Shown here: positions 1-64,000 of the stretch, one piece after another
How positions within the stretch are numbered: the first letter of the stretch is position 1
Layout of the letters: the number at the start of each line of letters is the position of its first letter
Assembly (NCBI GenBank): GCA_030445745.1
Contig: JASUTE010000002.1
Location: 30,859-94,858 of the forward strand
DNA length: 64,000 nucleotides
Origin: Candidatus Cloacimonadota bacterium
Lineage (GTDB): Bacteria > Cloacimonadota > Cloacimonadia > Cloacimonadales > TCS61
Direction of reading: 5' to 3'
Notes under the pieces: generated by a model
Told to the model about the DNA's origin: nothing
What the model saw: only the letters and a program-made list of their open reading frames with translations
Database searches by the model: none
Translations under genes and position numbers: made by a program

Positions 1-1831
1 TGCTTCCATACTGGTTTTGCAACCAATTTACTGCTAGCGAGTCAGAAGTTACTATCATATATTCATCTGCTGCCGGTTGTACCCAAAAACTATCTTGATT
101 GCATACTACTAACAAGCTATCCCAATCCTCGATGATATAGTTTTGCTTCAATTCTATCCATTCCGGTTCTTCGGGAAATGGGTCGAACATAATTTCGTTA
201 ACCACTATCGGTAAGGCGTTTTGATTGTAAAAGCTATAGGCTGTATCGTTTTCAGGTACTACATCCTGGACAGAATTAACCTGGTATTTAAATACATAAT
301 AGCCTTCATTAGGTAAGTTAGAATTAAAAGTAAATTGCAAACTATCTTCTATCTCTAAATTAAACTCTTCTAAAAGTTGGAAAGCAGCTGCATTTTGCGC
401 AAGAAAACAGTTTAGCTCGGCATTATTAATTAGATTAAGGCCAATATTTTTTAGTAAAATGCTATGTTGGAGCTGCTGGTTTTGCAATTGTATAGATGCA
501 GAACAAATAGTTAGGTCGCTGGCAGCGGGTAACACACTGTTGGCAGCGGCCGGAGTAGCTCCCAATTCTGCTAAAGACGGTAACCACTGTATTTCTTCAT
601 CAGAGTATGGGTTCACTCTCTCCAAGCTATTTCCCTCAGTTTCACCTGAACCTTCATAGAACATGCTGTCTAAAATTGTTTGGCAATCATCTTTAATTAC
701 CAAATTTTCTTCTCCATTATTCAGAGTTGTCCAAGTATTTGCCTGAATCACTTTGGAAGAATCTAGCGAATTATAGATAGATAAGAGTTCAGCTTTATTT
801 TCACTTACTACCGCATAATCATAAATATTTCCCCTAAACTCTATTTCTCTCTCTGCAGCATCGATTATCCGCAAGTTATCCACATTGTATTCACAACCAT
901 CTCGCACGTATAGTTCAAGCCATTCAGGTTCATTTTCGCTTGGATCAAACATTACCTCGTTGATGATAATGGGTGAGCTTTGAAAAATTAGGGACGCGGT
1001 GGATATATTATTTTCTAAGTTGCTATCCTGTAGATAGTTAAGCTCTGCAGTGAAGTAGTAATACCCTGATTCATCAACAAAAAATACCTGCTCAAAAATA
1101 TAAGACTCTCCTGCCGATATTTCAGGTAAGGTAACCTCTTCAGTACTCAACTGATTACATCTAATTTCCAGTGAAGCTTGGTAGTTATCCACAGGCTGTG
1201 TGGATAAGTTTATAACTTCTAGCTGTAATTGAAGTTGCCCCTCATTTTGTTCAATTTGTAAAACTTCAACAGCCAAATCTATAGGATAGAAATTGGCAGA
1301 GCCAGGAGTTGGATCTTCACATTCAAACAAATCTTCCTGACAATTATCGGTATCGACTCCATTTTCTTTCCGAGCTAAGCTGTTACCGGCTTTCACATCA
1401 GGAGCAAAATTTTGACCAGGTTGGAATAAATCACTTGGTAATTCATTACTGTTAGGTGCATCATACAGAAAGGTATCAGTATAATCTCCAGAAGATGAAA
1501 GTAAGCGTACACCATCGGTACAACTTCCGCCATTTTGCAATGATAGGTTGGTAATAATATCAGCTTCATCAACGTTGTTTTCACCAATCAGTAAAAAAGA
1601 GTGCGCTTCCAATGTATAGCTAGGAAAAGTATAAAAATTTTCAAATTGTGAACCAGCTTTTTGCAGCTGCCAACCTTGTAATTGTAGGTTGGTATCTGCA
1701 TTGTTGTATAGTTCTATCCACTCGTAGCCGGAATCTGCTCCTTCCGGATCGTACAAAATTTCATTTATCACAACTTCTGCACTTAACCAACTCACAATCA
1801 CGGTCACCATAATAATTACAGTGGTTTTCAT
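1..1831 (-). CDS. Secreted lamin-tail-domain (LTD) repeat protein; C-terminus cut off by the window edge
   Basis: My own translation of the minus strand from the ATG at 1831 gives MKTTVIIMVTVIVSWLSAEVVINEILYDPEG..YEWIELYN. The frame stays open to position 2 (..EYMIVTSDSLAVNWLQNQYGS). The N-terminus looks like a signal peptide. The motif INE(I/V)(L/M)(Y/F)DP...EW(I/L)EL occurs three times, which is the LTD signature. It is missing from the ORF track because no stop codon falls inside the window. Confidence 0.7.
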   Translation of the reverse strand, partial: MKTTVIIMVTVIVSWLSAEVVINEILYDPEGADSGYEWIELYNNADTNLQLQGWQLQKAGSQFENFYTFPSYTLEAHSFLLIGENNVDEADIITNLSLQNGGSCTDGVRLLSSSGDYTDTFLYDAPNSNELPSDLFQPGQNFAPDVKAGNSLARKENGVDTDNCQEDLFECEDPTPGSANFYPIDLAVEVLQIEQNEGQLQLQLEVINLSTQPVDNYQASLEIRCNQLSTEEVTLPEISAGESYIFEQVFFVDESGYYYFTAELNYLQDSNLENNISTASLIFQSSPIIINEVMFDPSENEPEWLELYVRDGCEYNVDNLRIIDAAEREIEFRGNIYDYAVVSENKAELLSIYNSLDSSKVIQANTWTTLNNGEENLVIKDDCQTILDSMFYEGSGETEGNSLERVNPYSDEEIQWLPSLAELGATPAAANSVLPAASDLTICSASIQLQNQQLQHSILLKNIGLNLINNAELNCFLAQNAAAFQLLEEFNLEIEDSLQFTFNSNLPNEGYYVFKYQVNSVQDVVPENDTAYSFYNQNALPIVVNEIMFDPFPEEPEWIELKQNYIIEDWDSLLVVCNQDSFWVQPAADEYMIVTSDSLAVNWLQNQYGS

Positions 1832-1889
1832 AAAAACTCTCCCTATTTCCAAAATTGAAAAAAAGGAGTGTTTAAGGCAAGCAATTTGT

Positions 1890-3407
1890 TCAAAAAGTAA
1901 AAATATTTTCTATAATATCGGTAGGAATAACTGAAGCCGCCGCCCTTTTTTCACAAATTTTTTCAGCTGTTTTTCCCATTAGATAGGAAGCAGCCGCTGC
2001 TGCTGGCGCTATTGGTAGATTTTGACCAATGAAGGACGTTACTATGCCAGCCAAAACATCTCCACTACCTCCCGTAGCTAAAGCATCATTTCCACTTGTG
2101 TTAAATATCAGCTTGTTGTCGTTAGCAAAAATAGAAGTACAGCTTTTTAGAAGCACGTTTACCTTATATTCCTTAACAAAATTTTGCAATGCTTGCAGAA
2201 TGTCGATTAGCTCTTCCTTATTGCGCCCAATTAAACGACAGAATTCGCCAAGGTGAGGAGTTAATAAAATATTTTTAGTTTTTGCCTTTAGTAATAACTG
2301 TGGTTTTTCTGCTAAAATATTTAATCCGTCAGCATCTATTACAAGCGGTTTATCCCAATTTTCCAGGATAAACTTCATAATTTTCCTAGTAACAGAATTC
2401 ACACCTATCCCTGGCCCAATCAAAAGAGAATCCATAGTAAAAAGTTTTTCTTTAAAATGTTCAAAATCGGTGGAATTCTCTATCTTCTCTTTCCATACTG
2501 GCATCTCGTAGGTCATCACTTCCACAAGCTGAGTCTCGAATATTTGTTGCATACCTGCGGGATGGAATAGAGTGATGAGTCCGCCACCAGCTCTTAGAGC
2601 TGCTCTGCTTGCCATAATAGCTGCGCCAGAAAATCCCGGAGCTCCAGCTATTATTCCAACTCTTCCATAATGCCCCTTATGATAAAACTGTGAACGGTAA
2701 GGAAACTCTACATTATCTTCGGTAACCAAATTAGCCTGGGGCGGATATTGCTGGTAAAGCCTCTCTGGAATTCCAATATCTATGATCTTTAATTCGCCAG
2801 TTGCTATACGGCCTGGCAGTAAAAAATGTCCATATTTCGCTGCCGCCAAAGTTAGAGTATAGTCAGCGTTTATAGCTATATCAGCAGCTCCTGTATCAGC
2901 ATCAACCCCGCTGGCAATATCTATGGCAATTTTCAAGGCTTTTAAATTATTTAAGTCTTCTATCACCTTTGCTCGCCAGCCTTTTACAACTCCCTTGAAA
3001 CCTATTCCAAAAATCGCATCAATTAAATAATCGTAGCAGGCTGCTGGTAATTTCAAGTTTTGCCATTCTTCAACCGAATTCACCTCTTCTATCCTAATTT
3101 TCAGAGCTCTACATTTCTGATAATTTTCATAAGTTTCTGCAGACATCTTAGCAGGTTTTCCCAGTAAAACAATATGTGGTAAATAGCCCCCTTCTTTAAG
3201 ATAACGAGCAATAACAAATCCGTCTCCTCCATTGTTACCATTCCCACAACAAATAAGTACATTAGCTTGTGGCAATAGCAAATTCTTTCTGAGATATTCG
3301 CTACAGCCACAGCCAGCATTCTCCATTAGTGTTGCACTGGGAATTCCAACTTTTCCCATGGTATATTTATCAAAGAAATACATCTCCTGCCGATTTAAAA
3401 TATTCAT
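1890..3407 (-). CDS. nnr: Bifunctional NAD(P)H-hydrate repair enzyme (epimerase plus ADP-dependent dehydratase)
   Basis: 505 aa. N-terminal YjeF_N motif CGNGNNGGDGFV; C-terminal carbohydrate-kinase motif GGSGDVLAG. Confidence 0.9.
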   Translation of the reverse strand: MNILNRQEMYFFDKYTMGKVGIPSATLMENAGCGCSEYLRKNLLLPQANVLICCGNGNNGGDGFVIARYLKEGGYLPHIVLLGKPAKMSAETYENYQKCRALKIRIEEVNSVEEWQNLKLPAACYDYLIDAIFGIGFKGVVKGWRAKVIEDLNNLKALKIAIDIASGVDADTGAADIAINADYTLTLAAAKYGHFLLPGRIATGELKIIDIGIPERLYQQYPPQANLVTEDNVEFPYRSQFYHKGHYGRVGIIAGAPGFSGAAIMASRAALRAGGGLITLFHPAGMQQIFETQLVEVMTYEMPVWKEKIENSTDFEHFKEKLFTMDSLLIGPGIGVNSVTRKIMKFILENWDKPLVIDADGLNILAEKPQLLLKAKTKNILLTPHLGEFCRLIGRNKEELIDILQALQNFVKEYKVNVLLKSCTSIFANDNKLIFNTSGNDALATGGSGDVLAGIVTSFIGQNLPIAPAAAAASYLMGKTAEKICEKRAAASVIPTDIIENIFTF

Positions 3408-3409
3408 AA

Positions 3410-4651
3410 CTACATCCCCTTTATTGGCAAAATTATCTCGAAAACAGTTCCTTTTCCCACTTCACTTTTCAAAACATGAATGCGGCCTTTGTGATACTCT
3501 TCCACAATACGACGTGCCAAACTAAGCCCCAAGCCCCAACCGCGTTGTTTGCTGGTAATTCCAGGATGAAAGATTTTTTTATACATGCTACGCGGCATGC
3601 CAGCGCCTTGATCTTTAATTTGAATATAGAGATAGTGATTTTTTTGAAATGCTGATATTATTATCTGTCCACTTTTGTTCTTCATAGCATCGATGCTGTT
3701 TTTTATCAGATTTTCCAAAGTCCATTTAATTAAATCTGGATCTAATTTATACATTTTCCCCTGAATTTGGCTGTTAAAGAGTAGTTCTATTTTTTGAGAA
3801 ACATGCGGAACCAGTTTTTGAAAATTATCCACAGTTTCAGAAATTATTTTATGTAAATTTACCTCTTTATGGGAAATAGAAGAACCGACTTTCCCAAACC
3901 TGGAGGCAATAAGACGCAGTCTATCCACATCGCTGCGCATACTATCCAGTTCGGATTTCACTCTTTGCGTTTGTGCAGGTGGCAGTTTAGCTTCTAAAAT
4001 ATCGATCCAAGCCAATAATGAAGAGGTAGGAGTTCCAAACTGATGCGCTGTCTCTTTGGCTAACCCAACCCACAGATAACGCTTTTCTGCTTTGCGAATA
4101 TTCATATAACCAATAAATCCTATCAAAATAAACAAGATTATAAGTGGGATTTGAAAATAGGGTATTATTCTTAAATATTTAATTGCTTTTGTTTCACCGT
4201 AGAACACATAGCCATAGATAGTGGGATCGGAAGGAGTTAGTTTGAGTGGAATAACATTATCGTGAGCTTCCATCTTTGCAATTTGTTTCATAACGTAATC
4301 TTGCTGCTCTGCATTTAATTCATCAAAATCTTTCTTTTCTATTCCAATATTTTCCCAGGAAGCAGGTATTTTTTGGGCATCGGTAAAAACCATAGGAAAT
4401 TCAATATTTGTGAGAATTTCCTCACGCACGTATTGTCCCAGGTATTGTTCTACATCCACATTGGTAGGAGCTCCAATATTTTTTGCATATAGATTGGGAA
4501 TAACTTTTATATCATCTCGCACTTGTTGCAGAACCAATATATTGAAAATAGTAAACAGCACTACCAGCAGCATACCACCTGCGAAAACATAGGTAGTTAT
4601 TGCTTTAATCCCTCGGCTTTTCGGTTGCTTTGGCTTTATTCCAGATCTCAT
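3410..4651 (-). CDS. Membrane sensor histidine kinase
   Basis: 413 aa with two TM segments. H-box AHQFGTPTSSL; G-boxes DQGAGMP and GWGLGLSLARRIV. The annotated start overlaps mazG by 47 nt, so the true start may be the internal Met near 4573. Confidence 0.85.
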   Translation of the reverse strand: MRSGIKPKQPKSRGIKAITTYVFAGGMLLVVLFTIFNILVLQQVRDDIKVIPNLYAKNIGAPTNVDVEQYLGQYVREEILTNIEFPMVFTDAQKIPASWENIGIEKKDFDELNAEQQDYVMKQIAKMEAHDNVIPLKLTPSDPTIYGYVFYGETKAIKYLRIIPYFQIPLIILFILIGFIGYMNIRKAEKRYLWVGLAKETAHQFGTPTSSLLAWIDILEAKLPPAQTQRVKSELDSMRSDVDRLRLIASRFGKVGSSISHKEVNLHKIISETVDNFQKLVPHVSQKIELLFNSQIQGKMYKLDPDLIKWTLENLIKNSIDAMKNKSGQIIISAFQKNHYLYIQIKDQGAGMPRSMYKKIFHPGITSKQRGWGLGLSLARRIVEEYHKGRIHVLKSEVGKGTVFEIILPIKGM

Positions 4652-5393
4652 CTAATTGCTCCAAATTACTTTTTTTCATATCTAAGTTATTTTCTTGATG
4701 ATATTTTTCCACCTGTTTAAAACGACGTTCAAATTTACTGATAGTTTCACGCAGGGCTGTTTCGGCGTCAAGTCCGGTTTTGCGAGCTACATTAACTGCG
4801 GAAAACAAAATATCGCCTAACTCCGATTGCATTTTAGCATTATCTCCCATTTGTAGTTCATGTTCGAACTCGAAGATCTCTTCTTTCAATTTTGCAAACG
4901 CTGCCTTGGCTTCATTCCAGTCGAAACCTACTGCTGCTGCTTTTTCCTGCATTCTTTGAGCCACGATAAGCCCTGGCATACTCTTGGGAATTCCGTCTAT
5001 CACAGAACTGCGAGTATGTTTTTTTTCCTGTAATTTTATTGCTTCCCATTTTTGCTTTACTGTTGCCGAATCTTTGGCTTCCGCATTCCCAAAAATATGT
5101 GGATGCCGCCGAATTAACTTAGCATTGATCTTGTTTAGAACTTTTGCCAGGTTAAATTCACCCTCTTCTTCAGCTATTTGGGCCTGCATCACGATGTGTA
5201 ACATCAGATCGCCTAATTCTTCTTCCAAATCTACCATATCATTATTTTCAATAGCTTCTACCACCTCGTAGAGCTCTTCCACGAAATTAGGGATCAGCGA
5301 GCTGTGGGTCTGTTTTATATCCCAAGGGCAGCCTGTTTGCGGGTTGCGCAATTTTTTTACAATCTCTACGAGTTCATCAAATTCCTTCATCAT
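4605..5393 (-). CDS. mazG: Nucleoside triphosphate pyrophosphohydrolase MazG
   Basis: 262 aa with tandem MazG domains. Motifs EELYEVVEAI, ELGDLMLH, HPHIFG and ELGDILFS. Confidence 0.9.
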   Translation of the reverse strand: MMKEFDELVEIVKKLRNPQTGCPWDIKQTHSSLIPNFVEELYEVVEAIENNDMVDLEEELGDLMLHIVMQAQIAEEEGEFNLAKVLNKINAKLIRRHPHIFGNAEAKDSATVKQKWEAIKLQEKKHTRSSVIDGIPKSMPGLIVAQRMQEKAAAVGFDWNEAKAAFAKLKEEIFEFEHELQMGDNAKMQSELGDILFSAVNVARKTGLDAETALRETISKFERRFKQVEKYHQENNLDMKKSNLEQLDEIWNKAKATEKPRD

Positions 5394-6273
5394 CTTCTCC
5401 TAAAAATTCATCTTCTTCTGCTTCCCATTCTTTTTGCATTTTCTTCCCGCGCAAGTATTTTCGAAACCAGCCCAGTAATAAAATAAAGGGTAAAACCAGC
5501 CAAATAAGGCTGCTAAAAGCAATTAAAAGTCCATAAATGAGATGTGTTTTGCTATATTTTTGAAATGTTTGAGAAAACCCAGCAGGGGTAAAATGAAAAC
5601 TTTTAGTGAAAACATCTAAAAAATTACTCGCCGGTTTAGCATTATTCCAAAAACTAATAAACTTCGTTTTTTCTTTGGTAGCCAAATATTTCACAGCTAA
5701 GCCAGATTTGGAATAAAACGCTTGCCATTGCCCTCTATTTTGCGGATACTGATATTGCATCTGCTTCAAAGTTAAGTTAGTTCCCCCAAAATGGTGACGC
5801 ATAAAATTGAATTCTCTGTCAAAACTCATATCATCAGAAAAATAAACCGCCATGCCTTCGTGGAACCATAGCGGAGCATTTTCGAAATAATAATGTACAA
5901 AATGATGAATATATTCGTGCAACAAAATCTGGTTCACTTTACTAAAATTTTGTAAATTGGCAGGATTGCGCAAATAGATAGCGTTATTACTATAAAAAGC
6001 TTGACTAAATTCAATTATTTTACCCTTTGTTTGAGCATAATGTAGATAATCTTTTTCATTAGCGGCAATAATAATTCTTATGGGAAGATCGGGGTATTTT
6101 CCTATTTTTTTCTGAAATTCAAAAATATCTTTCTCGAACCGTGAAACTAAATTTATCACAAGCTGAGGTTTTGTATTTAAATAGTCGACAGTTATATTGT
6201 TGATTTTGTAAACATCGGCAAACAGAGCTGGCAGCAGTAAGATAAACAATGCCAGCCATAATTTAGTTTTCAT
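5377..6273 (-). CDS. Peptidase MA-like zinc metalloprotease with signal peptide, C-terminal TM anchor and acidic tail
   Basis: 298 aa. HEYIHH (HExxH) followed by WFHEGMAVYF, as in the Peptidase_MA_2 family. Hydrophobic N- and C-terminal segments. Confidence 0.5.
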   Translation of the reverse strand: MKTKLWLALFILLLPALFADVYKINNITVDYLNTKPQLVINLVSRFEKDIFEFQKKIGKYPDLPIRIIIAANEKDYLHYAQTKGKIIEFSQAFYSNNAIYLRNPANLQNFSKVNQILLHEYIHHFVHYYFENAPLWFHEGMAVYFSDDMSFDREFNFMRHHFGGTNLTLKQMQYQYPQNRGQWQAFYSKSGLAVKYLATKEKTKFISFWNNAKPASNFLDVFTKSFHFTPAGFSQTFQKYSKTHLIYGLLIAFSSLIWLVLPFILLLGWFRKYLRGKKMQKEWEAEEDEFLGEDDEGI

Positions 6274-6646
6274 GCAGTCTTTTGTTTATTAATTTAATCA
6301 ACTTTTCACTATCGAAGGGCTTGAAGATAACATCTTGTAGCCCCGCTTTTTTTGTATTTACCACTACATGGTTGGGGTCATAGCCAAAGCCGGTCATCAT
6401 TATGATGGGAATTTTCTCGTTGTGCTCGCGAATTCTTTTAAAAAGTTCATAACCATCCATATCAGGCATGGCTATATCGGTGAGCAATAAGCCAATTCCA
6501 TTATTGAAAATATATTTTAGCGCTTGGTAACCTGTAAGAGCGGTAACAACTTCAAAATCTTCGTCAGCCTCTTCCAGTTCAAGTTTCAGGTATTCCAAAA
6601 CGCTAGGTTCGTCATCAACTACTAATATTTTTTTTGTAGACATCAA
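6263..6646 (-). CDS. Stand-alone response-regulator receiver (CheY-like)
   Basis: 127 aa. ILVVDDEP, phospho-acceptor context LLLTDIAMPDMDG, and a conserved Lys in VIFKPF. No output domain. Confidence 0.85.
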   Translation of the reverse strand: MMSTKKILVVDDEPSVLEYLKLELEEADEDFEVVTALTGYQALKYIFNNGIGLLLTDIAMPDMDGYELFKRIREHNEKIPIIMMTGFGYDPNHVVVNTKKAGLQDVIFKPFDSEKLIKLINKRLHEN

Positions 6647-7608
6647 CTCTCCAAATATCCCATATTTTTTAGTTCGTCTAAAGTTTCCTGCTGTTGCTTG
6701 TCAAGCTTTTCTGGCACTGTTCTTTTTAGAAAATTATAGCACCACAGCATTTCATCCAACTGCTCTTTATTCACAGCTAAAATCTCATTTTCCCTATATT
6801 CCGGTAACACCACTGCAAATTCCAAATCAGCAGCTTTTGTCAAAATACCGTTTTCAATTTTATAGGAAGCTCCCGCCAAATTTCCCTTCCAACTTATCTT
6901 CTTAATGGAAAGCAAAAATTGCAGATGCTGGTAATATTCCCTAATAATTTTTATCTGTTTTTTCAGAAGTTCTGCCTGGGAAAATTGTAATTCCGCTAAT
7001 AGCTCCTCCTGTTTTTGTTCTAGTTCTTGCAGCCAGGAAAAATTAGGTCGTAAATAGTATTTTCTTATCAGGTCTTGAACCTTGTGCAACTCCTGAACGC
7101 AGTAACCTAAACATTTATCCTCTTTCAGGCGGTGGCAGGGAAAATCTTCTCCTTCACAGGCCGGAGCTTGCAAAAGTTCGGCAAAACTAGCGATAAGGTC
7201 TAAAATAAAAAAATTACTGCGGAAAGGTCCAATATAGAATTTATCTTTCTGAGTATCCTCAGCAGCCTTAAAATAGGGCACTTTATAAAAATCAATAGCA
7301 AAATAGAAATAGTGCCGCCAGAAATTCAGTTTTTCATTAAATTCTGGCCTTTGTTTATTGATCTGCTCCTTTTCAGTAGCCAATATTTGCAGAGCATTTT
7401 TACCAACATCCCAGTCGATAGTGGTGGTTTGCGAAATAAGCTGAAAAATCACATCAACTTCACTGCTAGCATTAAAAAAATTAGATAAGCTTTTGCGAAT
7501 ATTTCCCGAACGGCGCAAATAAAGTAGCTTATCATCTTTTTTAAAAAAAATTATTCCTATAGTGGCAGGAATTGATTCCAAATTAGCCAATAAATCCTGT
7601 TTTTTCAT
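6643..7608 (-). CDS. UvrC N-terminal-half-like protein (degenerate GIY-YIG, Cys-rich linker, UVR-like helix); Cho-like
   Basis: 321 aa. GIIFFKKDDKLLYLRRSGNIRKSLSNFF resembles the UvrC pattern GVYxFxDxxGxxLYVGKAxNLRxRVxSYF. YIGPFRS..LLQ and C..C..GYC follow, then LQFSQAELLKKQIKIIREY resembles the UVR domain. There is no C-terminal endonuclease or HhH half. Confidence 0.45.
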   Translation of the reverse strand: MKKQDLLANLESIPATIGIIFFKKDDKLLYLRRSGNIRKSLSNFFNASSEVDVIFQLISQTTTIDWDVGKNALQILATEKEQINKQRPEFNEKLNFWRHYFYFAIDFYKVPYFKAAEDTQKDKFYIGPFRSNFFILDLIASFAELLQAPACEGEDFPCHRLKEDKCLGYCVQELHKVQDLIRKYYLRPNFSWLQELEQKQEELLAELQFSQAELLKKQIKIIREYYQHLQFLLSIKKISWKGNLAGASYKIENGILTKAADLEFAVVLPEYRENEILAVNKEQLDEMLWCYNFLKRTVPEKLDKQQQETLDELKNMGYLES

Positions 7609-7758
7609 ATCTTCCTCTTAGTAAAGAATGTTAAGATAAATAGTTTTGTTTTTTCTGCAAACATTATTTAATGTTTACGGGAAATTTTCCCCTCCTATTT
7701 TCCTACTTGACTTTTATATGGAATTCCAAAATTTGTTCATAAAAAGTAAAGAAAGATT

Positions 7759-10700
7759 ATGTTCTATAACCAATTAAGTCCAATTCTATCTAAATCGGGA
7801 TTTGTGAACGAATTTGATAAGCAAATCCAGAATAACAAAAGTGGTGTATTGTTTCATAACTTGAACCGCTCTTTTAAATCTGTTTTAATTAGTAGAATTT
7901 ATCAGCAAAAAGAGAAAAATGTACTGTTTGTAACTAGCGATGACAAATTGGCAGAAGACTATTTGGAAGATTTAGATTTGCTAATAGGCGCAAAGAGTGT
8001 ACATTTTTTACCTGACTACGAAGTACTTCCTTACGAAAAGCGCTCTCCGCATTATTCCATTCGCGCCCAAAGAATTCAAACTTTAGCGGCTGCCTGTAGC
8101 GATAATGCCGGTATTTATGTGCTCTCAATTCGCTCACTTCTTAGGAAAATAGTAGCTAAAAGTATTTTTCAGAAGAATTTAATTCAACTAGAAGTCGGCA
8201 AAGAGTATTCTCCGGAAATTTTAGTTTCCAAGCTAGTTGGAATGGGCTATGAAAATCAGCACCAGGTTTCGCGGGTAGGTGAATTTGCCCGCCGTGGTGG
8301 AATTGTTGACATTTTTTCTCCGCATCTAAATAAACCGATTAGAATAGATTTCTTTGGTGACGAGATAGACACAATGCGAGTGTTTTCGGTAGATTCACAA
8401 CGTTCTACCGGAGAAAAAATAGATAATTTGCTTATCATGCCCTCACGCGAGTTTTCTTTGCATGATATAGAAACAAGTGAAGAGTTATGGGAACGTATTC
8501 ATGAAAATGGCTTCTATGATGGTATTGAGCTGGATTCCCCTTTGTTACTGCCGGAAATTTCGACTTTCTGGGATTATTTTAATAAAGAAAATACTATCGT
8601 GGTGTGGGATGAATTCCAATATGCCAAAACTACCATCACTGAAATATTCGATGAGGTAACTTCACTTTTTCAAAAAGCAAAAAAAGAATCGAAACTCTTA
8701 CCAAAACCAGAGCAGCTTTTTGCCGATCAACAATATCTGAATTCCTCTTTAGATAAATTCTGTGATTATTATTTTAGTTCGCATTATTATGAATCTAAAA
8801 AAATTAGCAAAAAGATAGAAGCTCCTGTCATTTCTCAAACCAATATGCATAGTAATTTGGAACTTTTGGAAGAGGATCTGCAAAATAAATTACAGTCAAA
8901 CTATCGTATTTTTATTCAGTCAGATAACATTAGCCAAAGTAAACGTATGCAAGAATTACTGCCGCAATTTTCCGACAAATTAGATTTCACAATAGGCGTT
9001 TTGCAGCAGGGATTTATACTCAAAGATGCTCAATTGGCAGTTTACACCGACCACGAGATCTTTAGCCGCTATAAAAGAAGGCGGCGCCAGGCACATTTTT
9101 CGCAAAAAGAGGCTCTAGTAGATTATGAATCGCTGAAACCTGGAGATTACGTGGTTCATATCGATCATGGCATCGGAATTTACGAAGGTTTGAAAAAAAT
9201 TAGAGCAGCGGGCAGCCAAATAGAATGCCTTAGCTTGAAATATGCCGAAAAAGACAGAGTTTATATTCCTACTTACCAGCTTAATTTGGTTTCAAAATTC
9301 GTTTCGGAAGAAGGAATTGTACCCACAATTCATAAATTGGGTAGTAAGCGCTGGGAACAAACCAAAAAACGAGCCAAAAAACAGATTGAGTTAGTTGCCA
9401 AAGACCTGGTGAACCTATATGCCGAGCGCAAAATAAAAAAGGGAATTGCTATGGACCCAGACAGCCAGTGGCAGCGTGAAATGGAAGATTCCTTTATCTA
9501 CGAAGATACACCCGATCAAAGACGTAGTGTGGAAGAGATAAAACAAGATATGGAATCGGAAGTGCCAATGGAACGTTTACTTTGTGGTGATGTGGGATTT
9601 GGCAAAACGGAAGTGGCTATTAGAGCCGCTTTCAAAGCTGTGCTAAGTGGATATCAGGTAGCAGTTTTAGTTCCCACAACATTGCTGGCAGAACAGCATT
9701 TTTATGTTTTTCGGGAAAGATTAGCACAATATCCTTTAAAAATCGCTATGTTCAGTCGTTTTCGTTCCCGAGCTAACTTAAATAAAGATCTTGCTCAGAT
9801 CCAACAGGGACAAATCGATATTGCTATTGGCACTCATCGTTTACTTTCCCAGGATGTTCAATTTAAAAACCTGGGTTTACTTATAATTGATGAGGAACAC
9901 CGGTTTGGCGTAAAACACAAAAATAAGCTGCGCAAAATTAAAGCAAATGTAGACACTCTTTATATGTCAGCAACTCCTATTCCACGCACTATGAACATGG
10001 CTCTATCGAAGTTGAAAGAACTATCATTAATTCGTACTTCCCCAAAAGCACGCCTACCCATTCGCACCGTCATTATTCCCTACGATAAAGAAATCATTAA
10101 AGATGCTATAAATAGGGAAATAGACCGAGGTGGTCAGGTTTTCTTTATTCATAATCGTGTACAAACTATCAACAGCGTTACAGCTAAATTGCAAGAGATG
10201 CTGCCTAATGTTCGTTTTGGTATTGGACACGGCCAGCTTTCCGAACGTAAGTTGGAAAAAATAATGCTGGATTTTGCCGAACACAAGTTCGATGTGCTAG
10301 TAGCAACCACTATCATAGAATCCGGCATAGATATTCCCAATGTGAACACGATTTTAGTAAACAGAGCTGACAATTTTGGCTTAGCACAACTGTATCAGAT
10401 TCGCGGGCGCGTGGGCAGAAGTAATCGCAGAGCTTATGCTTACTTTATAATTCCCAATAATTTAACTGAAATTGCCCGCAAGCGACTGGAAACTCTAACT
10501 GAATATGAATCTTTGGGTAGTGGCTACCAAATAGCTATGCGAGATATGGAACTTCGTGGTGCTGGAACTCTTCTGGGAACAAAGCAAAGCGGTATTATCA
10601 ACACCATCGGTTTCAACTATTATAACCGCTTATTGGAAAAGGCGGTAGAAGATATTCAACATAACCGTAAATTAAATTTGGAAACTGAAGAAGATTCCCA

Positions 10701-11157
10701 AACAGAAAAACAGCATATAAGCATAGAAAGCGATTACTATTTTCCAGAAAATTATATTAAAGATGATATACAAAGGCTGCAAATCTACAAAAGGATGTTG
10801 CAATTTACCCAAAAAGCAGAATTTGATGATCTGGCTGAGGAACTACGCGACAGATTTGGCAAACTACCTCCGCAAGCTAAACTAACCTTGTCATATTTCC
10901 GACTTAGAGCGATCGCTAAGAAAGCTGGGTTGAAAAGAATTCAGTTGCGAGATAAAAAGTTACGATTGGAGTTTGACCAAAAAAATCTGCCTCCACGCCA
11001 CCTTCTCCAATCTATGCTTTCCAAATTTGATTTCCCTGTAAGATTCGACACTACTGGGAATTTGAAGATCTTTTTTAACTTAGCACAATTACAAAACAAA
11101 AATGAGCTGATCTATATTGAAAAAGCTATTCAAATTGTAAATGCTTTGTTAGAATAA
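7759..11157 (+). CDS. mfd: Transcription-repair coupling factor
   Basis: 1132 aa. Walker A GDVGFGKTEVA, DEEHRFGV box, helicase C motifs (QLYQIRGRVGRS) and a TRCF C-terminal domain. Confidence 0.95.
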   Translation: MFYNQLSPILSKSGFVNEFDKQIQNNKSGVLFHNLNRSFKSVLISRIYQQKEKNVLFVTSDDKLAEDYLEDLDLLIGAKSVHFLPDYEVLPYEKRSPHYSIRAQRIQTLAAACSDNAGIYVLSIRSLLRKIVAKSIFQKNLIQLEVGKEYSPEILVSKLVGMGYENQHQVSRVGEFARRGGIVDIFSPHLNKPIRIDFFGDEIDTMRVFSVDSQRSTGEKIDNLLIMPSREFSLHDIETSEELWERIHENGFYDGIELDSPLLLPEISTFWDYFNKENTIVVWDEFQYAKTTITEIFDEVTSLFQKAKKESKLLPKPEQLFADQQYLNSSLDKFCDYYFSSHYYESKKISKKIEAPVISQTNMHSNLELLEEDLQNKLQSNYRIFIQSDNISQSKRMQELLPQFSDKLDFTIGVLQQGFILKDAQLAVYTDHEIFSRYKRRRRQAHFSQKEALVDYESLKPGDYVVHIDHGIGIYEGLKKIRAAGSQIECLSLKYAEKDRVYIPTYQLNLVSKFVSEEGIVPTIHKLGSKRWEQTKKRAKKQIELVAKDLVNLYAERKIKKGIAMDPDSQWQREMEDSFIYEDTPDQRRSVEEIKQDMESEVPMERLLCGDVGFGKTEVAIRAAFKAVLSGYQVAVLVPTTLLAEQHFYVFRERLAQYPLKIAMFSRFRSRANLNKDLAQIQQGQIDIAIGTHRLLSQDVQFKNLGLLIIDEEHRFGVKHKNKLRKIKANVDTLYMSATPIPRTMNMALSKLKELSLIRTSPKARLPIRTVIIPYDKEIIKDAINREIDRGGQVFFIHNRVQTINSVTAKLQEMLPNVRFGIGHGQLSERKLEKIMLDFAEHKFDVLVATTIIESGIDIPNVNTILVNRADNFGLAQLYQIRGRVGRSNRRAYAYFIIPNNLTEIARKRLETLTEYESLGSGYQIAMRDMELRGAGTLLGTKQSGIINTIGFNYYNRLLEKAVEDIQHNRKLNLETEEDSQTEKQHISIESDYYFPENYIKDDIQRLQIYKRMLQFTQKAEFDDLAEELRDRFGKLPPQAKLTLSYFRLRAIAKKAGLKRIQLRDKKLRLEFDQKNLPPRHLLQSMLSKFDFPVRFDTTGNLKIFFNLAQLQNKNELIYIEKAIQIVNALLE

Positions 11158-11380
11158 TCTTATTTATTTTTGCCAATAGGTAAAAGATTTGACAAAAAAG
11201 CTAAACTTAGGATTTTTTTCCAAGTTAGCTATAAAATAGGAGATGAAATTTGGAAAATGAAATTTTAGTAGTTATAAATCATAAAAGTTTATACTTGGCA
11301 GGCAATAAAAATGGGACTAGATATTTCCAACACAATTTTTATAAAGAAAAATTGCAAAACAATCTGTTTGCGGAGGAAAA

Positions 11381-12739
11381 ATGAAAAAATTTCTGGGATT
11401 ACTATTAATTATATCGATAAGTTTTGGTTTATTTCCCCAACAGAATATCAGTTCTAACATTTTTCAAAGCTCAGAAATGTATAATATTACTGTCTCAGGG
11501 GCAGTTAGATCACCTGGTGTGTATTACATGCCACCCACTAGCCGTGTTTCACAGGTTATAAAAAGAGCCAATGCTATTCCCGATAGTTTACTGATTTTGG
11601 AAAAACAAGCTAAACAGAAGAGAAGACTGTCGCAAAACAAATTAGATGAACCTTCCCAGCGTAATATTAAGTTAATTAGGCAAGCAGATACCACGCGAAT
11701 AGATTTATTACGTTTCAAAAAATTGGGAGCTAATGAGCAAAATCCTTACTTAAAAGATGGCGATATTGTTTGGGTACCCAAAATTGATAAAACCGTTTCA
11801 ATATGGGGTCAGATAAACGAAGAAGGCAATTATGAGATGGTTCCTGGAGACAGGGTAAGCGATATAGTGAATTTAGCCTTAGGAATAACGGATAGAGCAT
11901 ATACAGAACAAGCTTATATAACTAGATTCGTTGATAGTAAAAATAAGACCCAAAAAATTGTTTTTAATTTGGAAGACGCTCTATCAAATCCCCATTCTCA
12001 ACTTGACCCAAAATTGAAAAAAGATGATAGAATTTTTATAAGAGAATTACCACAATATCACGAAGAATATTCGGTTCTTATCCGCGGTGAAGTGAAATTT
12101 CCTGGTCGCTATTCTATTGAAGAAAACCAAACTTCACTTTTGGAAATCTTAAAACAATCTGGTGGGCCCACCGAAGATGCAGACCTTTCAAACGCTTATC
12201 TACAAAGACGTAGAAATGAAGATACAATAGATCCAGAATTTGAAAGATTAAAAAAAGTTCCGGTTGAAGAAATGACAGAGCTTGAATATGAATATTTTAA
12301 AACAAAATCGAGGGAAATGCGGGGTAAATTTTCTATCAATTTTGAGCAACTTTGGAATTTACAGGATGAAAGCTATAATATCTTGCTAAAACAAGATGAT
12401 TATATTTATATTCCAGATAAAACAGTTACTGTAAATGTTTCAGGACAGGTAAAGAACCCAGGCCTGATAACATATATACCTAAGAAAAATTATATGTATT
12501 ACATAAATCAAGCAGGTGGATTTTCATGGAATGCACGCAAAAGTAAAATACGGATCATCCGTGCCAATACTGGTGAATGGTTGAAGCCAGATGATGACAC
12601 TGTAGTAGAAATTGGTGATATGGTATTTATTCCAGAAAAACCGGATATTGACTACTGGGAATTATTTAAAGATGGCATGCTTGTTATTTCTCAGATAGCA
12701 ACTGTTGCTTTGGTAATAACCAATATAATTCAAAATTAA
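11381..12739 (+). CDS. Polysaccharide export protein (Wza/SLBB-type)
   Basis: 452 aa with a signal peptide. Repeated SLBB-like units (VSGAVRSPGVY, GEVKFPGRY, VSGQVKNPG) and a C-terminal TM helix. Confidence 0.6.
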   Translation: MKKFLGLLLIISISFGLFPQQNISSNIFQSSEMYNITVSGAVRSPGVYYMPPTSRVSQVIKRANAIPDSLLILEKQAKQKRRLSQNKLDEPSQRNIKLIRQADTTRIDLLRFKKLGANEQNPYLKDGDIVWVPKIDKTVSIWGQINEEGNYEMVPGDRVSDIVNLALGITDRAYTEQAYITRFVDSKNKTQKIVFNLEDALSNPHSQLDPKLKKDDRIFIRELPQYHEEYSVLIRGEVKFPGRYSIEENQTSLLEILKQSGGPTEDADLSNAYLQRRRNEDTIDPEFERLKKVPVEEMTELEYEYFKTKSREMRGKFSINFEQLWNLQDESYNILLKQDDYIYIPDKTVTVNVSGQVKNPGLITYIPKKNYMYYINQAGGFSWNARKSKIRIIRANTGEWLKPDDDTVVEIGDMVFIPEKPDIDYWELFKDGMLVISQIATVALVITNIIQN

Positions 12740-12751
12740 TTGGGAGAAATT

Positions 12752-13711
12752 ATGAAATCTTTAATTACTGGAGGAGCCGGCTTTATCGGTTCACATCTGG
12801 CAGAAAAACTATTAAATGAAGGTCATCAGGTATCTATCATAGATAATCTTTCAACTGGTAAATTTTCCAATATCGTGCACTTAACCTATAACGATAAATT
12901 TAGCTATAAAATAGATTCTATCTTGAATTATGAAATATTGGAAAACATGATAAAAAATAGTGACCATATTTATCATTTGGCTGCTGCGGTAGGAGTAAAA
13001 TACATTATCGATAACCCTTTGCTATCCTTAAAAACTAATATTTACGGTACAGAACATGTTTTAGATTTGGCCAATAAATATAAGAAGAAAGTACTGGTTG
13101 CTTCCACCTCGGAAATTTATGGAAAAAGCGATAAAATTCCATTTAAAGAAACTTATGACAGACTACTGGGTTCAACTTATATTTCGCGCTGGAGTTATAG
13201 TTCTGCCAAGGCTATCGATGAATTTTTGGCACTGGCATATCACCGCGAAAAGAAATTGCCGGTGGTAATAGTACGTTGTTTCAATACGGTAGGGCCTCGT
13301 CAAACCGGTCAATACGGTATGGTAATCCCAAAATTTGTTAAAGCAGCGATGCTTAATCATCCTATTACAATATACGGAGATGGGAAACAATCACGCTGCT
13401 TCGGTTACGTGGAAGATGTGGTAAATGGTATGATAAAATTAATGAATACCAAAAAAGCTGAAGGCGAAATATTCAATATTGGAAATGACAAACCTATCAC
13501 CATTGAAGCTTTGGCCAAAAAAATCAAGGCTATGACCAAAAGTAAATCTAAAATAGAATACGTTAAATATGAGGATGCCTACGAAGAAGGTTTTGAGGAT
13601 ATGCGCCAACGACAGCCTGATCTGAGTAAAATTAAAAGTTATATCGGCTATAAACCCGCCTATGATCTAGATAAAACTTTAAAAATAATAATAAATTACT
13701 TCGAGGAATAA
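12752..13711 (+). CDS. NAD-dependent sugar-nucleotide epimerase/dehydratase (UDP-glucuronate decarboxylase-like)
   Basis: GGAGFIGSH Rossmann motif and the YSSAK catalytic YxxxK. The track ORF starts at a TTG at 12740; the ATG at 12752, preceded by GGGAG, is more likely. Confidence 0.85.
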   Translation: MKSLITGGAGFIGSHLAEKLLNEGHQVSIIDNLSTGKFSNIVHLTYNDKFSYKIDSILNYEILENMIKNSDHIYHLAAAVGVKYIIDNPLLSLKTNIYGTEHVLDLANKYKKKVLVASTSEIYGKSDKIPFKETYDRLLGSTYISRWSYSSAKAIDEFLALAYHREKKLPVVIVRCFNTVGPRQTGQYGMVIPKFVKAAMLNHPITIYGDGKQSRCFGYVEDVVNGMIKLMNTKKAEGEIFNIGNDKPITIEALAKKIKAMTKSKSKIEYVKYEDAYEEGFEDMRQRQPDLSKIKSYIGYKPAYDLDKTLKIIINYFEE

Positions 13712-13713
13712 TT

Positions 13714-14817
13714 ATGCAAGTACCACTTTTAGATCTACATGCCCAAAATGACCCCATCTTAGATGAAATAAAAGCAGAAATGAATAAAGTGATGCAGTCG
13801 CATCAATATATTTTAGGCCCTCAGGTAGAAAAATTAGAAGAAAAAATAGCTGAATACTGCGATACTAAATATGCTGTAGGTTGTGCTTCTGGAACCGATG
13901 CTCTGGTACTTTCCTTAAAAGCTTTGGAGTTAGAACCAGGCTCGGAAGTTATCACTACAACCTTTACCTTTTTTGCTACAGCCAGCTCTATTCACAGAGT
14001 AGGACTAGTTCCCAAATTTGTAGATGTCCATCCTCGTACTTTTAATATCGATCCTAACAAAATAGAAGCAGCAATTACCGATAAAACCAAAGCAATCATC
14101 GTGGTTCATTTATTTGGTCAACCAGCTGAGATGGATAAGATAATGAAAATTGCCCGCAAGTATGACCTGAAGGTAATTGAGGACAATGCTCAGGGCATTG
14201 GTAGCAAATTCAATGGTAAAACAGCTGGCTCTATTGGCGATGTTGGTACACTCTCCTTTTTCCCTTCCAAAAATTTGGGAGCGATGGGCGATGCCGGCAT
14301 GTGCATAACCAACAACCAAGAAATCGCAGACAGACTTAGAATGCTGCGTGTACATGGCGAAAATCCTAAATATTTCCATAGATGGGTGGGATTGAACAGC
14401 AGATTAGATACTATCCAGGCCGCTGTACTACTGGTGAAAGTTAAATATGTTGATAATTGGAGTAGAATGCGACAGGAAAATGCTGATTACTACTATGAAA
14501 ACCTGGAAGAAGTACCACAAATTGCCTTACCCTACATTCATCATAAAGCTTCTTCAATTTACAATCAGTTTACCCTAATAGCAGAAAAACGAGATGAGCT
14601 TATCAGTTTTTTAAAGAAAAATAAAATTGGTTGCGCTGTCTATTATCCCAAACCTTTGCATTTACAAGATTGCTTTTCCTATTTGAACTATGGCAAGGGT
14701 GATTTCCCAATAGCAGAAGACTTAGCTAAAAAAGTTATTTCAATTCCTATTTATTCTGAACTTACCAAAAAACAGCAAGATTATATAATTTCTAAGATAA
14801 AAGAATTTTATAAATGA
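13714..14817 (+). CDS. DegT/DnrJ/EryC1/StrS-family PLP-dependent sugar aminotransferase
   Basis: 367 aa. GTDAL motif and a PLP-lysine context SFFPSKNLGAMGDAG. Confidence 0.85.
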   Translation: MQVPLLDLHAQNDPILDEIKAEMNKVMQSHQYILGPQVEKLEEKIAEYCDTKYAVGCASGTDALVLSLKALELEPGSEVITTTFTFFATASSIHRVGLVPKFVDVHPRTFNIDPNKIEAAITDKTKAIIVVHLFGQPAEMDKIMKIARKYDLKVIEDNAQGIGSKFNGKTAGSIGDVGTLSFFPSKNLGAMGDAGMCITNNQEIADRLRMLRVHGENPKYFHRWVGLNSRLDTIQAAVLLVKVKYVDNWSRMRQENADYYYENLEEVPQIALPYIHHKASSIYNQFTLIAEKRDELISFLKKNKIGCAVYYPKPLHLQDCFSYLNYGKGDFPIAEDLAKKVISIPIYSELTKKQQDYIISKIKEFYK

Positions 14818-14825
14818 GGTAAGCT

Positions 14826-15608
14826 ATGAATATAATCGTTTGTATTAAACAAGTTCCAGATACAACAGAAATAAAAATAGATCCACAAACCAATACATTG
14901 ATTCGAGATGGCGTGGAGAGTATTATTAATCCATTCGATCTGTACGCTATAGAAGAAGCGGTAAGATTAAAAGAAAAATATGGCGGTAAAGTAACTGCAA
15001 TAAGCATGGGACCACTGCAGGTGGAAAAGGCTCTTCGTGATTCAGTTGCTATGGGAGTAGATGATATAATACTTCTATCAGACAGAAAATTTGCTGGTGC
15101 TGATACTTGGGCTACGAGCTTAACACTGGCTGCAGCTATTAAAAAAGTTGGAGACTATGATCTGTTGCTTTTTGGGCAACAAGCTATCGATGGCGACACA
15201 GCTCAAGTGGGCCCCGGCGTAGCCGCACATTTAAATATTGCCCAAACCTGCTTTGTTAGCAAAATTATCGAAGTAGGAAAAGAGTATATCTCTGTAGAAA
15301 GATTGATGGAAACTGGCTTTGATAAAATAAAAATGCATTTGCCAGCCGCTATCACAGTAGTGAAAGATATCAATATTCCTCGCTTACCCTCTTTGCGAGG
15401 TAAGCGTAATGCCAAAAAAGCACAATTACAAACCTGGACAGCAGATGATCTGGGATTGGAGGAAGACAAGATTGGTTTGAACGGTTCTCCTACCCAAGTA
15501 GTTAAAATATTCTCACCTAAGATTAGCAAAACAGGTGAAAAGTACGAGCTCCCCCCAGAAGAACTAGCTGAAATTCTTTATAAAAAATTAAAAGAACTGG
15601 GAAAATAG
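14826..15608 (+). CDS. etfB: Electron transfer flavoprotein beta subunit
   Basis: 260 aa. NIIVCIKQVPDT.., INPFDLYAIEEA and QAIDGDTAQVGP are typical of EtfB. No etfA is adjacent. Confidence 0.85.
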   Translation: MNIIVCIKQVPDTTEIKIDPQTNTLIRDGVESIINPFDLYAIEEAVRLKEKYGGKVTAISMGPLQVEKALRDSVAMGVDDIILLSDRKFAGADTWATSLTLAAAIKKVGDYDLLLFGQQAIDGDTAQVGPGVAAHLNIAQTCFVSKIIEVGKEYISVERLMETGFDKIKMHLPAAITVVKDINIPRLPSLRGKRNAKKAQLQTWTADDLGLEEDKIGLNGSPTQVVKIFSPKISKTGEKYELPPEELAEILYKKLKELGK

Positions 15609-15611
15609 CTT

Positions 15612-16397
15612 ATGCTGGAATTTCCGAAAATAAGCCCTACTATCTTTAAACTGGGAAGTTTGGAAGTAAGATGGTATGGCTTTTTTTACATCTTAGCATT
15701 TATTATTTGCATAATTTTTTATAAAAAGTTATTACCCAAAAGAAAGGTAAAGCTCTCCCAACAAAATTACGATAATTTGCTGTTCCAACTAATGCTGGGA
15801 GTGATCTTGGGAGGTAGATTTGGCTATGTAATTTTCTACAATCTTGGCTATTATCTGCACAATCCCTTAAAAATATTTGCAGTATGGGAAGGTGGAATGT
15901 CCTTTCACGGTGGCGCTTTAGGGGTAATAATAGCTGGTTTGCTATTCTGCAGAAAACATAAATTAAAATTTTTACAAATGGCAGACCCGATGATGCCTTT
16001 AGTTTCCATTGGTTTAGCTCTAGGCCGTTTTGGTAATTTCATAAATGCTGAGCTGTATGGTCGTGTTACCGATGTACCCTGGGCAATGATCTTTCCAACC
16101 GATCTCCAAAAATTGCCGCGCCATCCTTCCCAGCTCTACGAAATGTTTTTGGAAGGTATTTTACTCTTCTTTATTTCACTGATTATTTTAAATAAAACTA
16201 AGCGTTTCGGCACAGTTTTCTGGAGTTGGATTTTTTTCTACGGACTATTTAGGTTTTTTGTGGAATTTTTCCGTCAACCAGATGCCCACCTGGGATTTGT
16301 ACTTGGCTTTATGAGCATGGGTCAAGTTTTAAGCTCGGTTATGGTAATAGCCGGCATTATTGGTTTTATCTTTTTATATAGAAGAAAAAATGCGTAA
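15612..16397 (+). CDS. lgt: Prolipoprotein diacylglyceryl transferase
   Basis: 261 aa. WEGGMSFHGG, GRFGNFINAELYG and HPSQLYE. Confidence 0.95.
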   Translation: MLEFPKISPTIFKLGSLEVRWYGFFYILAFIICIIFYKKLLPKRKVKLSQQNYDNLLFQLMLGVILGGRFGYVIFYNLGYYLHNPLKIFAVWEGGMSFHGGALGVIIAGLLFCRKHKLKFLQMADPMMPLVSIGLALGRFGNFINAELYGRVTDVPWAMIFPTDLQKLPRHPSQLYEMFLEGILLFFISLIILNKTKRFGTVFWSWIFFYGLFRFFVEFFRQPDAHLGFVLGFMSMGQVLSSVMVIAGIIGFIFLYRRKNA

Positions 16398-16947
16398 ATT
16401 CATTCTATTAATCTCTATTTTTATTTTAGCCAGCTGTGCTCTTTTCCAACCTCATGAGTTTTCCAGAAAACAGGAGATCCTAAAATGGGATAATTTCAAG
16501 TTGGAAGGCATTATAGAAGTTAATTATAAATCATTTTCACTAAGAAAAAATATTGTAATAGAAAAGAAAACTGATTCCGGTAAACTTACTATCTTTGAAA
16601 GTGGACTTTTTGGATTATCCCCGCAGCCCCTCATTTCAGTTTCCTATAAAGATGGGAAATTGAAGAGAAAAAACTTACCACCAGAATTACTTAGCCAGCT
16701 TCCTATTTCGGAAATTGATCTGCTTTTTAATTTAAATAATCTTGTAGAAAAAGCCAACATCACCAGTAATAAAGCTGTTTTCGAAGACTATGTGATAACT
16801 TTTAAAAATAATAAATTGAGTTCATTGCAAAAAAAAGAAAAAAAAATTGATTTCAAATATAGTAGTAACAAACCTGTAGAGATAGTTTTCCTAACCGAAG
16901 ACCAGGAAATTGGCAAAATCTTGATTGATAAAATTATTTTTGGATGA
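16390..16947 (+). CDS. Hypothetical lipoprotein
   Basis: Start taken at the internal ATG (MRKFILLISIFILASC), which gives a signal peptide plus lipobox. The track start at 16360 overlaps lgt. Confidence 0.5.
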   Translation: MRKFILLISIFILASCALFQPHEFSRKQEILKWDNFKLEGIIEVNYKSFSLRKNIVIEKKTDSGKLTIFESGLFGLSPQPLISVSYKDGKLKRKNLPPELLSQLPISEIDLLFNLNNLVEKANITSNKAVFEDYVITFKNNKLSSLQKKEKKIDFKYSSNKPVEIVFLTEDQEIGKILIDKIIFG

Positions 16948-16952
16948 GGTAG

Positions 16953-18248
16953 ATGATGATAGAAAGATATTCCAGAGAAGAGATGGCAAAGATTTGGAAG
17001 CTTCAAAACCGCTTTCAGAAGATGTTAGAAGTAGAATTAGCAGCCTGCAGGGCAATGTATGAGCTGGGGATAATTCCCCAACAAGATTGGAAAAACATTG
17101 AAAATAAGGCTGATTTCGATATAGATAGAATAGCTGAAATTGAAAAAACTACCAAACATGATGTGATAGCTTTTCTTACCAGTATTGCGGAATTTGTGGG
17201 TCCTTCTGCTCGCTGGATTCACTATGGTATGACCTCATCAGATGTTTTAGATACTGCCACCTCACTCCAGTTAAAACAGGCAGGAGAACTTATATTGCGT
17301 GATTTGGGAAAATTTTCTGAAGTCCTGCGTATCAGAGCTAAAGAACATAAATATACTCTGTGCATAGGCCGTTCGCACGGAATTCATGCTGAGCCTACTA
17401 CTTTTGGTTTGAAATTTGCCCTCTGGTATGAGGAAATGCAACGCAATATAGTCCGCTTGGAAGCAGCTATAGAATCTGTTTCAGTAGGACAGATCTCCGG
17501 AGCTGTGGGCAATTATGCTCATCTTTCTCCCGAAATAGAAAAACGCGCTTGTTCCTACCTGGATTTAACCCCTGTAAATATCTCCACTCAGGTAATTCAA
17601 CGCGATAGAATTAGTGAATATTTAAGTACGCTAGCAATTATAGGCAGCACGATTGAAAAAATAGCTTTGGAGATAAGGCATCTACAACGAACTGAAGTTT
17701 TAGAAGTAGAAGAAAATTTTTCTAAGGGCCAAAAAGGCTCTTCAGCTATGCCACATAAGCGTAATCCTATTGTCAGTGAACAAATGTGTGGTTTAGCACG
17801 CATTTTACGCTCCAATGCTATGGCTGCTTTCGAAAATAACGCATTATGGCATGAACGCGATATTAGTCATTCTTCGGTAGAGCGCATAATTCTACCAGAT
17901 ACTACTATCCTAGTGAACTACATGTTAAATAAGATGATATCGTTAATAGAAAATCTATTGGTTTACCCTGAAAACATGATGAAAAACTTGGAACTTACTA
18001 ATGGTCTAATTTTTTCTCAGGCATTGCTACTGGAACTTGCGGGTAAAGGAGTTAGCAGAGAAGAAGCTTATAAATTAGTACAGCGTAATGCCATGGAGTG
18101 TTGGAAAAACAAAACATCGTTTAAAAAATTGGTAAGTGCTGACGAAGATATTCGTAATCATCTATCTAGCGAAGAAATTGAGCAAGTTTTTTCCTTCGAT
18201 CGCTACTTGAAGCACATAGATTATATTTTTTCTAGAATAGGAATTTAG
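16953..18248 (+). CDS. purB: Adenylosuccinate lyase
   Basis: 431 aa with the fumarate-lyase signature SSAMPHKRNP. Confidence 0.95.
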   Translation: MMIERYSREEMAKIWKLQNRFQKMLEVELAACRAMYELGIIPQQDWKNIENKADFDIDRIAEIEKTTKHDVIAFLTSIAEFVGPSARWIHYGMTSSDVLDTATSLQLKQAGELILRDLGKFSEVLRIRAKEHKYTLCIGRSHGIHAEPTTFGLKFALWYEEMQRNIVRLEAAIESVSVGQISGAVGNYAHLSPEIEKRACSYLDLTPVNISTQVIQRDRISEYLSTLAIIGSTIEKIALEIRHLQRTEVLEVEENFSKGQKGSSAMPHKRNPIVSEQMCGLARILRSNAMAAFENNALWHERDISHSSVERIILPDTTILVNYMLNKMISLIENLLVYPENMMKNLELTNGLIFSQALLLELAGKGVSREEAYKLVQRNAMECWKNKTSFKKLVSADEDIRNHLSSEEIEQVFSFDRYLKHIDYIFSRIGI

Positions 18249-18250
18249 TT

Positions 18251-18778
18251 ATGTTAGAAGACTATAATCCCTACAAATATTTACGAAAGGCTCAAACCAC
18301 CAAGTTTAGGGAGCTACTTTTCCCAATATTGATTATTTTTATTAGCTTTGCGCTCTCTTATGTGTGGGAGAGTAATTTGTTAATTATCCTTTCTTTAGTC
18401 GGCCTTTTGGGTTATATTAATATCTCCATTCGCTATCGGATTCGTCAAACAATACCAGAGGAAAGCGGTCCAAACTTAATATTAGCTCCACTGAATGCCC
18501 GAATCTCTTGGATAAAAGCTAATAAAATTATGCTGGTAAAAAAGTGGTATTACACCTGCGAATTTCGTACTCCGACCGCTTTTGAGATTAAATACAAACT
18601 TAATTGTAGCAAAAAAATCTGGTTTGAACAAAAAAACAACTTACCAGGAAAGCTGGTAGGAATTGTGCCAATGAAAGCTACTTGTGAACTGGAAATACCT
18701 TCAGATTTTAAAGTTATGGTAAGAAAAGGAGAAAAAATAATAGCCGGAGAAACGGTCATTGCTTCCCAAAATTATTAA
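18251..18778 (+). CDS. Hypothetical membrane protein
   Basis: 175 aa with two N-terminal TM segments. No family recognised with confidence. Confidence 0.4.
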   Translation: MLEDYNPYKYLRKAQTTKFRELLFPILIIFISFALSYVWESNLLIILSLVGLLGYINISIRYRIRQTIPEESGPNLILAPLNARISWIKANKIMLVKKWYYTCEFRTPTAFEIKYKLNCSKKIWFEQKNNLPGKLVGIVPMKATCELEIPSDFKVMVRKGEKIIAGETVIASQNY

Positions 18779-18816
18779 GCTTTTTTACCGGAAAAGCAGC
18801 AAAATCAGGAGAAAAA

Positions 18817-19509
18817 ATGAATTTCTGGCAAGCTTTTGTTAGCTTAATATACCCCAAAATTTGCCTGAATTGCAATACTAAAATTGAAGATAGTTCCGAT
18901 TTTCTATGCGTTAATTGCCAAAAGGAATTGACTTTTTTAGATGATAACCTGTGCCCCAAATGCGGCAGTCCCCAAAATGCCCAGAATTGCAAAATTTGTG
19001 GTAATTTTCATTTCACCAAGGCGCGATCTGTATTTCCTTTTAGTAAACCGGTTCGAACCCTTATTCATTACCTGAAATATGATGAATTTACTAAAATAGC
19101 TGATCTTCTGGCACTTTATTCTTACGAATATCTGCAAAAATACTCACCTTTTCCAACTATAGATATAATTTGCCCCGTTCCGCTGCACAAAATAAGAAAA
19201 AGAAGTCGTGGTTTCAATCAAGCAGAAAAGATTAGCAGCAGAATCGCTTCCTATATGGGTTGGAAACATATTCCTGATCTGCTTTTAAGAAAAAAATACA
19301 CTTCTACCCAAACTAAACTGAGTAAAAAGGAAAGAAGCGCTAATGTGAGTAATGCTTTTTGCTTAAATAGTAAATACCAGATAAAAAACAGGGCAATTTT
19401 GGTGGTAGATGATGTTTTTACTACCGGTTCTACTGTGAATGCTATAAGTAAAGTTTTAGAAAAATATGAAGTTAGCGGAATCTATATCTTGACAATTGCA
19501 AGGGCTTAA
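18817..19509 (+). CDS. comF: ComF-family phosphoribosyltransferase-domain protein
   Basis: 230 aa. N-terminal CxxC..CxxC zinc ribbon and PRTase motif ILVVDDVFTTGSTV. Confidence 0.85.
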   Translation: MNFWQAFVSLIYPKICLNCNTKIEDSSDFLCVNCQKELTFLDDNLCPKCGSPQNAQNCKICGNFHFTKARSVFPFSKPVRTLIHYLKYDEFTKIADLLALYSYEYLQKYSPFPTIDIICPVPLHKIRKRSRGFNQAEKISSRIASYMGWKHIPDLLLRKKYTSTQTKLSKKERSANVSNAFCLNSKYQIKNRAILVVDDVFTTGSTVNAISKVLEKYEVSGIYILTIARA

Positions 19510-19556
19510 AGATTATTAACAATAAAACGTAATTTATTCTAAAGATAGAAAGTTGT

Positions 19557-19919
19557 ATGCAGATAGATATAAAACCAGAAAGAGCGATAGAGTTAATAGA
19601 GAAAATTGCTCGTTTCATTGCAGAAAGAAAGATGGCGCCAGCTGCGATAATGGCGATAGAATCGCTAAGCCCGCTTAATTTTATCGCCAGCCAGTTATTG
19701 TATTTTTTGGCTCCTTTCGCCGAGGTCATTTTTAAACCAAAAGAGTATGAAGAATTTGCTGCTCTGTTGGAAAAAGATGAGTATGTGAAATTACTCATAA
19801 AAAGAATTGATGAGTTGGATACCGAACTTCATTTGGAAGAACGTAAGCAGAAACGAAAACTTAGAAAAAGAAGAAGAAATAAGATTAAGAAATTTATGGG
19901 AAATTTATTCAAAAGATAG
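19557..19919 (+). CDS. Hypothetical small protein (hydrophobic core, highly basic C-terminal tail)
   Basis: 120 aa with the tail ERKQKRKLRKRRRNKIKK. It sits immediately upstream of the GlmL-like gene. Confidence 0.35.
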   Translation: MQIDIKPERAIELIEKIARFIAERKMAPAAIMAIESLSPLNFIASQLLYFLAPFAEVIFKPKEYEEFAALLEKDEYVKLLIKRIDELDTELHLEERKQKRKLRKRRRNKIKKFMGNLFKR

Positions 19920-19933
19920 ATGGAGGAAAGAAT

Positions 19934-21811
19934 ATGGGCAGTTCTCGAGAATTAAAGAGAATTATCGCAACAGATTGTGGTAGTACCACAACTAAAGCGA
20001 TTTTAATTGAATATGTCGACGGCGAATTCCGTCAGACTGTTCGTGGTGAAGCACCTACAACAGTGGAAAAACCACTTAATGATGTTACCCGTGGTGTTTT
20101 GAACGCTGTTACTGAATTAGAAGAGTTAGCCAGACTTAAATACGATAACCCCAATATTAAATTTATTAAAGACAACGAAATTCTAATTATGGAAGACGGC
20201 GTTACAGGCGATACGGGAGTAGATGCTTATGTTTCCACCAGTAGCGCTGGTGGAGGTTTGCAGATGATGGTAACCGGTGTGGTCGCTAGAATGACTGGCG
20301 AGAGCGCTGAACGTGCTGCTTTAGGTGCTGGAGCTATCGTTATGGACCTTATAGCCAGTAACGATAAGCGCGCTAACTATGAAAAAATTGAAAGAATAAG
20401 AAATCTGCGCCCAGATATGATCCTGATGGCTGGCGGAGTAGATGGCGGTACAACCAAACACGTGGCCGAGCTGGCTGAATTAGTCTCAGCCGCCGATCCT
20501 AAACCACGTTTGGGTTCCAGCTTTAAGTTACCAGTTATTTATGCGGGTAACACAAAAGCGCGTGAAGCTATTAAAGAAACCTTAGGAGATAAAGTTGACC
20601 TTATTATTACAGAAAACCTACGTCCTACTTTGGAAGTAGAAAATCTGGGGCCTGCACGCGATAAAATTCATGACTTGTTCATGGAACATGTGATGGCACA
20701 AGCCCCCGGATATAATAAATTGATGTCCTGGACAAAAGGTCCGGTTGATGGTAAAATTAGCAAAATCCCAATTATGCCTACTCCCGCTGCTGTGGGAAAT
20801 ATAATGCAAACAATTGCCAAACAAAACGATATAGAAGTTTTAGGTGTAGATATTGGTGGAGCTACAACAGATGTATTTTCTGTTTTCACGAAAGAACATA
20901 TTTTCAACCGAACCGTAAGTGCTAACCTTGGGATGAGCTACAGTATTTCCAATGTGTTAGCTACTGCTGGGTTAAAAGATATTTTGCGCTGGGTACCTTT
21001 CGAAATTAATGAATCTGGCCTACGTAATATGATAAAAAATAAGATGATACGTCCCACCACCATTCCACAACAGTTAGAAGAACTGGTTTTAGAACAAGCA
21101 ATCGCAAAAGAAGCATTGAAATACGCTTTTATACAGCATAAAGAATTTGCTGTTGGCTTAAAAGGTGGTCAAAGAAAACGTGAGATCTCCGAAGCTTTCT
21201 CGCAATCTGTTTCAGGAGAAACTATCGTAGATATGATGTCGCTCGACCTCTTAGTTGGAAGTGGTGGAGTGCTCTCGCATGCACCACGCCGTAATCAGGC
21301 TGCTATGATGCTAATAGATGCTTTCTTGCCAGAAGGAATAACCAGATTAGCGGTGGACAGTATTTTTATGATGCCTCAGCTTGGTGTTTTGGCTGAAATA
21401 AGCGAGAAAGCTGCTACTGAAGTGTTTGAAAAAGACTGTTTGATCTATCTTGGCACTTGTGTGGCTCCTGTAGGAAAAAGCAAGCCAGACAAAGTGGCAT
21501 TAACAGCTCATATCGAACTTCCTAATGGTGAAGTATTTGATGAAGAAATAAAATTTGGCGAAATGAGATTGCTTCCCTGTGGTGTAGGTGAAACTGCAAA
21601 AGCTACGTTGAAACCGGGTCGCGGTTTAGATCTGGGTGAAGGTAAACATCAGGAAGTTGAAACAGAACTACACGGTGGTGTGGTAGGAATAGTATTAGAC
21701 ACGCGCGGACGTCAACCCTTCGAACTACCTGCCGAAGCTTCAGAACGTGTACCGCTTCTTAAGAAGTGGATGAAAGAACTTAAATCGTATCCTGAAAAAA
21801 TTTTAGAATAG
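19934..21811 (+). CDS. GlmL/MutL-like ASKHA-fold ATPase (glutamate-mutase accessory or reactivase family), long form
   Basis: 625 aa. N-terminal phosphate-1 motif IATDCGSTTTKAIL and a second ASKHA motif LGVDIGGATTDVFS. Confidence 0.6.
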   Translation: MGSSRELKRIIATDCGSTTTKAILIEYVDGEFRQTVRGEAPTTVEKPLNDVTRGVLNAVTELEELARLKYDNPNIKFIKDNEILIMEDGVTGDTGVDAYVSTSSAGGGLQMMVTGVVARMTGESAERAALGAGAIVMDLIASNDKRANYEKIERIRNLRPDMILMAGGVDGGTTKHVAELAELVSAADPKPRLGSSFKLPVIYAGNTKAREAIKETLGDKVDLIITENLRPTLEVENLGPARDKIHDLFMEHVMAQAPGYNKLMSWTKGPVDGKISKIPIMPTPAAVGNIMQTIAKQNDIEVLGVDIGGATTDVFSVFTKEHIFNRTVSANLGMSYSISNVLATAGLKDILRWVPFEINESGLRNMIKNKMIRPTTIPQQLEELVLEQAIAKEALKYAFIQHKEFAVGLKGGQRKREISEAFSQSVSGETIVDMMSLDLLVGSGGVLSHAPRRNQAAMMLIDAFLPEGITRLAVDSIFMMPQLGVLAEISEKAATEVFEKDCLIYLGTCVAPVGKSKPDKVALTAHIELPNGEVFDEEIKFGEMRLLPCGVGETAKATLKPGRGLDLGEGKHQEVETELHGGVVGIVLDTRGRQPFELPAEASERVPLLKKWMKELKSYPEKILE

Positions 21812-21820
21812 GAGGAACAA

Positions 21821-22945
21821 ATGGCTCAAGCATATTCCCCAGGTTTAACAGTAACCGAAAGTATAGTTTTAAGGAAAGAACGTATTCTTCCTCTTAAAGG
21901 AAAAGTATTGGTAAAAAAAGGCGATAAAGTAAAAGCTGAAGATGTTGTAGCAGAAACAAAACTCCCTGGTAAGGTAGTTCCTTTGAACCTATCCAATAAA
22001 TTGGGAATTACAGCCGATATGGTTAATCAGTACATTAAGATAAAGCCGGGTCAGGAAATAAGTAAAAACGATTTGATAGCTGAAACTAAAGGTTTCCTTG
22101 GACTTTTCAAAAGTCAAGTACGCTCTCCTATCACCGGCGAAGTAGAAAATATTTCCAAAATAACCGGACAACTTTTGCTGCGTGAACCCAGAATACCAGT
22201 TAATACAAAAGCTTTTATAGATGGAATTGTAGTAGATGTAATTGAAGAAGAGGGTGTAATCGTGGAAAATAAATCTGCCTATATCCAAGGAATTTTTGGT
22301 ATAGGTGGCGAAACCATCGGAGAAATCAAGGTTCTAGTAGATAGTCCAGAAGCTATTTTGGAAGCTTCAAAAATTGACGAAAGCTGCAAAGATAAAGTGA
22401 TTGTAACTGGTGCTCTTGCAACCTTTGATGTTATCCAAAAAGCCCTTAAAGTTGGTGTAAAAGGTATTATTACTGGTGGAATAGACGATAGAGATCTGAA
22501 AAAACTTTTGGGTTATGACATCGGTGTTGCCATTACCGGACACGAAGATATCGATATTACCATAGTTGTTACAGAAGGTTTTGGTGAAATCAAAATGGCT
22601 CAAAAAACTTACAATTTATTAAAGAATTTTGAAGGTCATAAATCTTCTATTCATGGTAAAACTCAGATCCGAGCTGGGGTAATGCGCCCCGAAATCATTA
22701 TTCCCACAGAATTCACGGTAGAAGAACTAGGCACCCAAGAAGCTAAGATGGCTAGCTTAGAAATAGGAACTACCATCCGTGTTATTCGTGAACCCAATTT
22801 TGGTCAAATAGGGAAAGTAACAGCTCTGCCTGAAAAACTTACTCCAGTTGAAAGTGAAACTCTAGTACGTATTCTGGAAGCTGAATTAGAAGACGGTAAA
22901 AGAATTACGATTCCACGCGCAAACGTAGAAATAATAGAAGACTAA
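21821..22945 (+). CDS. Hypothetical protein with N-terminal lipoyl/hybrid-barrel-like segments; partner of the GlmL-like ATPase
   Basis: 374 aa, 9 nt downstream of the preceding gene. KGDKVKAEDVVAE and SPITGEVENI resemble barrel-sandwich hybrid motifs. Confidence 0.4.
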   Translation: MAQAYSPGLTVTESIVLRKERILPLKGKVLVKKGDKVKAEDVVAETKLPGKVVPLNLSNKLGITADMVNQYIKIKPGQEISKNDLIAETKGFLGLFKSQVRSPITGEVENISKITGQLLLREPRIPVNTKAFIDGIVVDVIEEEGVIVENKSAYIQGIFGIGGETIGEIKVLVDSPEAILEASKIDESCKDKVIVTGALATFDVIQKALKVGVKGIITGGIDDRDLKKLLGYDIGVAITGHEDIDITIVVTEGFGEIKMAQKTYNLLKNFEGHKSSIHGKTQIRAGVMRPEIIIPTEFTVEELGTQEAKMASLEIGTTIRVIREPNFGQIGKVTALPEKLTPVESETLVRILEAELEDGKRITIPRANVEIIED

Positions 22946-22954
22946 TAAAAAAAA

Positions 22955-22972
22955 GGGCAGAAATTTCTGCCC
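22955..22972. terminator. Bidirectional rho-independent terminator hairpin
   Basis: GGGCAGAAATTTCTGCCC forms a 6-bp GC-rich stem. An A8 run lies upstream and TTTATAAT downstream, so either strand reads hairpin then U-tract. It sits between convergent genes. Confidence 0.8.
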
Positions 22973-22986
22973 TTTATAATTTTGCT

Positions 22987-23011
22987 GGTCGGCTTCAGCC
23001 GGCCATTTTTT
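22987..23011 (+). terminator. Second plus-strand terminator
   Basis: GGTCGGC-TTCA-GCCGGCC (7-bp stem with one G-U pair) followed by ATTTTTTATT. Confidence 0.6.
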
Positions 23012-23642
23012 ATTCTTCGAAGATTTCTATCACATATTGTTCATCTAACCCCAAAGTTGTTTCATCAGGGCTGCCAAAAAATTCTTCTGTGTAATCGTCG
23101 TACCTTACCTTAAAGGTATAATAAAAATCATTTTCGGGAGTAGCAAAGGCTAAGCGTGACCAAAATTCTGCTCCGTTTTCAATACTTTCTGTAAGAGTGC
23201 GTAATGTTGTATCATTACTGGTATAGTAAAATAATCCTATTATATCCTTCCCAGAATTATTTATTACCTTTAAGCCTGCGTGAGTAGCAGGATCACAGTA
23301 AATTTTATAAGTTTCGTTAGCTTCAACTTCTATACTGGTGTCAGTAAAATATTCACCTGTTCCCACTCCCTGCACAGAAGCACTTTGCATCATAAAAGTT
23401 TCACCTTCCAAATGCAAGTCGTATTTTTCTTCGCCTGAGCCAAAAAACAGGAACTTATCTCCTGTATCCAAAGAGACAGTTTTGGAATTTTCACCTTCTG
23501 TGGCACCAGTTACCATATATTCATCTCCATCGATATTAAAATAGATATTATGGGCTGTTCCATTCACAACTTTCAAGTCGCCTTCTGTTGAGCAGGCAGC
23601 TAAGAAAACTACCAGCAACAATAATGGTAATATTCGCTTCAT
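23010..23642 (-). CDS. Hypothetical lipoprotein
   Basis: 210 aa with signal peptide and lipobox LLLVVFLAACS. Confidence 0.5.
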   Translation of the reverse strand: MKRILPLLLLVVFLAACSTEGDLKVVNGTAHNIYFNIDGDEYMVTGATEGENSKTVSLDTGDKFLFFGSGEEKYDLHLEGETFMMQSASVQGVGTGEYFTDTSIEVEANETYKIYCDPATHAGLKVINNSGKDIIGLFYYTSNDTTLRTLTESIENGAEFWSRLAFATPENDFYYTFKVRYDDYTEEFFGSPDETTLGLDEQYVIEIFEE

Positions 23643-23665
23643 TTTGCCCTCCTTGTGGCATTTTA

Positions 23666-24961
<1,296 letters not shown>

Positions 24962-24979
24962 TCACTTAATAAAATAACA

Positions 24980-25008
24980 CAAAAAAAGACGCATAAATAA
25001 ATGCGTCT
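24980..25008 (-). terminator. Rho-independent terminator after the SPFH gene
   Basis: The minus strand reads AGACGCAT-TTATTT-ATGCGTCT (8-bp stem, 25008 to 24987) followed by TTTTTTT. Confidence 0.8.
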
Positions 25009-25043
25009 AAATATAGCACGGCTGTCAAAAGTCAAACATATTT

Positions 25044-25976
25044 TTATGTTTTAAAAATCTTCTCTATCATTTTAAGTGACCCTAACATAGAGGAAGCTTC
25101 ATAGGGAACAACCACTGTTTTATCTTCTTTTTGAATAATGTTGTGGAAAGCTTTAACATATTTTAGAGCAATAAGATACTGAGCTGGATCTGTTCCAGTA
25201 TTTTCTACAGAATCGGCAATGCGGGCAATAGCTTTAGCTTCTGCATCTGCTACCAGCAATCTGGCTTTGGCTTCTCCCTCAGCACGTGCTATTTGGGCAT
25301 CTTTATCACCTTCTGCCACCAAAATAGCAGACCGTTTTTCGCCTTCAGCTTCCAATATTTTGGCGCGCCTATCACGTTCAGCACGCATCTGTTTTTCCAT
25401 TGCTTCCCGAACTTTTTCTGGTGGATTTATATCTTGTAGTTCAACCCGATTTACCTTCACACCCCATTTATCGGTAGCTTCATCCAAAATTATTCTGAGT
25501 TTATTATTTATAGTATCGCGGGAAGTTAAAGTTTTATCTAATTCCAATTCACCTATAACGTTACGCAAGGTAGTTTGAGTAAGTTTTTCGATAGCATCGG
25601 GCAAATTATTTATCTCGTAAGTAGCTTTTATTGGGTCTGTTATTTGGAAATAAAGCAGAGCATTTATCTCGATAGAGACATTGTCGGAAGTAATTACATT
25701 TTGGCGGGGAAAATCGTAAACAGTTTCTCGTAAATCTATTCTGTTTTGTGATTTTATGATTACATAGCTATTACCTTTAACATCGGTTTTCAAGTAGCGC
25801 CAATTTATGCTGCGCGCTTTATCGATAACTGGCCAAATGATATGCAATCCACTTTCCAAGGTTGTATAATAGCGCCCAAATCTTTCTATTATCATCACTT
25901 CTGCTTGTTTCACTATTACAATTCCCTTGGCAATAAAAAAAAGAACAAAAACAGCAATTATAATTGCTAATAACAT
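25044..25976 (-). CDS. SPFH/band-7 (stomatin/QmcA-like) membrane protein
   Basis: 310 aa. N-terminal TM segment, SPFH core, and an Ala/Glu-rich coiled coil (RAERDRRAKILEAEGEK). Confidence 0.9.
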   Translation of the reverse strand: MLLAIIIAVFVLFFIAKGIVIVKQAEVMIIERFGRYYTTLESGLHIIWPVIDKARSINWRYLKTDVKGNSYVIIKSQNRIDLRETVYDFPRQNVITSDNVSIEINALLYFQITDPIKATYEINNLPDAIEKLTQTTLRNVIGELELDKTLTSRDTINNKLRIILDEATDKWGVKVNRVELQDINPPEKVREAMEKQMRAERDRRAKILEAEGEKRSAILVAEGDKDAQIARAEGEAKARLLVADAEAKAIARIADSVENTGTDPAQYLIALKYVKAFHNIIQKEDKTVVVPYEASSMLGSLKMIEKIFKT

Positions 25977-26419
25977 TATTCCTCCCTTGTTTCTTCTACC
26001 AATAGTGTATTTCCATCGATTGAATCAACTACAACTATACTGCCTTTCGAAATAGTTTTCCCATTTTTTGCTAAAGCCGGCCATTCTTCACCGCCCACTT
26101 TTACGTAGCCTTTATTTTCCTTTTTTATTGGAATAATTACAATGGCTTTCTTACCTTTTAAAGCATATATATTGGTTTCATGATAATCTTTAGCTTGTAA
26201 CTTGCTAGATATATTTCTCATCTTTAAAAAAAGCAAAAACGTGATAATAGCAAAAATAATGAATTGTAAAATTACTGTACTGCTCATAAAATAAGTAATT
26301 ATACCTGTAATTACGGCACCAATTCCAAAACTTAGGAATAGAAAGGTTGGTGTGAAGATCTCTATTATCATACAAATAACTCCAATAGCTACCCACACCA
26401 TCCACGGTTCTATATTCAT
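25976..26419 (-). CDS. NfeD-family membrane protein
   Basis: 147 aa with three TM segments and a C-terminal OB-like domain. It overlaps the SPFH gene by 1 nt, the classic nfeD-SPFH operon arrangement. Confidence 0.8.
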   Translation of the reverse strand: MNIEPWMVWVAIGVICMIIEIFTPTFLFLSFGIGAVITGIITYFMSSTVILQFIIFAIITFLLFLKMRNISSKLQAKDYHETNIYALKGKKAIVIIPIKKENKGYVKVGGEEWPALAKNGKTISKGSIVVVDSIDGNTLLVEETREE

Positions 26420-26420
26420 C

Positions 26421-27314
26421 CTATTCTTCCTTACTATGCTTTCTGTTGCTATCGTGCTTATCTTTATAAACTCTTTTTACCTTGCGGCCATAACCACTAT
26501 TATAGTTATAGCTACTACTACTGCCATGGGAAGTTTTCACACCTATTATGCGTAACATTTTCATGGTAAGGTCCATAAATAAAAATAGAATTATTAAAAT
26601 AATCGAGAATATAAGTAATAAAATTACCATGTATTTAATTAATGACCAAAAACGAGAGAGAATGGACGAAAGATTTATCTCGTTACTGCTCTGTTTAATT
26701 ACTTTCAAAAACAGTAAATTTTTCTCTTTATTTTGCTTCATCAATTCTTTTTTACTCTTTAAGCTATCTATTTGAGCCTGTACTCTATTTAGCATAGAGT
26801 TATAATCTCTAACTCTTTCTGGATTCAAGCTAAACTTGCTGCTTAATTCTTTTTGAATAGTTTCTTTTAATAATTTTTTATTCTCCAGGTTTTCTTCAAT
26901 ATTAATCATATAGCTGTCTTGCGGAGGTGTTTCCACTTTTTCCTCTTCCAAACCTTCTATTTGGCGCAATTCTCTCATCACATCAGCATAGATTTCATCG
27001 GGAAATTCTACGATAGAAACGGAATACCCACCTTGGTCTTCTCTATTTAGGATATTCATCTCGTATTTACTAAAAATATCTGTTAAGCTTTGAGTAACTT
27101 TTTGTTTATCTGTTACTTTAAATGTCATTCTAATCTTAGTATAGTTCATCTTTCTTTCATAGATATTTTCAAAATTCCTGAAATCGTAATTAGGATCAGA
27201 AGTAGTAAAGCTCTGGGCAAATTGTGATTTATTCAAAGCTATTATAAAAGCAACAACAAACATGACAAACACAATAAAATACTTAATTTCTCTCTTAACC
27301 GTTATCATTAACAT
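26421..27314 (-). CDS. Hypothetical membrane protein with coiled-coil region
   Basis: 297 aa with N- and C-terminal TM segments and a basic tail. Family uncertain. Confidence 0.4.
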   Translation of the reverse strand: MLMITVKREIKYFIVFVMFVVAFIIALNKSQFAQSFTTSDPNYDFRNFENIYERKMNYTKIRMTFKVTDKQKVTQSLTDIFSKYEMNILNREDQGGYSVSIVEFPDEIYADVMRELRQIEGLEEEKVETPPQDSYMINIEENLENKKLLKETIQKELSSKFSLNPERVRDYNSMLNRVQAQIDSLKSKKELMKQNKEKNLLFLKVIKQSSNEINLSSILSRFWSLIKYMVILLLIFSIILIILFLFMDLTMKMLRIIGVKTSHGSSSSYNYNSGYGRKVKRVYKDKHDSNRKHSKEE

Positions 27315-28998
27315 CTCCTTTTTTTAATATTTCTTCTGCGTATTTTAAAGCTATTTCAGTATTAGAACCGGAAATCATCCGTGCAATTTCATCTTTACGT
27401 TCATCTTCAGCTAAAACTTTTACTGTAATCTCTGCCATTTTTGCCCTGCTCTGTTTTTGTATACTAAAATGCCTATTTGCATAACTGGCAATAGGGGCCA
27501 AATGCGTAATGCATAAAACTTGGTGGGTGGAAGCTATTTGGGATATAAATTGTCCCAAAAGTTCCGAGGTTTGGCCACCAATTCCAGTATCTATCTCATC
27601 AAAGATGATAATTTTTGGTTCCAGGTCTTCTGACAATATTTTTTTTATTGCTAAAAGCACTCTTGAACTCTCACCACCAGAGGCAACATTTTCCAGTGGC
27701 TGTGGTGCTATTCCCTTGTTAGCAGAAAAGAAAAATTCCACTTTATCATAGCCAAATTCAGAGTAAGCAGCTAGACTATTCAACTTTTTTTCATCTTTAT
27801 TAATTTTGTCAAACTGAATATTTAACCTAGCATCTGGAATAGCTAAATCTCGGATATTTTTTTCTATTAATTTTTCTAATTTTACCGCAGCTTCTTTACG
27901 TTTATTACTTAGTTGATCGGCTTGTTGTTTTAAAATCTTAAAGTCTTCTGCTATAGTAAGTTGTAAATTTTCGATCTTGTTAGTATCGCTCTTAAAATTC
28001 TCTGTTTTTTGTTTAATTTCTTGATAATATTGCAAAATTTCGGGTATATCTTTTTGGTATTTAGTTTTAAGTGAATTTATAATATCTAATCTGGTTTCCA
28101 AATTTTCTTTTTGCGAACTATCTAAATCCACCTTATTTTGTAACTCTCTAATTTCCGCTACTGCATCATCTAAGGCGGCTAAGCTATCCTGCAAGTAGGA
28201 AGCTGCTTTTTTGGTATTTTCCTGATGATAATTCTCTAAAATAGAGGCAAATTTACTTAAAATTTCATAGATAGAATCTTCCTTCTCATATATTTCGTTT
28301 TCCATTTCAGCACAATTTTCCAAAATTGATTCGGCATTATCCAGAATTTCCAATTCATTTTGAATCTTTTCATCTTCGCCAGATTTTAGTTCTGCTGCTT
28401 CAATTTCCTCTATTTGATATTTATATAATTGCATTTTTTCACGATTTTCTGCTTCTTTTTTTTGTATTTTATGCAATTCAGTTATTTCATTTTCCAACTT
28501 TTTATACTGTGCCTGAAAAGAGCTTCTCTGAGTAATTAGCTTGGCATATCTATCTAAAATTTCAAGCTGAAAACTACTTTGGAAGAGCCTTTGTTGATCT
28601 CTTTGGCTATGAAAATCAATCAACACATCCCTAAATTCCTCGATAATATCTCGTGCTACTCTACGCCCGTTTATAAAGCTTCGGCTACGCTTGTTGTTTT
28701 TTATCTCTCGTGCAAAAAATATATCATTTTCGGTAGTTTCTATTTCGTATTTTTTCAGCAATTTTGTTAGTGCTATGTTTTTTTCGCTATTTTCAATTCC
28801 TACTTCCAAATAAGCTGGCTTTGATTTATCTAATACCATGCCAGCATGTACCTCTCCACCGAAAATCAAATCGATCGCACCTACTATAACCGATTTTCCG
28901 GCGCCAGTTTCTCCAGTTAATACTTGCAAACCAGAGGTAAACTGAAGTTTTAGTTTTTTCACCAGTACAAAATTGGAAATTTCCAAATAATTTATCAT
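27295..28998 (-). CDS. recN: DNA repair protein RecN
   Basis: 567 aa. Walker A GETGAGKSVIVGA, a long coiled coil, a C-terminal SMC signature (ASGGESSRVLLA) and Walker B IIIFDEID. Confidence 0.9.
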   Translation of the reverse strand: MINYLEISNFVLVKKLKLQFTSGLQVLTGETGAGKSVIVGAIDLIFGGEVHAGMVLDKSKPAYLEVGIENSEKNIALTKLLKKYEIETTENDIFFAREIKNNKRSRSFINGRRVARDIIEEFRDVLIDFHSQRDQQRLFQSSFQLEILDRYAKLITQRSSFQAQYKKLENEITELHKIQKKEAENREKMQLYKYQIEEIEAAELKSGEDEKIQNELEILDNAESILENCAEMENEIYEKEDSIYEILSKFASILENYHQENTKKAASYLQDSLAALDDAVAEIRELQNKVDLDSSQKENLETRLDIINSLKTKYQKDIPEILQYYQEIKQKTENFKSDTNKIENLQLTIAEDFKILKQQADQLSNKRKEAAVKLEKLIEKNIRDLAIPDARLNIQFDKINKDEKKLNSLAAYSEFGYDKVEFFFSANKGIAPQPLENVASGGESSRVLLAIKKILSEDLEPKIIIFDEIDTGIGGQTSELLGQFISQIASTHQVLCITHLAPIASYANRHFSIQKQSRAKMAEITVKVLAEDERKDEIARMISGSNTEIALKYAEEILKKGDVNDNG

Positions 28999-29849
28999 GT
29001 TCTTCCCATATGCAATTTTTTGCGTAGAATTTGGTAAAATGTTTTGTTGGAAAGTTTAACAAATTCCACCTTTTCAGCTGCAGCAGTGATAATAATTTCA
29101 TCGTTATCTTGCAATTCATAACTATTTTTGCCGTCAAGTTGCAAAATAGAATTTTGATAGCCCTTTACCAACTTAAATTTTATTTTATCGGAAGCTGCAA
29201 ACACCATTGGCCTCACACTTAGCACATGTGGATTTAAAGGAGCCACCACAATTGCTTCCATCACTGGCGAAACTATTGGTCCCCCTGCCGAAAGCGAATA
29301 GGCAGTTGAGCCTGTAGGTGTGGCAGCCAAAATACCATCGCATCTGGTTTCCAATACAAAACGACGATTACTGCTGATTTTAATATCAATTAGTTTGGAA
29401 ATAACACCTTTGTTTATTACAGCATCATTCAAAGCTCTACCCACATATAAAATTTGCTTGTTTCTTTTCAATTGCACTTTTAGCAACATTCTTTTCTGAA
29501 TTTTATAACGATTTCTTTTCAAATTTTCTATTGATTTTTCCAATTCTTTAAAATTGCTTTCGGAAAGAAATCCTAATTTACCAATATTGATACCTAAAAG
29601 TGGAGCGTTATATTGCAAAGAATATTCAACAGCACTCAAAATTGTGCCATCTCCACCAAATACCAAAATACATTCCAATTTCTCGGAATCGATCTTCGAA
29701 ATATAATTAATAAAATCCGGATAAAAATTCTGTTGCTGGCAAAAACGAAAAAAATTAATAGAAGCCTGCTTGTGCAGGTTTTGTAATCGCTCAAAAATTG
29801 GCTTTTTATTTTCGTAGTGAGGATTAAAATAAACTCCAAAATTCTTCAT
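28995..29849 (-). CDS. nadK: NAD kinase
   Basis: 284 aa. GGDGT, NDAVI and TPTGSTAYSLSAGGPI. Confidence 0.9.
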   Translation of the reverse strand: MKNFGVYFNPHYENKKPIFERLQNLHKQASINFFRFCQQQNFYPDFINYISKIDSEKLECILVFGGDGTILSAVEYSLQYNAPLLGINIGKLGFLSESNFKELEKSIENLKRNRYKIQKRMLLKVQLKRNKQILYVGRALNDAVINKGVISKLIDIKISSNRRFVLETRCDGILAATPTGSTAYSLSAGGPIVSPVMEAIVVAPLNPHVLSVRPMVFAASDKIKFKLVKGYQNSILQLDGKNSYELQDNDEIIITAAAEKVEFVKLSNKTFYQILRKKLHMGRT

Positions 29850-29858
29850 AAATATTCC

Positions 29859-30923
29859 TTACAGTAAAGATTGTATAATTCTAAGATACGATTCATATCT
29901 GGCAAGAGGAAATTGTTTTTTTTCTACTGCTTTTTTAACAGCACAATCTGTTTCATGAGTATGTGTGCAATCGGGAAATTTACAATTCGAATACAATTTC
30001 GGGAAACCAGGAAATATGCGGGGAAGTTTGTCTTTATCTTCTTTTTTTAAATTAAAAGTTTTTATACCGGGTGTATCGATGAGATAACCTCCAAAATCCC
30101 AGGGTATTAATCTGCTTTTGGTAGTAGTATGAATTCCCTTACCTGTAGAATTGCTAGTGTTAGCTACTTTTAATTGCAAATCTGGTTGCAAACAGTTCAG
30201 TAGAGAAGATTTTCCTGCTCCCGAATGCCCAGAGAATACAGAATCTTTTCCCTGCAAAATTCGTTTTAGTTCTTCTATTCCTCTTTTCTGTATTGCCGAA
30301 GTGTAAACTACCCGAATTTTTAATTTTTTATAAAAATTCATGATCTTATCTAATTCTGCCAGCTTGGTACACAGATCAATTTTATTTACGCACACAATCG
30401 GCTCGATGTTTTGTAAATAGGCAGCGCAAATGTATCTGTCAATAAGCCCTGGCTTCAATTCTGGATTACGCCAGGATGTTGTTATTATTACCTGATCTAC
30501 GTTTGAAGCAATCACAATTTCCTGCTGATATCCCGATTCAGTAAATCGAGAAAGAGAATTTTTTCGGGGTAGTATCTCTTCTATCCGCGGATATTCGGAA
30601 AGGTCAACATTTACCCAATCGCCTGGTGCTACTAAATTTTTGGTTTCATAATTTATCTGCTTTAATCTGCCACTTAAAAAGCATTCCAAAACTTTTTTCC
30701 CCATTTTTACACAACATTTGTAATTGGTTGTTATTTCCAAAATTCTGCCTTTGTACAGCTTTAAATCCGATTTTTGACTGCTTTTTGCTTTGTCTGGTAT
30801 CTTTTTTTCTGCTCTTTTTTCCTCTTGGATATCTTCTTCTTCAAAATAGTCTAACTCATCTATATCTATATTCTTGAAACGGATATTTCTGCGCTTGAAT
30901 TTTTTCTTATCTTTTTTTTTCAT
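29859..30923 (-). CDS. rsgA: Ribosome small-subunit-dependent GTPase A
   Basis: 354 aa. Circularly permuted GTPase (NKIDL ... GHSGAGKSSL) and a Zn knuckle CKFPDCTHTHETDC. Confidence 0.9.
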   Translation of the reverse strand: MKKKDKKKFKRRNIRFKNIDIDELDYFEEEDIQEEKRAEKKIPDKAKSSQKSDLKLYKGRILEITTNYKCCVKMGKKVLECFLSGRLKQINYETKNLVAPGDWVNVDLSEYPRIEEILPRKNSLSRFTESGYQQEIVIASNVDQVIITTSWRNPELKPGLIDRYICAAYLQNIEPIVCVNKIDLCTKLAELDKIMNFYKKLKIRVVYTSAIQKRGIEELKRILQGKDSVFSGHSGAGKSSLLNCLQPDLQLKVANTSNSTGKGIHTTTKSRLIPWDFGGYLIDTPGIKTFNLKKEDKDKLPRIFPGFPKLYSNCKFPDCTHTHETDCAVKKAVEKKQFPLARYESYLRIIQSLL

Positions 30924-31683
30924 TTTTCAGAATATCCTGCAGAGTTTTTTCTATTTTGCTCACATCCACCTTGGTATTCACGCAGGGGCCTTCAGGACGT
31001 TGGTTCAAAACTCCAAAAACTGGAATAGGAAACACTTCTTTGATACCTTCAACTAAGTCTCGCTGGCAGGCAACAGCTATTATAAAACTGGGTTTATTCT
31101 CTATAATTATTTTTCGGGCTAAGGTACCACCAGTGGCAATGTACATTTTTAAATTATATTTATCGGCTAACTGACAAAGTTCTCCAATATTGCATTTACC
31201 ACATCTGGCACAATTATCTACATTTACAGTTATGCGAATTCCACAACTTGTATGTTGTAAACAGTGCGGTAGTAAAATTAACACCTTTTTGGGATCAAAT
31301 TTTTTTTTCAAAGCGTTTGTAAAAGAGTTATTAACATGAACAAACGACTCTCGTATTTTATCTTTTCCTATTCCTACTAATTTACCCAAAAATACGGTAA
31401 CAGGAAATATAACTCTAATGAATAAGCGTACAGCAAAATTGGAAATAATAAAATTCTTTTCCAAAAAGCAAGTAAGGTAGACCAAAACAGTTCCAAAAAT
31501 AAGAATCACATAAAATATACGTAGAGCAGTAAGAGATAAATTAGCCAAGATTTCATTTATTTCGTGCAGGCGCGGCGAGATGAACCACCAAAGTAGCGTA
31601 GTGATTATCATAAGTAAAACTAAGCTAACTGTAGCTAAGGTAAGAAAAAGATTTTTGCCTTTTGTATTAATATCAAGTGCCAT
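30907..31683 (-). CDS. DUF116-like Cys-rich membrane protein
   Basis: TM-rich N-terminal half and a C-terminal Cys cluster (CLQHTSCGIRITVNVDNCARCGKCNIGELC). Start taken at the internal Met (MALDINTK) just after the fmt stop; the track start at 31737 overlaps fmt by 53 nt. Confidence 0.55.
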   Translation of the reverse strand: MALDINTKGKNLFLTLATVSLVLLMIITTLLWWFISPRLHEINEILANLSLTALRIFYVILIFGTVLVYLTCFLEKNFIISNFAVRLFIRVIFPVTVFLGKLVGIGKDKIRESFVHVNNSFTNALKKKFDPKKVLILLPHCLQHTSCGIRITVNVDNCARCGKCNIGELCQLADKYNLKMYIATGGTLARKIIIENKPSFIIAVACQRDLVEGIKEVFPIPVFGVLNQRPEGPCVNTKVDVSKIEKTLQDILKNEKKR

Positions 31684-31684
31684 T

Positions 31685-32623
31685 CTAGAACTTTTCACCT
31701 GGTTGAGGTTGTAGACCCAAACTGTAAGCAAAAGCACTCATTATCTTCTTTCCAGCTGGTTGAACCCTTTTTAGAATTATATTCTTATCTGCTGTAGCAA
31801 CCTCTATCCCTTGTTTTTTTATCACCTTCACAACAGTGCCAGGTTCTTGTCTGGAATTTACTTCGGTTACAGTTGTCTCGATTATTTTTATTGGTTTGTC
31901 GCGAAATTTGGTTATCGCGGCTGGTTTTTCTGCTAAGCCTCTTACTTTGTTATGTATTTCTATTGCTGTTTTATTCCAATCTATTAACAGATCGGATTTT
32001 TCTATTTTTTTGGTATAGGAAGCTTGAGATTCTACTTGCGGAATAAGTTTATATTCATCATTTTCTATCAATTCTAATGTTTTTAAAACATCCTCTGCAC
32101 CTTTTTGAGCTAATTTTTCCTGCAAAATTGTAAAACAGTCTTCTAGTTCTATCTCATATTTCCGCTGATACAATATTGGCCCAGCATCCATTTTAGTTAC
32201 GATTTTAAAAATAGTATTGCCTGTTACTTTCTCTCCATTAAATAGAGCATAATTAATTGGAGCTGCCCCACGATATTTTGGTAGTAAAGATGGATGTAGA
32301 TTTATGCATCCAAATTTTGCTATTTTTCTTATTTTTTTCTTTAAAAAACCACCATAAGCAACTGTTACAATAATATCCGGGCTAAATTTTTCTATTTGGT
32401 TTAGAACTTCTGAATTATTTACATCTTCTGGTTGTAAGCTGGTAATTTGCAGATTTTCGGCAGCTATTTTCACAGGAGGAGGTTGTAATTTTCTTTTTCT
32501 ACCTTTGGGTCTGTCGGGTTTAGTTATTACTAATTTGGGTTTGTATTTAGTTTGTGCAAGTTTTTGTAAAGTGGGAACAGCAAAAGCTGGTGTTCCTAAA
32601 AAAATTATATTATTTAGCTTCAT
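31685..32623 (-). CDS. fmt: Methionyl-tRNA formyltransferase
   Basis: 312 aa. HPSLLPKYRGAAPI. Confidence 0.93.
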   Translation of the reverse strand: MKLNNIIFLGTPAFAVPTLQKLAQTKYKPKLVITKPDRPKGRKRKLQPPPVKIAAENLQITSLQPEDVNNSEVLNQIEKFSPDIIVTVAYGGFLKKKIRKIAKFGCINLHPSLLPKYRGAAPINYALFNGEKVTGNTIFKIVTKMDAGPILYQRKYEIELEDCFTILQEKLAQKGAEDVLKTLELIENDEYKLIPQVESQASYTKKIEKSDLLIDWNKTAIEIHNKVRGLAEKPAAITKFRDKPIKIIETTVTEVNSRQEPGTVVKVIKKQGIEVATADKNIILKRVQPAGKKIMSAFAYSLGLQPQPGEKF

Positions 32624-33176
32624 TCGCAGCGATATTTACCCCATTTTTATCAGTTTTTTTCTTTAATTCATTAATTTTACGTTGAATAAGCATTTTTCTG
32701 AGTTTTGGAATTTTATCAACAAATAAAATCCCCTCTAGATGGTCATTTTCGTGCTGAATAGTAATAGCAAACAATCCTTCAGCTGTATAGCGTTTACGCT
32801 CACCTTTTGGGTTAGTAGCTTCTACCACCACTTTTTCAGCTCTAGGAACCTTTTCAAAGATACCAGGCAGGCTTAAACAGCCTTCTTCCGATTCTGTTTC
32901 ACCTTCCAGTTCAACAATTTTGGGATTTATAAAAACATAGGGTTCCTTGGTATGTCCTTCACGATACCAGTATGGATCTACCACAAATATACACAAAGAT
33001 TTACCTACCTGAGGAGATGATAAACCAACTCCATCGGTTTCATACATTGTATAGGTGAGATCCTGAATAAAATTCAGGACCTCATCATTAATTTCTTCAA
33101 CTTTTTTAGCTTTTTGCCTAAGTATTTTATCACCTACTATCCGAATTGGTAGTAGGTTGGCTTTTCTTTTCTTCAT
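32610..33176 (-). CDS. def: Peptide deformylase
   Basis: 188 aa with all three motifs: GVGLSSPQVG, EGCLSLPG and QHENDHLEG. Confidence 0.93.
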   Translation of the reverse strand: MKKRKANLLPIRIVGDKILRQKAKKVEEINDEVLNFIQDLTYTMYETDGVGLSSPQVGKSLCIFVVDPYWYREGHTKEPYVFINPKIVELEGETESEEGCLSLPGIFEKVPRAEKVVVEATNPKGERKRYTAEGLFAITIQHENDHLEGILFVDKIPKLRKMLIQRKINELKKKTDKNGVNIAANEAK

Positions 33177-33513
33177 TTTTCAAAATTCCAGCTACAGCAT
33201 TTTTTTGCAGCTCTATTTTTGTATTGGTTGTATCATCGACACGAACCATGAAAGTATTTTTATCGTTTTTGATATTCACAACTTTACCAATAATACCACC
33301 GTTAGTTATTATTTTGTCGTTTATCTGGATATTATCCAACATATTTTGATGTTCTTTCTGTCTCTTTCTCTGAGGACGGATGATGAGAAAATACAAAATA
33401 ACGAACATTAGAATAAAAGGCAAAAAGGAAGCAAAAGCGCTAGGTTGTTGTACTGCTTGCTGTGTTTGTGCGCCTGCCTCACCACCTGCCTGTAGTAAGG
33501 TTAAAAACCACAT
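33130..33513 (-). CDS. yajC: Preprotein translocase subunit YajC
   Basis: 127 aa. A single TM segment followed by RPQRKRQKEHQNML. Confidence 0.8.
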   Translation of the reverse strand: MWFLTLLQAGGEAGAQTQQAVQQPSAFASFLPFILMFVILYFLIIRPQRKRQKEHQNMLDNIQINDKIITNGGIIGKVVNIKNDKNTFMVRVDDTTNTKIELQKNAVAGILKNEEKKSQPTTNSDSR

Positions 33514-33977
33514 ATTATCTCCTTTAAGTATATTATTATTCTTATGCTAACATTAGCATAAATTCCAGCCATTATATCATCTGCCATCACCCCCCAGCCT
33601 CTGGGAAGCTTTTGCAGAACGTTTACGGGTTCCGGTTTCAAAATATCAAAAATTCTAAACAGAATTATAGATAAAATTATTACAAGCAGCTTTTTTGGCA
33701 ACAAAATAACTGCAAAAAAATAGCCACATACTTCATCAATTATTATTTTTCCACTATCATGACCCAATTTTTTTTCTGCTTCCGAGATAAAATAAACTGA
33801 AATAAGCGATAGCAGCAATAGAGCAGGGAGTGAATAAATAACGTATTCAGTAAAAATATTATCTGGTAATAGCAGATAGATTATCAAGGCTATAAAAGAT
33901 CCAATTGTTCCCGGCATCACCGGAAAAAAACCCACTTTGAAAAAAGTGGAAAAAAGCACAGATAGTTTAGCTTTCAT
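33501..33977 (-). CDS. pgpA: Phosphatidylglycerophosphatase A
   Basis: 158 aa polytopic protein. GTIGS, DEVCG and FRIFDILKP are typical of PgpA. Confidence 0.8.
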   Translation of the reverse strand: MKAKLSVLFSTFFKVGFFPVMPGTIGSFIALIIYLLLPDNIFTEYVIYSLPALLLLSLISVYFISEAEKKLGHDSGKIIIDEVCGYFFAVILLPKKLLVIILSIILFRIFDILKPEPVNVLQKLPRGWGVMADDIMAGIYANVSIRIIIYLKEIICGF

Positions 33978-35235
33978 CTAAAAGAATTTCTACGTAATAT
34001 TTTTCTCGCAATTTATCTAAATACTTTTCATAAAGATCCAATTGTTTTTGATTGCGTACATACACTCTAAGGTTATCTTTTATCTCTTCATATCTGTATT
34101 TTCTGGAAGGAATTTTTTCTAATTTTGCCAGAATATAGAAAACATTATCCTGTTTAATAATCTGGGAATATTCTCCGTAATCCAGATTTTTTAAATAAGA
34201 AGCGAACTTTTCGGGATATTCTTCTGGAGTAAATTCGCCAATAATGCCACCATTGGCAGCAGAAGAATCATCCATAGAATATTCTCGCGCTAATTTAGTA
34301 AAATCGGCTCCGTTATCCAATTGTTTTTTAATTTTTTCTATTATTTTTTTTGCTCTTTCTACATCCTGTTGATTTGGTTCTACCATTTTTAAAATATGCC
34401 GCACTCTAATCTCGTCATCTTTTTTGTCGACCATCTGTATAATATGATAACCCAAATGAGTTTTTACAACATCGCTTATTTCTCCTTCATTTAAACTGAA
34501 AGCTGCTTTTTCAAATGGTTTCACCATGGTACCTCTACCAATATAACCCAGATCTCCTCCATTTTTAGCGTTGGGACCATCACTTTTCTGTTTCGCTAAC
34601 TCAATAAAAGAACCTCCAGCCAAAAGCTGATCTCTTATCTTGTTTATCTCTATCAAGGCATTTTTTTTTGTTTCTTCACTAACAGTTATTTCACGCATTA
34701 TCATACCAATCTTGTCTTTAGATGCTCTTTGAGGCATTTCTTTTAAATTTTCCTGGTAATAATCTTTTAACTCTGCTTCTGTGATGGTAACATTTTGTCT
34801 TATTTCGTTTTGAATTATCTTTTCTTTAAGCATTTGCTCACGAATCATTTCAGCGTAATATTCTTTAAGTTCCAAGGGTGTTAAATTTTGCTTTTTCAGT
34901 TCTTTTCTAAACTGCTCTTCACTGGGAAATTGATTTATAATGCGCTGCAATTCATCTTCAGCCATCGATTTTACCTGTAGATCATCTATCTCGTATTCTT
35001 GGGCATCAGCTTCCATTACTAACAATTTGGTATCTATCATATCGTTTAAAACTTCCAATTTATCTATGTTAGCTCCGCTAATAACTCCAGCAGCCTGTAA
35101 TTGGCTTATCTGCTGTTCCAGTTCACTTTGCAAAATTATTTCTCTACCTACTTTTGCCACAATTGTATCTAAAACTTCTGCTTTTGCTACTACAAACACG
35201 CTTAGAATTAAGAGTATGAATAATAATTTCCTCAT
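33967..35235 (-). CDS. SurA/PrsA-like peptidyl-prolyl isomerase with two parvulin domains
   Basis: 422 aa with a signal peptide. Parvulin motifs GGDLGYIGRGTMVKPFE..HLGYHII and GGIIGEF. Confidence 0.75.
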   Translation of the reverse strand: MRKLLFILLILSVFVVAKAEVLDTIVAKVGREIILQSELEQQISQLQAAGVISGANIDKLEVLNDMIDTKLLVMEADAQEYEIDDLQVKSMAEDELQRIINQFPSEEQFRKELKKQNLTPLELKEYYAEMIREQMLKEKIIQNEIRQNVTITEAELKDYYQENLKEMPQRASKDKIGMIMREITVSEETKKNALIEINKIRDQLLAGGSFIELAKQKSDGPNAKNGGDLGYIGRGTMVKPFEKAAFSLNEGEISDVVKTHLGYHIIQMVDKKDDEIRVRHILKMVEPNQQDVERAKKIIEKIKKQLDNGADFTKLAREYSMDDSSAANGGIIGEFTPEEYPEKFASYLKNLDYGEYSQIIKQDNVFYILAKLEKIPSRKYRYEEIKDNLRVYVRNQKQLDLYEKYLDKLREKYYVEILLDES

Positions 35236-35247
35236 TCAATCTGCTCC

Positions 35248-36057
35248 TTAAAGATTTTTACTTATATTAGCTTCTGATTTCAATCTATCCAAAAGCTGTT
35301 GATAAATCTTTTCCTTTTTCTGTTCTATTAAAATTTTTCGTATCTCTGGTTTAGCTTCTGGAAAGGTTTTTCCCAAATCTACAGTGCGAACATTATGATA
35401 CATCACAATGTAATAGCCTTTATCTGTCTTCACAGTTTGAAAATGCCATTTTTTTAGATTTTCCAAAGCATTCCAAATTTCATCTGGCATTTCCGATTGG
35501 GAAAGAAAACCAGCATAACCGCTTTTAGAAGCTATATCTTCTTCCGAATATTTTCTGGCTGCTTGGTCGAAACTAAGTTCTTTGGATTGAATTTTACGAG
35601 AAACTTCTTTTATTAGGGCTTCCTCTTGGCAAAAAATTCGCTGTACCTCGTATTGCTTAACTTTTTTGGTATATTTATTTTTGTGAATTCGATAGTAGTT
35701 AAAAAGTTCTTCTTCATCTACTTGGATATCTTTTAAGGTTTTTGCTAACAGCGCATTGGCTTTTATTTTTTTAGTAGCATTTTCTATTTTAACTTTAACT
35801 TCTGGTTTTGCAGATACTTTTTGTTCATCTGCTTCCTGTGCCATTAAGGTAAGATTAATCCAGCTATCTATGAAAGCTTGTTTTTGCTCTGGTGTCATAT
35901 TTTTAAGCTCCTCAGAAGAAAAACTGGCATTAAATTCCTCTTTTGTAAGGACATCGCCATCTACTTTCGCCATAAAATCTGTTTCTTGTGGTTTCTCTAC
36001 TTGCTGCGAACAAGCAATAAAAAAAAATATAAATAAAAATAGATATACCGCTTTCAC
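35248..36057 (-). CDS. Parvulin-like PPIase/chaperone lipoprotein
   Basis: 269 aa. Lipobox FFIACS, a SurA_N-like N-terminal half and a degenerate parvulin C-terminal half. Confidence 0.55.
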   Translation of the reverse strand: MKAVYLFLFIFFFIACSQQVEKPQETDFMAKVDGDVLTKEEFNASFSSEELKNMTPEQKQAFIDSWINLTLMAQEADEQKVSAKPEVKVKIENATKKIKANALLAKTLKDIQVDEEELFNYYRIHKNKYTKKVKQYEVQRIFCQEEALIKEVSRKIQSKELSFDQAARKYSEEDIASKSGYAGFLSQSEMPDEIWNALENLKKWHFQTVKTDKGYYIVMYHNVRTVDLGKTFPEAKPEIRKILIEQKKEKIYQQLLDRLKSEANISKNL

Positions 36058-36068
36058 CTTATCCTCAC

Positions 36069-37322
36069 TTATTCATCTAAAACAGGCGTTGTATAAATAA
36101 TTCGTATCGCAGGCCTTAGGTTTTCATCGTTATTAAATTTAGTAGCGAATTTAATAAATTCAAAATCGGCATCTTCCTCCAGTGAACGGAAAATAAGACC
36201 ATAATAGTCTATTTCTTCAGCTACAATTTTTTGCAATATCTTGGTAATATCCAAGCTATATTTATCTTCTTCAGAATCTACTGTTGAATCATTAGAATAA
36301 CTCACAAAAGTGTAATCCTCGTAGTAATTGGGTGGGAAAGTGGCATCTTCACTTGTTAACACATAAGGCCGCAGAGTAAATATAGTTCTTTCAGGAAATT
36401 GCTCTTCCAGTTGCTTATGCAATATTATCTCTGCTTTGTTTATGGTCATTCTACGAAGATCTTCTGTAGTGTTTATGTTTTGCAAGTTTTCTATCATAGT
36501 TTCAGCAGAAAAATCAATGTTCATATACATTTTTACTGGTAATATATTACTGATTTTAAGTTCATTTTCAAATTTCTCGAATTCAGTATTATCCCCATCA
36601 ATTTTTTCCGATAGAATAATATCAGAACTGACTTCTTCTTCGTATGTTAGCATACTGTCAGCTTCACTGCTAATGTAATTAAATTTTAAAGAAGGAGAAA
36701 AACTAGATTCCAAAGAAAAGAATTCTACAAAGCTGTTTGCTGCTTCTTCTTCGGCATAAATGGCAATACCATTTTCTGCTATTAGGCTATCTACCACTAA
36801 TTTTCCTTCTACTTCATTATAAAATTTTTCGGAAGCGATAGAAATAATGGTGCTGTCTGCCCAGTCTGTAAGTTCATATTCAAAATCAATGTCGGAAAAT
36901 GCATCTGGTTGCCACTGAGTACTATCAGTTGCATTTTGCCAGTTAACATAGTTTTCTTTCCAAGCCTGATTTATTCTAGCAAATTTTAATGCTCTAGCAA
37001 AATTAAGAGAATCTTTATTAACTAAAGTAAGTTGTAATTGGTTATTTTCAATTGATTCTACAGTATCGGGTAGAGAAGTAAATTTTATTAGGCTTTTTAC
37101 CTTGGCATTATCAAAATTTCCTACAATTATTTTGTTATTATTTGTGTATGTTTCCAAACTATCCTGGTAACTATAGCAGTTTTTGAAAAGAGAAGTATCT
37201 GTTAGAACTATTTCTGTTGGTTCTGGTCCTTCGTTTAAACCTACAGGATTATTTTTTTTTGTGCAGGAAAAAACAAGTACAATCATAAAAATCGATAGTG
37301 AACTGAGCTTTATTAATTTCAT
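36069..37322 (-). CDS. Hypothetical lipoprotein
   Basis: 417 aa, lipobox LVFSCT, acidic. No family recognised. Confidence 0.45.
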   Translation of the reverse strand: MKLIKLSSLSIFMIVLVFSCTKKNNPVGLNEGPEPTEIVLTDTSLFKNCYSYQDSLETYTNNNKIIVGNFDNAKVKSLIKFTSLPDTVESIENNQLQLTLVNKDSLNFARALKFARINQAWKENYVNWQNATDSTQWQPDAFSDIDFEYELTDWADSTIISIASEKFYNEVEGKLVVDSLIAENGIAIYAEEEAANSFVEFFSLESSFSPSLKFNYISSEADSMLTYEEEVSSDIILSEKIDGDNTEFEKFENELKISNILPVKMYMNIDFSAETMIENLQNINTTEDLRRMTINKAEIILHKQLEEQFPERTIFTLRPYVLTSEDATFPPNYYEDYTFVSYSNDSTVDSEEDKYSLDITKILQKIVAEEIDYYGLIFRSLEEDADFEFIKFATKFNNDENLRPAIRIIYTTPVLDE

Positions 37323-37459
37323 TATTTCTTCTCCTAATTTATTAATTAAAGAATTAAGTAGTATTAGTAGTCTGTGTGAATATGAGTATAAGAACTTATA
37401 TTTTTTGCTAACTTCACTCTACCAACACTTTTAATTTTATTATTATTTAGTGAACAAAT

Positions 37460-37496
37460 TGTGGATAACTTGGTAATTTGTCCATATTTATCCACA
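37460..37496. promoter_or_regulatory. Pair of perfect, convergent DnaA boxes downstream of dnaA
   Basis: TGTGGATAA (37460-37468) and TTATCCACA (37488-37496), positions anchored to the ORF-track frame of 37364..37573. An imperfect box AGTGGATAT lies at about 37562-37570. Confidence 0.75.
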
Positions 37497-37569
37497 ATTT
37501 TATCAAAAAAGGCGATTATCTTAGGCTTATACACAGTAATAAACATCCTTTTATGTGAATAAGTGGATA

Positions 37570-38928
37570 TCACTTTTTAATCTCTTTAATAAGCTTTTCT
37601 ATCTGAATTCTGAAATTTTTATCCAATTTAAATTTCTCTTCCACAGTTTTTTTGGCATGCAACACTGTGGTGTGGTCTTTTCTTTTGTAATACTGTGCTA
37701 TTTCCTTCAGGGAAAGCTGGGTAATGAGTAGGTTGGAAAGATACATCGCTACTTGGCGTGGGAAGGCGATATTTTTCTTTCTGGTTTTATCGAAGATCTG
37801 AGTAGTTGTTATATTATAGGCATCACAAACCTTCTCGGTAATAGTTTCCAGATTTACTTCCTTAATTTTGTCCGAGATCATATCTACCAGAATTTCGTGA
37901 GCAATATCCACAGTTATATCTTCTGTGTCCAAATTATTGTAGGAAGCATAAGCTAAAATTCTAATAAGAGAGCCTTCTAAAGCCCGAATATTGCTAGTGA
38001 TGTGTTCTGCGATGAAATCGATAACTTTGTCTTGCAGTTCTATATTTTCAGCTTCAGCTTTTTTACGTAAAATAGCTACCCTAGTTTCAAAAACAGGGCT
38101 TTTCAAATCTGCTAATAGTCCCCATTCGAATCTGGTTATCAATCTTTTTTCCAAATCAGGGATATCTTTAGGTGGCCGATCGCTAGTTAGCACAATTTGT
38201 TTCTTTTTTTCGTATAATGAGTTAAAAGTATGGAAAAATTCCTCCTGAGTTTGCTCTTTTTTAGAAAGAAAGTGGACATCGTCTATCAAAAGTAGGTCAA
38301 AATTACGATATTTATTTCTAAAGGAGGGCATTTTGTTATTTCGAATTGCATCTATCATCTCATTGGTAAATTCTTCTGTAGTAGTGTAAAAAATATTCCT
38401 AGTACCGTTTTCTTCTATCACAAAATTTCCTACAGCTTGCATCAGATGTGTTTTTCCCATACCAGACTCGCCGTATATAAAAAGTGGATTATAGATATTA
38501 CCAGGCGATTCAGCAACAGCTAACGAAGCAGAATGGGCAAATTTATTGTTGGCTCCTATTACAAACTCACTAAAGTTGTATTTAGGGTTAAGCTTTGTGT
38601 TGTGAGTAGTAGGAAAATTATCGTTCAATGGCTGAGAAAGAGGCTTTTTTTCCTCTTTCTTAGCTTGAGTTAAACCTGTAAAAACTGTATTAAACTTCTG
38701 TTTATAAATACTGTAATAAATTTCGGAAACAAGCTCACTGTAGTTATGATTCAAATACTCTGCTATAAATTTGGAAGGTACTTTTATCTGCAGTTCGTTG
38801 TCTTGAATGTTTATAAGCTGGGTTTCAGTAAACCAAGTATTAAATCCCTGCTCACTGATATTTTGTTGAAGTGTTTCTAGGACATTTCTCCATATTTCAT
38901 TGTAATCATGCATAGTAATAGACTCCAA
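37570..38928 (-). CDS. dnaA: Chromosomal replication initiator DnaA
   Basis: 452 aa with a TTG start. Walker A GESGMGKTHL, the AAA+ box LLIDDVHFL and a C-terminal DNA-binding helix (DHTTVLHA). Confidence 0.95.
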   Translation of the reverse strand: MESITMHDYNEIWRNVLETLQQNISEQGFNTWFTETQLINIQDNELQIKVPSKFIAEYLNHNYSELVSEIYYSIYKQKFNTVFTGLTQAKKEEKKPLSQPLNDNFPTTHNTKLNPKYNFSEFVIGANNKFAHSASLAVAESPGNIYNPLFIYGESGMGKTHLMQAVGNFVIEENGTRNIFYTTTEEFTNEMIDAIRNNKMPSFRNKYRNFDLLLIDDVHFLSKKEQTQEEFFHTFNSLYEKKKQIVLTSDRPPKDIPDLEKRLITRFEWGLLADLKSPVFETRVAILRKKAEAENIELQDKVIDFIAEHITSNIRALEGSLIRILAYASYNNLDTEDITVDIAHEILVDMISDKIKEVNLETITEKVCDAYNITTTQIFDKTRKKNIAFPRQVAMYLSNLLITQLSLKEIAQYYKRKDHTTVLHAKKTVEEKFKLDKNFRIQIEKLIKEIKK

Positions 38929-39477
38929 AATTTATTTTTTTATTATAAATAATCCACAAATTCACTCTTTTCATTATATATGACACATAAATGAGCTAAT
39001 TTATTATAAAACATATAATAACAAACTCATATCTTAGCTTTATATAAGAAGTTATCCACATTCGTTAAATATAGTGTGTATAACTTTCAATCTCCGATTC
39101 ACTACGTCAAAATGCTGCTAAAATTTTATCAGTCAAGTTCAAAAAAAAGTGCTTGAAATTTGCTTTTATGCTGTTTTAAAGTGGTAATAGACTATATGTA
39201 AAAAAGTTAAATTATTTATTTTATAAATTATGATTTTGCAAAATAGAGTGCTAAGTTTCAAGAACACAGCAAATTAATGAAATTTTTTTTATTTAATAAA
39301 CTGGTTTTGCTAAAATAGCAACTATAACCAGATATTTCCCCTAAAATCTGCAATTTTCAAAAAAAAGAAAATGTTTAATGTGAAACTAGTACACGCAGTC
39401 GAGTTAAAATGTTTGACAAACAGAAGATGATAAAACTATTGGAAATGCTATAGTTAAATGTAAGTAGAGGAAAAAAG
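38929..39477. other. Candidate oriC upstream half: AT-rich spacer with DnaA boxes
   Basis: 549-bp gene-free, very AT-rich region between divergent dnaA and tyrS. It contains TAATCCACA (about 38950), a perfect TTATCCACA (about 39052-39060) and TGTGTATAA (about 39075). Long A/T runs at about 39200-39330 are DUE candidates. Confidence 0.65.
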
Positions 39478-40668
39478 ATGTTCGAGAAAGAGATGAAAAT
39501 TATAGAAAAAGGTACAGAAGAGATAATAAGCAAAGAATTGATGTTAACTAAGCTGCAAAAAGCAGAAGATGAAAACAGACCGCTCCGCATAAAATATGGC
39601 ATCGATCCTACTGGCTACGAAGTTCATCTAGGGCATTTGGTTCCAATTAGAAAAATGCGTGAATTTCAGGATCTGGGTCATACTGGGGTTATTATAATTG
39701 GCGATTTTACTGCGCAAATTGGCGATCCTACCGGGCGCGATGAATCCAGACCACCACTCACTGCGCAACAGGTAAAGAAAAATGCTGAAAAATATATGGA
39801 ACAACTTTATACTGTGCTAGATAAAGATAAAACCGAAATTCGCTGGCAAAGCGAATGGTTCCAAAAAATGGGAATGGAAGATGTGTTGAAAATATTGGGA
39901 AAATTCACTTTAGCGCAGTTCATGGCACACGACACTTTCCGTAAAAGAGTCGAACAAGGTCTCTCTTTGGGTATGCACGAGCTTATGTACCCGCTTCTGC
40001 AGGCCTACGATTCGGTAGCTGTAAAAGCAGATGTTGAGCTTGGTGCCACCGAACAAAAATTTAATATTCTGGCAGGTAGAGATATGCAAAGATATTTTGG
40101 AATGTCGCAGCAAGTTGCCATACTTTCACCTATTCTTATGGGAACAGATGGCCAGAATAAAATGAGTAAATCCTTGAATAATTATATCGCTGTTTTCGAT
40201 ACTCCGAAAGAAAAATATGGCAAAACTATGAGTATTCCTGATGAACTCATCATAAATTATTTTAAATATGCTACCATGATAGATCCGGAAGAATTGGAAC
40301 AGATAGAAAAACAGCTTCAGGAAGGCAAAGTTAATCCTAAAGATATTAAACAGCGCCTGGCTCGCGAAATTGTAGCTTTGTATCATGGTCAGGAAGCAGC
40401 CCAAAAAGCTGAAGAAGAATTTAACCTAATTTTCAAAAAGAAGGAAATTCCAGACGAAATTCCTGAATATAAAATTACCGAAAAACAACGAATAATAGAT
40501 ATTTTAGCTGCAGGTGGAATCTGTAAATCGGTAGGTGAAGCTAAGCGTATGATAAAGCAAAATGCTGTAAGCGTGGATGGCGAAAAAGTGAAAGACAAAT
40601 TCGCCGAAATAGATAAAAAAGCTGTGATAAAAGTTGGCAAAAGAAGATTTATAAAAGTGGTGAAATAA
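39478..40668 (+). CDS. tyrS: Tyrosyl-tRNA synthetase
   Basis: 396 aa. HIGH-type motif HLGH, KMSKS, and a C-terminal S4-like domain. Confidence 0.93.
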   Translation: MFEKEMKIIEKGTEEIISKELMLTKLQKAEDENRPLRIKYGIDPTGYEVHLGHLVPIRKMREFQDLGHTGVIIIGDFTAQIGDPTGRDESRPPLTAQQVKKNAEKYMEQLYTVLDKDKTEIRWQSEWFQKMGMEDVLKILGKFTLAQFMAHDTFRKRVEQGLSLGMHELMYPLLQAYDSVAVKADVELGATEQKFNILAGRDMQRYFGMSQQVAILSPILMGTDGQNKMSKSLNNYIAVFDTPKEKYGKTMSIPDELIINYFKYATMIDPEELEQIEKQLQEGKVNPKDIKQRLAREIVALYHGQEAAQKAEEEFNLIFKKKEIPDEIPEYKITEKQRIIDILAAGGICKSVGEAKRMIKQNAVSVDGEKVKDKFAEIDKKAVIKVGKRRFIKVVK

Positions 40669-41315
40669 TGAATTTTTTAACAGGACTCATAATTCAGCTA
40701 CCAATTTTGTTTATTACCCTTACTGTGCACGAATACAGCCATGGTTTGGTAGCTTATTGGCTGGGAGATGATACCGCCAAACGTGCTGGCCGGCTCACCC
40801 TGAATCCTATTTCGCATATCGACCCGGTGGGGCTCATTATGCTGTTTATAGTTCACATCGGTTGGGCGAAACCAGTACCGATCAATCCTTATAATTTCAG
40901 AGATCAAAAACGTGATATGGCGCTTTCAGCAGCGGCTGGTCCAATTTCCAATTTTATTATGGCTATTTTATTGGCTGTGTTGTTTCGCTTTTTTAACAAT
41001 ATGAATCCAACCTGGCAGTATAGCAGCAGTATAGGTTCTATTCTTATGTTTATGCTGTTTTATGCCGTTATGATAAACCTGGCTTTGGGTTTATTCAATC
41101 TTATTCCGGTGCCACCACTGGACGGTTCCAAGATAATTGGGGGTTTTATGAGCGATGAACTTTATTATAAATACACTGCTCAAGAGCGAAGAGGCGCTCA
41201 GATCCTTATCATTATTTTTGTGGTTTCCTTTATTTTTAAACTCGATATTATCGGTTCTGTCATCATTCCACCTTTAAACTTCTTTCTGAAGTTGTTAACT
41301 GGAATGAGCATATAA
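40668..41315 (+). CDS. Site-2 protease family (M50) membrane metalloprotease
   Basis: 215 aa polytopic protein. HEYSHG (HExxH) in TM1 and NLIPVPPLDG. Confidence 0.75.
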   Translation: MNFLTGLIIQLPILFITLTVHEYSHGLVAYWLGDDTAKRAGRLTLNPISHIDPVGLIMLFIVHIGWAKPVPINPYNFRDQKRDMALSAAAGPISNFIMAILLAVLFRFFNNMNPTWQYSSSIGSILMFMLFYAVMINLALGLFNLIPVPPLDGSKIIGGFMSDELYYKYTAQERRGAQILIIIFVVSFIFKLDIIGSVIIPPLNFFLKLLTGMSI

Positions 41316-41347
41316 ATAAAAAAAATATATAAAAATAGGAGTAAGTT

Positions 41348-42772
41348 ATGACTTTAGAAGAGATCAAAAGAGTTATTCAGGAAGAGCAGATAACAAGTGT
41401 AGACTTGAAATACTGCGATTTAATGTGTAACTGGTATCACATCACTTTTCCTGCTCGCCGGTTGGAATATGTTCTAAAAAAAGGTATTCCTTTCGATGGC
41501 TCTAGTATTCCCGGGCTAAAAGCGGTGGAAGCTGGCGATATGGTGCTGCTGCCCGATATTAGCACTGCTATTATCGATCCTTTCAAAGAAAATAAGCAAA
41601 TTAGAATGTTGTGTTACATTTGCGATGCCGACACTCGTATAGGTGTGAAAAAAGACCCGCGCAGTGTGGCCCAAAGAGCTAGAACATATATGGAAAAAAC
41701 CGGAATTGCCGATGAATCTTATTGGATACCGGAATTTGAATTCTACCTTTTCAATGAAGCCGAGATCCATAACGGAAAATTCTCTGCTGGCTACAAGTTT
41801 ACCTCTTCCGAAAATAAGGAAGACCTGCCCTTTGGCTACAAAGATATCGATGGTACTGCTGTGGCAAATAGGAAGGGTTATCATATCGATGTTCCCTTCG
41901 ATAAACATGCTCATGTGCGCGAAGATATGGTAAAAATGATCGAAGATATCGGTTGTAAAGTTCGTTATCATCACCATGAAGTTGGTCTTTCTTCGCAACA
42001 GGAAATAGAAACTGAATTAACAGAATTTTCCGACATAAAAGATAAAATGATGTACATTAAAGATATTGTGCATAACCTAGCCTTGGAATATGGCCTTACC
42101 GCTACTTTTATGCCGAAACCACTTTACGACGAAGCCGGCAACGGCATGCACTTTCATATTCAATTGCGCAAAAATGGCAAAAATGTTTTTTATGAAGAGG
42201 GAAAATATGCCGATTTAAGCGATAAAGCGCTTTATTTTATCGGCGGTATCCTAAAACACGGACGTTCACTAACTGCTTTCACTAATCCTAGCACCAACTC
42301 CTTCAAGCGTCTGCTTCCCGGTTTTGAAGCGCCAGTGAAACTCTTCTTTGGCCTAGCTAACCGCAGTGCAGCAATCCGAATTCCCAAATATGCCACAAGC
42401 GAAGAAAGTAAGCGTATCGAATTCCGAACCGGAGATGCAACCTGTAACTACTACCTGGCGATGAGCGCTCTTTTGATGGCAGGCTTAGATGGAATTAGAA
42501 ACAAAATAATGCCAACCCCGGAAAATGGCTATGGTCCATTCGACGACAATGTTTTTGCCTGGTCGGAAGAGGAACAGAAGAAGTTGAATTCTATTCCTAC
42601 CAGTTTGGAAGAAGCTCTGCAAGCTCTTCAGGAAGACCATGAATACCTGCTACAGGGCGAAGTTTTTAACGAAGAACTTATTCAAAGTTTCATTAAAGAA
42701 AAGATGAAAGAAGTTATTGCAGTTAACAATCGTCCTCATCCTTTCGAAATGAACCTTTACTATGCACTATAG
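41348..42772 (+). CDS. glnA: Glutamine synthetase
   Basis: 474 aa. GNGMHFHIQL, NSFKRLLPGFEAP and RIEFRTGD. Confidence 0.93.
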   Translation: MTLEEIKRVIQEEQITSVDLKYCDLMCNWYHITFPARRLEYVLKKGIPFDGSSIPGLKAVEAGDMVLLPDISTAIIDPFKENKQIRMLCYICDADTRIGVKKDPRSVAQRARTYMEKTGIADESYWIPEFEFYLFNEAEIHNGKFSAGYKFTSSENKEDLPFGYKDIDGTAVANRKGYHIDVPFDKHAHVREDMVKMIEDIGCKVRYHHHEVGLSSQQEIETELTEFSDIKDKMMYIKDIVHNLALEYGLTATFMPKPLYDEAGNGMHFHIQLRKNGKNVFYEEGKYADLSDKALYFIGGILKHGRSLTAFTNPSTNSFKRLLPGFEAPVKLFFGLANRSAAIRIPKYATSEESKRIEFRTGDATCNYYLAMSALLMAGLDGIRNKIMPTPENGYGPFDDNVFAWSEEEQKKLNSIPTSLEEALQALQEDHEYLLQGEVFNEELIQSFIKEKMKEVIAVNNRPHPFEMNLYYAL

Positions 42773-42815
42773 ATAGAGCTGCAGTCTGCAACTAAGCGAG
42801 CTGTATTTTTTTTGT

Positions 42816-43850
42816 ATGAGTGAAAAAAAGATAAATTTTGCTATCGATGTGGGTGGAACCCACAGTCGGGTTGCCGCTCAGCTTTTTGCTGGCGATAGGT
42901 TGGAACGAACCTTTCCTGTGGTTAAAAGAGCTATTTGCAGCAAAGGCGAATTACGCGATCTGGTTTTAACGCAGCTGCAAAAATATTCCTACCCTATTGG
43001 TTATGTGGTAGTTGGTTTTGCCGGCGCTGTGCTGAACCACAAAAAAGTGGATATTACCAACTGGATCTGCTCGCCTACTATTTCCAAACAAGATCTAGCC
43101 AACTGGGGCTTGCCGGAAGATAGAATTTTGTTCGTGAACGATATGGAGCTAGCCTCGTTTGGAATTTTGGCATTGCAACAAGCTGGTGAATTGAATTTAA
43201 AAGATACTGCAGCTTTGTACACTCCTGCCCAAAAAGCAGAAAATTACTTCCAGAATATGCTGATAATTGCTCCTGGAACTGGTTTGGGAACAGCTTCGGT
43301 GGTGTATACCGAAAAAAAGATGGAAGTTATTCCTTCCGAAATACAACATATGCAGGTGCCAGCGCTGGATTTGCAGCATCAGAGCATTATAGAAATTATG
43401 TTGGAAAGGGAACCAACAAAAAAATATATTAGCTTCGAAGATATGGTGTGCGGCAGGGGGTTACAAAATATTTACAGTGCTATTTGCGAATTGGAAGATA
43501 AACCAGTTTCGTTGAGTGCTGCTGCTGTTGCTCGTAAAGCTATCTATGAAGAAGATGAAAAAGCTAAAACAGCCTTGAACTACTTCTACCGTTGTGCCGG
43601 CAGAGTAGCACAAGCTTTGGCACTGTGTATGCAGCCCTACCGCGGTATTTTTCTCTGCGGAGATACCACCATTGCCAATCGAGAGTTTATTCCTAACAGC
43701 GATTTTGTGAAGGAACTGCACAACTGCCCCGTGCGCCATAAACTGTTGAACCAATTCCCTGTTTATATGGTCACAGATCCGCAAATAAACATCAAAGGCG
43801 GCTGGTGGGCTGCCAAAAATTTAAATGCACTACGAGAGTATAAAAGATAA
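42816..43850 (+). CDS. glk: Glucokinase
   Basis: 344 aa. The ATP-binding start AIDVGGTHSRVA and IAPGTGLG fit the Glk family. Confidence 0.75.
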   Translation: MSEKKINFAIDVGGTHSRVAAQLFAGDRLERTFPVVKRAICSKGELRDLVLTQLQKYSYPIGYVVVGFAGAVLNHKKVDITNWICSPTISKQDLANWGLPEDRILFVNDMELASFGILALQQAGELNLKDTAALYTPAQKAENYFQNMLIIAPGTGLGTASVVYTEKKMEVIPSEIQHMQVPALDLQHQSIIEIMLEREPTKKYISFEDMVCGRGLQNIYSAICELEDKPVSLSAAAVARKAIYEEDEKAKTALNYFYRCAGRVAQALALCMQPYRGIFLCGDTTIANREFIPNSDFVKELHNCPVRHKLLNQFPVYMVTDPQINIKGGWWAAKNLNALREYKR

Positions 43851-44604
43851 ATTTGCCAGAGCTATTACAGGTTCTGCATTTTTAAGAAAAATGTTCTATC
43901 TGGCTCTGGATATGCTTTTTCTGCGCCAATGGTACATAAAAAAAGAGATCAAGCGCAATTTTTCCCCAAAAAACAAATTGAAATTTTATGATGCCGGAGC
44001 AGGGTTTGGTCAATATTCCTGGTTTGTGCTGCAAAATTGGCCAGAAGCGCAGGTGCACGCAGTGGACTTAAAAGCGGATTACATGGATTCTTTTGTAAAA
44101 TTCGCCCAGCAGTACTTTCCAGATAAAATAAGCGCTAGGCAGGCCGATTTAACCGCTTACGTACCAGATCAACAATACGACCTGATAGTAGCCAGCGATA
44201 TTTTGGAACATATTGCCGATGACCGGCAGGTTTTAGCTAATTTTAGGAAGGCACTGAAACCAGGTGGGAAGCTAATAATTTCTACACCCAGCAATTTTGA
44301 TGAATCTGCTGAGTTCGTAGCCGAACATGTACGTCCGGGCTATAGCAAAGCCGAACTTACGGAAAAATTGCAAACAGCCGGGTTTAAAGTGAATAAGTTT
44401 ACCTTTTCCTATGGTTTTTGGGGGCATTTGTACTGGCTTTTATGCCTAAAATTTCCGCTTTCACTGGTGCAAAAGTTCAAACCTTTCCTGGTGCTGTTGC
44501 CAATTTACTATTTACCTGTTTATCCACTAGGTGCATTGTTCATGTTGTTGGATATGCTTAAAGATAACAAGCAGGGCACTGGCATTATTGTGGTGGCAGA
44601 GTAA
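43825..44604 (+). CDS. Class I SAM-dependent methyltransferase with hydrophobic C-terminal segment
   Basis: 259 aa. Motif I YDAGAGFGQY, and LKPGGKLII. The start is uncertain because it overlaps glk by 26 nt. Confidence 0.75.
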   Translation: MHYESIKDKFARAITGSAFLRKMFYLALDMLFLRQWYIKKEIKRNFSPKNKLKFYDAGAGFGQYSWFVLQNWPEAQVHAVDLKADYMDSFVKFAQQYFPDKISARQADLTAYVPDQQYDLIVASDILEHIADDRQVLANFRKALKPGGKLIISTPSNFDESAEFVAEHVRPGYSKAELTEKLQTAGFKVNKFTFSYGFWGHLYWLLCLKFPLSLVQKFKPFLVLLPIYYLPVYPLGALFMLLDMLKDNKQGTGIIVVAE

Positions 44605-44616
44605 GGTTAATTCTAA

Positions 44617-45025
44617 CAGACTTGCTTCGCAAAGTAATGTGAAGCGAGAATGACATAATCTGTTTCTATAGCTTACAAAAACATTGTCATTACGAGTTGT
44701 TCTTCTTGCAAAAACTTTTTCGAAGTAATCTATTTTTTAACATCAGGTTTAGTTACAGATTTATGCGCCGTAAGCAGATTGCTTCACCCATAAAGGGTTC
44801 GCAATGACGGTTTTTTTTGTCATTTCGACTGGAAGTAGCGAAGCTACTGGAATGGAGAAATCTCTCTTTCTCTTAAAACTCTTATGAGATCTCTCGACTT
44901 CACTTCGTTCCGCTCGAGGTGACAATTTAGTTCTCAAGAAACCCCTCTGCTCTGCTACGCAGAGCTCGCAGAGCTTCTCCCCTTAAAAAGGGGAGCAAAA
45001 AATGCTGTCATTCTGCCTGTCTAGC
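44617..45025 (+). repeat. Left long direct repeat (noncoding, hairpin-rich) bracketing the island
   Basis: Colinear with 51718-52167. It begins CAGACTTGCTTCGCAAAGTAATGTGAAGCGAGAATGACA. Internal modules include GTCATTACGAG, GCAATGACGG-T8-GTCATTTCGAC, GGAAGTAGCGAAGCTACTGG, CGAGGTGACAA and GTCATTCTGCC. Confidence 0.9.
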
Positions 45026-45450
45026 TGTTTTATCTCACCGTAGGCTTGGCTGAGGCGGAATGGGCTTGCAGCAAGGGGAAACTACAAATTGACCAGCCGT
45101 TTTAGCCGCCGTAGCTTCCATTCTCCGTAGCAGGATTACTTCGAAGGATAAATTGGCAAGTTAGAACAATCTAAATAATATACAATTCTGGAATGTTAAC
45201 TTAATTCTGTCCGTAAGGAGAGCTAATGCTAATTGAAATAAAGATTTACGATGGAATGATCTTCTATCAAGAGCAGAACAAAAGTAAATCTGGTTTGTTT
45301 GCGTCAATTTAAAAACCAAAAAAATAATTATTTTTATATTACCAAGAAATTAAATTTTTTTATTGACTAGAAACAGTTTTATTTGCAAAATATCTAAGTT
45401 AATATAAAGTGGTTTGAAAGATAGGTTATATCTTAACAGGGAGGGAAACT

Positions 45451-46500
45451 ATGAAAAAAATTATTATCATCTTATTAATTTTAAGTGCTACTATCTTAGT
45501 TGCAAATCCAATTCAACCATATGTGGATATAAAGGAACTACGTTTTACAGATTCCGGTTGGGAAATGGAATTATTTAGTGAATATATAGGAGAGGAAACT
45601 ACTACTTTGGACAGCTGTTTTATTGTTTGCAATGCAGGCAGCTCTTATGTTCAGTCCGGCATCGAGTATGAAATTGGCACTTTACTGGTAATAACTCAGG
45701 ATGATCTATTAACGCCACTTACCATCGATCCTGCCGGAGATGAAGTTAATTTATTTTTTTTAGAGAGTTATTCAAACCTAAATTTTGGAAGTTTGGAAGA
45801 TATGACGATGGCACCGACTGCAGGACAATCTCTGCAATCAGTTTGGGTATCTGAGTATCCAGGACCTTTTGGTTATCGTGTTTTTGCCAGAGATAATACA
45901 CCTTCCATAGGAGAGTGGGACGATGATACTGGCTATAGCGGCACATTCTGCGGACATGTTTATGATGCTAATATGAATCCAGTTGAAAATGTAGAGTTCG
46001 AGCTAACCCCAGATCATTATAATTTCCCAGATGTGGTAACGGATGAAGATGGTTATTTCGAGGCTGAACTATATTCTTTTAATTATAATTGCTACGTACA
46101 TTTGGCTGCTCTAGCGTCAATGGATACTCTTATCTCGGTTGCACCTGGTGAGGAAAATTATTATGAATTTGTATTTGAGGATTATGTTTATACAGATGAA
46201 GATGAAATTCCCCAGCCAGCTTCAAAATATCATCTTTCCAACTATCCCAATCCCTTTAACCCTACCACCGAAATTAGCTTTGTAGCTACAGCTAAGCAAG
46301 AAGATGCTAAAATAGTGATCTGTAATTCTCGCGGCCAAAAAATTAGAGAGCTGCAAATTTTTGTTAATAAAGGGGAAAACTCGGTGGTTTGGAATGGAAA
46401 CGATGACTCTGGTAAATCGGCTCCATCTGGTGTTTATCTTTATAAACTTGTTTCCCCAAATAAGGAACTAGCCACCAACAAAATGCTGCTGCTAAAATAG
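45451..46500 (+). CDS. Secreted protein with T9SS-type C-terminal sorting domain
   Basis: 349 aa with a signal peptide. Contains a CarboxypepD_reg-like segment (GHVYDANMNPVENVEFELT). C-terminus YPNPFNPTTEISF...GVYLYKL...KMLLLK. Confidence 0.6.
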   Translation: MKKIIIILLILSATILVANPIQPYVDIKELRFTDSGWEMELFSEYIGEETTTLDSCFIVCNAGSSYVQSGIEYEIGTLLVITQDDLLTPLTIDPAGDEVNLFFLESYSNLNFGSLEDMTMAPTAGQSLQSVWVSEYPGPFGYRVFARDNTPSIGEWDDDTGYSGTFCGHVYDANMNPVENVEFELTPDHYNFPDVVTDEDGYFEAELYSFNYNCYVHLAALASMDTLISVAPGEENYYEFVFEDYVYTDEDEIPQPASKYHLSNYPNPFNPTTEISFVATAKQEDAKIVICNSRGQKIRELQIFVNKGENSVVWNGNDDSGKSAPSGVYLYKLVSPNKELATNKMLLLK

Positions 46501-47067
46501 ATGCTAAAAGTAATTCTGCTTCTGCTTATTTCGTTCAGCCCTATTTATGCTGATGGCCTGCAATTCTTTCGGGAAGATATTACCTTTGAAATTAAGGATA
46601 ATTTCTTTATTGTAGACGGCTACTACTATTTCAAAAATAACAGTAATAACATTATCAAGGAACGTCTTTTCTATCCTTTTCCCCAAAAGGAAATTTATGG
46701 GGAAGTTGACCTGGTTTTTGCCGATGACTACAAGCATGAACAGCGTAACACCAAGCTACATATCCGGGGAAATGGTGCTTCCTTTATGGTAGAGGTGCAG
46801 CCGGATTCTATTAGCATTATGCATGTGGGCTACCGGCAAAAGATCATTTCGAATCAGGCAGAATATATTCTGGAAACTACCCAAAATTGGAAACAGTCTT
46901 TTCAGCAGGTTAATTATAGTTTGATCTTTCCCAAGAGTTACGCTTTAGATTCACTTTCTTATACACCAGATAGCTTGCAGACACAGGAAGAGAAATATAT
47001 TTTCTACTGGCATAAACAGGATTTTATGCCGCAGAGGAATTTTATAGTTAAATTTGGTAAGGAATAG
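46501..47067 (+). CDS. Hypothetical secreted protein
   Basis: 188 aa with a signal peptide. Its ATG abuts the upstream TAG stop, suggesting translational coupling. Confidence 0.4.
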   Translation: MLKVILLLLISFSPIYADGLQFFREDITFEIKDNFFIVDGYYYFKNNSNNIIKERLFYPFPQKEIYGEVDLVFADDYKHEQRNTKLHIRGNGASFMVEVQPDSISIMHVGYRQKIISNQAEYILETTQNWKQSFQQVNYSLIFPKSYALDSLSYTPDSLQTQEEKYIFYWHKQDFMPQRNFIVKFGKE

Positions 47068-47089
47068 GAGTTTTATTGGAAAAGAACAC

Positions 47090-47178
47090 GTCATTACGAG
47101 TTGTTCTTCTTGGATTAACCTTCGTGTTTAGCAAGTATAATTTCCCTCATTTCACATGGGAGTAATCTATTTTTTAAC
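47090..47178 (+). repeat. Truncated copy of the island repeat family
   Basis: GTCATTACGAGTTGTTCTTCTTG ... AGTAATCTATTTTTTAAC matches the two ends of the module at about 44686-44741, with a different filler between them. Confidence 0.7.
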
Positions 47179-47343
47179 TTTGGGTTGGCTTTTAATGAAA
47201 AAAATAACTAGTTCATTAACTACTTTTGAACTTACAGATTATTTAGTAATTTTTTGGCAAGATAATTTTTTTTAATTGACACCTCTTTTCCAATTAATTA
47301 TGTATCCAATATGAATTTAAACAGAATTAATGAAAAGAATTTA

Positions 47344-47399
47344 GGATATTATGAGGTTTGAATGTAAGGATATTATCACGCCTGTTGGCGGGATATTTT
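47344..47399 (+). repeat. Three direct repeats GGATATT(A/T)T spaced about 23-24 bp apart
   Basis: GGATATTAT at 47344 and 47368, and GGATATTTT at 47391. The last ends 4 nt before GTTGGGC (47403). Confidence 0.6.
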
Positions 47400-47403
47400 T
47401 AAG

Positions 47404-48095
47404 TTGGGCTAATACAAGGAGCAATCAGGAATGAAGAATTGGAAACCCATCAAGCTTGAAGAACTTTCTGGTGATACACAGAAAGTATACGACGTTCTCA
47501 ACACTGAGTCGGATCTGGCATGTGTGCTTATAGGGACAAGTTATCTTTCCGAATTGCTTGCGAATATGATCCAGGAAAGTTTCATAAAAAGCAACATATC
47601 TGGAAAACTTCTGGACCCTCGAGGTGGTTCGATTGGCCAATTCTCTACCAGGGCGGATCTTGCATACTGCTTAGGTCTTATCAAAAAAAGTATCTATCAA
47701 GATCTAAGCAAAATTGCTGTTATAAGAAACATGTTTGCACACAAACATGTTTCATTGGATTTCAATGATAATAATGTCAGAGACCGTTGCGGCGAATTGG
47801 AGGCGTGGCGTATTATGCAAGATAAAGATGCTGAAGAGATAGAAGAACCTTCACTTAAACAAATACACGATTTGACTCGGAATCAGTTCAATCTATCCGT
47901 AATCCTTATTGGTACACGGATTCATTTAGGTGTGTTAAGTAAAATTAACAGCCAAAATAAGAAATAAAAAGCCCAACAATGGCCTTGCACACCGAGCGGC
48001 CTTACGGCGCAGTTTTTTGAACTATAATTTTTATTGGGCTTTCTCTTTTTTTCGGCGGTTTTCGTTGCTCGCTGCCCGTCGGGTGACGGCCAGCG
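47404..48095 (+). mobile_element. Putative integron-type gene cassette carrying the HEPN gene
   Basis: It starts TTGGGC after a G (core GTTGGGC, 47403-47409). AAGGAG RBS at 47416-47421, ORF at 47431-47967. An attC-like palindrome begins with the complement GCCCAAC at 47971 and ends at the G of GTTATTT (48095). Confidence 0.5.
47431..47967 (+). CDS. HEPN-fold protein (MtlR/YggD-like) with Rx4H motif
   Basis: 178 aa, predicted all-helical. Motif IRNMFAH (R-x4-H) lies at the position typical of the HEPN active site, preceded by FSTRADLAYCLGLI. Confidence 0.55.
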   Translation: MKNWKPIKLEELSGDTQKVYDVLNTESDLACVLIGTSYLSELLANMIQESFIKSNISGKLLDPRGGSIGQFSTRADLAYCLGLIKKSIYQDLSKIAVIRNMFAHKHVSLDFNDNNVRDRCGELEAWRIMQDKDAEEIEEPSLKQIHDLTRNQFNLSVILIGTRIHLGVLSKINSQNKK

Positions 48096-48101
48096 TTATT
48101 T
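47971..48101 (+). other. attC-like imperfect palindrome (about 131 bp)
   Basis: R'' is GCCCAAC (fits RYYYAAC). The left arm AAC-AA-TGGCC-TTG-CAC-A-CCGA-G-CGG pairs with the right arm CCG-TCGG-GTG-AC-GGCCA-GC-GTT. Unpaired single bases A47991 and G47996 occur on one strand only. R' is GTTATTT (48095-48101). Confidence 0.5.
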
Positions 48102-48209
48102 TAAAAACTCGATAAGTAGAATCAAACTACTCTTTTGAGAATTATCTTTTTTTGTAATAATTTAAGACATTTCTCATGCTGCATTATTACATAGAGACTT
48201 GTGTGCTTA

Positions 48210-48620
48210 AAGCTAATTGCTTCACCCATAAAAGATCGCAAAGATAGTCACTCTGCTTGCCTAGTAGAAGCCTAGTGCGAAGGCGGAAAGTACTAGATAG
48301 GCAATAAAGCCCAGGACCTTTTTGATAAAACCGAGACCTCTCCACTTCGTTTCACTACGGTCGAGGTGACAAAGCTAATTTTTCCCTAGAGCCTCACAGT
48401 TTTTCTTTACTGTGGCAAGGTAAAACTACAACTTGTCTTGCCGTAGTGTAGCGAAGGCAGAAGTATCTAAATCTAAGCCATAGATCTCAGATGTTCTGTA
48501 GTATGTCTGCGTAAGAATTCCGCAACGTCCTGCGAGTAACCGAAGTTGGCGACCAACGGAAGCCAATTTGGGCGGAACGAAGCGTAGCCAGGTACTCGCT
48601 CTTAGGCACAGGCAAATCAT
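48210..48620 (+). repeat. Diverged colinear copy of the island repeat array
   Basis: It carries the same modules in the same order as the bracketing repeats, including ATTGCTTCACCCATAAAAGATCGCAAAGA and CGGTCGAGGTGACAAAG, plus GCCGTAGTGTAGCGAAGGCAG-type units. Sequence similarity is much lower than between the bracketing repeats. Confidence 0.6.
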
Positions 48621-48624
48621 TTTT

Positions 48625-48825
48625 CTAACCGCAACAACAATTACCTGAGTTAGTGCTCTTTTTATCCTGGCTTGTTATGTCTGGTTTTTTATCCACCTTA
48701 TCAGTATTCTCATTCTTATCATTATCATCGGGAACTTCTTCAAACTGGACGTTGCAACAGCCTCCTTTTTTTGGTTTTTCAGAAAACAATTTGCTTAAAA
48801 ATCCATTTTTCTTTTTTTCTGTCAT
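48625..48825 (-). CDS. Small Cys-cluster protein (GGCC ... GNCCCG C-terminus)
   Basis: 66 aa. A perfect SD (AAGGAGGAAG) lies 5 nt before the ATG, and the gene is 18 nt downstream of the permease stop. It has five Cys in two vicinal clusters and a charged low-complexity linker. Confidence 0.5.
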   Translation of the reverse strand: MTEKKKNGFLSKLFSEKPKKGGCCNVQFEEVPDDNDKNENTDKVDKKPDITSQDKKSTNSGNCCCG

Positions 48826-48843
48826 AACTTCCTCCTTTAGTAG

Positions 48844-49740
48844 TTACATAACAATATTGAAAACAAAGCCGCTTATAATTGCCGTTAAGAAAATAACAGT
48901 AACTATTGCAGCAACAAGTTTTATTTTAAAGATACCTGCCAACATACTCATTTCTGGTATAGCCATACCTGCTCCGCCAATAATTAAAGCGATGGCTGTG
49001 CCTATACCCATTCCTTTTCCCACAAGAGAAACTGCTATTGGAATTGCTGTTTCTGCTCTTATGTACAAAGGAATACCCACAACTGCAGCGACAGGAACAG
49101 CAAACATATTATCAGGACCAGCAATTCTTAACACAAAATCATCAGGCATATAGCCATATATACCCGCGCCTATGGCAACCCCAATCAGTAAATATAACAA
49201 AACTGGCTTTAGTGTTGACCAACCAGCAAATAATGATATTTTTACTTTATTTAAAAAAGGCAAATGCTGTCTTGTTTGTTCATTCTTTTTTACATTACCC
49301 TTTATTCGAATATTCTTTGTATATTTCTGAAATCCTGTTTTTTCAAGAATAAAACCCATAAATATGGATAGAATAAAAGCCAGTAAAAAGTAGAAGGCTG
49401 CAGATTTGACCCCCACAAGAACAGCCAGCATCCCAATAATAATAGGGTTTAATAATGGTGAAGAGATCAGGAAAGACATTGTAGCCCCAAACGGCACTTT
49501 TGCATTTAAAAATCCGACTGTCATAGGTATGGTGGAACAAGCACAAAATGGTGTCACGGCTCCGAGCATAGATCCAATAATATTTCCCAATAAACCTTTT
49601 CCGGAAAGAAATTTTTTCATCTTTTCTTCTGATATGTGCATCAATATAAATTCGATGATTGCGGTTATTCCAATAAACAAGACAACTAGCTCAATAGTTA
49701 TTTTGACAAAATACTGAAGCGTATCAATCAATGTGTTCAT
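48844..49740 (-). CDS. arsP: ArsP-like permease (PF03773-type predicted permease)
   Basis: 298 aa polytopic protein. The vicinal Cys pair in TPFCACSTIP matches ArsP-type organoarsenical efflux permeases. Confidence 0.65.
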   Translation of the reverse strand: MNTLIDTLQYFVKITIELVVLFIGITAIIEFILMHISEEKMKKFLSGKGLLGNIIGSMLGAVTPFCACSTIPMTVGFLNAKVPFGATMSFLISSPLLNPIIIGMLAVLVGVKSAAFYFLLAFILSIFMGFILEKTGFQKYTKNIRIKGNVKKNEQTRQHLPFLNKVKISLFAGWSTLKPVLLYLLIGVAIGAGIYGYMPDDFVLRIAGPDNMFAVPVAAVVGIPLYIRAETAIPIAVSLVGKGMGIGTAIALIIGGAGMAIPEMSMLAGIFKIKLVAAIVTVIFLTAIISGFVFNIVM

Positions 49741-49818
49741 GTATGCCTCCCTTTAAAATAATCATGCTTTTTATAAGGAAGACGATATGAAGCATAATAA
49801 AGACACATTTTATCAAAA

Positions 49819-50397
49819 TTATTCCAAATTTCTTAAGGGAGTACAGGTTTCTTTTACTATACAATGTAAAAAAGAGCCGTTTTTGTCATATTGGATATCA
49901 CAGCATTCAATAAATAAATCATAAAGCATTTTTCTGGCTCTTTGGATTCGCATTTTCGTCGCAGAAAGTGAAATATTTATGATTTTGGCTACCTCAGCCT
50001 GTTTTTTGTTTTCTATATCGCTAAGTAATAAGGGAATGCTATATTTATCTGGTAGTAATTTTATCATCGGAATTAAGTATTCTTTAGGGCTAAAGGTATC
50101 ATCTTTTTGCGAAAATTGTACTTCATCAATATATTCTATATAGGCTTCTATTTTATTTTTTCTTCCCCTGTAATAATCTATTAATGTGTTTCGTGTAATT
50201 TGGTATAACCAAGCTCTTAAGTTTTTTACAGGTACACTCTTTTGATGAGCTGAAATTACTTTCAGCATAACATCCTGAACTATATCTTCGGCCAAATGAA
50301 TATCTCCGGTTTTTCCGATCAGATAATTTTTTAATTGCTGATAAAAGTCTGAGACTATCATATCCAAATCACAACAATCAGTTTTTTCTTTATTCAT
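49819..50397 (-). CDS. ECF-type sigma-70 factor (SigZ-like) with Cys-rich C-terminal extension
   Basis: 192 aa. Sigma-2 (AEDIVQDVMLKV..WLYQITRN), sigma-4 HTH (QAEVAKIINISLSATKMRIQRARKML) and the tail ECCDIQYDKNGSFLHCIVKETC. Confidence 0.8.
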   Translation of the reverse strand: MNKEKTDCCDLDMIVSDFYQQLKNYLIGKTGDIHLAEDIVQDVMLKVISAHQKSVPVKNLRAWLYQITRNTLIDYYRGRKNKIEAYIEYIDEVQFSQKDDTFSPKEYLIPMIKLLPDKYSIPLLLSDIENKKQAEVAKIINISLSATKMRIQRARKMLYDLFIECCDIQYDKNGSFLHCIVKETCTPLRNLE

Positions 50398-50441
50398 CTC
50401 AAAAACCTACTATATGCTTCGATAATGTATTCATCGCTTGC

Positions 50442-50505
50442 GCCTAACGTGTGACGGTATGAAATCGTTGAGGTAAATGGGCTGCGTTCTTGTCCACCGT
50501 TGACG
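50442..50505 (-). other. attC-like site (64 bp) between arsM and the sigma gene
   Basis: The minus strand reads CGTCAAC-GG-TGGAC....GTCAC-AC-GTTAGGC. The 3' box GTTAGGC fits GTTRRRY exactly. AACG/CGTT, TG/CA and GAC/GTC pair with single unpaired bases. The central 35 nt are poorly paired. Confidence 0.35.
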
Positions 50506-50583
50506 AATTTGAAGCGAGGTAGGATGCTGAATGACCCACTTTTCCCCCAATGTTTTATAACACAGTGCGTAGTGATTTTATAC

Positions 50584-51342
50584 TCATTTTTTTATGGCTT
50601 CTAATTTAAGACTTTCTAATTTCAATCCGTTATACTGTCTTTCGCTTATCTCCTTATCTTCGGAGATAACATTCACCTCAAATCCAACCCTTTTAATCAT
50701 TTCTAAATATTCATCTCGTAAAATAGCTCCTCCAACACAACCTGCAATTAAATTAGAATCATTTCTTTGTTCAATTGTTAGCTCTTCTAATAAAACAATA
50801 TCAGAAATATATGCTCTTCCATATGTTTTTAGTACTCTATAAGCTTCCTTAAAAACGTTTTCCTTATTGGGTACTAAATTTATCACACAATTACTAATAA
50901 TCTTGTCAATCGAGCAGTCTGCCAGTGGTAATTGTTCAATATCACCGAGTTTAAATTCAACATTTTCATAATTATACTTTTTCGCATTTTCCCTCGCCTT
51001 AGATATCATTTCTTCTGTAATATCAATACCAATTACTTTTCCACTCATCCCAACCCGTTGAGCAGCAATGAATGTATCAAATCCAGCACCACTGCCTAAA
51101 TCCAGCACTACATCACCCTCATTGATTTTGACGTATGCCAAAGGATTTCCGCACCCAAGTCCAAGGTTAGATTCTGGAACCATATTTAATTCTCCAAATG
51201 AGTAACCAATACTTTTTGAGATATCCTCATTCGATAATAATGAACCACAGCAAGAAGAATCTGAACAACAACTTGAACTTCCACTCATAGCGATTGAACC
51301 ATATTTTTCTTGTATTATTCTTGTCACCTTTTTTTTATCCAT
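50584..51342 (-). CDS. arsM: Arsenite S-adenosylmethionine methyltransferase
   Basis: 252 aa. N-terminal Cys clusters SSSCCSDSSCCG, SAM motif VLDLGSGAGFD, and conserved Cys contexts SNCVINL and AGCVGGA. Confidence 0.8.
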   Translation of the reverse strand: MDKKKVTRIIQEKYGSIAMSGSSSCCSDSSCCGSLLSNEDISKSIGYSFGELNMVPESNLGLGCGNPLAYVKINEGDVVLDLGSGAGFDTFIAAQRVGMSGKVIGIDITEEMISKARENAKKYNYENVEFKLGDIEQLPLADCSIDKIISNCVINLVPNKENVFKEAYRVLKTYGRAYISDIVLLEELTIEQRNDSNLIAGCVGGAILRDEYLEMIKRVGFEVNVISEDKEISERQYNGLKLESLKLEAIKK

Positions 51343-51377
51343 TTTTAATCCTTTCGATTCTTTAATTTGAGTTCCCT

Positions 51378-51455
51378 CTAAAAACTCGATTTTAATTCAA
51401 TTATTTCTCTGAATAAGTTTACTAATTCTCCGGTTCTTTTTCTTCTCCTTGGCAT
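51378..51455 (-). CDS. Possible 25-aa leader or mini-ORF upstream of arsM
   Basis: My own translation: MPRRRKRTGELVNLFREIIELKSSF. SD AGGGGGAAAAG lies 4 nt before the ATG. Too short for the ORF track. Confidence 0.2.
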   Translation of the reverse strand: MPRRRKRTGELVNLFREIIELKSSF

Positions 51456-51717
51456 GATCTTTTCCCCCTTATAATAATATCTAAATTTCAGTATTTTATA
51501 GGAAGAAACCTATTTAACCTTTCACCATAACCTTTAAAAGAATATAATTTATATCTAATTTTTCGTCAGCAAGCTGTCAAACAGAAAATAATATTTATAT
51601 TGCACAAGGTTATTTGGTTAGCTTTGGTGTAAGTTGTGTGTGCTAAAAACCATATTGGCAGGCGGCATTATGTGGCTCGCTTGGCTCGTTACCATCAAAT
51701 TCTGCTACCTGATTTGT

Positions 51718-52167
51718 CAGACTTGCTTTGCAAAGTAATGTGAAGCGAGAATGACAAAAGCTGTTTCTATAGCTTACAAAAACATTGTCATTACGAGTTG
51801 TTCTTCTTGCAAAAACTTTTTCGAAGTAATCTGTTTTTCACATCAGGTTTAGTTACAGATTTATGCGCTGTAAGCGCATTGCTTCACCCATAAAGGGTTC
51901 GCAATGACGGTTTTTTTTTGTCATTTCGACTGGAAGTAGCGAAGCTACTGGAATGGAGAAATCTCTTTTTCTCTTAAAACTCTTATGAGATCTCTCGACT
52001 TCACTTCGTTCCGCTCGAGATGACAATTCAGTTCTCAAGAACCCCCTCTGCTCTGCTACGCTTGCCTTATGGAATGCAGCTATGCTGCCGGCTTTGCCGA
52101 TTCCACTAGGGCAGAGCTTTTCCCCTTAAAATGGGAGCCAAAAATGCGGTCATTCTGCCTGCCTAGC
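51718..52167 (+). repeat. Right long direct repeat bracketing the island
   Basis: Colinear with 44617-45025. It has a 1-nt deletion near 51835, T9 versus T8 at about 51910, and an extra insert of about 50 bp (52062-52110). Confidence 0.9.
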
Positions 52168-52291
52168 CGTAGCCTTTGGCGAAGGCTGGAGGCAAACCCC
52201 GAACTCGTTCGACGAAGAATCTAATTCTGAGACACAAAGCCCAGATGTTTCGTCTAAAATTGCCAAGATGAATTCCTCAATATGACGGGCT

Positions 52292-52852
52292 TTATAATTT
52301 TTCAGAAAGTTTTTCCGCCACCGCTTTTGGCACCAAGCCTGCCAGGTTTTCGCCTTTTTTCAGTTTTTGGCGTATTTGGCTGGCAGAAACAGCAGTAGGC
52401 GGCATCTTAAAGAAAGTGAAATTTCCTTTTAATTCGGTTTTTTGCCTATAGCCGGGGCGGTTAGCCACGGCAAAGTTAACGTTTTGCTGCAACCACGGCC
52501 AGTTGTGCCATTGGGGTAGTTTAGGCAGAATATCACAGCCAATAATGAAGTAGAACTGGTGTTGCGGATATTTTTGCTGCAATTTTTTAATTAGTTGGTC
52601 GGTGTAGCTGGGTTTGTTACCAGTATTATCGGCATAGCTTATCTTAAAATTAGGATAGTTCTGCAAAGCTGCTTGCAGTAGTTCACAGCGAAATGGGTAG
52701 GAAAGTTTATCTTCATTTGTTTTCAGGGGATTATTTTGCGAGGGAACGAACCAGATTTGCTCTAACTGCAATTTTTGCAAAGCAGCCTGGGCCAGAGCCA
52801 AATGTCCGTTGTGTACCGGGTTAAAAGAACCTCCCAAAAGTCCAATTTTCAT
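52292..52852 (-). CDS. nadD: Nicotinate-nucleotide adenylyltransferase
   Basis: 186 aa. GGSFNPVHNGH. Confidence 0.9.
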   Translation of the reverse strand: MKIGLLGGSFNPVHNGHLALAQAALQKLQLEQIWFVPSQNNPLKTNEDKLSYPFRCELLQAALQNYPNFKISYADNTGNKPSYTDQLIKKLQQKYPQHQFYFIIGCDILPKLPQWHNWPWLQQNVNFAVANRPGYRQKTELKGNFTFFKMPPTAVSASQIRQKLKKGENLAGLVPKAVAEKLSEKL

Positions 52853-52927
52853 AGCTCACTCCCCTATTTTCAAATAAAAAGGCAGAAAGAGTTTGGTAAC
52901 TGCTCTCTGCCTTTGGTCAAATTATAT

Positions 52928-53674
52928 TTATTCTGTTTCAGCTACCTTATCGTCATAGAGCTCGGCTATTTTTTTGGTTTCACCAGCCTCGGGATATTTG
53001 GTTTGCATCTTTTTCAGAGTTATTTCTGCCTGCGGCAGGTTTTCCCTTTCCAAATAGATGCGGGCAGCATAGTAAAGCGACATTTTATCGAGTTCGTTAG
53101 TATTTCCCAGCTCTATTATTTCGTTCAAATACAGTAGAGCAGAGCTGTAGTCGTAGATTTTGTAATAGATGCGCCCATTTTGGTATTTCTTTTCCAGCAG
53201 TTTGTAGTTGCATTTCTGAATGTAGTCGATAGCAGCTTGACGCCTAGAACCCTGAGGAAATTTTTCCAAATAAGTTTGGAAGGCATCTAGCGCCTGGTTG
53301 GTTTCTGTTTGGTCGTAATGCGCTGGTAAAGATTGCTCGAAATAGCAGACACCGATGCGAAAATAGGCTTTATCGATAGCTTCATAATCTGGGAAAAGAC
53401 GGATGAACTCTTTGTATTCAAAAAGTGCATCAGCATATTTTTCCTGATTGTAGTAGCAGTCGGCCAATTTCAGCTGTGCTTCAGCTGTGTAGATAGAATT
53501 TCTTTCGAAAGCTACATCGGTGAAGTAGGGGATCGCTTTGCGGTAATTCTGTTGTTGAAAATACTGGTTACCTAGCTCCATCTTTTTTTCCACCGGCAGG
53601 TCTTTGTTTATGCGGTTGCTGCTGCATCCCCATAGCACAATTATTAGCAAGATAGCTATCAGAATTTTTCTCAT
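52928..53674 (-). CDS. bamD: BamD/YfiO-like TPR lipoprotein
   Basis: Start taken at the internal Met (MRKILIAILLIIVLWGCSS), which gives a signal peptide plus lipobox; the track start is a GTG at 53725. The rest is TPR-like helices throughout. Confidence 0.55.
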   Translation of the reverse strand: MRKILIAILLIIVLWGCSSNRINKDLPVEKKMELGNQYFQQQNYRKAIPYFTDVAFERNSIYTAEAQLKLADCYYNQEKYADALFEYKEFIRLFPDYEAIDKAYFRIGVCYFEQSLPAHYDQTETNQALDAFQTYLEKFPQGSRRQAAIDYIQKCNYKLLEKKYQNGRIYYKIYDYSSALLYLNEIIELGNTNELDKMSLYYAARIYLERENLPQAEITLKKMQTKYPEAGETKKIAELYDDKVAETE

Positions 53675-53684
53675 AAATTTTTCC

Positions 53685-55100
53685 TTAACCCTTTTTAAAG
53701 AAAGCTTTATATCCTTTGTAGGCACTGTAAATATCGGCTTTACTGGTTAACTCGTACAAGGAGTGCATTCCCAGAACTCCTGGGCCGCAGTCGATAACTT
53801 CTGCGCCATGTTGAGCCATGAATTTAGCTATTGTACCACCGCCGCCCTCATCTACTTTGCCCAGTGAACCGATCTGCCAATTCACGTTTTCTTCGTTAAA
53901 AATTCTCATTATTTTGTGGTTGAATTCGGCATTAGCATCGTTACTACCACTTTTGCCGCCGCTGCCAGTGAACTTAGTTATGCTAACACCCTGGCCTAAA
54001 TGCACTGCATTTTCTTTTTCATGCACACTGGGATAGTTGGGGTTTATTGCTGCATTCACATCGGCAGATAGTATCTGGCTTTTAATAAGTGTTTTACGCA
54101 AATTAGCGCTACTAAAATCTTCCTGGTTATGTTTCAGCAAATCGGAAATAAAATCGAGGATGAAGATAGATTTAGCACCTGTATTTCCTTCGCTGCCAAT
54201 CTCTTCTTTATCTGCCAGATACACGATAGCAGTTTTTTCTGGGTGTTCAACTTCGAAAAGTGCTTCAGCAGAGGTATAAGCGCAACTGCGGTCATCTTGG
54301 CCATAGCCCAGCACCATGCTTTTATCCAGGCCGGCATCTCTGCTTTTACCAGCAGGAACTATTTCCAGTTCAGCACTTAGGAAATCTGCTTCGGTAATGT
54401 CGTATTTTTCATTCAAAAGCACCAGAGTTTGCAATTTTACCGCTTCTTTAATATCTTCGTCGTCATCTATGTAGGGCATGCTGCTAAATATTAAATTCAT
54501 TTTGGAAGCATCTACAGCTTCACCAATTTTTTTGCTATATTGCACCTTACGTGCCAGGTGAGGCAGTAGATCTGGCATTACGAAAACCGGATCATCTTCA
54601 TTTTCACCAATACTAATATTAACAGTTTCGCCTTCTTTGGTTATAACAACTCCGTGTAAAGAAAGCGGTGTAGACATCCATTGATATTTTTTTATACCGC
54701 CATAATAATGAGTTCTCATTATTCCCAGATTGGTGGTATTATCTTCGTAAAGCGGGTTTTGCTTTAAATCAACCCGTGGTGCATCGATATGGGAAACTAC
54801 CAGGTTCACACCCGTACTTACGGGTTGTTTTCCTATAATTGCCATAGCAGCGTTTTTATTACGGGCAATACGAAAGACTTTTTTACCTTTAGCGTCGTTT
54901 TCATCGAGATTGGTGAACTTTTTCTGAGAGAGAATTTTGGTAAAATAAGTTATTGTTTCACGAACTGTTTTACAAGTGCTCAAGAACTTCTTGTAATCTT
55001 CACAGAAATCGAATGCAGCTTCAGTTTCCTTGGGAAATTCTTTCCAGAAATTTTTCCGTTTGTAGCCCAGTTTTTCCTGTAATTCTTTAGCTTTTTTCAT
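53685..55100 (-). CDS. M18-family aminopeptidase
   Basis: 471 aa. VVSHIDAPR, DDRSCAY and EEIGSEG are typical of M18 (aminopeptidase I/ApeA-like). Confidence 0.8.
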   Translation of the reverse strand: MKKAKELQEKLGYKRKNFWKEFPKETEAAFDFCEDYKKFLSTCKTVRETITYFTKILSQKKFTNLDENDAKGKKVFRIARNKNAAMAIIGKQPVSTGVNLVVSHIDAPRVDLKQNPLYEDNTTNLGIMRTHYYGGIKKYQWMSTPLSLHGVVITKEGETVNISIGENEDDPVFVMPDLLPHLARKVQYSKKIGEAVDASKMNLIFSSMPYIDDDEDIKEAVKLQTLVLLNEKYDITEADFLSAELEIVPAGKSRDAGLDKSMVLGYGQDDRSCAYTSAEALFEVEHPEKTAIVYLADKEEIGSEGNTGAKSIFILDFISDLLKHNQEDFSSANLRKTLIKSQILSADVNAAINPNYPSVHEKENAVHLGQGVSITKFTGSGGKSGSNDANAEFNHKIMRIFNEENVNWQIGSLGKVDEGGGGTIAKFMAQHGAEVIDCGPGVLGMHSLYELTSKADIYSAYKGYKAFFKKG

Positions 55101-55109
55101 AGTAACTCC

Positions 55110-55580
55110 TTATTTAATTTCTAAAACTTTGAATTCACGATCGCCCACAGGGGCTTTCACTATGAACTTCTCTCCCACTTTTTTCCCAATTATGGCTTTG
55201 CCTATGGGTGAACTTACAGAAGTTCGCTCGTAGCCGTCATCTGTTGGGAAAATTTCATCAGGCCCCACAATTCTTTTTTTATATATCGTACCATTAGCAA
55301 GGTCTTTAATCTTTACAAAAGCCCCGAAGCGAACAGCATCTTTGGGAATATTGGTGGTATCTATCACCTGTAGTTTTTCTGTTCTGGATTTCAGGTGATT
55401 ATATTCATTTTCCAGTTGACGTTGACGTTCCCTAGCCGCATGATATTCAGCATTTTCGCTTAGATCACCCATCTCACGGGCTTCCGAGATCTGGCGAATA
55501 ATGGCCGGGCGCTCTTTGATGAGCTGACGCATTTTTTGTTGTAGTTTTTGCATTCCTTCTTTAGTGATGTAATTTGCCAT
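55110..55580 (-). CDS. greA: Transcription elongation factor GreA
   Basis: 156 aa. GDLSENAEYHAA and the C-terminal SPIGKAIIGKKVGE. Confidence 0.95.
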   Translation of the reverse strand: MANYITKEGMQKLQQKMRQLIKERPAIIRQISEAREMGDLSENAEYHAARERQRQLENEYNHLKSRTEKLQVIDTTNIPKDAVRFGAFVKIKDLANGTIYKKRIVGPDEIFPTDDGYERTSVSSPIGKAIIGKKVGEKFIVKAPVGDREFKVLEIK

Positions 55581-56404
55581 TATTGATTTATCCGCTTTTT
55601 ATGTTTTATTAATTTTTGACCATGTTGTCCAAGTTTTTTCAGCTTCACATTACCACTACCAGACCAGTTGGCTAACATCTCATCTATAACTTTTGCTTTG
55701 CAGCATATAGCTCCAACAAGAATCTCAGAAAATACAGGATTACGAGTGTTCTGGTAGTTTTGGTAAACCTGCAGATAGAAATCTGGATTAATCTTGAACA
55801 CATTTTTCAGAAAATGTATGTTCAACTTTTTCATGCTATCGGTGGCATAGAGCCAATTATTTTCCAATTTCCTAAAAATGGGTTCAATGTAGGAATTATC
55901 ATATTTTATAATTTTCACCAGCAACTTTTGCAGGGCATTGTTCATAAGCTCATTATCCTCTTTAATCCAATCCATTAAAGTATCCAAATAGGTCAAAGCA
56001 TCCTTTTTCAGCAGCGGATACAGCGATTTATCGATAACAAAGTTCAGCGCTTTCTGTTCCTGAAAGCCGAGTAATACTTTTTTTAAATAAGGCAGGAAGA
56101 AATCGGGGTTTTTCTTAACAGCTTTAGCCATAAGATAGGCAAACATTATGTAGCCGTATTCACCCTTATGCTTCAAAATATAATCATAAAATTCCACATA
56201 TTGATCAGCATTTTTAGCTAGTTTGGAAGCTAAGGTCTTTCCTACTAAAGTAATAACAGCTTGTGGTATTTTATTGTCTATTCTTTCTGGATATGCATTA
56301 TAAACTATGTCTATGTCGTAATCTTTCTGCGGAAGTTTACGCTGGTAAAAATCCAGAGTATCTTTTTTTAATCTTTCTTTCCAGTCCAATGAAATCATCA
56401 CCAA
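55580..56404 (-). CDS. Hypothetical helical-repeat protein
   Basis: 274 aa, predicted all-alpha, possibly HEAT-like or DNA-alkylation-repair-like. Family not confirmed. Confidence 0.35.
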   Translation of the reverse strand: MVMISLDWKERLKKDTLDFYQRKLPQKDYDIDIVYNAYPERIDNKIPQAVITLVGKTLASKLAKNADQYVEFYDYILKHKGEYGYIMFAYLMAKAVKKNPDFFLPYLKKVLLGFQEQKALNFVIDKSLYPLLKKDALTYLDTLMDWIKEDNELMNNALQKLLVKIIKYDNSYIEPIFRKLENNWLYATDSMKKLNIHFLKNVFKINPDFYLQVYQNYQNTRNPVFSEILVGAICCKAKVIDEMLANWSGSGNVKLKKLGQHGQKLIKHKKRINQ

Positions 56405-56429
56405 CTCCTTTCTGAGCGAGAACGGCCAG

Positions 56430-59400
56430 CTAATGCACTACCGCAATTTTTCCAAGTTTGTAGTCATCGCCTATATTTAAAACAAAAATATACAGCCCAG
56501 AAGCTACTTTGGCACCTGAACTGTTGCGACCGTCCCATCTATATACGTTTTCTAGAACGGATAACTCATCGATCTTATCCTTAAAAACTAAGCCACCATC
56601 TAATTCATAAATCCAAATCTTACCAGGTTTTTCTAACGGTAAGTTAGCAAAGCTGATATGTTCATATTTATTGGTATTAAAAGGATTAGGGTAAACAATT
56701 AAATGATTTAAATCTTCTATATCTGTCAAGCGAAAATGCGTTTTATTGCCATCGTTCTGAATAACATTTCCACTGAGGTCTTTAATATTTTCCAACTTCA
56801 CAAAATAAGCCTGATTGCTATACTGTAGTGGTTTTTGCATGTGCAGTAGAATTGTGTAGTCAGCATCCATTGCGCTATATTCCACAGTTTCCAGTTCATT
56901 GTTCCAGTCTATGGAAGGCATTACCATGCTGTAATTTGCCAAATTTTCCACAGTGGTTTCATCTAAAGCTTCGTTAAAATACAATCTAACAGTATTAGTT
57001 TCCACTACTTCAGCCTCGGTAAGTTTGGGACCGGTTACATCTTGCTGGTATTGGAAACTGAATTCTAAACCATGTTGTAAAACTCCGGTTCGGCCTTCTA
57101 AACTGCTTATTTGTAAGCTATAATTTGCCAAATCGGCAAATGGTTGTTGGAAGGAAAGTAGTAAACCTTTTTGTTGTGAGATAAAGTTTATGGATGCTGG
57201 TTTGCCCACCTGGTTGTTAACATTATAATTACCGCAATCCAAAGCCGAATTTGCCAGTTGACTAGTGAAAATTATCTTCAGCTCGTTAGCAGCGGACATT
57301 ATAATTTGCTGCAGAATTGGTTGCGGGAAGGGTATAGCTCTTTTCCAATTTGTGGGAAGGCTTTCGGGTGGCAACTGCTGTTCATCGTAAGCGCTAAGGC
57401 TGTAGTAGAGTGTATCGCCAACAGTGTAGTGGGGCAAGGAAGTAAAAGAACTATCTATGTAGGAATCAGCTTCGATTTCAGTTATTTCCTGTATTTCATC
57501 TTTGAATTTACGATAGACCTTCACGCTGTGTCCACTTTGCCAATTAAGTTCCACCTGGGTTGCGTTTAATGGCCTTAAACTGAAGTTGTGGGGTGTAGCG
57601 GGGCCGGTAAAATTGGCAGGTTGGATCAGGATAGAATAATAATCATCCCCATAACCTTTGTTTACTATTATGCTGTTAGTATTTTCCAAGCATAGGATCG
57701 AGTTATTTTCGATGCTATTGGCTTCTCCCTGCCACATTGGTGTTAATTGGCCAGCTTGCAGGTCGGCAATGTAAATGTTAGGGGTAACTGCAATAATTAA
57801 TTCTTGGTCGCCATCACCATCCATATCGCCCGAAGTTAGCGAATTTTTCTGCAAAACTTCCGTGAAACTAAGATAGTCGATAAGTTCAATTTCGTTTTCG
57901 TTAATTCCAAATACAGCAAAATAGGAAAAAGTTTTATTCATATCGGTGTCGTTCTGGTAATAGCCGCCAGCACAGAATTCCAGCTGGCCGTCACCATTGT
58001 AGTCGTTTATATCTAGATAGTAGGAATTTTGCACAGGTAGCTTGCTGTGCCAGGTCATAGTAAATTTATCATCGATCTTTTCAAATATCATGATATCGCC
58101 ATCTTTATCGGCTGTTAAGATCTCGGCCTGGCCGTCGTTGTTCAAGTCTGCGCATTTCAGGGCGATAAATTCGTTGCGCTGATAAGTTGGTGTTTCGTTC
58201 AGCAAGTAGTCCATTTCTTCCAAATTCTCATCATACAGCATTATCACTCTTTTAGTTACATTGTTTATGGTTTTGTTCTTTATCAAGGCTAGCTCATCTG
58301 TGCCATCCAGGTCATAATCTATAAAAGCTCCGCCATAAACTTGGCCAGTACTCCAGTAAAGGCTGTCGGCATAGTTATTCCCAGTGGTAAAAACTCGATA
58401 AAGAACACCTTCATTGCTGCTGATTCCCAAGCTTAAGGTCTTGTTTCCTGCCCAGTTGCTGGTAATATCAAGCGGATAGAAGATATCCCTAAAAGTGTAA
58501 AGTGTACTAAGTTGGTTATTTTGCAGCTGGAAGATACGATTAGTTTGCGAAGCGCCTGCTATTTCGGTAGCTATGAATTCCGCAGCTGTATCATCGCCGT
58601 TAAAATCTATCGCGTGATCTACCAATTTTAGTTCATTGTCCAAATTTTGGGTAGTATAGGAATTAACCCCAATTGTTTCGGTTGCAGTATAAAAGCTAAG
58701 AACGTTGTTCCAGCTATTTTCCAATCCACTTAAATTGGTTGCTGTAACATTTACATTACAGCTGCCTTGGGGAATATTTTCTGGCAAAGGCAACACTAAA
58801 ATAGAGTCAGCCACGTTGTTATGAATAACATAACTTTGCTGAGCAAATTGTACTTGTAATTCCAGGTTTATTTTATCATCGAAAACAGTTTGCAGGAAAT
58901 AAAGTGGTTTTTCTGCTTTATAGCGCTTCATAAAATAAGCACCATATAGTTGGGGAGCAGTTTTATCCACATAAACATCCTTCATAAAGTAGTGGTGCTG
59001 ATTATCGGTAGTTACCATGTCCAGGCGCAAGGTGTAGCGTGTTTCTATGTTAGGAAGGTCGAAAGAGGCCAAAGTTTCATTTTCTTTGGGCTCATAATAA
59101 TACTGAGGAGTGTTTTGATGTGTGTCCACATCGAACCAATCCAGCGAAGAAGGATTTTGCTCTGTTGTATAGGCAACTGAGTAGCGCCAAAAATTTTGGC
59201 AATTAGCAGTACCAATTATTTCTACATCATCTTTCAGGTAAGCGTTTTCTGCTGGACTGCTAATATCTATTTCAAGTTGGTTAAAAGTCGTTAGAAGTGT
59301 GTAGACATCCAAAAGTCCATTGCCATAGTAGTTATCAAAATTGTTATCACCCAAATCCACACAGGAGTTAGTTAAGTGGTTTAAAACTTCCTGGAAAGTT

Positions 59401-60572
59401 AAGTCGGAATTAATGGAAAGCAACAGCGAAATGGCAGAGCTCACGATTGGCGCCGCCATCGAGGTACCGCTTTGCGTGCTAAAGTAATTATCTTCTGTGG
59501 TAGCGTAGGTGCTTAAAATATTAACTCCGGGTGCTACCAGATCAAGATGGGGACCAAATGTACTAAAAATAGCTCTTTCGTTGTTGTTATCTACAGCACC
59601 TACAGCAATAGTAGAGGAAAGATGTGCTGGATACCAAACCCCACTTTGGCCCGTATTTCCCGAGGAAACAACTAATATACTGCCTTTAGAGTAAGCATAT
59701 TGACAGGCATCAGCAATAATTTGCGAAAAGCTATCACTGCCCCAGCTACAATTTATAATATCAGCGCCCATATCAGCACAGTAAATTATTCCAGCGGCAG
59801 CATCATCATCTTGTAAGTATCCCGAAACTCCATCTGCTGTTTTGAAGCCGGCTCTTACAGGCAAAACTTTATTGTTCCAGCTTACACCGCTAATGCCAAA
59901 ATTATTGTTGGTATCGGCGGCTATAATTCCTGCTACGTGAGTGCCATGATTATATTCGTCTGTAGGATCGTTATCTTGTTCTAAATAGTCACCAGAGGCC
60001 ATATATCCCAGCTCAGAAGCATCTGTAAAATCCCAGCCATGCCAATCATCCACATAGCCGTTACCGTCGTCATCAATGCCATTATCGGGAATTTCCGCTT
60101 CGTTTATAAAAATATTTTCGTTCAGGTCAGGATGGTCGAAATGGATTCCAGAATCTACTATTCCTACCAATATCTCACCGTTACCAGTGGAATAGTTCCA
60201 AGCAGCAGGTAGGTTGATATTCTGCAGGTATTCCAGCTGTTCATCATAGCGGGTATCGTTCGGTGTTAGCAACATCTGGTTTAAGTAGTTTGGTTGTATG
60301 CTTTCCACTGCAGCTGGTTTAGCATTTTGTAGTTGCTGCCAATCTATTTTTTTATCTACTTCTACCAAAAAGTAATTTCCTAATTGAGGCAGTATAGATT
60401 TTATATTTTTTACAGAGAAAGACTGCAGGTATTGATTTATTTCTTCGTTTTGAAAACTGGTTTTACTTTCCAGGGTAGAATCAGTTTTCAGAATCATCTG
60501 TTTAGGGGTAGTTTCAGCTGCAAATAAATGTACTACTAGCAATAAAACCAGTAAAAAACTTATATATTTCAT
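56430..60572 (-). CDS. Giant secreted subtilisin (S8) protease with FG-GAP/VCBS repeats and T9SS-type C-terminal sorting domain
   Basis: 1380 aa. Catalytic triad contexts VGIVDSGI, HGTHVAGI and SGTSMAAP. Multiple D-x-(N/D)-x-D-G repeats (DLNNDGQAEIL, DYNGDGQLEF, DMDGDGDQELI). C-terminus YPNPFN...GLYIFVL. Confidence 0.85.
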   Translation of the reverse strand: MKYISFLLVLLLVVHLFAAETTPKQMILKTDSTLESKTSFQNEEINQYLQSFSVKNIKSILPQLGNYFLVEVDKKIDWQQLQNAKPAAVESIQPNYLNQMLLTPNDTRYDEQLEYLQNINLPAAWNYSTGNGEILVGIVDSGIHFDHPDLNENIFINEAEIPDNGIDDDGNGYVDDWHGWDFTDASELGYMASGDYLEQDNDPTDEYNHGTHVAGIIAADTNNNFGISGVSWNNKVLPVRAGFKTADGVSGYLQDDDAAAGIIYCADMGADIINCSWGSDSFSQIIADACQYAYSKGSILVVSSGNTGQSGVWYPAHLSSTIAVGAVDNNNERAIFSTFGPHLDLVAPGVNILSTYATTEDNYFSTQSGTSMAAPIVSSAISLLLSINSDLTFQEVLNHLTNSCVDLGDNNFDNYYGNGLLDVYTLLTTFNQLEIDISSPAENAYLKDDVEIIGTANCQNFWRYSVAYTTEQNPSSLDWFDVDTHQNTPQYYYEPKENETLASFDLPNIETRYTLRLDMVTTDNQHHYFMKDVYVDKTAPQLYGAYFMKRYKAEKPLYFLQTVFDDKINLELQVQFAQQSYVIHNNVADSILVLPLPENIPQGSCNVNVTATNLSGLENSWNNVLSFYTATETIGVNSYTTQNLDNELKLVDHAIDFNGDDTAAEFIATEIAGASQTNRIFQLQNNQLSTLYTFRDIFYPLDITSNWAGNKTLSLGISSNEGVLYRVFTTGNNYADSLYWSTGQVYGGAFIDYDLDGTDELALIKNKTINNVTKRVIMLYDENLEEMDYLLNETPTYQRNEFIALKCADLNNDGQAEILTADKDGDIMIFEKIDDKFTMTWHSKLPVQNSYYLDINDYNGDGQLEFCAGGYYQNDTDMNKTFSYFAVFGINENEIELIDYLSFTEVLQKNSLTSGDMDGDGDQELIIAVTPNIYIADLQAGQLTPMWQGEANSIENNSILCLENTNSIIVNKGYGDDYYSILIQPANFTGPATPHNFSLRPLNATQVELNWQSGHSVKVYRKFKDEIQEITEIEADSYIDSSFTSLPHYTVGDTLYYSLSAYDEQQLPPESLPTNWKRAIPFPQPILQQIIMSAANELKIIFTSQLANSALDCGNYNVNNQVGKPASINFISQQKGLLLSFQQPFADLANYSLQISSLEGRTGVLQHGLEFSFQYQQDVTGPKLTEAEVVETNTVRLYFNEALDETTVENLANYSMVMPSIDWNNELETVEYSAMDADYTILLHMQKPLQYSNQAYFVKLENIKDLSGNVIQNDGNKTHFRLTDIEDLNHLIVYPNPFNTNKYEHISFANLPLEKPGKIWIYELDGGLVFKDKIDELSVLENVYRWDGRNSSGAKVASGLYIFVLNIGDDYKLGKIAVVH

Positions 60573-60621
60573 TTTGATTCCTACCTTTTGTTTATATTTA
60601 CTGCTAAAAAATAGATTTTAG

Positions 60622-60648
60622 ATCGGTTCCCAAAAGGCAGGAACCGAT
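60622..60648 (-). terminator. Hairpin downstream of the beta-barrel gene (possible terminator)
   Basis: ATCGGTTCC / GGAACCGAT forms a perfect 9-bp stem. On the minus strand the U-run begins only about 8 nt after the stem. Confidence 0.45.
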
Positions 60649-60682
60649 GATGCTATATTTCCACTCTATTTTTTCCTGAGTT

Positions 60683-61588
60683 TTAAAAATTATAACTAAG
60701 TCCAAACATGTGTACATCATCTATCTCATTTTGGAAGGGTAAGTAGGCATAATCTAAACTGAATTTACTTACCATTATGCCAAACCCACCACTGAAGTTC
60801 TGGCTGTCGTGATTGAATTTGTAGCCCAGGCGCAGGTCGAAGTTCTGGAATAAATTTGTGTTTACTCCCCAGGCAGCTTTAAATTCATCATCATCAGATT
60901 CTTTGGAGAGTTTAAGTTCGCTAGATAATGTGACCACCCCCTGCAGAAGCTGGATATCATCTACAACTGCTGCAACTTGGTAGGTTTCTGGCAGGTCGAT
61001 GTTTTCCTTGTCCATCTTACTGGTGAAGCCGATATGTTTAATAGCAGCAGCCAGCTTCAGATAGCGCAGCGGGGTTAGGTAATAATAGCCAAAATCGAAA
61101 GAAGCTCCCACACTGCTAGAATTATCTATTTTTTCGTAAATTCCCATTACATTTACTCCTAAATAGTGGTTAGGAAGCAGACGCCTGCCCACATTAAGAG
61201 TCAGGTTCATGTCCATAGGATGAAATTCACCAATAACCTGGCCTACATCATCCCTATTTTCCAATTTGCCATAATCTAAATAGTGATAGCCAACAGCAAA
61301 GCTGGTTTTAGGAGTGGAATACAGATAGGAAAGGCTGTTCATAGAAGTATCGAAGATCCAGTAGTTCTGATTCACAGAAATTGTTCTGGTAGGATTTAGC
61401 ATGGCAGCGGCTGGGTTTTCGGTGTAGCAAAAGGCATCTTGCGCCAAACTGGCATTGGTTCCAGCCATAGCTGCTTGCGCCGTACCAGTGGTTATCTTCA
61501 GCATCTGAAATCCACTTTCACCGCTTATTTCAGCTGCCAAAAACATAGTTAAACTTAGTAGCATGACTACTGTAATTATTTTTTTCAT
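60683..61588 (-). CDS. Outer-membrane beta-barrel protein, PorQ/PorV-like (T9SS-associated)
   Basis: 301 aa with a signal peptide. N-terminal pattern GFQMLKITTGTAQAAMAGTNASL..ENPAAAML, alternating beta-strand pattern, and a C-terminal aromatic residue (..GLSYNF). Confidence 0.5.
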   Translation of the reverse strand: MKKIITVVMLLSLTMFLAAEISGESGFQMLKITTGTAQAAMAGTNASLAQDAFCYTENPAAAMLNPTRTISVNQNYWIFDTSMNSLSYLYSTPKTSFAVGYHYLDYGKLENRDDVGQVIGEFHPMDMNLTLNVGRRLLPNHYLGVNVMGIYEKIDNSSSVGASFDFGYYYLTPLRYLKLAAAIKHIGFTSKMDKENIDLPETYQVAAVVDDIQLLQGVVTLSSELKLSKESDDDEFKAAWGVNTNLFQNFDLRLGYKFNHDSQNFSGGFGIMVSKFSLDYAYLPFQNEIDDVHMFGLSYNF

Positions 61589-61603
61589 CTAGCCTCCGTA
61601 AAC

Positions 61604-64000
61604 TTACTTTTCAATTGCAAACTTCAGTTTTTTTACCTTGCCGTTTGCCTTTAAAATGGCGCAATAAACACCGCTTGCCATCTTATTAACGTTCAAGTTC
61701 ATACTGCCAGCCACATATGCTTCTGCAGTAATAGTTTTTTGTTTAATTATACTGCCTGTGATGTCAAATACTTTTATTTTTACCGGAGTGGATTCCGACA
61801 GCATGAAACGCACACTAATATGATCTTCCATAACCTTACCTTTGAATATACTGCGATTAAAAGCAGAACTAAAGGGATTTGGGTAAACATAGGTTTCCGA
61901 GTTTATAAAAAGATCGGAGCCGGAAAATTGATTTTGTGGTAAAGGCTGGCTATAAGCTGCTGTACGCTGCAGATTGGCATATTCGGTTTGCCAGCCGCTA
62001 TTACTTAAACTCAGGCCAGGCATAGCAATTTTATAAAGTTCACCATTATCAGCAGCAATAAATACAGTTGGTACACCTTCATATTCAGTATAGATTGGGA
62101 AATTACGCGAACTGCTATTTAGCGCATAAGTTTTTCCTAAAACAGTTTTAAAAGTGTTGTTAAGATTATTTTTCCAAACTGAAAGACGGTTCTTGGAAAA
62201 GTTGCCGATTACTTCGGGAATGTTGTCCTCATCGGTATCGACGCTAATTACTCCGGCAGCACTCTGGGTGGAATCTGGGGCGGGTAGCTGTGCCTGTGGT
62301 GTAAAATAGTTACCCAAATGATCAATAGAAACAAAATAATTTTCGCCACCCAAGATAGTTTCCAACTTACCGTTGCCATCGGTATCGGCAAAAGTAGGAA
62401 GCGAATAAGCAGGTAGAGGTATTTTTACTGGATAATCTGCTAGAAGTTCACCATTTTGTTGGTAAGCGTATAGCAGTGAATCGGAAGCGGTCAATATCAG
62501 GTTGTCCTGGCCGTCTGCGGTAATATCGGCTAAGCTGGCCGAAATTAGCTGGGCAGAAACGGGAAAATCAGCCAAAGTTACAGTTTCCGTTGCAGAAAAA
62601 TTATCTAATTCCTTACTGCAGAAATTACCCAGCTCATCAACATAGAAAAGGTGGTTGTCTTTGTACATCAAATTAGCAGCAAGCTGATTGGTCAGTTCCA
62701 CTGTATCGGAGATCGTATATTCGTTGTCCATACAAATCAATTTAGTATTATTTTGCGAATTCAAAGCTAAAATAGTTCTTTTTTCGTTATTATCTGTTAT
62801 CACAGGTGGAGCAACCCAGGTTTGGTTGGTGAAACTTTCAGCACCGATAATGTAATTGTCGTTTACAAAATATAGAGTATAAAGAATGCTTCTTAATTCA
62901 TCTTCTTCAAAAGTGGGCAATAGAAAAGTCTTATTTTGCTTATCATAGGCAAAATATTCAGCCAGAGGAGAAATTTGGAAATTTTCTAAAATCTCATTAT
63001 TTTTCCAAAAATATAAATTTCCATTTGGCATGGGGTAGAATAATTCTTTGCTGCCGTCATCGTCGAAATCTACTACAGCAGCAGGGAAGTGGTTTTCTCC
63101 CATAAAATCTGTTTTGAATCTATCATCAAAGTTAACTGAGAAGGTCATTAGGGTATCAGCGGCACTTATATCAAAAATTTCCAATTGGCTTTTTCCATAA
63201 TAGCTATCGGAGGTGGGTTGAGATGTATAGCCAGTAAAAGGATCTACCGATTTACCAAAATATGTGTTGTTACCTTCTCGATAGGAATCGTAGGCAGAAC
63301 CCCAGCTAGCCATGCTAATAAGAGCATCCATATGCTGAATTCCGTCTGCTTCTTCCAAATCTACTCCCTTGTGAGAACCATCGGCATTAACCACATTAAT
63401 TCCTTCAGCGGGATTGAATTTCGCTTCGATAATATTTTCATCAATATGCCAGATAAATATACCGGAGCCATCCACTGTTTGGTTATCGGCACCGGGCGCT
63501 TCCCCATAACCTGGGCCCGGCAAATAAAAATCCCATTCACAACCCAAGTAGGTGTTTTTCATAAAATTAAAGCGGGGCACATTATCGTTTGGGGGCGGGT
63601 AGTAGTCCTGATCTTCAATAAGCTTGAAGGTGAAATTAGGAAAACCGTTTAAGGTGCTATTATCGGGATTTTGCTGCCGGTTTTCCAATAAAAAATACTC
63701 TTTATCTGTTATCTTAATTTTATACAATTTAGGGATTTGATCAGCGGCTGCCATGGGATAGGTAAGTTCAAAATTAGTATCGCTGTAGTCGATCTCTACC
63801 AAGTTATCTGATTCCCAGCCCATGTAATAGCGAGACCAAGCACAAGGTAGAGGAGGCACATTTCCGTTTGCATTCCAAGCTCCAGTACCCATTATGCCAA
63901 AATTACCAATCCCATTACCACCACCATTGGCAGAGACATTATCGAATAAGGTGGGTAAGCCCATTTGACGACAATAGAGGTAGGTGAGAATACCAAAAAG
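61604..64000 (-). CDS. Large secreted FG-GAP repeat protein with M6/InhA-like N-terminal region and T9SS-type C-terminal domain; N-terminus outside the window
   Basis: The track ORF starts at an internal Met (63964), but the frame stays open to 64000 (LFGILTYLYCRQ-MGLP..). GIMGTGAWN..PCAWSRYYMGW resembles the M6 metalloprotease domain. D-x-D-x-D-G repeats are present. C-terminus YVYPNPFS...GVYCAIL. Confidence 0.6.
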   Translation of the reverse strand, partial: LFGILTYLYCRQMGLPTLFDNVSANGGGNGIGNFGIMGTGAWNANGNVPPLPCAWSRYYMGWESDNLVEIDYSDTNFELTYPMAAADQIPKLYKIKITDKEYFLLENRQQNPDNSTLNGFPNFTFKLIEDQDYYPPPNDNVPRFNFMKNTYLGCEWDFYLPGPGYGEAPGADNQTVDGSGIFIWHIDENIIEAKFNPAEGINVVNADGSHKGVDLEEADGIQHMDALISMASWGSAYDSYREGNNTYFGKSVDPFTGYTSQPTSDSYYGKSQLEIFDISAADTLMTFSVNFDDRFKTDFMGENHFPAAVVDFDDDGSKELFYPMPNGNLYFWKNNEILENFQISPLAEYFAYDKQNKTFLLPTFEEDELRSILYTLYFVNDNYIIGAESFTNQTWVAPPVITDNNEKRTILALNSQNNTKLICMDNEYTISDTVELTNQLAANLMYKDNHLFYVDELGNFCSKELDNFSATETVTLADFPVSAQLISASLADITADGQDNLILTASDSLLYAYQQNGELLADYPVKIPLPAYSLPTFADTDGNGKLETILGGENYFVSIDHLGNYFTPQAQLPAPDSTQSAAGVISVDTDEDNIPEVIGNFSKNRLSVWKNNLNNTFKTVLGKTYALNSSSRNFPIYTEYEGVPTVFIAADNGELYKIAMPGLSLSNSGWQTEYANLQRTAAYSQPLPQNQFSGSDLFINSETYVYPNPFSSAFNRSIFKGKVMEDHISVRFMLSESTPVKIKVFDITGSIIKQKTITAEAYVAGSMNLNVNKMASGVYCAILKANGKVKKLKFAIEK

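Follow-up and report, generated by a model that had tools for sequence, protein, structure and literature searches.

Genes and spacers between the methyltransferase gene and nadD

The locus under study belongs to an uncultured Cloacimonadota bacterium and lies in a window of 64 kb (the whole stretch of DNA analysed), where a gene for a class I SAM methyltransferase and nadD converge. Between these conserved flanks stands an island of 7.7 kb (Table 1). It opens with a module of two genes, encoding a T9SS C-terminal-domain protein and a DUF4424-like protein, followed by cassette A, which carries an MtlR gene (HEPN fold) and, on the opposite strand, a small Cys-rich open reading frame and genes for an ArsP-type permease, a SigZ-like ECF sigma factor and ArsM. 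The gene calls made for these in an earlier note were confirmed, together with those for the methyltransferase and NadD. Its statement that integrase, transposase and tRNA are missing also stood: a tRNA search had no hit, and neither integrase nor transposase was found among the predicted genes scanned over the 64-kb window. The GC content of cassette A is 29-36% vs. ~41-43% in the flanking core genes. An IS3-family element, itself absent from the 64-kb window, marks a polymorphic insertion site near the right end of the cassette.

Noncoding hairpin-array DNA makes up ~3 kb of the 7.7-kb island, which is odd for genomic islands and for a genome that is otherwise very compact; just four intergenic spacers longer than 120 bp lie in the window outside the island.

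Table 1. Features of the island and its flanks (positions in the window).
Feature	Position	Strand	Remark
Class I SAM methyltransferase gene	43825-44604	+	conserved left flank
Left hairpin-repeat array	44617-45028	+	hairpin-rich DNA runs on to ~45160
Left unit a	44617-44655	-	
Left unit b	44686-44731	+	
Left unit c	44776-44808	-	
Left unit d	44819-44863	+	
Left unit e	44887-44923	-	
Left, two plain hairpins	~44944-44995		
Left unit f	45007-45027	+	
T9SS C-terminal-domain protein gene	45451-46500	+	in all strains seen; T9SS gene in sister species too
DUF4424-like protein gene	46501-47067	+	module with T9SS gene; in every strain seen
Swappable cassette A	47062-51550		elsewhere replaced by ~11-kb type III R-M/Ppl-like/Schlafen-like/YCII cassette
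Single b-type unit	47090-47178	+	just past DUF4424-like gene
MtlR (HEPN fold) gene	47431-47967	+	cassette A
Middle array block	48094-48445	+	AT-rich 90 bp, then c-like, f-like and e-like units
Middle c-like unit	48187-48232		
Middle f-like unit	~48247-48290		
Middle e-like unit	48334-48370	-	
66-aa Cys-rich ORF	48625-48825	-	cassette A
ArsP-type permease gene	48844-49740	-	cassette A
SigZ-like ECF sigma factor gene	49819-50397	-	cassette A
ArsM gene	50584-51342	-	cassette A
IS3-family insertion site, polymorphic	51508-51510		ACC target duplication; contigs L009, L012, L013, L239
~165-bp spacer	51556-51717		accompanies the right array of A and B
Right hairpin-repeat array	51718-52170	+	more unit-like hairpins up to nadD at 52291
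Right unit a	51718-51756		
Right unit b	51787-51832		
Right unit c	~51878-51909		
Right unit d	51920-51964		
Right unit e	51988-52024		
Right extra hairpin, 49 nt	52062-52110		
Right unit f	~52149-52170		
nadD	52292-52852	-	conserved right flank; variant C departs 10 nt past stop codon

Hairpin units and their arrays

The ~0.4-kb near-identical direct repeats described previously are real, and they are two copies of one hairpin array with the same unit order. Positions 44617-44960 and 51718-52061 are colinear and in the same orientation over 345 columns with 95.9% identity (E = 5e-161; the repeat finder, blastn and MAFFT agreed). At 52062-52110, 49 nt of the right copy replace 7 nt of the left (44961-44967), and past this indel another 58 columns (44968-45025 vs. 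52111-52167) are 89.7% identical. The array was probably duplicated as one block. The array-specific 23-mer of unit b was absent from the metagenome collection, the 30-mer of the c-d junction was not found in the viral collection, and the whole left array used as a query gave zero matches among phage or plasmid records.

Two further stretches had been taken for a truncated copy and a diverged colinear copy of the long repeats. The former (47090-47178) is real and shares a 23-nt head (47090-47112) and an 18-nt tail (47161-47178) with unit b of the long repeats without a mismatch, but it is a single b unit with a longer and different interior. For the latter, placed at ~48210-48620, significant similarity to the long copies was confined to 48187-48232 (76-78% over 46 nt, 17 nt exact), 48333-48372 (80% over 40 nt) and an f-like stretch (48247-48264) that stands in another order than in the long copies; nothing past 48372 resembles them. 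The middle block combines units of this family in another mosaic and is not a colinear copy.

The array unit is a hairpin of 33-46 nt with the layout YGTCA-stem/loop-TCT, and neighbouring units alternate in orientation, like those of BIME and NIME arrays. The tag YGTCA is followed by a closing stem of 4-5 bp, a variable interior hairpin and the tail TCT(C), and the two sides of the closing stem co-vary (TTAC/GTAA, TTGC/GCAA, TTTC/GAAA, YCTC/GAGR). The structured pattern GTCA-x4-GA … A-rc(x4)-TCT matched eight units in the window, every one inside the island, while two control patterns had 0 matches in the same window. With a covariance model trained solely on metagenomic units, 10 of the 13 window matches fell inside the two arrays. 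Compared with shuffled sequence, the arrays fold much better (z = -3.7 as DNA, -4.5 as RNA).

A generic pattern with 22 specified bases found related units (GTCATTGCGAG…GAAGCAATCTC) on at least 120 metagenome contigs, unrelated to one another, and on no fewer than 120 contigs of viruses. Among the matches listed, 102 distinct units had compensatory interiors, with Y at position -1 in 96 of them; inverted unit pairs occur in other genomes as well, and the genes beside the units there are unrelated housekeeping genes. The earlier note had weighed a generic REP-like element against its own reading, and this description suits the unit family but not the 345-bp composite, of which no further copy was found. 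No match to an Rfam family was found, and the window encodes neither a RAYT nor an Ssn-type GIY-YIG as cognate enzyme. REP-like families are defined by genome-wide dispersal, while in this organism the units are known from one locus only: all those found in the DNA scanned (the 64 kb plus ~16 kb of adjoining sequence of the population) sit here.

Variation among strains and in the sister species

Elsewhere in the Cloacimonadota, the methyltransferase gene directly adjoins nadD (L030) or is one small gene away from it (L026). In the population studied, the flanks are >99% identical, yet at least three gene contents were found among coexisting strains: variant A with the MtlR/HEPN gene and the ArsM-sigma-ArsP operon, variant B with the ~11-kb cassette of type III R-M, Ppl-like, Schlafen-like and YCII genes, and variant C, which ends in a type I hsdR gene. 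A and B were both present in samples 3300035541 (L012 vs. L230) and 3300035531 (L014 vs. L232). The interval is thus a true hotspot of insertion and variation, and noncoding array blocks do persist beside different genes. The right array block is common to A and B (L001, L002, L009, L239) and missing from C (L364, L366); the middle block is common to A and C, and in C, where it lies between hsdR and nadD, the whole block is 93-94% identical.

The repeats had also been credited with mediating the gain and loss of modules, which the mapped A/B breakpoints do not support: the left one (47061) is at the 3' end of the DUF4424-like gene and the right one is near 51550, ~165 bp off the right array, both outside the arrays. 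No family unit was found at the left junction of the B cassette. Deletion of the whole block between the long repeats was not seen either, as none of ~12 array-crossing contigs held a left×right form. Nor are the 7.7 kb one repeat-bracketed unit, since in a sister species (L225) the T9SS gene adjoins the methyltransferase gene without the left array (44629 to ~45260 missing) and no array directly follows nadD in the ~390 bp covered by the contig (L237). Because the sister species is without arrays at the corresponding positions, we infer that the arrays arose after the two species split.

Array copies show unit-level differences of 49 nt and 70 nt and vary by whole units between strains, and the array block of variant C has a nested insertion of 60 nt. 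Between two alleles of the left array, the first 97 columns contain 14 differences, and at 12 of these the window allele equals the right copy; the other ~320 columns in common with the right copy contain only one. In the window strain, a ~90-bp tract of the left copy was converted to the sequence of the right copy.

Known systems and the origin of the variation

The earlier note knew of no mobile-element class with this architecture, but the architecture matches REP/BIME clusters and, above all, the intergenic mosaic elements of Neisseria (NIMEs), which border 'minimal mobile elements' (PMC1797815); CGTC-tagged REPs are also among the nearest known systems. In NIMEs (dRS3/NTS hairpins between RS blocks; PMC1797815, PMC11893778), as here, long noncoding arrays of tagged hairpins are interleaved with spacer blocks, change in unit number between strains and cluster near surface-protein genes and strain-specific restriction-modification genes; these genes lie between conserved neighbours without integrase or transposase. 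The NTS hairpin (CGTCA-TTCCCGCG…CGGGAA-TCY) and the present units (YGTCA-TTGCGAG…GCAA-TCTC) have the frame YGTCATT…AATC in common, and on one metagenome contig (L133) both types occur next to a small GIY-YIG gene that has NTS-type hairpins on either side. However, NIMEs belong to Betaproteobacteria and not to Cloacimonadota, the stem sequence differs, the interior here is longer, bulged and variable, the published SRM search pattern matched 0 units, and no ssn-like gene was seen in the window. For the spread of the units, the precedent closest in design is the NTS/dRS3 hairpin of Neisseria, whose single-stranded DNA form is the substrate cut by SsnA, a small GIY-YIG nuclease (PMC11893778).

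CGTC-tagged REPs, reported from Bacteroidetes and Chlorobi (Di Nocera et al. 2013, PMC3733652), resemble the units in a tag that often becomes TGTC and a stem starting with A-T pairs; in both, a short 3' tail is left unpaired, inverted dimers are frequent and no dedicated transposase is known. Their stems are 8-9 bp with loops of 4-5 nt and the tail CCA, whereas the units here have a closing stem of 4-5 bp, an internal loop, a variable second hairpin and the tail CTC/TCT; big clusters are called rare among them, unlike the arrays here. The REP-BIME-REPIN elements of E. coli and Pseudomonas (PMC3116915, PMC3337134) are likewise imperfect palindromes of extragenic DNA; they carry a conserved tag at the end, form mosaic clusters in which the orientation alternates, and show unit-level presence/absence polymorphism. 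Their tag is GTAG and they have RAYT transposases, in contrast to YGTCA and a window in which no RAYT was found. Nor do REPINs typically show a 0.4-kb cluster duplicated in full at 96% identity.

Integron cassette arrays and CALINs (attC clusters lacking integrase) also have hairpin-forming repeats between gene modules. Here, however, there is no intI, the units are without attC R''/R' core sites, each module has a promoter of its own, module orientations are mixed, and several units instead of one lie between modules. In replacement-type flexible genomic islands and defence hotspots, studied for example by Rodriguez-Valera and colleagues, alternative non-homologous blocks occupy one position between core genes. 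The present locus is similar in its conserved flanks, its lack of mobility genes and the alternative blocks of coexisting strains, which are of type III R-M with Ppl-like genes, type I R-M, or a HEPN gene with a metal/arsenic-type operon.

Our best explanation, which as a whole we consider probable, is that the convergent junction of the methyltransferase gene and nadD is a strain-variable hotspot whose long spacers hold mosaic hairpin-repeat arrays. Whole gene blocks would be replaced through homologous recombination with incoming DNA, with homology provided by conserved segments beside the block, either coding (DUF4424-like gene, nadD) or noncoding (array blocks), and IS insertion would add to the change in gene content. 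The arrays would be passengers and possible homology arms, not dedicated recombination sites.

It seems unlikely to us that the arrays are active recombination substrates, by homology or a site-specific enzyme, through which modules are gained, lost and shuffled as in a cassette array. Recurrence of array blocks beside different genes is also predicted by an active role in cassette exchange, and together with the conversion tract, in which exchange between the two long copies is visible, it provides some evidence for array-driven exchange. The strain-to-strain differences in unit content, the position of every unit seen at a module boundary and the hypothesis of NIME-mediated recombination for minimal mobile elements, which dates to 2000-2007 (PMC1797815), point the same way. 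The mapped A/B breakpoints, the unit-free left junction of B, the T9SS gene without left array in the sister species and the missing left×right deletions all speak against it, and the 64 kb encodes no recombinase. The lower identity of the middle block between A and C (93-94%), compared with >99% in the flanks, argues against recent exchange through that block, and Neisseria NTS repeats, when tested, lowered the integration of incoming DNA (PMC11893778).

We give even less credence to the idea that the arrays are maintained because they act on RNA or chromatin (as multi-hairpin terminators, insulators or mRNA stabilisers) where transcription units acquired independently of each other meet, their likeness reflecting selection and not mobility, although such a function would be compatible with our best explanation. 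The arrays do fold beyond shuffled sequence and lie at gene 3' ends, downstream of the methyltransferase gene unit c followed by T8-9 resembles an intrinsic terminator, and such roles were hypothesised for REPs (PMC3733652). However, the right copy keeps the same orientation though its neighbouring genes are encoded on the opposite strand, family units in other genomes have no clear preference for either strand of the genes beside them (32 opposite, 21 same), Rfam has no match, and the sister species dispenses with the arrays. Accessory DNA between long direct repeats, the missing integrase and the neighbourhood of the two flanking genes in related genomes could suggest a Campbell-type footprint, in which a circular DNA with one array recombined with a chromosomal array and so placed the inserted block between direct repeats. 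This is quite improbable, as the array-free adjacency of the T9SS and methyltransferase genes in the sister species means that the left array was inserted in situ between existing neighbours, variant C is without any right array, and the DNA between the repeats is itself pieced together from parts that differ in age and GC content. An assembly artefact (in this metagenome-assembled genome, a repeat that was collapsed or duplicated, or a chimera) is hardly conceivable. Many short-read contigs stop inside the arrays, but independent JGI/Logan assemblies, made from different samples, run through each array and reach the same unique sequence on either side (left, L021 and L227-L232; right, L001, L002, L009 and L239), others cover the island middle (L012-L015), and overlapping contigs L227, L015, L012 and L002 tile the whole island.

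The hotspot can be compared with a replacement genomic island or with a 'minimal mobile element' of Neisseria. It is not a new class of mobile element but a locus of a known kind in a new lineage.

Hairpin arrays between the methyltransferase gene and nadD

The near-identical colinear direct repeats that had been described at the two ends of the island were recovered by repeat search, blastn and MAFFT alike, with 95.9% identity over 345 columns (E = 5e-161). The extra segment claimed for the right copy measures 49 nt against 7 nt in the left copy, and the further match behind it extends over 58 columns at 90% identity (Table). The gene calls of the earlier note were confirmed. In line with it, the predicted genes scanned over the 64-kb window include neither an integrase nor a transposase, and a tRNA search was empty. 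Its two shorter copies stood only in part. The "truncated copy" is real, with a 23-nt head and an 18-nt tail identical to the long copies, but it is a single repeat unit with a different interior. In the "diverged colinear copy" two stretches resemble the long copies, but the description was overstated, as a third stretch is out of order and nothing further resembles them.

An assembly artefact was ruled out, since independent JGI and Logan contigs run through each array to unique flanking sequence and together cover the island. Most short-read contigs of the population (L004-L008 and L233-L236) end inside the arrays, and some of these ends fall where the left and right copies have no 31-mer in common, which may point to unit-level polymorphism or to additional copies at other genome positions. 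The spacers within the island measure 846, 363, 876 and 949 bp and have a GC content of 30-41%. The window is otherwise very compact; outside the island just four spacers exceed 120 bp, all with 24-26% GC.

Sequence reading and folding resolved each 0.4-kb copy into a string of hairpins, and the array folds much more stably than shuffled sequence does (z = -3.7 for DNA and -4.5 for RNA). Most of the hairpins follow a single design of 33-46 nt: the tag YGTCA leads into a short closing stem around a variable interior hairpin, and the tail is TCT(C). Written in REP terms, the unit is YGTC-ATTNC…GNAAT-CT(C), with a closing stem of 4-5 bp, then an internal loop, then a variable interior that spans 5-60 nt, and a tail CTC/TCT. 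Orientation alternates between neighbouring units in the order a(-) b(+) c(-) d(+) e(-) f(+). The closing stem co-varies between units while complementarity is kept (TTAC/GTAA, TTGC/GCAA, TTTC/GAAA, TCTC/GAGA and CCTC/GAGG). A structured search (GTCA-x4-GA … A-revcomp(x4)-TCT), for which the closing stem was set at 4 nt with the fifth base unpaired, found eight units in the 64-kb window, all of them in island spacers, and two control patterns had 0 matches over the same window.

No other copy of the specific 0.4-kb composite was found anywhere searched. The unit-b 23-mer had 0 matches in the metagenome contigs, a collection evidently without the source samples, and the c-d junction 30-mer had 0 matches in the viral contigs. 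The left array matched no phage or plasmid record by blastn in distant mode, and a 61-aa spurious ORF within the right array, used as a protein probe for further copies, had no homologue.

Table. Coordinates of the features discussed. Plain numbers are window positions; L-numbers denote retrieved contigs.
Feature	Location	Description
Island	44605-52291	7.7 kb, methyltransferase gene to nadD
Left array	44617-45028	
Right array	51718-52170	
Main alignment of the arrays	44617-44960; 51718-52061	
Extra segment, right array	52062-52110	
Further match	44968-45025; 52111-52167	
Short-read contig ends	52067-52146; 44743-44775	
T9SS gene	45451-46500	right of the left array
DUF4424-like gene	46501-47067	
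A/B breakpoint	47061	last codons of the DUF4424-like gene
Single b-type unit	47090-47178	"truncated copy"
Middle array block	48094-48445	
Stretches like the long copies	48187-48232; 48333-48372	"diverged colinear copy"
Stretch out of order	48247-48264	
Operon	48625-51342 (-)	ArsM-type methyltransferase, SigZ-like ECF sigma factor, ArsP/SO_0444-type permease, 66-aa ORF
IS3-family insertion, some strains	51508-51510; L009 4658-5641, L012 4686-4805, L239 4745-4842	between arsM and the right array
A/B breakpoint	near 51550	~165 bp from the right array
dnaA	37570-38928 (-)	flanked by AT-rich spacers, within 37323-39477
Variant A	window; L002, L012-L015	MtlR/HEPN, middle array, Cys-rich ORF, ArsP, ECF sigma, ArsM
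Variant B	L022, L024, L230, L232, L001	179-aa protein, type III restriction enzyme, Schlafen/AlbA_2 protein, 900-aa Ppl-like ATPase, type III methyltransferase, YCII
Cassette B	L230 5018-12468, L001 11528-13963	
Variant C	L364, L366	nadD stop, 153 unique bp, middle array block copy, 238 unique bp, type I hsdR
Extra d-like unit, 70 nt	L003 10927-10939 region; L365 19565-19601	right array of some strains
T9SS gene fragments, sister species	L225 4996-6046	141, 66, 155 aa
ORF fragment after sister nadD	L237 3340-3518	end of contig
Single-domain GIY-YIG gene	L133 1000-2050	unrelated metagenome contig

Alternative gene contents and their boundaries

The gene order p274-GreA-M18 peptidase-BamD-nadD, convergent with methyltransferase-Glk-GlnA-M50, is found across the phylum. 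The window methyltransferase is MDN5353580.1 at NCBI, a protein of a Candidatus Cloacimonadota MAG. The nadD comparison, in which the best match among species-representative genomes is 49% identical, served for synteny only. In other Cloacimonadota the two genes are adjacent or nearly so, at most 85 bp apart in one contig (L030) and separated by one small gene in another (L026), and the window therefore holds a real insertion. The proposed insertion hotspot was borne out within the population, where at least three gene contents (variants A, B and C) lie between flanks that are 99.2-100% identical. Variants A and B occur together in samples 3300035541 and 3300035531, and the type III methyltransferase of variant B was identified with E = 1.6e-206. 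The copy of the middle block in variant C is 93-94% identical to that of the window and carries a 60-nt nested insertion; the right array is absent from both contigs of this variant, and its 153-bp and 238-bp unique segments have no similarity to any island spacer. Non-homologous content between conserved flanks, with no mobility genes in the window, is the arrangement of a minimal mobile element or replacement island.

Several features of the cassettes and their surroundings were recorded in addition. In cassette B, a type III R-M system, two genes lie between mod and res, one for the Ppl-like ATPase (PADLOC E = 5e-53), the other for a Schlafen/AlbA_2-HATPase_c_4 protein, with the YCII-domain gene at one end and the unannotated 179-aa gene at the other. 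The operon of variant A is unusual, and its GC content is 29-36% against ~41-43% in the flanking core genes. Its 66-aa ORF was called as a gene in several independent contigs; the product (MTEKKKNGF…GGCCNV…SGNCCCG) contains a CC motif and has CCCG at the C terminus. The IS3-family element of some strains has an HTH_Tnp_1 orfA, TG…CA ends and a 3-bp ACC target duplication; the window lacks it. The dnaA gene is bordered by the two long spacers with the highest AT content in the window (24-25% GC); this region is probably the replication origin, and the variable island starts just ~6 kb away.

The earlier interpretation holds in part. It is right for the hotspot, but the architecture is not undescribed, as REP/BIME/NIME-like arrays are already known, and a repeat-driven cassette system is unproven. 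Neither breakpoint between variants A and B lies inside a unit, which counts against such a system. Other findings leave room for it. Array blocks found in more than one variant adjoin different genes, the right block being common to A and B and the middle block to A and C. Recombination between the left and right copies does take place: the window's left copy contains a conversion tract in which 12 of 14 left-allele differences in the first 97 columns match the right copy, with one left-allele difference only over the remaining ~320 columns in common. Deletion of the whole block through the two copies is plausible, but none of ~12 array-traversing contigs joins the methyltransferase gene to nadD via a hybrid array, the junction that such a deletion had been expected to leave. 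Also in favour of the idea, strains differ by whole units, namely the 49-nt hairpin, a 70-nt d-like unit in contig L003 and the 60-nt insertion of variant C. The loop of the extra d-like unit reads GCCGTAGGC versus GTAGCGAAGCTAC, and because of this difference the unit was more likely inserted from another copy than produced by simple tandem duplication.

The view of the 7.7 kb as one repeat-bracketed element did not survive comparison with the sister species (GCA_034189845.1, 84% nucleotide identity). There the T9SS gene adjoins the methyltransferase gene without the left array, with ~60 bp at the site of the window's ~640 bp of array, so the left array is a later arrival beside an older module. 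Plain AT-rich DNA follows nadD in the sister contig, with no array there. The T9SS gene of the sister species was called as three fragments, which could reflect a pseudogene or sequencing errors, and the ORF fragment at the end of the sister contig resembles by eye the C-terminal TNxIE…GF of IS256/ISL3-type transposases. The missing left array and the array-free flank of nadD in the sister species also speak against an integrative island, which in addition would bring a recombinase, short att sites and often a tRNA, where this locus has neither gene and 0.4-kb hairpin arrays as its "repeats"; Campbell integration fails on its defining features. An integron or CALIN was rejected on the lack of intI in 64 kb, on unit ends of YGTCA/TCT instead of the attC RYYYAAC/GTTRRRY, and on modules of either strand that have separate AT-rich regions upstream, in contrast to co-oriented promoterless cassettes. 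A DGR-like pair of template and variable repeats was likewise dismissed, given noncoding repeats and the lack of a reverse transcriptase.

The unit family beyond this genome

The pattern GTCATTGCGAG-N5-35-GAAGCAATCTC matched at least 120 contigs of the metagenome collection and at least 120 viral contigs of IMG/VR. It has 22 specified bases, for which only a few chance matches would be expected by a rough estimate, the collection size not being given. Among the metagenome matches listed, 140 matches represent 102 distinct units, whose interiors are differing small palindromes. All window units carry the tag YGTCA, as do 96 of these 102, in which T or C precedes GTCA; the flanks are otherwise random. 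Inverted pairs 10-100 bp apart are frequent in other genomes. In the metagenome loci the units lie mostly outside ORFs and have no clear strand bias relative to the neighbouring genes. All copies found in the ~80 kb scanned of this organism lie at this one locus, and in other organisms the family is dispersed beside unrelated housekeeping genes. A covariance model built from the metagenomic units alone gave 13 hits in the window (E < 10), of which 10 fall within the long arrays; the best four had E = 0.013-0.089. No relevant Rfam family was found for the window (gathering threshold), the island (E-value threshold) or 15 metagenome loci, and unit-family sequences were not found printed in the literature searched by DNA and peptide strings. 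The family is widespread and apparently unnamed.

When 150 ORFs adjacent to family units were compared with Pfam, they proved to be ordinary metabolic genes, and an enrichment of transposases beside the units was rejected. Two of the 150 (metagenome loci, alignment A3) encode PD-(D/E)XK proteins of PDDEXK_3 (PF13366), a small family known for many scattered paralogues, and a link between these proteins and the hairpin units is possible. On the viral contigs (L240-L359, e.g., L255 and L307), where the unit is common, some of the matches listed hold 3-5 copies on one strand, and about half of the copies listed overlap ORF calls of at least 100 aa.

Relation to known hairpin arrays and biological meaning

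Like REP, BIME and REPIN sequences, the window units are short imperfect palindromes that form a stem-loop (their size falls within the 20-50 nt criterion), bear a conserved end tag, here YGTCA, and form inverted dimers or alternating mosaic clusters. A RAYT, the IS200/IS605-type Y1 transposase, was found neither among the predicted window genes compared with Pfam nor among the 150 genes beside family units. REPs of the CGTC type have been reported without a RAYT or dedicated transposase; they include TGTC variants, have an A-T stem start, a short tail and inverted dimers, and are found in Bacteroidetes and Chlorobi (PMC3733652). The window units are like this superfamily in tag, A-T stem start and tail logic, but they lack its 8-9-bp stem, 4-5-nt loop and CCA tail.

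In Neisseria, NIME arrays consist of dRS3 hairpins and RS blocks, are concentrated near surface-protein genes and border "minimal mobile elements" with strain-specific R-M systems, and a recombination hypothesis like that of the earlier note has already been put forward for them (PMC1797815). The 28-nt NTS CGTCATTCCCGCGMAVGCGGGAATCYRG accounts for half of the dRS3 copies; the 94-aa GIY-YIG nuclease SsnA cuts it in single-stranded DNA, resulting in less integration of NTS-bearing DNA (PMC11893778). The window units have only the frame YGTCATT…AATC in common with the NTS. Ssn-related motifs (SRM), searched by their published pattern HGTCWYN(0-2)YYVSBRHN(0-5)WNVSBRGN(0-2)RNCYNB (PMC11893778), had 0 matches in the window and in 135 metagenomic units. 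No small ssn-like GIY-YIG gene was found in the window or in the population contigs examined. A motif prefilter for such genes near units gave one convincing case among 240 loci listed, the ~95-aa gene of contig L133 (Pfam E = 3e-17), which has NTS-like hairpins on both sides, CGTCATTCCTGCGAATGCAGGAATCCAG and TGTCATTCCCGCGGAAGCGGGAATCCAG, and an inverted pair of TTGCGAG-type units ~600 bp away. As both are on this contig, NTS-type and TTGCGAG-type hairpins coexist in one genome beside an ssn-like gene, which is a lead, not proof.

We conclude that the locus consists of REP/BIME/NIME-like arrays within a replacement-type hotspot; no report of such arrays in Cloacimonadota was found. The cassettes are probably replaced by homologous recombination with incoming DNA in whichever conserved segments border them, coding or noncoding. 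The arrays undergo gene conversion and unit-level turnover and were probably duplicated as a block; they would build up here because the long non-essential spacers tolerate them, and they may additionally act as portable homology. It seems unlikely that they are the cis-acting sites of a hairpin-specific enzyme system of FCB-group bacteria, for example an Ssn-like single-strand nuclease or a new recombinase, with a controlling or driving part in the exchange of defence and surface-protein cassettes and with whole 0.4-kb arrays copied as blocks to new cassette junctions. If this were true, such a system would match the Neisseria NTS/NIME system in function, although in a distant uncultured phylum.

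If this ordinary reading as a replacement-type hotspot is right, the locus is a clean natural example of cassette swapping in an uncultured lineage of the anaerobic-digester type, where coexisting strains carry type III R-M with Ppl-like and Schlafen-like proteins, type I R-M, or a HEPN gene with an arsenic/metal-type operon. The locus would also extend hairpin arrays of the NIME/BIME kind, so far mostly studied in Proteobacteria, to Cloacimonadota. The arrays disrupt short-read assemblies precisely at variable loci. The interest of the finding rests mainly on the Neisseria parallel and on a widespread, apparently unnamed hairpin family that could be tested for an Ssn-type partner. Since this family is abundant and shares a frame with the SsnA target NTS, it can be used to ask whether horizontal gene transfer far outside Neisseria is shaped by enzymes specific for hairpins, of the Ssn type or another.

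Follow-up and report, generated by a model that had tools for sequence, protein, structure and literature searches.

The HEPN gene near the middle of the DNA stretch analysed here (64,000 nucleotides of a Candidatus Cloacimonadota contig; hereafter, the window) lies within a segment, 47404-48095, that is best explained as a true gene cassette of the integron type that stands alone, a reading to which we give a probability of about 0.85. Units of this kind are termed SALINs, defined as a single attC lacking an integron integrase, with a CDS (bioRxiv 10.1101/2022.09.11.507474). The window holds one attC with its associated CDS and neither intI nor any other att site; a single site in 64 kb does not form a CALIN, which comprises at least two clustered attC without an integrase. 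The cassette consists of TTGGGC, which is half of its own R' box, followed by a promoterless 5' UTR with a ribosome-binding site (RBS), one HEPN ORF, and the attC.

The layout of the unit (Table 1) is that of a cassette throughout. The positions given by the first-pass annotation for GTTGGGC, AAGGAG, the ATG, GCCCAAC and GTTATTT were all correct on re-reading of the sequence. There is a single ORF, which follows a short 5' UTR with AAGGAG and is oriented towards the attC, and the TTGGGC start complements the R'' box (GCCCAAC) of the same cassette, as a cassette start should. At 21 nt, the 5' UTR is too short to hold a promoter within the cassette. GTTGGGC occurs twice in the window and GCCCAAC once. 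Among 148 ORFs of at least 60 aa, the HEPN ORF alone has GTTRRRY upstream and the exact reverse complement downstream, with both heptamers no more than 45 nt from the ORF; upon shuffling of the flanks, at least one ORF with a matching heptamer pair appeared in 2.4% of trials.

Table 1. Features of the HEPN cassette and its flanks (window coordinates; a vertical bar marks the crossover).
Feature	Position	Strand	Description and basis
Non-coding leader	47062..47403	+	Strain-variable along with the cassette; repeat modules A and B, three direct repeats
Repeat module A	47090-47112		In the leader
Repeat module B	47161-47178		In the leader
Direct repeats GGATATT(A/T)T, three copies	47344, 47368, 47391		Last copy ends 4 nt before the crossover
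5' boundary heptamer G|TTGGGC	47403..47409	+	Exact reverse complement of R'' GCCCAAC; predicted crossover G47403/T47404
Gene cassette, 692 bp	47404..48095	+	TTGGGC start, short 5' UTR, one ORF, attC; last base is the G of R'
RBS AAGGAG	47416..47421	+	Within the 21-nt 5' UTR
ORF, 178 aa, HEPN-fold MtlR/MltR family, R99-N-x3-H104 motif	47431..47967	+	ATG at 47431, TAA stop at 47965-47967; Pfam PF05068, PDB profiles, alignment A1
attC, 131 bp including hybrid R'	47971..48101	+	Only R2 and R3 match in the window; homologous to L049 1669-1799
R'' box GCCCAAC (fits RYYYAAC)	47971..47977	+	Starts 3 nt past the stop; identical R'' at the stop of the homologues in L010, L015, L016, L049 and L048
Left (L'') arm TGGCC, T, T, (G), CAC, (A), CCGA, (G), CGG; bulges in parentheses	47980..47999	+	Sequence, constrained fold, R2 alignment
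Variable central loop, 76 nt, AT-rich	48000..48075	+	Contains ATTGGGCTTTCTC (48033-45), rival partner for R'' in minimum-energy folds (inverted repeat I1)
Right (L') arm CCG, TCGG, GTG, A, C, GGCCA	48076..48092	+	Sequence, constrained fold, R2 alignment
Hybrid R' box G|TTATTT	48095..48101	+	Crossover G48095/T48096; TTATTT is flank
Right flank common to window-type and hsdR-type alleles	48096..48182	+	Missing from the L032/L033 allele

The 131-bp site has the palindromic organization of an attC, with R and L boxes and an unpaired spacer, and falls within the 57-141 bp range. In the R box AAC (47975-77) pairs with GTT (48095-97), followed by a 2x2 unpaired spacer. The arms then pair as TGGCC (47980-84)/GGCCA (48088-92), CAC (47988-90)/GTG (48083-85), CCGA (47992-95)/TCGG (48079-82), and CGG (47997-99)/CCG (48076-78). 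This pairing, spacer included, had been listed by the first-pass annotation and is real in every part; one further pair, T47986-A48086, brings the total to 19, with 3 base pairs in the R box followed by runs of 5, 1, 3, 4 and 3. The unpaired A47991 and G47996 do lie on one strand only, as had been noticed, and G47987 joins them, so that all bulged bases are on the R'' arm, as is typical of extrahelical bases, from which an attC takes its polarity. The end boxes fit RYYYAAC and GTTRRRY with AAC/GTT kept, except for the ATTT of R', which deviates from RRRY and is the flank-derived part of a hybrid R'. This deviation, previously entered as a caveat, is ordinary for such boxes; GTTATTT is also the last heptamer of two strong sites elsewhere (L047 6689-6762 and L035 3605-3674).

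Out of 831 R''/R' pairs in the window, only 47971-48101 combines at least 15 near-continuous stem pairs with a constrained dG of -15 kcal/mol or below. Folding, which had been proposed as a check, supports the site in part: boxes and bulges are present in the constrained fold, whereas the unconstrained DNA minimum-energy fold of either strand leaves the long-range arms unused and pairs AAAGCCCAA (47968-76) with TTGGGCTTT (48034-42). The latter pairing is not kept in the homologous L049 site. An internal ATTGGGC (48033), once put forward as an alternative partner, was rejected as R', having an A in place of the essential G, being absent from L049, and scoring at most 5.7 bits with the model. 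As single-stranded DNA, the attC would form a bulged hairpin consisting of the AAC/GTT R box, a 2-nt spacer, four short stems and the 76-nt loop, and this hairpin would be the substrate of an IntI tyrosine recombinase, cut between G and TT. With 2-nt spacers (3-4 nt in the model consensus), a T·C mismatch and its 76-nt loop, the site may be a poor recombination substrate.

An attC covariance search had also been suggested, and it was carried out with our own models R1, R2 and R3, from which all attC model scores given here derive. R2 was trained on 21 sites, all external to the window and including the homologous L049 site; the stricter R3 contains no L049 or L035 sequence; and R1 is a narrow model of 7 sites from one subfamily. 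Training sites were sought with the help of a heuristic attC scanner with forced AAC/GTT pairing and DNA energy parameters, which was not used as stand-alone evidence because of its false positives inside genes. On 21 kb of class 1 integron DNA, R2 called just the two true sites, attC-aadA1 at 39 bits and attC-dfrA1 at 29 bits, and nothing false. In the 64-kb window, on both strands and with filters off, its only significant match was 47971-48101 on the plus strand (22.2 bits, E 0.0018); the runner-up reached 11.3 bits (E 1.6), and thus no second attC was found. R3 also has this site as its sole match in the window, weakly, at 17.0 bits (E 0.065) compared with 25-45 bits for held-out true sites, and R1 effectively missed it (about 2 bits). 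These low scores indicate that the site is divergent.

The family of attC sites is 88% paired, against 26-42% for slid controls, with compensatory changes at 11 of 15 pairs. The directional model matches the plus strand only, and the polarity of the site relative to its gene is the same as that of attC-aadA1. Among the cassette arrays, L017 yielded at least 10 sites with R2, L049 yielded 8 and L010 yielded 4, and every site follows a co-oriented gene; in five non-array homologue loci (about 59 kb in total) R2 found none.

The same HEPN ORF, bounded by the same sites, was sought in other genomes and found in five loci (L010; L015, Smithella; L016, Desulfobacterales; L049; L048), where the genes are 61-72% identical to that of the window. 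Their sources are Desulfobacterota and metagenomic cassette arrays. In the window and in all five homologues, the ATG follows GTTGGGC at a distance of 21-29 nt, and GCCCAAC lies at the stop or 2-3 nt past it; in four of the homologues this GTTGGGC is the R' of a model-detected upstream attC (L010 5913-5971, L015 213-269, L016 9912-9973, L049 1020-1104). The downstream R' heptamers vary across the set (GTTATTT, GTTAGGC, GTTATGC, GTTCTGC and GTTATCT), as is expected of hybrid R' boxes in homologous cassettes. Homologous units occur in arrays L010, L015, L016, L017, L047, L048 and L049. The stretch with DNA homology to 8 homologous cassettes is 47395-48000, and the homologues share no flanks that reach past the unit, which is thus discrete. 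The first-pass proposal of a discrete cassette is therefore upheld by the recurrence of the unit in multi-attC arrays, by homology that ends at its boundaries, and by the sole attC-model match in the window.

The closest structural counterpart is the HEPN cassette of L049, whose 131-bp attC (1669-1799) has the same architecture and a loop of equal length, partly similar to that of the window and without the TTGGGC. Between the two sites the arms have changed in concert (CGCTT/AAGCG in L049 vs TGGCC/GGCCA in the window, and CTGA/TCAG vs CCGA/TCGG), while CAC/GTG and CGG/CCG are kept. Plasmid and phage collections contain only relatives at 28-35% identity. The cassette family circulates in arrays, mainly those of Desulfobacterota.

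The cargo protein matches Pfam MtlR (PF05068; 37.5 bits vs a cutoff of 25.2), a family of the HEPN clan, and the PDB profiles 6kcr and 3brj (MtlR); its NCBIfam MltR score of 41 bits is under the cutoff of 149. R99, N100 and H104 are invariant across the 42-sequence alignment A1, in keeping with the Rx4-6H pattern of HEPN domains. According to these sequence features, the protein is predicted to be an Rx4H RNase-type toxin or abortive-infection effector. It is not half of a HEPN-MNT pair, as the cassette has one ORF and there is no partner ORF between 47067 and 48625; a PADLOC search with the protein gave no match. The mannitol-operon repressors MtlR/MltR (PF05068; 6kcr, 3brj) share the HEPN fold family, and their R-x4-H region aligns with that of the window protein, but the relation is only distant and no mannitol operon lies near the window gene. 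A regulator role is unlikely, since the gene is the cargo of a mobile cassette. The GC content of the ORF is that of the host, and no compositional anomaly was found at the cassette.

Comparison among strains shows that DUF4424 and the arsP block border a hotspot of defence genes that varies from strain to strain. The cassette sits in this hotspot, where three quite different islands occupy the position in co-occurring strains. On the right side, the match between the window and the hsdR-type sister strains L025, L026, L027 and L035 runs from 51511 leftwards to 48094; past 48094/95 these strains have another attC (L035 3605-3674, 36 bits), joined to the same GTTATTT. The breakpoint coincides with the 3' junction of the cassette and was seen on three independent sister-strain contigs (L025, L026, L027); G48095/T48096 is an IntI-type crossover point that the other attC uses as well. 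The flank following it (48096..48182) is 96.7% identical to L025, L026, L027 and L035 and was seen only in this species. Each of the two alleles, window-type and hsdR-type, has one detectable attC. On the left side, the match of L050 and L051 to the window (99.2%) ends at 47061, beyond which the sequences differ; the variable segment thus has its left edge at 47061/62, and no strain breakpoint falls at 47403, the presumed insertion junction. In the L032/L033 allele, modules B and C are contiguous, which defines an indel that, at about 1 kb, exceeds the cassette in size. Exact matches of 17-23 nt link the flanks to repeat-module arrays at 44620-45160 and 51720-52230. Insertion of the cassette into a repeat element was considered and rejected, as these matches define the 1-kb indel relative to L032/L033 and not the cassette boundaries.

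The leader may supply a promoter for the cassette, though a promoter scan of 47062..47403 found no sigma-70 consensus; promoter, attI-like site and left half of an attG are its candidate roles. A metagenome scan with the left-flank 20-mer GCCTGTTGGCGGGATATTTT returned 1 window-type contig and 9 contigs in three unrelated contexts, which is the level of chance. Rfam and tRNA searches of the window returned nothing. As had been stated earlier, the window appears to have no integrase: a tblastn search with IntI1 gave a best E of about 2, i.e., no IntI relative at BLAST sensitivity, and the 64 kb thus lack the adjacent intI of a complete integron. The same search matched nothing in any of the fetched loci, and no intI accompanies the homologue arrays in the L010, L016 and L017 DNA examined. 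IntI may have acted in this lineage, the one pointer to it being that another attC uses the same junction in sister strains, and the genome may carry an intI outside the window.

SALINs occur commonly and arise through attC x attG insertion, for which the target is 5'-GWT-3', cut after the G (bioRxiv 10.1101/2022.09.11.507474). The present copy may have come by this route, into a target ...TTTTTAAG|TTATTTT.... The target as reconstructed, ...TTTTTAAG|TTATTTTAAAAA..., fits GWT, but no empty-site allele was found among the strains compared. An empty site would read ...GGGATATTTTTAAG|TTATTTTAAAAACTCG... and a circularized cassette ...GGCCAGCG|TTGGGCTAATAC..., the latter with GTTGGGC restored.

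Alternatively, the cassette could be the last survivor of an eroded array. This sub-variant of the lone-cassette reading, an alternative to attG insertion, is tentative, although we consider it the best placed of the competing accounts. A longer array, possibly with intI and attI, would have lost all but its last cassette to defence-island insertions and deletions, the window-type and hsdR-type alleles retaining different last cassettes after attC x attC deletions. The downstream junction is indeed common to both alleles while their attCs differ, and CALINs are known to arise by integron decay. In addition, the three GGATATT(A/T)T repeats that abut the 5' crossover may recall attI accessory repeats. 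Such repeats are carried by attI sites, as in attI1; no general model for attI sites is known. On the other hand, the window has neither a recognizable attC nor an established attI upstream of 47403, no intI remnant is found by tblastn with IntI1, each allele has only its one detectable site, and no integron has been described in Cloacimonadota.

Somewhat less probable, and in our view rather unlikely, is that the unit is a genuine cassette that arrived as a passenger, with no IntI ever active in this Cloacimonadota lineage and the attC a fossil. The cassette, the 340-nt leader and the right flank would then have travelled together as a block (47062/47179 to ~48182), delivered by homologous recombination or island exchange at the hotspot through the flanking conserved genes and repeat modules. 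A left breakpoint at 47061/62 instead of 47403, the 1-kb indel against the contiguous modules B and C of L032/L033, the three different islands in co-occurring strains, the weak attC score, the host-like GC content of the ORF, and the lack of intI in the window and the fetched loci are all consistent with such a block. However, two different attC are fused to an identical flank exactly at the G|TT crossover, which calls for a site-specific event, either in the lineage or in a donor that already carried the flank, and flank 48096-48182 was seen only in this species.

A stronger version of the lone-cassette reading, active cassette exchange in the Cloacimonadota population, is doubtful. It holds that the fixed site G|TTATTTTAAAAA (48095/96) takes different cassettes in co-existing strains, the two occupants being the HEPN cassette and an ORF-less unit with a 70-bp attC beside a type I R-M/AAA_13 island. 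If true, it would mean a functional IntI-type recombinase, own or in trans, in a phylum without described integrons, and it would give integron cassettes a way into defence islands that lie outside integrons.

Finally, the possibility that the site is no attC, just a chance arrangement, terminator or REP-like element 3' of an ordinary chromosomal HEPN gene, is largely refuted and very improbable: a minimum-energy fold with different local pairing, a GC-rich hairpin and T run (47996-48018) that could be a terminator, a genome rich in intergenic repeat modules, the failure of R1, and a chance of about 2% per window for the heptamer arrangement alone can be cited for it, but true attC arrays of other phyla show these boundaries again, together with a homologous 131-bp site whose arms have changed in concert, the site is the sole window match of a model that picks class 1 attCs exactly and lies outside the repeat families of the window, and a strain breakpoint falls exactly at G|TT.

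The lone cassette indicates that integron cassettes also turn up in phyla remote from the classical hosts of integrons, with the closest relatives of this one in Desulfobacterota arrays; no integron elements of the phylum Cloacimonadota are described in the literature. It also indicates that a stray cassette can end up in a strain-variable defence hotspot as a one-gene module, a candidate for a defence or toxin function, and the G|TT junction common to two attCs provides a natural test case for the recently proposed attG/SALIN dissemination. The SALIN class, the type of HEPN cargo and the mechanism have all been described previously, so that the known range is extended and no new principle is introduced.

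Among known systems, the class 1 cassettes (aadA1, dfrA1; R100/In2) share with the window unit the R''-L''...L'-R' order, extrahelical bases on the R'' arm and the orientation of the ORF, and one covariance model recognizes both. Unlike them, the window has no IntI1, attI1 or Pc, its attC measures 131 bp compared with 60-95 bp, its cargo is not a resistance gene, and its bulges are G/A/G where the top strand of attC-aadA1 has C/A. The cassettes of sedentary chromosomal integrons and CALINs (L010, L016, L017, L049) are nearer, with the same gene family (61-72%), the G|TTGGGC/GCCCAAC core and the attC architecture. However, these Desulfobacterota-type arrays hold from 4 to more than 10 attC, whereas the window has just one, which scores lower and has shorter spacers.

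With respect to cargo, Esos is a HEPN-only, single-gene anti-phage cassette of a Vibrio chromosomal integron (bioRxiv 10.1101/2024.07.02.601686). As described, both are small integron cassettes in a defence context with a HEPN-like domain as the sole recognizable feature; the protein encoded in the window is of the MtlR/MltR branch and drew no PADLOC match. With respect to organization, the window unit resembles SALINs in having one CDS and one attC, no integrase or other att site nearby, G|TT junctions that fit 5'-GWT-3', and the need for an outside promoter. It differs from them in that Cloacimonadota is not among the host phyla discussed, in its position within a defence-island hotspot, in an attG insertion that is unproven here, and in the use of its junction by a second, different attC in sister strains.

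Together with its flanking sites, the HEPN gene very probably forms a genuine integron-type cassette (probability about 0.85), a reading supported by boundaries shared across taxa, by a homologous attC in the HEPN cassette of another locus (L049), and by a strain junction at the 3' end. The cassette is a SALIN (single attC lacking an integron integrase) in a Cloacimonadota defence hotspot, with a single attC and no integrase within the 64-kb window. The elements listed in the first-pass annotation all lie at their assigned coordinates (see table), and the long-range pairing it claimed is present: AAC/GTT, a 2x2 spacer, and the four stems tabulated, to which the pair T47986-A48086 can be added. 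Unpaired bases are confined to one arm, as had been proposed, with all three (G47987, A47991, and G47996) on the R'' arm.

Features of the HEPN cassette, its attC and the surrounding hotspot
Feature	Window	Strand	Comparison locus	Remark
GTTGGGC	47403-47409	+		read from sequence
AAGGAG	47416-47421	+		read from sequence
ATG	47431	+		read from sequence
TAA stop	47965-47967	+		read from sequence
GCCCAAC	47971-47977	+		read from sequence
GTTATTT	48095-48101	+		read from sequence
attC stem 1	TGGCC/GGCCA		L049 CGCTT/AAGCG	
attC stem 2	CAC/GTG		L049 CAC/GTG	
attC stem 3	CCGA/TCGG		L049 CTGA/TCAG	
attC stem 4	CGG/CCG		L049 CGG/CCG	
70-bp attC			L025/L026/L027/L035	GTATAAC aaatc GTT[G]CACCT...AGGTGAAC taggcc GTTATTT
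Hotspot, DUF4424 to 66-aa/arsP	47062-48094		L035 3605-12135; L050 4930-14929	alternative contents in co-occurring strains

The 64-kb window contains two copies of GTTGGGC and one of GCCCAAC, and among its 148 ORFs the HEPN ORF alone has a GTTRRRY upstream matched downstream by the exact reverse complement. When flanks are shuffled, such an arrangement arises in 2.4% of trials; the heptamer and palindrome arrangement is unusual, and by itself not overwhelming. The proposed pairing was not recovered by unconstrained DNA folding of either strand, which pairs AAAGCCCAA (47968-76) with TTGGGCTTT (48034-42) instead of the long-range arms, so that thermodynamics alone does not pick out the 131-bp palindrome. 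The internal TTGGGC used by this minimum-energy fold is missing from the L049 site. A 12-mer in the attC loop, TTGGGCTTTCTC (48034-48045), is also the first 12 nt of the L048 HEPN cassette (7192-7203, G|TTGGGCTTTCTC...); the match may be coincidental or may be left over from an earlier crossover.

The suggested search for the HEPN gene between the same sites in other genomes found five homologue loci: L010 (metagenomic contig), L015 (Smithella), L016 (Desulfobacterales), L048, and L049. In all five, GTTGGGC precedes the ATG by 21-29 nt, and GCCCAAC lies at the stop or 2-3 nt past it. The downstream R' heptamer is different in every one, as expected if R' is a hybrid of the cassette's own G and the TTNNNN of the next unit. 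In L010, L015, L016, and L049, a complete attC precedes the unit, and the upstream GTTGGGC is its R'; these loci are true arrays of co-oriented small genes with an attC after each. Around more distant homologues (≤57% identity; L011, L013, L019, L020, and L022), which lie among housekeeping genes or adjoin a serine recombinase, attC-type sites are absent. Homologues sharing flanks beyond the unit, named beforehand as a sign that it is not discrete, were not seen: in comparisons of the window with eight homologous cassettes, DNA homology always falls inside 47395-48000, never in the leader (47062-47403) or right flank, so the HEPN unit is discrete. In an Acidobacteriota MAG (L023 9864-10673), a distant homologue of the HEPN protein (31% identity) has attC-model matches on both sides (30.9 and 18.9 bits), which makes the wider family of this protein cassette cargo in a second, unrelated phylum. 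In L016 (10538-11828), the attC of the HEPN cassette breaks off beyond the left arm, where a 400-aa ORF follows in opposite orientation, and in L010 (7498-8038) a Transposase_20 (IS110-family) gene adjoins an attC; both may be attC-targeting insertion sequences within arrays.

The L049 HEPN cassette closes with a site of 131 bp (GCCCAAC...GTTCTGC) homologous to that of the window, with both arms changed in concert. Three attC covariance models (R1-R3) were trained on external sites only. R1 drew on 7 short sites from a single subfamily and did not detect the window attC. R2, from 21 external hits including the homologous L049 site, found exactly the aadA1 and dfrA1 attC in 21 kb of class 1 integron DNA (ends correct, no false positives) and no matches in ~59 kb of non-array loci. 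Run on the whole window with filters off, R2 gave 47971-48101 (+) as the sole significant match (22.2 bits, E 0.0018; next-best 11.3 bits). Because R2 had included the L049 site, R3 was built with all L049 and L035 sequence left out; of the sites left out, it recovered the one in L035 (31 bits) and all eight in L049 (25-45 bits), and it again matched only 47971-48101 in the window, at just 17.0 bits (E 0.065). Covariation across the attC family is strong: 88% of cells are paired, vs. 26-42% in slid controls, with compensatory changes at 11/15 pairs. We read 47971-48101 as a real attC that has diverged: its spacers are 2 nt long, one T·C mismatch is present, and the loop is long. It may be a poor recombination substrate.

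Between DUF4424 and the 66-aa/arsP block, same-species contigs, whose flanking genes are 98.8-99.2% identical to the window, are arranged in three other ways. Four (L025, L026, L027, and L035) align with the window between 51511 and 48094 and diverge to the left of this stretch, with a different 70-bp attC (36 bits) directly left of the common GTTATTT, and a type I R-M operon with an AAA_13 protein ahead of it. Two different attC sites are therefore fused to one flank precisely where crossover is predicted (G48095|T48096), and the 3' cassette junction is a genuine site of recombination. In L050 and L051, the match ends at 47061 and another defence-type island follows (N6_N4 methyltransferase, SMC-like ATPase, Schlafen/AlbA and HATPase_c_4 protein, ResIII/YagJ helicase). 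In L032 and L033, the intergenic repeat modules B and C directly adjoin each other, whereas ~1 kb separates them in the window. These differing contents indicate a strain-variable defence hotspot. No strain breakpoint was seen at 47403 among the compared same-species contigs, and this putative 5' junction is supported only by cross-taxon conservation. Next to the 3' junction, 48094-48339 is 93.9% identical to L025 3369-3612, with a 60-nt indel at 48339/48340, against 98.8% for the adjacent genes, a difference suggesting that the DNA nearest the junction is older or has a history of its own.

The ORF (47431-47967) encodes 178 aa matching Pfam MtlR (PF05068; 37.5 bits, cutoff 25.2) and, by profile, the solved MtlR structures 6kcr and 3brj. 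R99, N100, and H104, invariant across a 42-homologue alignment, form the HEPN Rx4-6H motif. PADLOC gave no match for the protein, and no partner ORF lies within the cassette. The identical protein has a Candidatus Cloacimonadota MAG as its named source. The nearest homologues outside the host species are only 61-72% identical, the named ones being mostly Desulfobacterota MAGs. A perfect 12-bp inverted repeat (47726-47753, GAAACATGTTTG caca CAAACATGTTTC) lies exactly over the catalytic-motif codons RNMFAHKHV, since the NMF and KHV codons are mutually reverse-complementary after a Leu-to-Val change; it is unique to the window copy (stems ≤6 bp in eight homologues).

Two long intergenic stretches of short repeat modules in direct orientation (44620-45160 and 51720-52230; ~7.1 kb apart, ~93% identical over ~345 nt), at both of which metagenome assemblies break, bracket a T9SS-type protein, DUF4424, the HEPN cassette and the arsP block. 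Module pieces also flank the HEPN unit (A 47090-47112, B 47161-47178, C 48216-48232). The leader carries direct repeats GGATATT(A/T)T at 47344, 47368, and 47391 (47344-47399; spacing 24 and 23 nt), the last ending 4 nt ahead of the predicted 5' crossover; these could be protein-binding sites, for a regulator or as attI-like accessory sites. Among the metagenome contigs L037-L046, a leader 20-mer, GCCTGTTGGCGGGATATTTT, recurs in three unrelated contexts (nine contigs), about chance level for a collection of that size. A 66-aa Cys-rich ORF (48625-48825, -; internal GGCC, C-terminal CCCG; no Pfam match on record) lies directly downstream of an ArsP_1-type permease gene (-), and the two are conserved together in all strain variants.

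As first reported, the window holds no integrase: IntI1 has no relative there (best tblastn E ~2) or in any fetched locus. There is no second attC in the 64 kb and none upstream of 47403 in the window; the 340-nt leader lacks a sigma-70 consensus promoter. Single attC sites can be false positives, as IntegronFinder 2.0 warns (PMC9024848), and for this reason the cross-taxon and strain evidence matters here. The cassette may have arrived by attG insertion or be the remnant of an eroded array; it may also have been brought in as a passenger on a larger block. SALINs, 3,400 of which were reported in 21,105 genomes, were shown experimentally to arise when an attC inserts at an attG site (attC x attG) of the form 5'-GWT-3' (bioRxiv 10.1101/2022.09.11.507474). 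As in that route, the reconstructed window target, ...TTTTTAAG|TTATTTT..., fits GWT; an empty-site allele was not found among the compared contigs. In our literature search, no paper connected Cloacimonadota or Cloacimonetes with attC sites. Vibrio chromosomal integrons are known to carry HEPN-only defence cassettes of a single gene (bioRxiv 10.1101/2024.07.02.601686).

What the first reader, a model, noticed from the sequence alone, without database searches (positions are those of the whole stretch)
48625..51455. Arsenic methylation and efflux module apparently controlled by a Cys-tailed ECF sigma factor instead of ArsR
Seen, all on the minus strand:
- arsM, with N-terminal CC clusters, the SAM motif and the NCV and GCVGG cysteines.
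- An ECF/SigZ-like sigma factor whose C-terminus carries four Cys (ECCDIQYDKNGSFLHCIVKETC).
- An ArsP-like permease with TPFCACS.
- A 66-aa CC/CCC peptide.

I find no ArsR/SmtB-type repressor, arsB/acr3, arsC or anti-sigma gene in or next to the module.

Established:
- ArsM produces methylarsenite.
- ArsP exports methylarsenite.
- ars operons are typically ArsR-regulated.
- Some ECF sigma factors (CorE-type) sense metals directly through a Cys-rich C-terminal extension.

Inference: the sigma factor may bind As(III) or MAs(III) through its Cys tail and act as a one-component metalloid-responsive sigma. I do not know of an experimentally described case of this regulatory logic.
Basis: partly seen in the sequence, partly recalled or inferred. 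Interest (0 to 1): 0.6.

Follow-up and report, generated by a model that had tools for sequence, protein, structure and literature searches.

The report
Arsenic-linked cysteine-rich ECF sigma factor
A small sigma factor with six conserved cysteines sits between an arsenic-methylating enzyme and an organoarsenical export pump. Its relatives in other phyla are almost always embedded in arsenic-resistance gene clusters behind a family-specific promoter, so it probably belongs to an undescribed class of arsenic-dedicated transcription activators.

Summary
All four minus-strand genes exist as described: arsM, a SigZ-like ECF sigma factor, an ArsP_1 permease and a 66-aa CC peptide. No ArsR, Acr3 or LMWP-type ArsC was detected anywhere in the 64-kb window.

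In 80 genome loci the sigma gene is followed on the same strand by ArsP in 58. Other loci have ArsD-ArsA downstream, or ArsI-ArsN1 upstream. ArsR-ArsC-Acr3 operons often lie next door. The one full-context locus with no ars gene has lost five of the six cysteines.

A bipartite promoter, TGTGTCTTTT-N11/12-CG(A/T)CTTC, occurs about once per locus, about 30 nt upstream of the first ars gene after sigma. It is absent from 493 kb of control ECF loci. In the window it occurs once, 34 nt upstream of arsP. It is not found upstream of arsM or sigma.

The arsM link is confined to this Cloacimonadota species.

Verdict: the sigma factor most likely activates arsP and the CC peptide gene. Arsenical sensing through its cysteines is plausible but inferred. 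Control of arsM and replacement of ArsR are not supported as general features. I found no published arsenic-responsive sigma factor.

The parts
50584..51342 (-). arsM, As(III) S-adenosylmethionine methyltransferase (252 aa, short form)
   Evidence: NF008823 at 314.8 bits, above the cut-off of 263. Aligns to PDB arsenite methyltransferases 5evj and 4fr0 with the conserved Cys motifs. Adjacent to sigma only in this species. No family promoter upstream.
49819..50397 (-). SigZ-like (ECF238-type) ECF sigma factor, 192 aa, with six conserved Cys
   Evidence: PF04542 and PF08281. SigZ models score 132-134 bits, below their cut-offs. The AF2 model has sigma2, a disordered linker, sigma4 and a C-terminal beta-hairpin. 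PDB fold matches are ECF sigma factors only.
50371..50376 (-). codons for the N-terminal Cys8-Cys9 pair
   Evidence: C8 in 99 of 99 and C9 in 98 of 99 homologues. Presence of an N-terminal Cys co-occurs with Cys179 in the wider family: odds ratio 6.4, p = 1.5e-4, not corrected for phylogeny.
49843..49905 (-). codons for the C-terminal Cys cluster CC-X12-C-X5-C (Cys165, 166, 179, 185)
   Evidence: Each of the four is Cys in 98 of 99 homologues. Predicted to lie on a beta-hairpin after the last sigma4 helix.
49775..49811 (-). predicted sigma-dependent promoter of arsP: -35 TGTGTC at 49802-49807, -10 CGTCTT at 49779-49784
   Evidence: PWM score 24.6. It is the only site above 8 bits in the 64-kb window on either strand. 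Its 3' end is 34 nt from the arsP ATG, similar to the roughly 30 nt seen in the family. The exact core pattern is expected 0.03 times per window.
48844..49740 (-). ArsP_1-family permease (298 aa), probable trivalent organoarsenical exporter
   Evidence: PF03773 at 184.9 bits. Has TPFCACS, matching the 'tPF' + CxC motif of ArsP cluster 2. A homologue lies directly downstream of the sigma gene in 58 of 80 loci.
48625..48825 (-). 66-aa hydrophilic Cys-pair peptide, co-transcribed with arsP
   Evidence: Strong RBS 18 nt after the arsP stop. Homologues with a conserved CC(N/D)(I/V)Q(F/I)EE motif follow ArsP in 8 of the 80 genome loci and in L089. No Pfam or NCBIfam family.
48425..48447 (-). terminator-like hairpin after the peptide gene
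   Evidence: Consensus scan. No terminator-like site lies between arsM, sigma and arsP.
51718..52170 (.). about 450-nt repeat upstream of arsM (second copy at 44617-45028, fragment at 48187-48372)
   Evidence: 96% and 89% identity between the copies. Metagenome contigs carrying this module break near here.

Best explanation
The sigma factor belongs to a phylum-spanning clade of SigZ-like ECF sigma factors that have no anti-sigma partner and are dedicated to arsenic-resistance cassettes.

Proposed mechanism:
1. The sigma gene is transcribed from a promoter it does not itself recognise. In this window it probably rides on the arsM transcript.
2. The protein becomes transcriptionally competent when a trivalent arsenical engages its conserved cysteines (N-terminal CC, C-terminal CC-X12-C-X5-C). 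The ligand would be MAs(III) made by ArsM, or As(III).
3. It then directs RNA polymerase to the family promoter TGTGTCTTTA-N12-TCGTCTTCC, 34 nt upstream of arsP. This switches on the exporter and the Cys-pair peptide.

Shown here:
- the gene identities;
- the conservation of the cysteines;
- the conserved sigma-to-ars-cassette gene order;
- the family-specific promoter and its single occurrence in the window.

Inferred:
- that this sigma factor reads that promoter;
- that arsenicals are the signal;
- that the cysteines are the sensor;
- that arsM and sigma are co-transcribed.

arsM appears to be a lineage-specific addition, not part of the sigma regulon.
For: Context:
- ArsP lies directly downstream on the same strand in 58 of 80 genome loci.
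- Other cassettes behind the same motif are Trx-like/ArsP/MerT-like/ArsO, and ArsD-ArsA with Pfam ArsD at 73-80 bits and ArsA at 334 bits.
- A Cytophagales clade has arsI-arsN1-sigma.
- ArsO scores 469.9 bits (cut-off 425), Acr3 448 bits and ArsI 124.7 bits (cut-off 116).
- 30 of 32 clusters at 70% identity have an ars-type neighbour, and 15 of 32 have a classic ars gene.
- In 69 unrelated ECF loci (493 kb) there is no ArsP, Trx-like or ArsO gene.

Promoter:
- There are 42 distinct instances.
- 62 of 66 main-clade loci have it within 300 nt downstream of sigma, and 0 of 60 have it within 400 nt upstream.
- Instances outside the training set: L066 on the opposite strand ahead of a divergent Trx-ArsP pair, second sites in L014, L016 and L021, the variant TGCGTCTTTT-N12-CCGTCAT ahead of arsI, and 9 hits in 10 metagenome family loci against 0 in controls.
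- The window has one site, score 24.6, upstream of arsP.

Cysteines:
- Each of the six is Cys in at least 98 of 99 homologues.
- L002, the only full-context locus without ars genes, has the pattern CYIPSV at the six positions.

Precedent:
- CorE and CorE2 are activated by metals through a C-terminal Cys-rich domain. corE2 itself is not metal-induced.
- From my own knowledge: S3 sites built from a vicinal CC pair plus one more Cys bind As(III) in AfArsR, CgArsR and ArsD. A CC pair gives MAs(III) selectivity in SpArsR.
Against: - No experiment exists, so ligand and binding are inferred from context.
- CC at positions 165/166 (119 of 149) and a Cys near position 185 (133 of 149) are general traits of the wider SigZ-like family. 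The tail alone therefore does not specify arsenic.
- In many loci the sigma gene lies just downstream of an ArsR-controlled arsC-acr3 operon in the same orientation. Its level could then be set by ArsR, with no sensing by the sigma factor needed.
- The AF2 model does not fix the relative position of the N-terminal CC and the tail (pTM 0.42, residues 1-7 below pLDDT 50).
- PF03773 also includes Cu/Zn exporters (SO_0444) and SaoE. The window permease hits those at about 86 bits, and hits the NCBIfam arsenic_eff model at only 34 bits against a cut-off of 100.
- MerT-like genes are frequent neighbours.
- The PWM was trained on the sites it then finds. The support for it rests on its specificity and on the instances outside the training set.
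Confidence: 0.55

Rival explanations
1. Transcriptional cascade without sensing. The sigma factor is a constitutively active amplifier whose amount is set by whatever promoter drives it. That would be an ArsR-repressed operon in many Bacteroidota, and the arsM promoter here. The cysteines would bind a structural Zn or stabilise the fold.
For: - The gene order ArsR>...Acr3>(MPE>)Sigma>, all on one strand, occurs in Flagellimonas, Algoriphagus, Aequorivita, Chryseobacterium and others.
- There is no terminator-like site between arsM and sigma in the window.
- The CC...C tail is widespread in SigZ-like proteins.
Against: - Most loci, including the window, have no ArsR or other shared upstream gene.
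- Six cysteines conserved at 98-99%, including a surface-exposed N-terminal CC in a low-confidence segment, are more than a structural Zn site needs.
- In CorE2 the equivalent domain is the sensor.
- The locus that lost the cysteines also lost the ars link.
Confidence: 0.2
2. Generic thiol-stress or soft-metal sensor. The cysteines respond to oxidation, electrophiles or Cd/Zn/Cu/Hg, as in CorE and CorE2. The PF03773 permease would export a metal or another thiophilic compound, and the arsenic genes would be co-located resistance cargo.
For: - CorE responds to Cu and CorE2 to Cd/Zn.
- The permease has weak similarity to SO_0444 Cu/Zn and SaoE exporters.
- MerT/MerC-like membrane proteins appear in 16 of 32 clusters.
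Against: - Every identifiable cassette behind the promoter is arsenic-specific: ArsD-ArsA, ArsI, ArsN1, ArsO, ArsP.
- No cop, czc or merA family emerged among the conserved neighbour clusters.
- The defining CorE-like linker CxC is absent.
Confidence: 0.13
3. Both arsM and arsP are under this sigma factor, which has replaced ArsR as the sole regulator of a methylation-plus-efflux module.
For: - All four genes are co-oriented and closely spaced, and no ArsR was detected in 64 kb.
- An exact TGTGTC-N16-CGTC lies at 52211-52236(-), about 870 nt upstream of arsM. The pattern is expected 0.03 times per window.
Against: - That second site lacks the T-tract and the extended -10, and scores negative with the family PWM.
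- It is separated from arsM by a 450-nt repeat.
- arsM is not linked to the sigma factor in any other lineage.
- In one population arsM is frameshifted while sigma is intact.
Confidence: 0.12

Closest known systems
CorE / CorE2 of Myxococcus xanthus (CorE-like, former ECF44)
   Same: An ECF sigma factor with no anti-sigma partner and a short C-terminal Cys-rich extension. The sigma gene is not (fully) autoregulated, and the targets are adjacent detoxification genes.
   Different: - No CxC in the sigma2-sigma4 linker; an N-terminal CC instead.
- Four tail Cys in 21 residues, against six in 28-38.
- The neighbours are arsenic genes, not Cu/Cd/Zn genes.
- The proposed signal is a metalloid or organoarsenical.
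- No experimental data.
Bacillus subtilis SigZ and group ECF238 (Casas-Pastor et al. 2021, PMC7826278)
   Same: SigZ is the best named sequence match. Both have a roughly 20-aa Cys-containing C-terminal extension and no anti-sigma factor.
   Different: - It scores below both SigZ equivalog cut-offs.
- SigZ is reported to have two C-terminal Cys and no known function. This clade has six conserved Cys and a defined genomic context.
ArsR/SmtB arsenic repressors (R773 ArsR, AfArsR, CgArsR; MAs(III)-selective SpArsR)
   Same: They control the same kinds of genes. They have convergently evolved Cys sites built on vicinal or near-vicinal cysteines. SpArsR pairs with arsP (own knowledge).
   Different: ArsR is a winged-helix repressor released by arsenic. 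The protein here is an RNA polymerase subunit that would act positively from its own promoter class. The two co-exist in many loci.
ArsM-ArsP pairing in anaerobic arsenic methylators
   Same: A methylarsenite producer sits next to a methylarsenite exporter. In Paraclostridium bifermentans EML the activation of arsP is stated to be of unknown mechanism.
   Different: Here a dedicated sigma gene lies between the two genes, and a matching promoter precedes arsP.
OrbS of Burkholderia cenocepacia (PMC9023288, title and abstract only)
   Same: An ECF sigma factor described as carrying an on-board metal sensor.
   Different: It is an iron-starvation sigma factor of a different ECF group. I did not examine it further.

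Membership tests
ArsM (As(III) SAM methyltransferase) | Scores above the curated family threshold | tested here: met
   NF008823 at 314.8 bits against a cut-off of 263.
ArsM (As(III) SAM methyltransferase) | Conserved catalytic cysteines (CmArsM Cys72, Cys174 and Cys224 equivalents, plus an N-terminal Cys) and the SAM motif | tested here: met
   GCGNP, ISNCVINL and GCVGGA align with solved ArsM structures. VLDLGSGAGFD and the N-terminal CC clusters are in the translation. The role of the cysteines is from PMC6138428.
ArsM (As(III) SAM methyltransferase) | Methylates As(III) | not testable with these tools
   Needs an enzyme assay.
ArsP (organoarsenical efflux permease, PF03773) | Pfam ArsP_1 above the gathering score | tested here: met
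   184.9 bits against 32.3.
ArsP (organoarsenical efflux permease, PF03773) | Transmembrane C(S/T)C motif, preceded by tPF in cluster 2 | tested here: inconclusive
   The window has TPFCACS. Both Cys and the tPF are present, but the middle residue is Ala rather than Ser or Thr. Flavobacterial homologues have TPFCSCS.
ArsP (organoarsenical efflux permease, PF03773) | NCBIfam arsenic efflux subfamily threshold | tested here: not met
   NF037962 at 34.1 bits against a cut-off of 100. SO_0444 and SaoE models score about 86 bits, also below their cut-offs.
ArsP (organoarsenical efflux permease, PF03773) | Exports MAs(III) or Rox(III) | not testable with these tools
   Needs a transport or resistance assay.
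SigZ (B. subtilis equivalog) | Scores above the equivalog cut-off | tested here: not met
   TIGR02959 at 132.2 bits against 168.65. NF007215 at 133.8 bits against 212.
CorE-like sigma factors (ECF44) | C-terminal Cys-rich domain after sigma4 | tested here: met
   CC-X12-C-X5-C, each Cys conserved in 98 of 99 homologues.
CorE-like sigma factors (ECF44) | CxC motif in the sigma2-sigma4 linker | tested here: not met
   There is no Cys in the window linker. Only 5 of 81 family members have any linker Cys, and none has CxC.
CorE-like sigma factors (ECF44) | No cognate anti-sigma factor | tested here: met
   No conserved anti-sigma-like neighbour appears among the clustered ORF families of 80 loci. 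The window neighbours are arsM and arsP. This is absence of evidence only.
CorE-like sigma factors (ECF44) | Activity switched by direct metal binding | not testable with these tools
   Needs biochemistry.
ECF238 (Casas-Pastor classification) | Short (about 20 aa) Cys-rich C-terminal extension, and relationship to SigZ/CorE2 | tested here: met
   The tail is present and SigZ is the best named match.
ECF238 (Casas-Pastor classification) | Assignment by the ECF Hub group or subgroup HMMs | not testable with these tools
   The models and the paper's supplementary text are not held.
Canonical ArsR-regulated ars operon | ArsR/SmtB repressor encoded in or next to the operon | tested here: not met
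   The ArsR HMM has no hit in 64 kb at E <= 1. No HTH_5 or HTH_20 in the scanned ORFs.

The most novel reading that the evidence does not exclude
This clade is a previously unrecognised class of one-component arsenical-sensing sigma factors, found in Bacteroidota, Spirochaetota and Cloacimonadota.

CC-based thiolate sites on the sigma factor itself would bind As(III) or MAs(III) and license transcription from a dedicated promoter class. That promoter class drives organoarsenical and arsenite detoxification cassettes: ArsP, ArsE-like Trx, ArsO, ArsI, ArsN1 and ArsD-ArsA. This would work in parallel with ArsR.

In this Cloacimonadota genome it would close a product-sensing loop: ArsM makes MAs(III), the sigma factor senses it, and ArsP exports it.
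Probability: 0.4. Interest if true: 0.8.

Novelty: new variant of a known kind. Interest (0 to 1): 0.66.

Why it matters
The arsenic regulators I know of are mostly ArsR/SmtB repressors, plus a few MarR-type cases. Reviews of metal-responsive ECF sigma factors list iron, nickel/cobalt, copper, cadmium and zinc, but no metalloid.

A sigma factor that carries its own arsenical sensor would be:
- a new positive-control logic for ars genes;
- a possible answer to how arsP is switched on in anaerobic methylators, which is stated as unknown;
- the first functional assignment for a large branch of the SigZ/ECF238 group;
- a ready-made orthogonal sigma-promoter pair for arsenic or organoarsenical biosensors.

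The predicted promoter and the availability of cultured family members make this directly testable.

Tried and rejected
- Rfam scan of 44-53 kb at E <= 1: nothing.
- Fold of the 186-nt arsM-sigma spacer: no better than shuffles, z = 0.61.
- The sigma-70 and terminator consensus scan was uninformative for promoters: 17 found against 12.4 expected.
- The second exact core match at 52211-52236 was rejected as a family promoter by PWM.
- Methyltransferases near the sigma gene in L002, L004, L089, L090 and L092 were tested as possible ArsM. They share only the generic SAM domain, at 60 bits or less.
- The metagenome scan with the single protein returned only about 10 family members and 69 unrelated ECF loci. 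The latter were reused as a negative control.
- The AF2 model gave secondary structure but no coordinates, so Cys-Cys distances could not be measured.
- The PDB fold search found only generic ECF sigma factors.
- The ECF238 supplementary text and the ArsP paper (PMC4681449) are not held.
- Literature searches for SigZ or ECF sigma factors together with arsenic found no relevant paper.
- The 104-aa ORF upstream of sigma in L092 was checked as a possible anti-sigma factor. It has no such features.


Full report
OBSERVATION

The window comes from a Candidatus Cloacimonadota bacterium. The sigma protein is 100% identical to an NCBI/JGI entry of that name. On the minus strand lie four genes:
- arsM, 50584-51342;
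- a 192-aa ECF sigma factor, 49819-50397;
- an ArsP_1 permease, 48844-49740;
- a 66-aa Cys-pair peptide, 48625-48825.

arsM passes the NCBIfam arsenite-methyltransferase threshold, 314.8 against 263 bits. It aligns with solved ArsM structures through GCGNP, ISNCVINL and GCVGGA. The sigma factor has Sigma70_r2 and r4_2, and SigZ is its best named match, though below cut-off. The permease scores 184.9 bits on PF03773 and carries TPFCACS. That is the 'tPF'-CxC signature of ArsP cluster 2, with Ala in place of Ser or Thr.

HMMs for ArsR, Acr3, LMWP-ArsC, ArsI, ArsO and others find nothing in the 64-kb window. Pfam on the small ORFs shows no ArsR-type HTH.

THE SIGMA FAMILY

There are 234 homologues with E <= 1e-5. 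In an alignment of 99 of them, Cys8 is invariant and Cys9, 165, 166, 179 and 185 are each present in 98 of 99.

The AF2 model (pLDDT 76, pTM 0.42) shows sigma2 (helices 11-80), a disordered linker (82-102), sigma4 (104-165) and a C-terminal beta-hairpin carrying the tail cysteines. PDB fold matches are ordinary ECF sigma factors.

Against 1.84 billion cluster representatives, 15 clusters match at E <= 1e-30 and 1354 at E <= 1e-10. Among the best 149 representatives, CC at positions 165/166 (119) and a Cys near 185 (133) are common. The tail is therefore a trait of the wider SigZ-like group. The N-terminal Cys and Cys179 mark a sub-clade and co-occur: odds ratio 6.4, p = 1.5e-4, not corrected for phylogeny.

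The literature places SigZ and CorE2 together in ECF238, defined by a roughly 20-aa Cys-rich C-terminal extension. CorE-like factors in the strict sense also need a linker CxC. That motif is absent here.

NEIGHBOURHOOD SURVEY

I analysed 80 genome loci from GTDB species representatives.
- ArsP follows the sigma gene on the same strand in 58 of 80.
- Recurrent architectures:
  - Sigma>Trx-like(ArsE family)>ArsP>MerT-like>ArsO in Flavobacteriia;
  - ArsR>DUF6428>ArsC>Acr3>(phosphoesterase)>Sigma>Trx>ArsP in Flagellimonas and Algoriphagus;
  - Sigma>ArsD>ArsA>MerT-like in Chryseobacterium, Dysgonomonas and Chitinophaga;
  - ArsI>ArsN1>Sigma in Pontibacter and other Cytophagales;
  - Sigma>ArsP>CC-peptide in anaerobes (Spirochaetota, Bacteroidales, the window).
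- After single-linkage clustering of the sigma proteins at 70% identity there are 32 clusters. Of these, 23 have ArsP, 15 have at least one classic ars gene, and 30 have some ars-type neighbour.
- There are two exceptions. L063 is a contig cut about 450 nt after the sigma gene. L002 is a Spirochaetota paralogue, 71% identical, that has lost five of the six cysteines.
- As a control, 69 unrelated ECF sigma loci (493 kb) contain no ArsP, Trx-like or ArsO gene. Only 2 have Acr3 and 3 have an ArsR-like gene.

PROMOTER

Downstream of the sigma stop codon there are 42 distinct instances of aa-TGTGTCTTTT-N11/12-(c/t)(a/c)G(A/T)CT(T/A)C-(a/g)TA. A PWM built from them has these properties:
- It hits about once per 16-kb locus, with its 3' end about 30 nt from the next start codon.
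- It is present within 300 nt downstream of sigma in 62 of 66 main-clade loci, and never within 400 nt upstream in 60 loci.
- It gives no hit above 16 bits in the 493-kb control set, against 9 hits in 10 independent metagenome family loci.
- Instances outside the training set: the minus-strand site ahead of a divergently oriented Trx-ArsP pair in L066, second sites in L014, L016 and L021, and the related TGCGTCTTTT-N12-CCGTCAT ahead of arsI in the distant Cytophagales clade.

In the window the PWM gives exactly one site above 8 bits on either strand. It is 49775-49811(-), score 24.6, 34 nt upstream of the arsP ATG. Neither the arsM upstream region nor the arsM-sigma spacer has a positive score.

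An exact TGTGTC-N16-CGTC at 52211-52236(-) is statistically unexpected. It lacks the rest of the motif and is separated from arsM by a 450-nt repeat.

arsM

All contigs that carry arsM next to this sigma factor encode the identical sigma protein, so they come from the same species. In every other lineage the nearby methyltransferases are unrelated to ArsM. One population has a frameshifted arsM with an intact sigma gene. No terminator-like site separates arsM, sigma and arsP, so read-through from an arsM promoter into sigma is plausible but not shown.

INTERPRETATION

The best-supported reading is that this sigma factor is an arsenic-cassette-dedicated ECF factor. It is not autoregulated, it has no anti-sigma partner, and it activates arsP and the Cys-pair peptide gene from a private promoter. 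By analogy with CorE and CorE2 its cysteines would be the sensor.

The cassettes it precedes are arsenic-specific and lean toward organoarsenicals (ArsP, ArsI, ArsN1, ArsO). In 9 of 32 clusters an ArsR is encoded within 8 kb of the sigma gene, in most of them with acr3. This suggests a division of labour, with a trivalent arsenical, possibly MAs(III), as the sigma factor's signal.

CC-plus-Cys triads are the usual As(III) sites of AfArsR, CgArsR and ArsD, and a CC pair gives MAs(III) selectivity in SpArsR. That statement rests on my own knowledge and was not tested here.

Rivals:
- an ArsR-driven cascade in which the sigma factor senses nothing;
- generic thiol or soft-metal sensing;

NOVELTY

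Four literature searches and the two ECF reviews gave no arsenic- or metalloid-responsive sigma factor. The ECF238 supplementary text, which may describe neighbourhoods, was not available. I rate this a new variant of a known kind: a CorE-like on-board sensor with a different cysteine architecture, a metalloid context and a defined promoter. Interest is moderate to high.

Noticed in passing
window 44617-45028 and 51718-52170; fragments at 47090-47112, 48187-48372: About 450-nt direct repeats (96% and 89% identity) bracket a 7.1-kb segment. A fragment plus a full copy bracket the four-gene module. Most metagenome contigs with the identical sigma factor are 2-5 kb, and the contigs shown from this size class hold little beyond this module, as if assemblies break at these repeats. 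No Rfam match. The nature of the repeat (MITE-like element or recombination scar) is unknown.
   Followed up: partly
window 37570-38928 (-), and the GC-skew minimum near 36-38 kb: dnaA (Bac_DnaA, 234 bits) coincides with the cumulative GC-skew minimum. The window appears to span the chromosomal replication origin, about 10 kb from the arsenic module.
   Followed up: no
L088 242-1050: In one metagenome (JGI 3300036941) arsM is split into two ORFs while the adjacent sigma gene is intact. This may be a frameshifted arsM allele in a natural population, or an assembly error.
   Followed up: no
window 52211-52236 (-): An exact TGTGTC-N16-CGTC lies between nadD and the repeat, about 870 nt upstream of arsM. 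The pattern is expected 0.03 times per window, yet the site scores negative with the family PWM. It may be the remnant of a promoter displaced by the repeat insertion, or chance.
   Followed up: partly
window 51378-51455 (-): A 25-codon ORF (MPRRRKRTGELVNLFREIIELKSSF) lies just upstream of arsM. No evidence that it is a gene.
   Followed up: no
L051-L060 9916-10455 (Flagellimonas): A second, more distant ECF sigma gene (E = 2e-27 to the window sigma) directly follows ArsP in the same operon-like array.
   Followed up: no
L033 8595-10768; L045 8706-10820; L050 8652-10759: A divergent ArsD with the motif F-E-(I/L/M)-GGCCSTSL, paired with ArsA, sits behind the sigma-family promoter. In L045 a canonical ArsD-ArsA pair lies just upstream of the sigma gene.
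   Followed up: partly
many loci, e.g. L029 2075-2434, L090 836-1276, L014 9633-10127: A MerT/MerC-like membrane protein with TCCG(L/I)P in its first helix, and often further CC pairs, recurs in arsenic cassettes (16 of 32 clusters). It scores below the MerT and MerC thresholds. Its role in arsenical handling is unknown.
   Followed up: no
Trx-like genes between sigma and ArsP, e.g. L005 7300-7546, L066 9768-10007: The MTH895/ArsE-family thioredoxin-like proteins in these cassettes carry a vicinal SCCG where a CxxC motif would be expected. This suggests arsenical binding rather than ordinary redox chemistry.
   Followed up: no
window 47431-47967 (+): An MtlR/MltR-like protein (37.5 bits) is the only regulator-like ORF within the repeat-bounded segment. 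It is on the opposite strand, with no sign of a link to the arsenic module.
   Followed up: no
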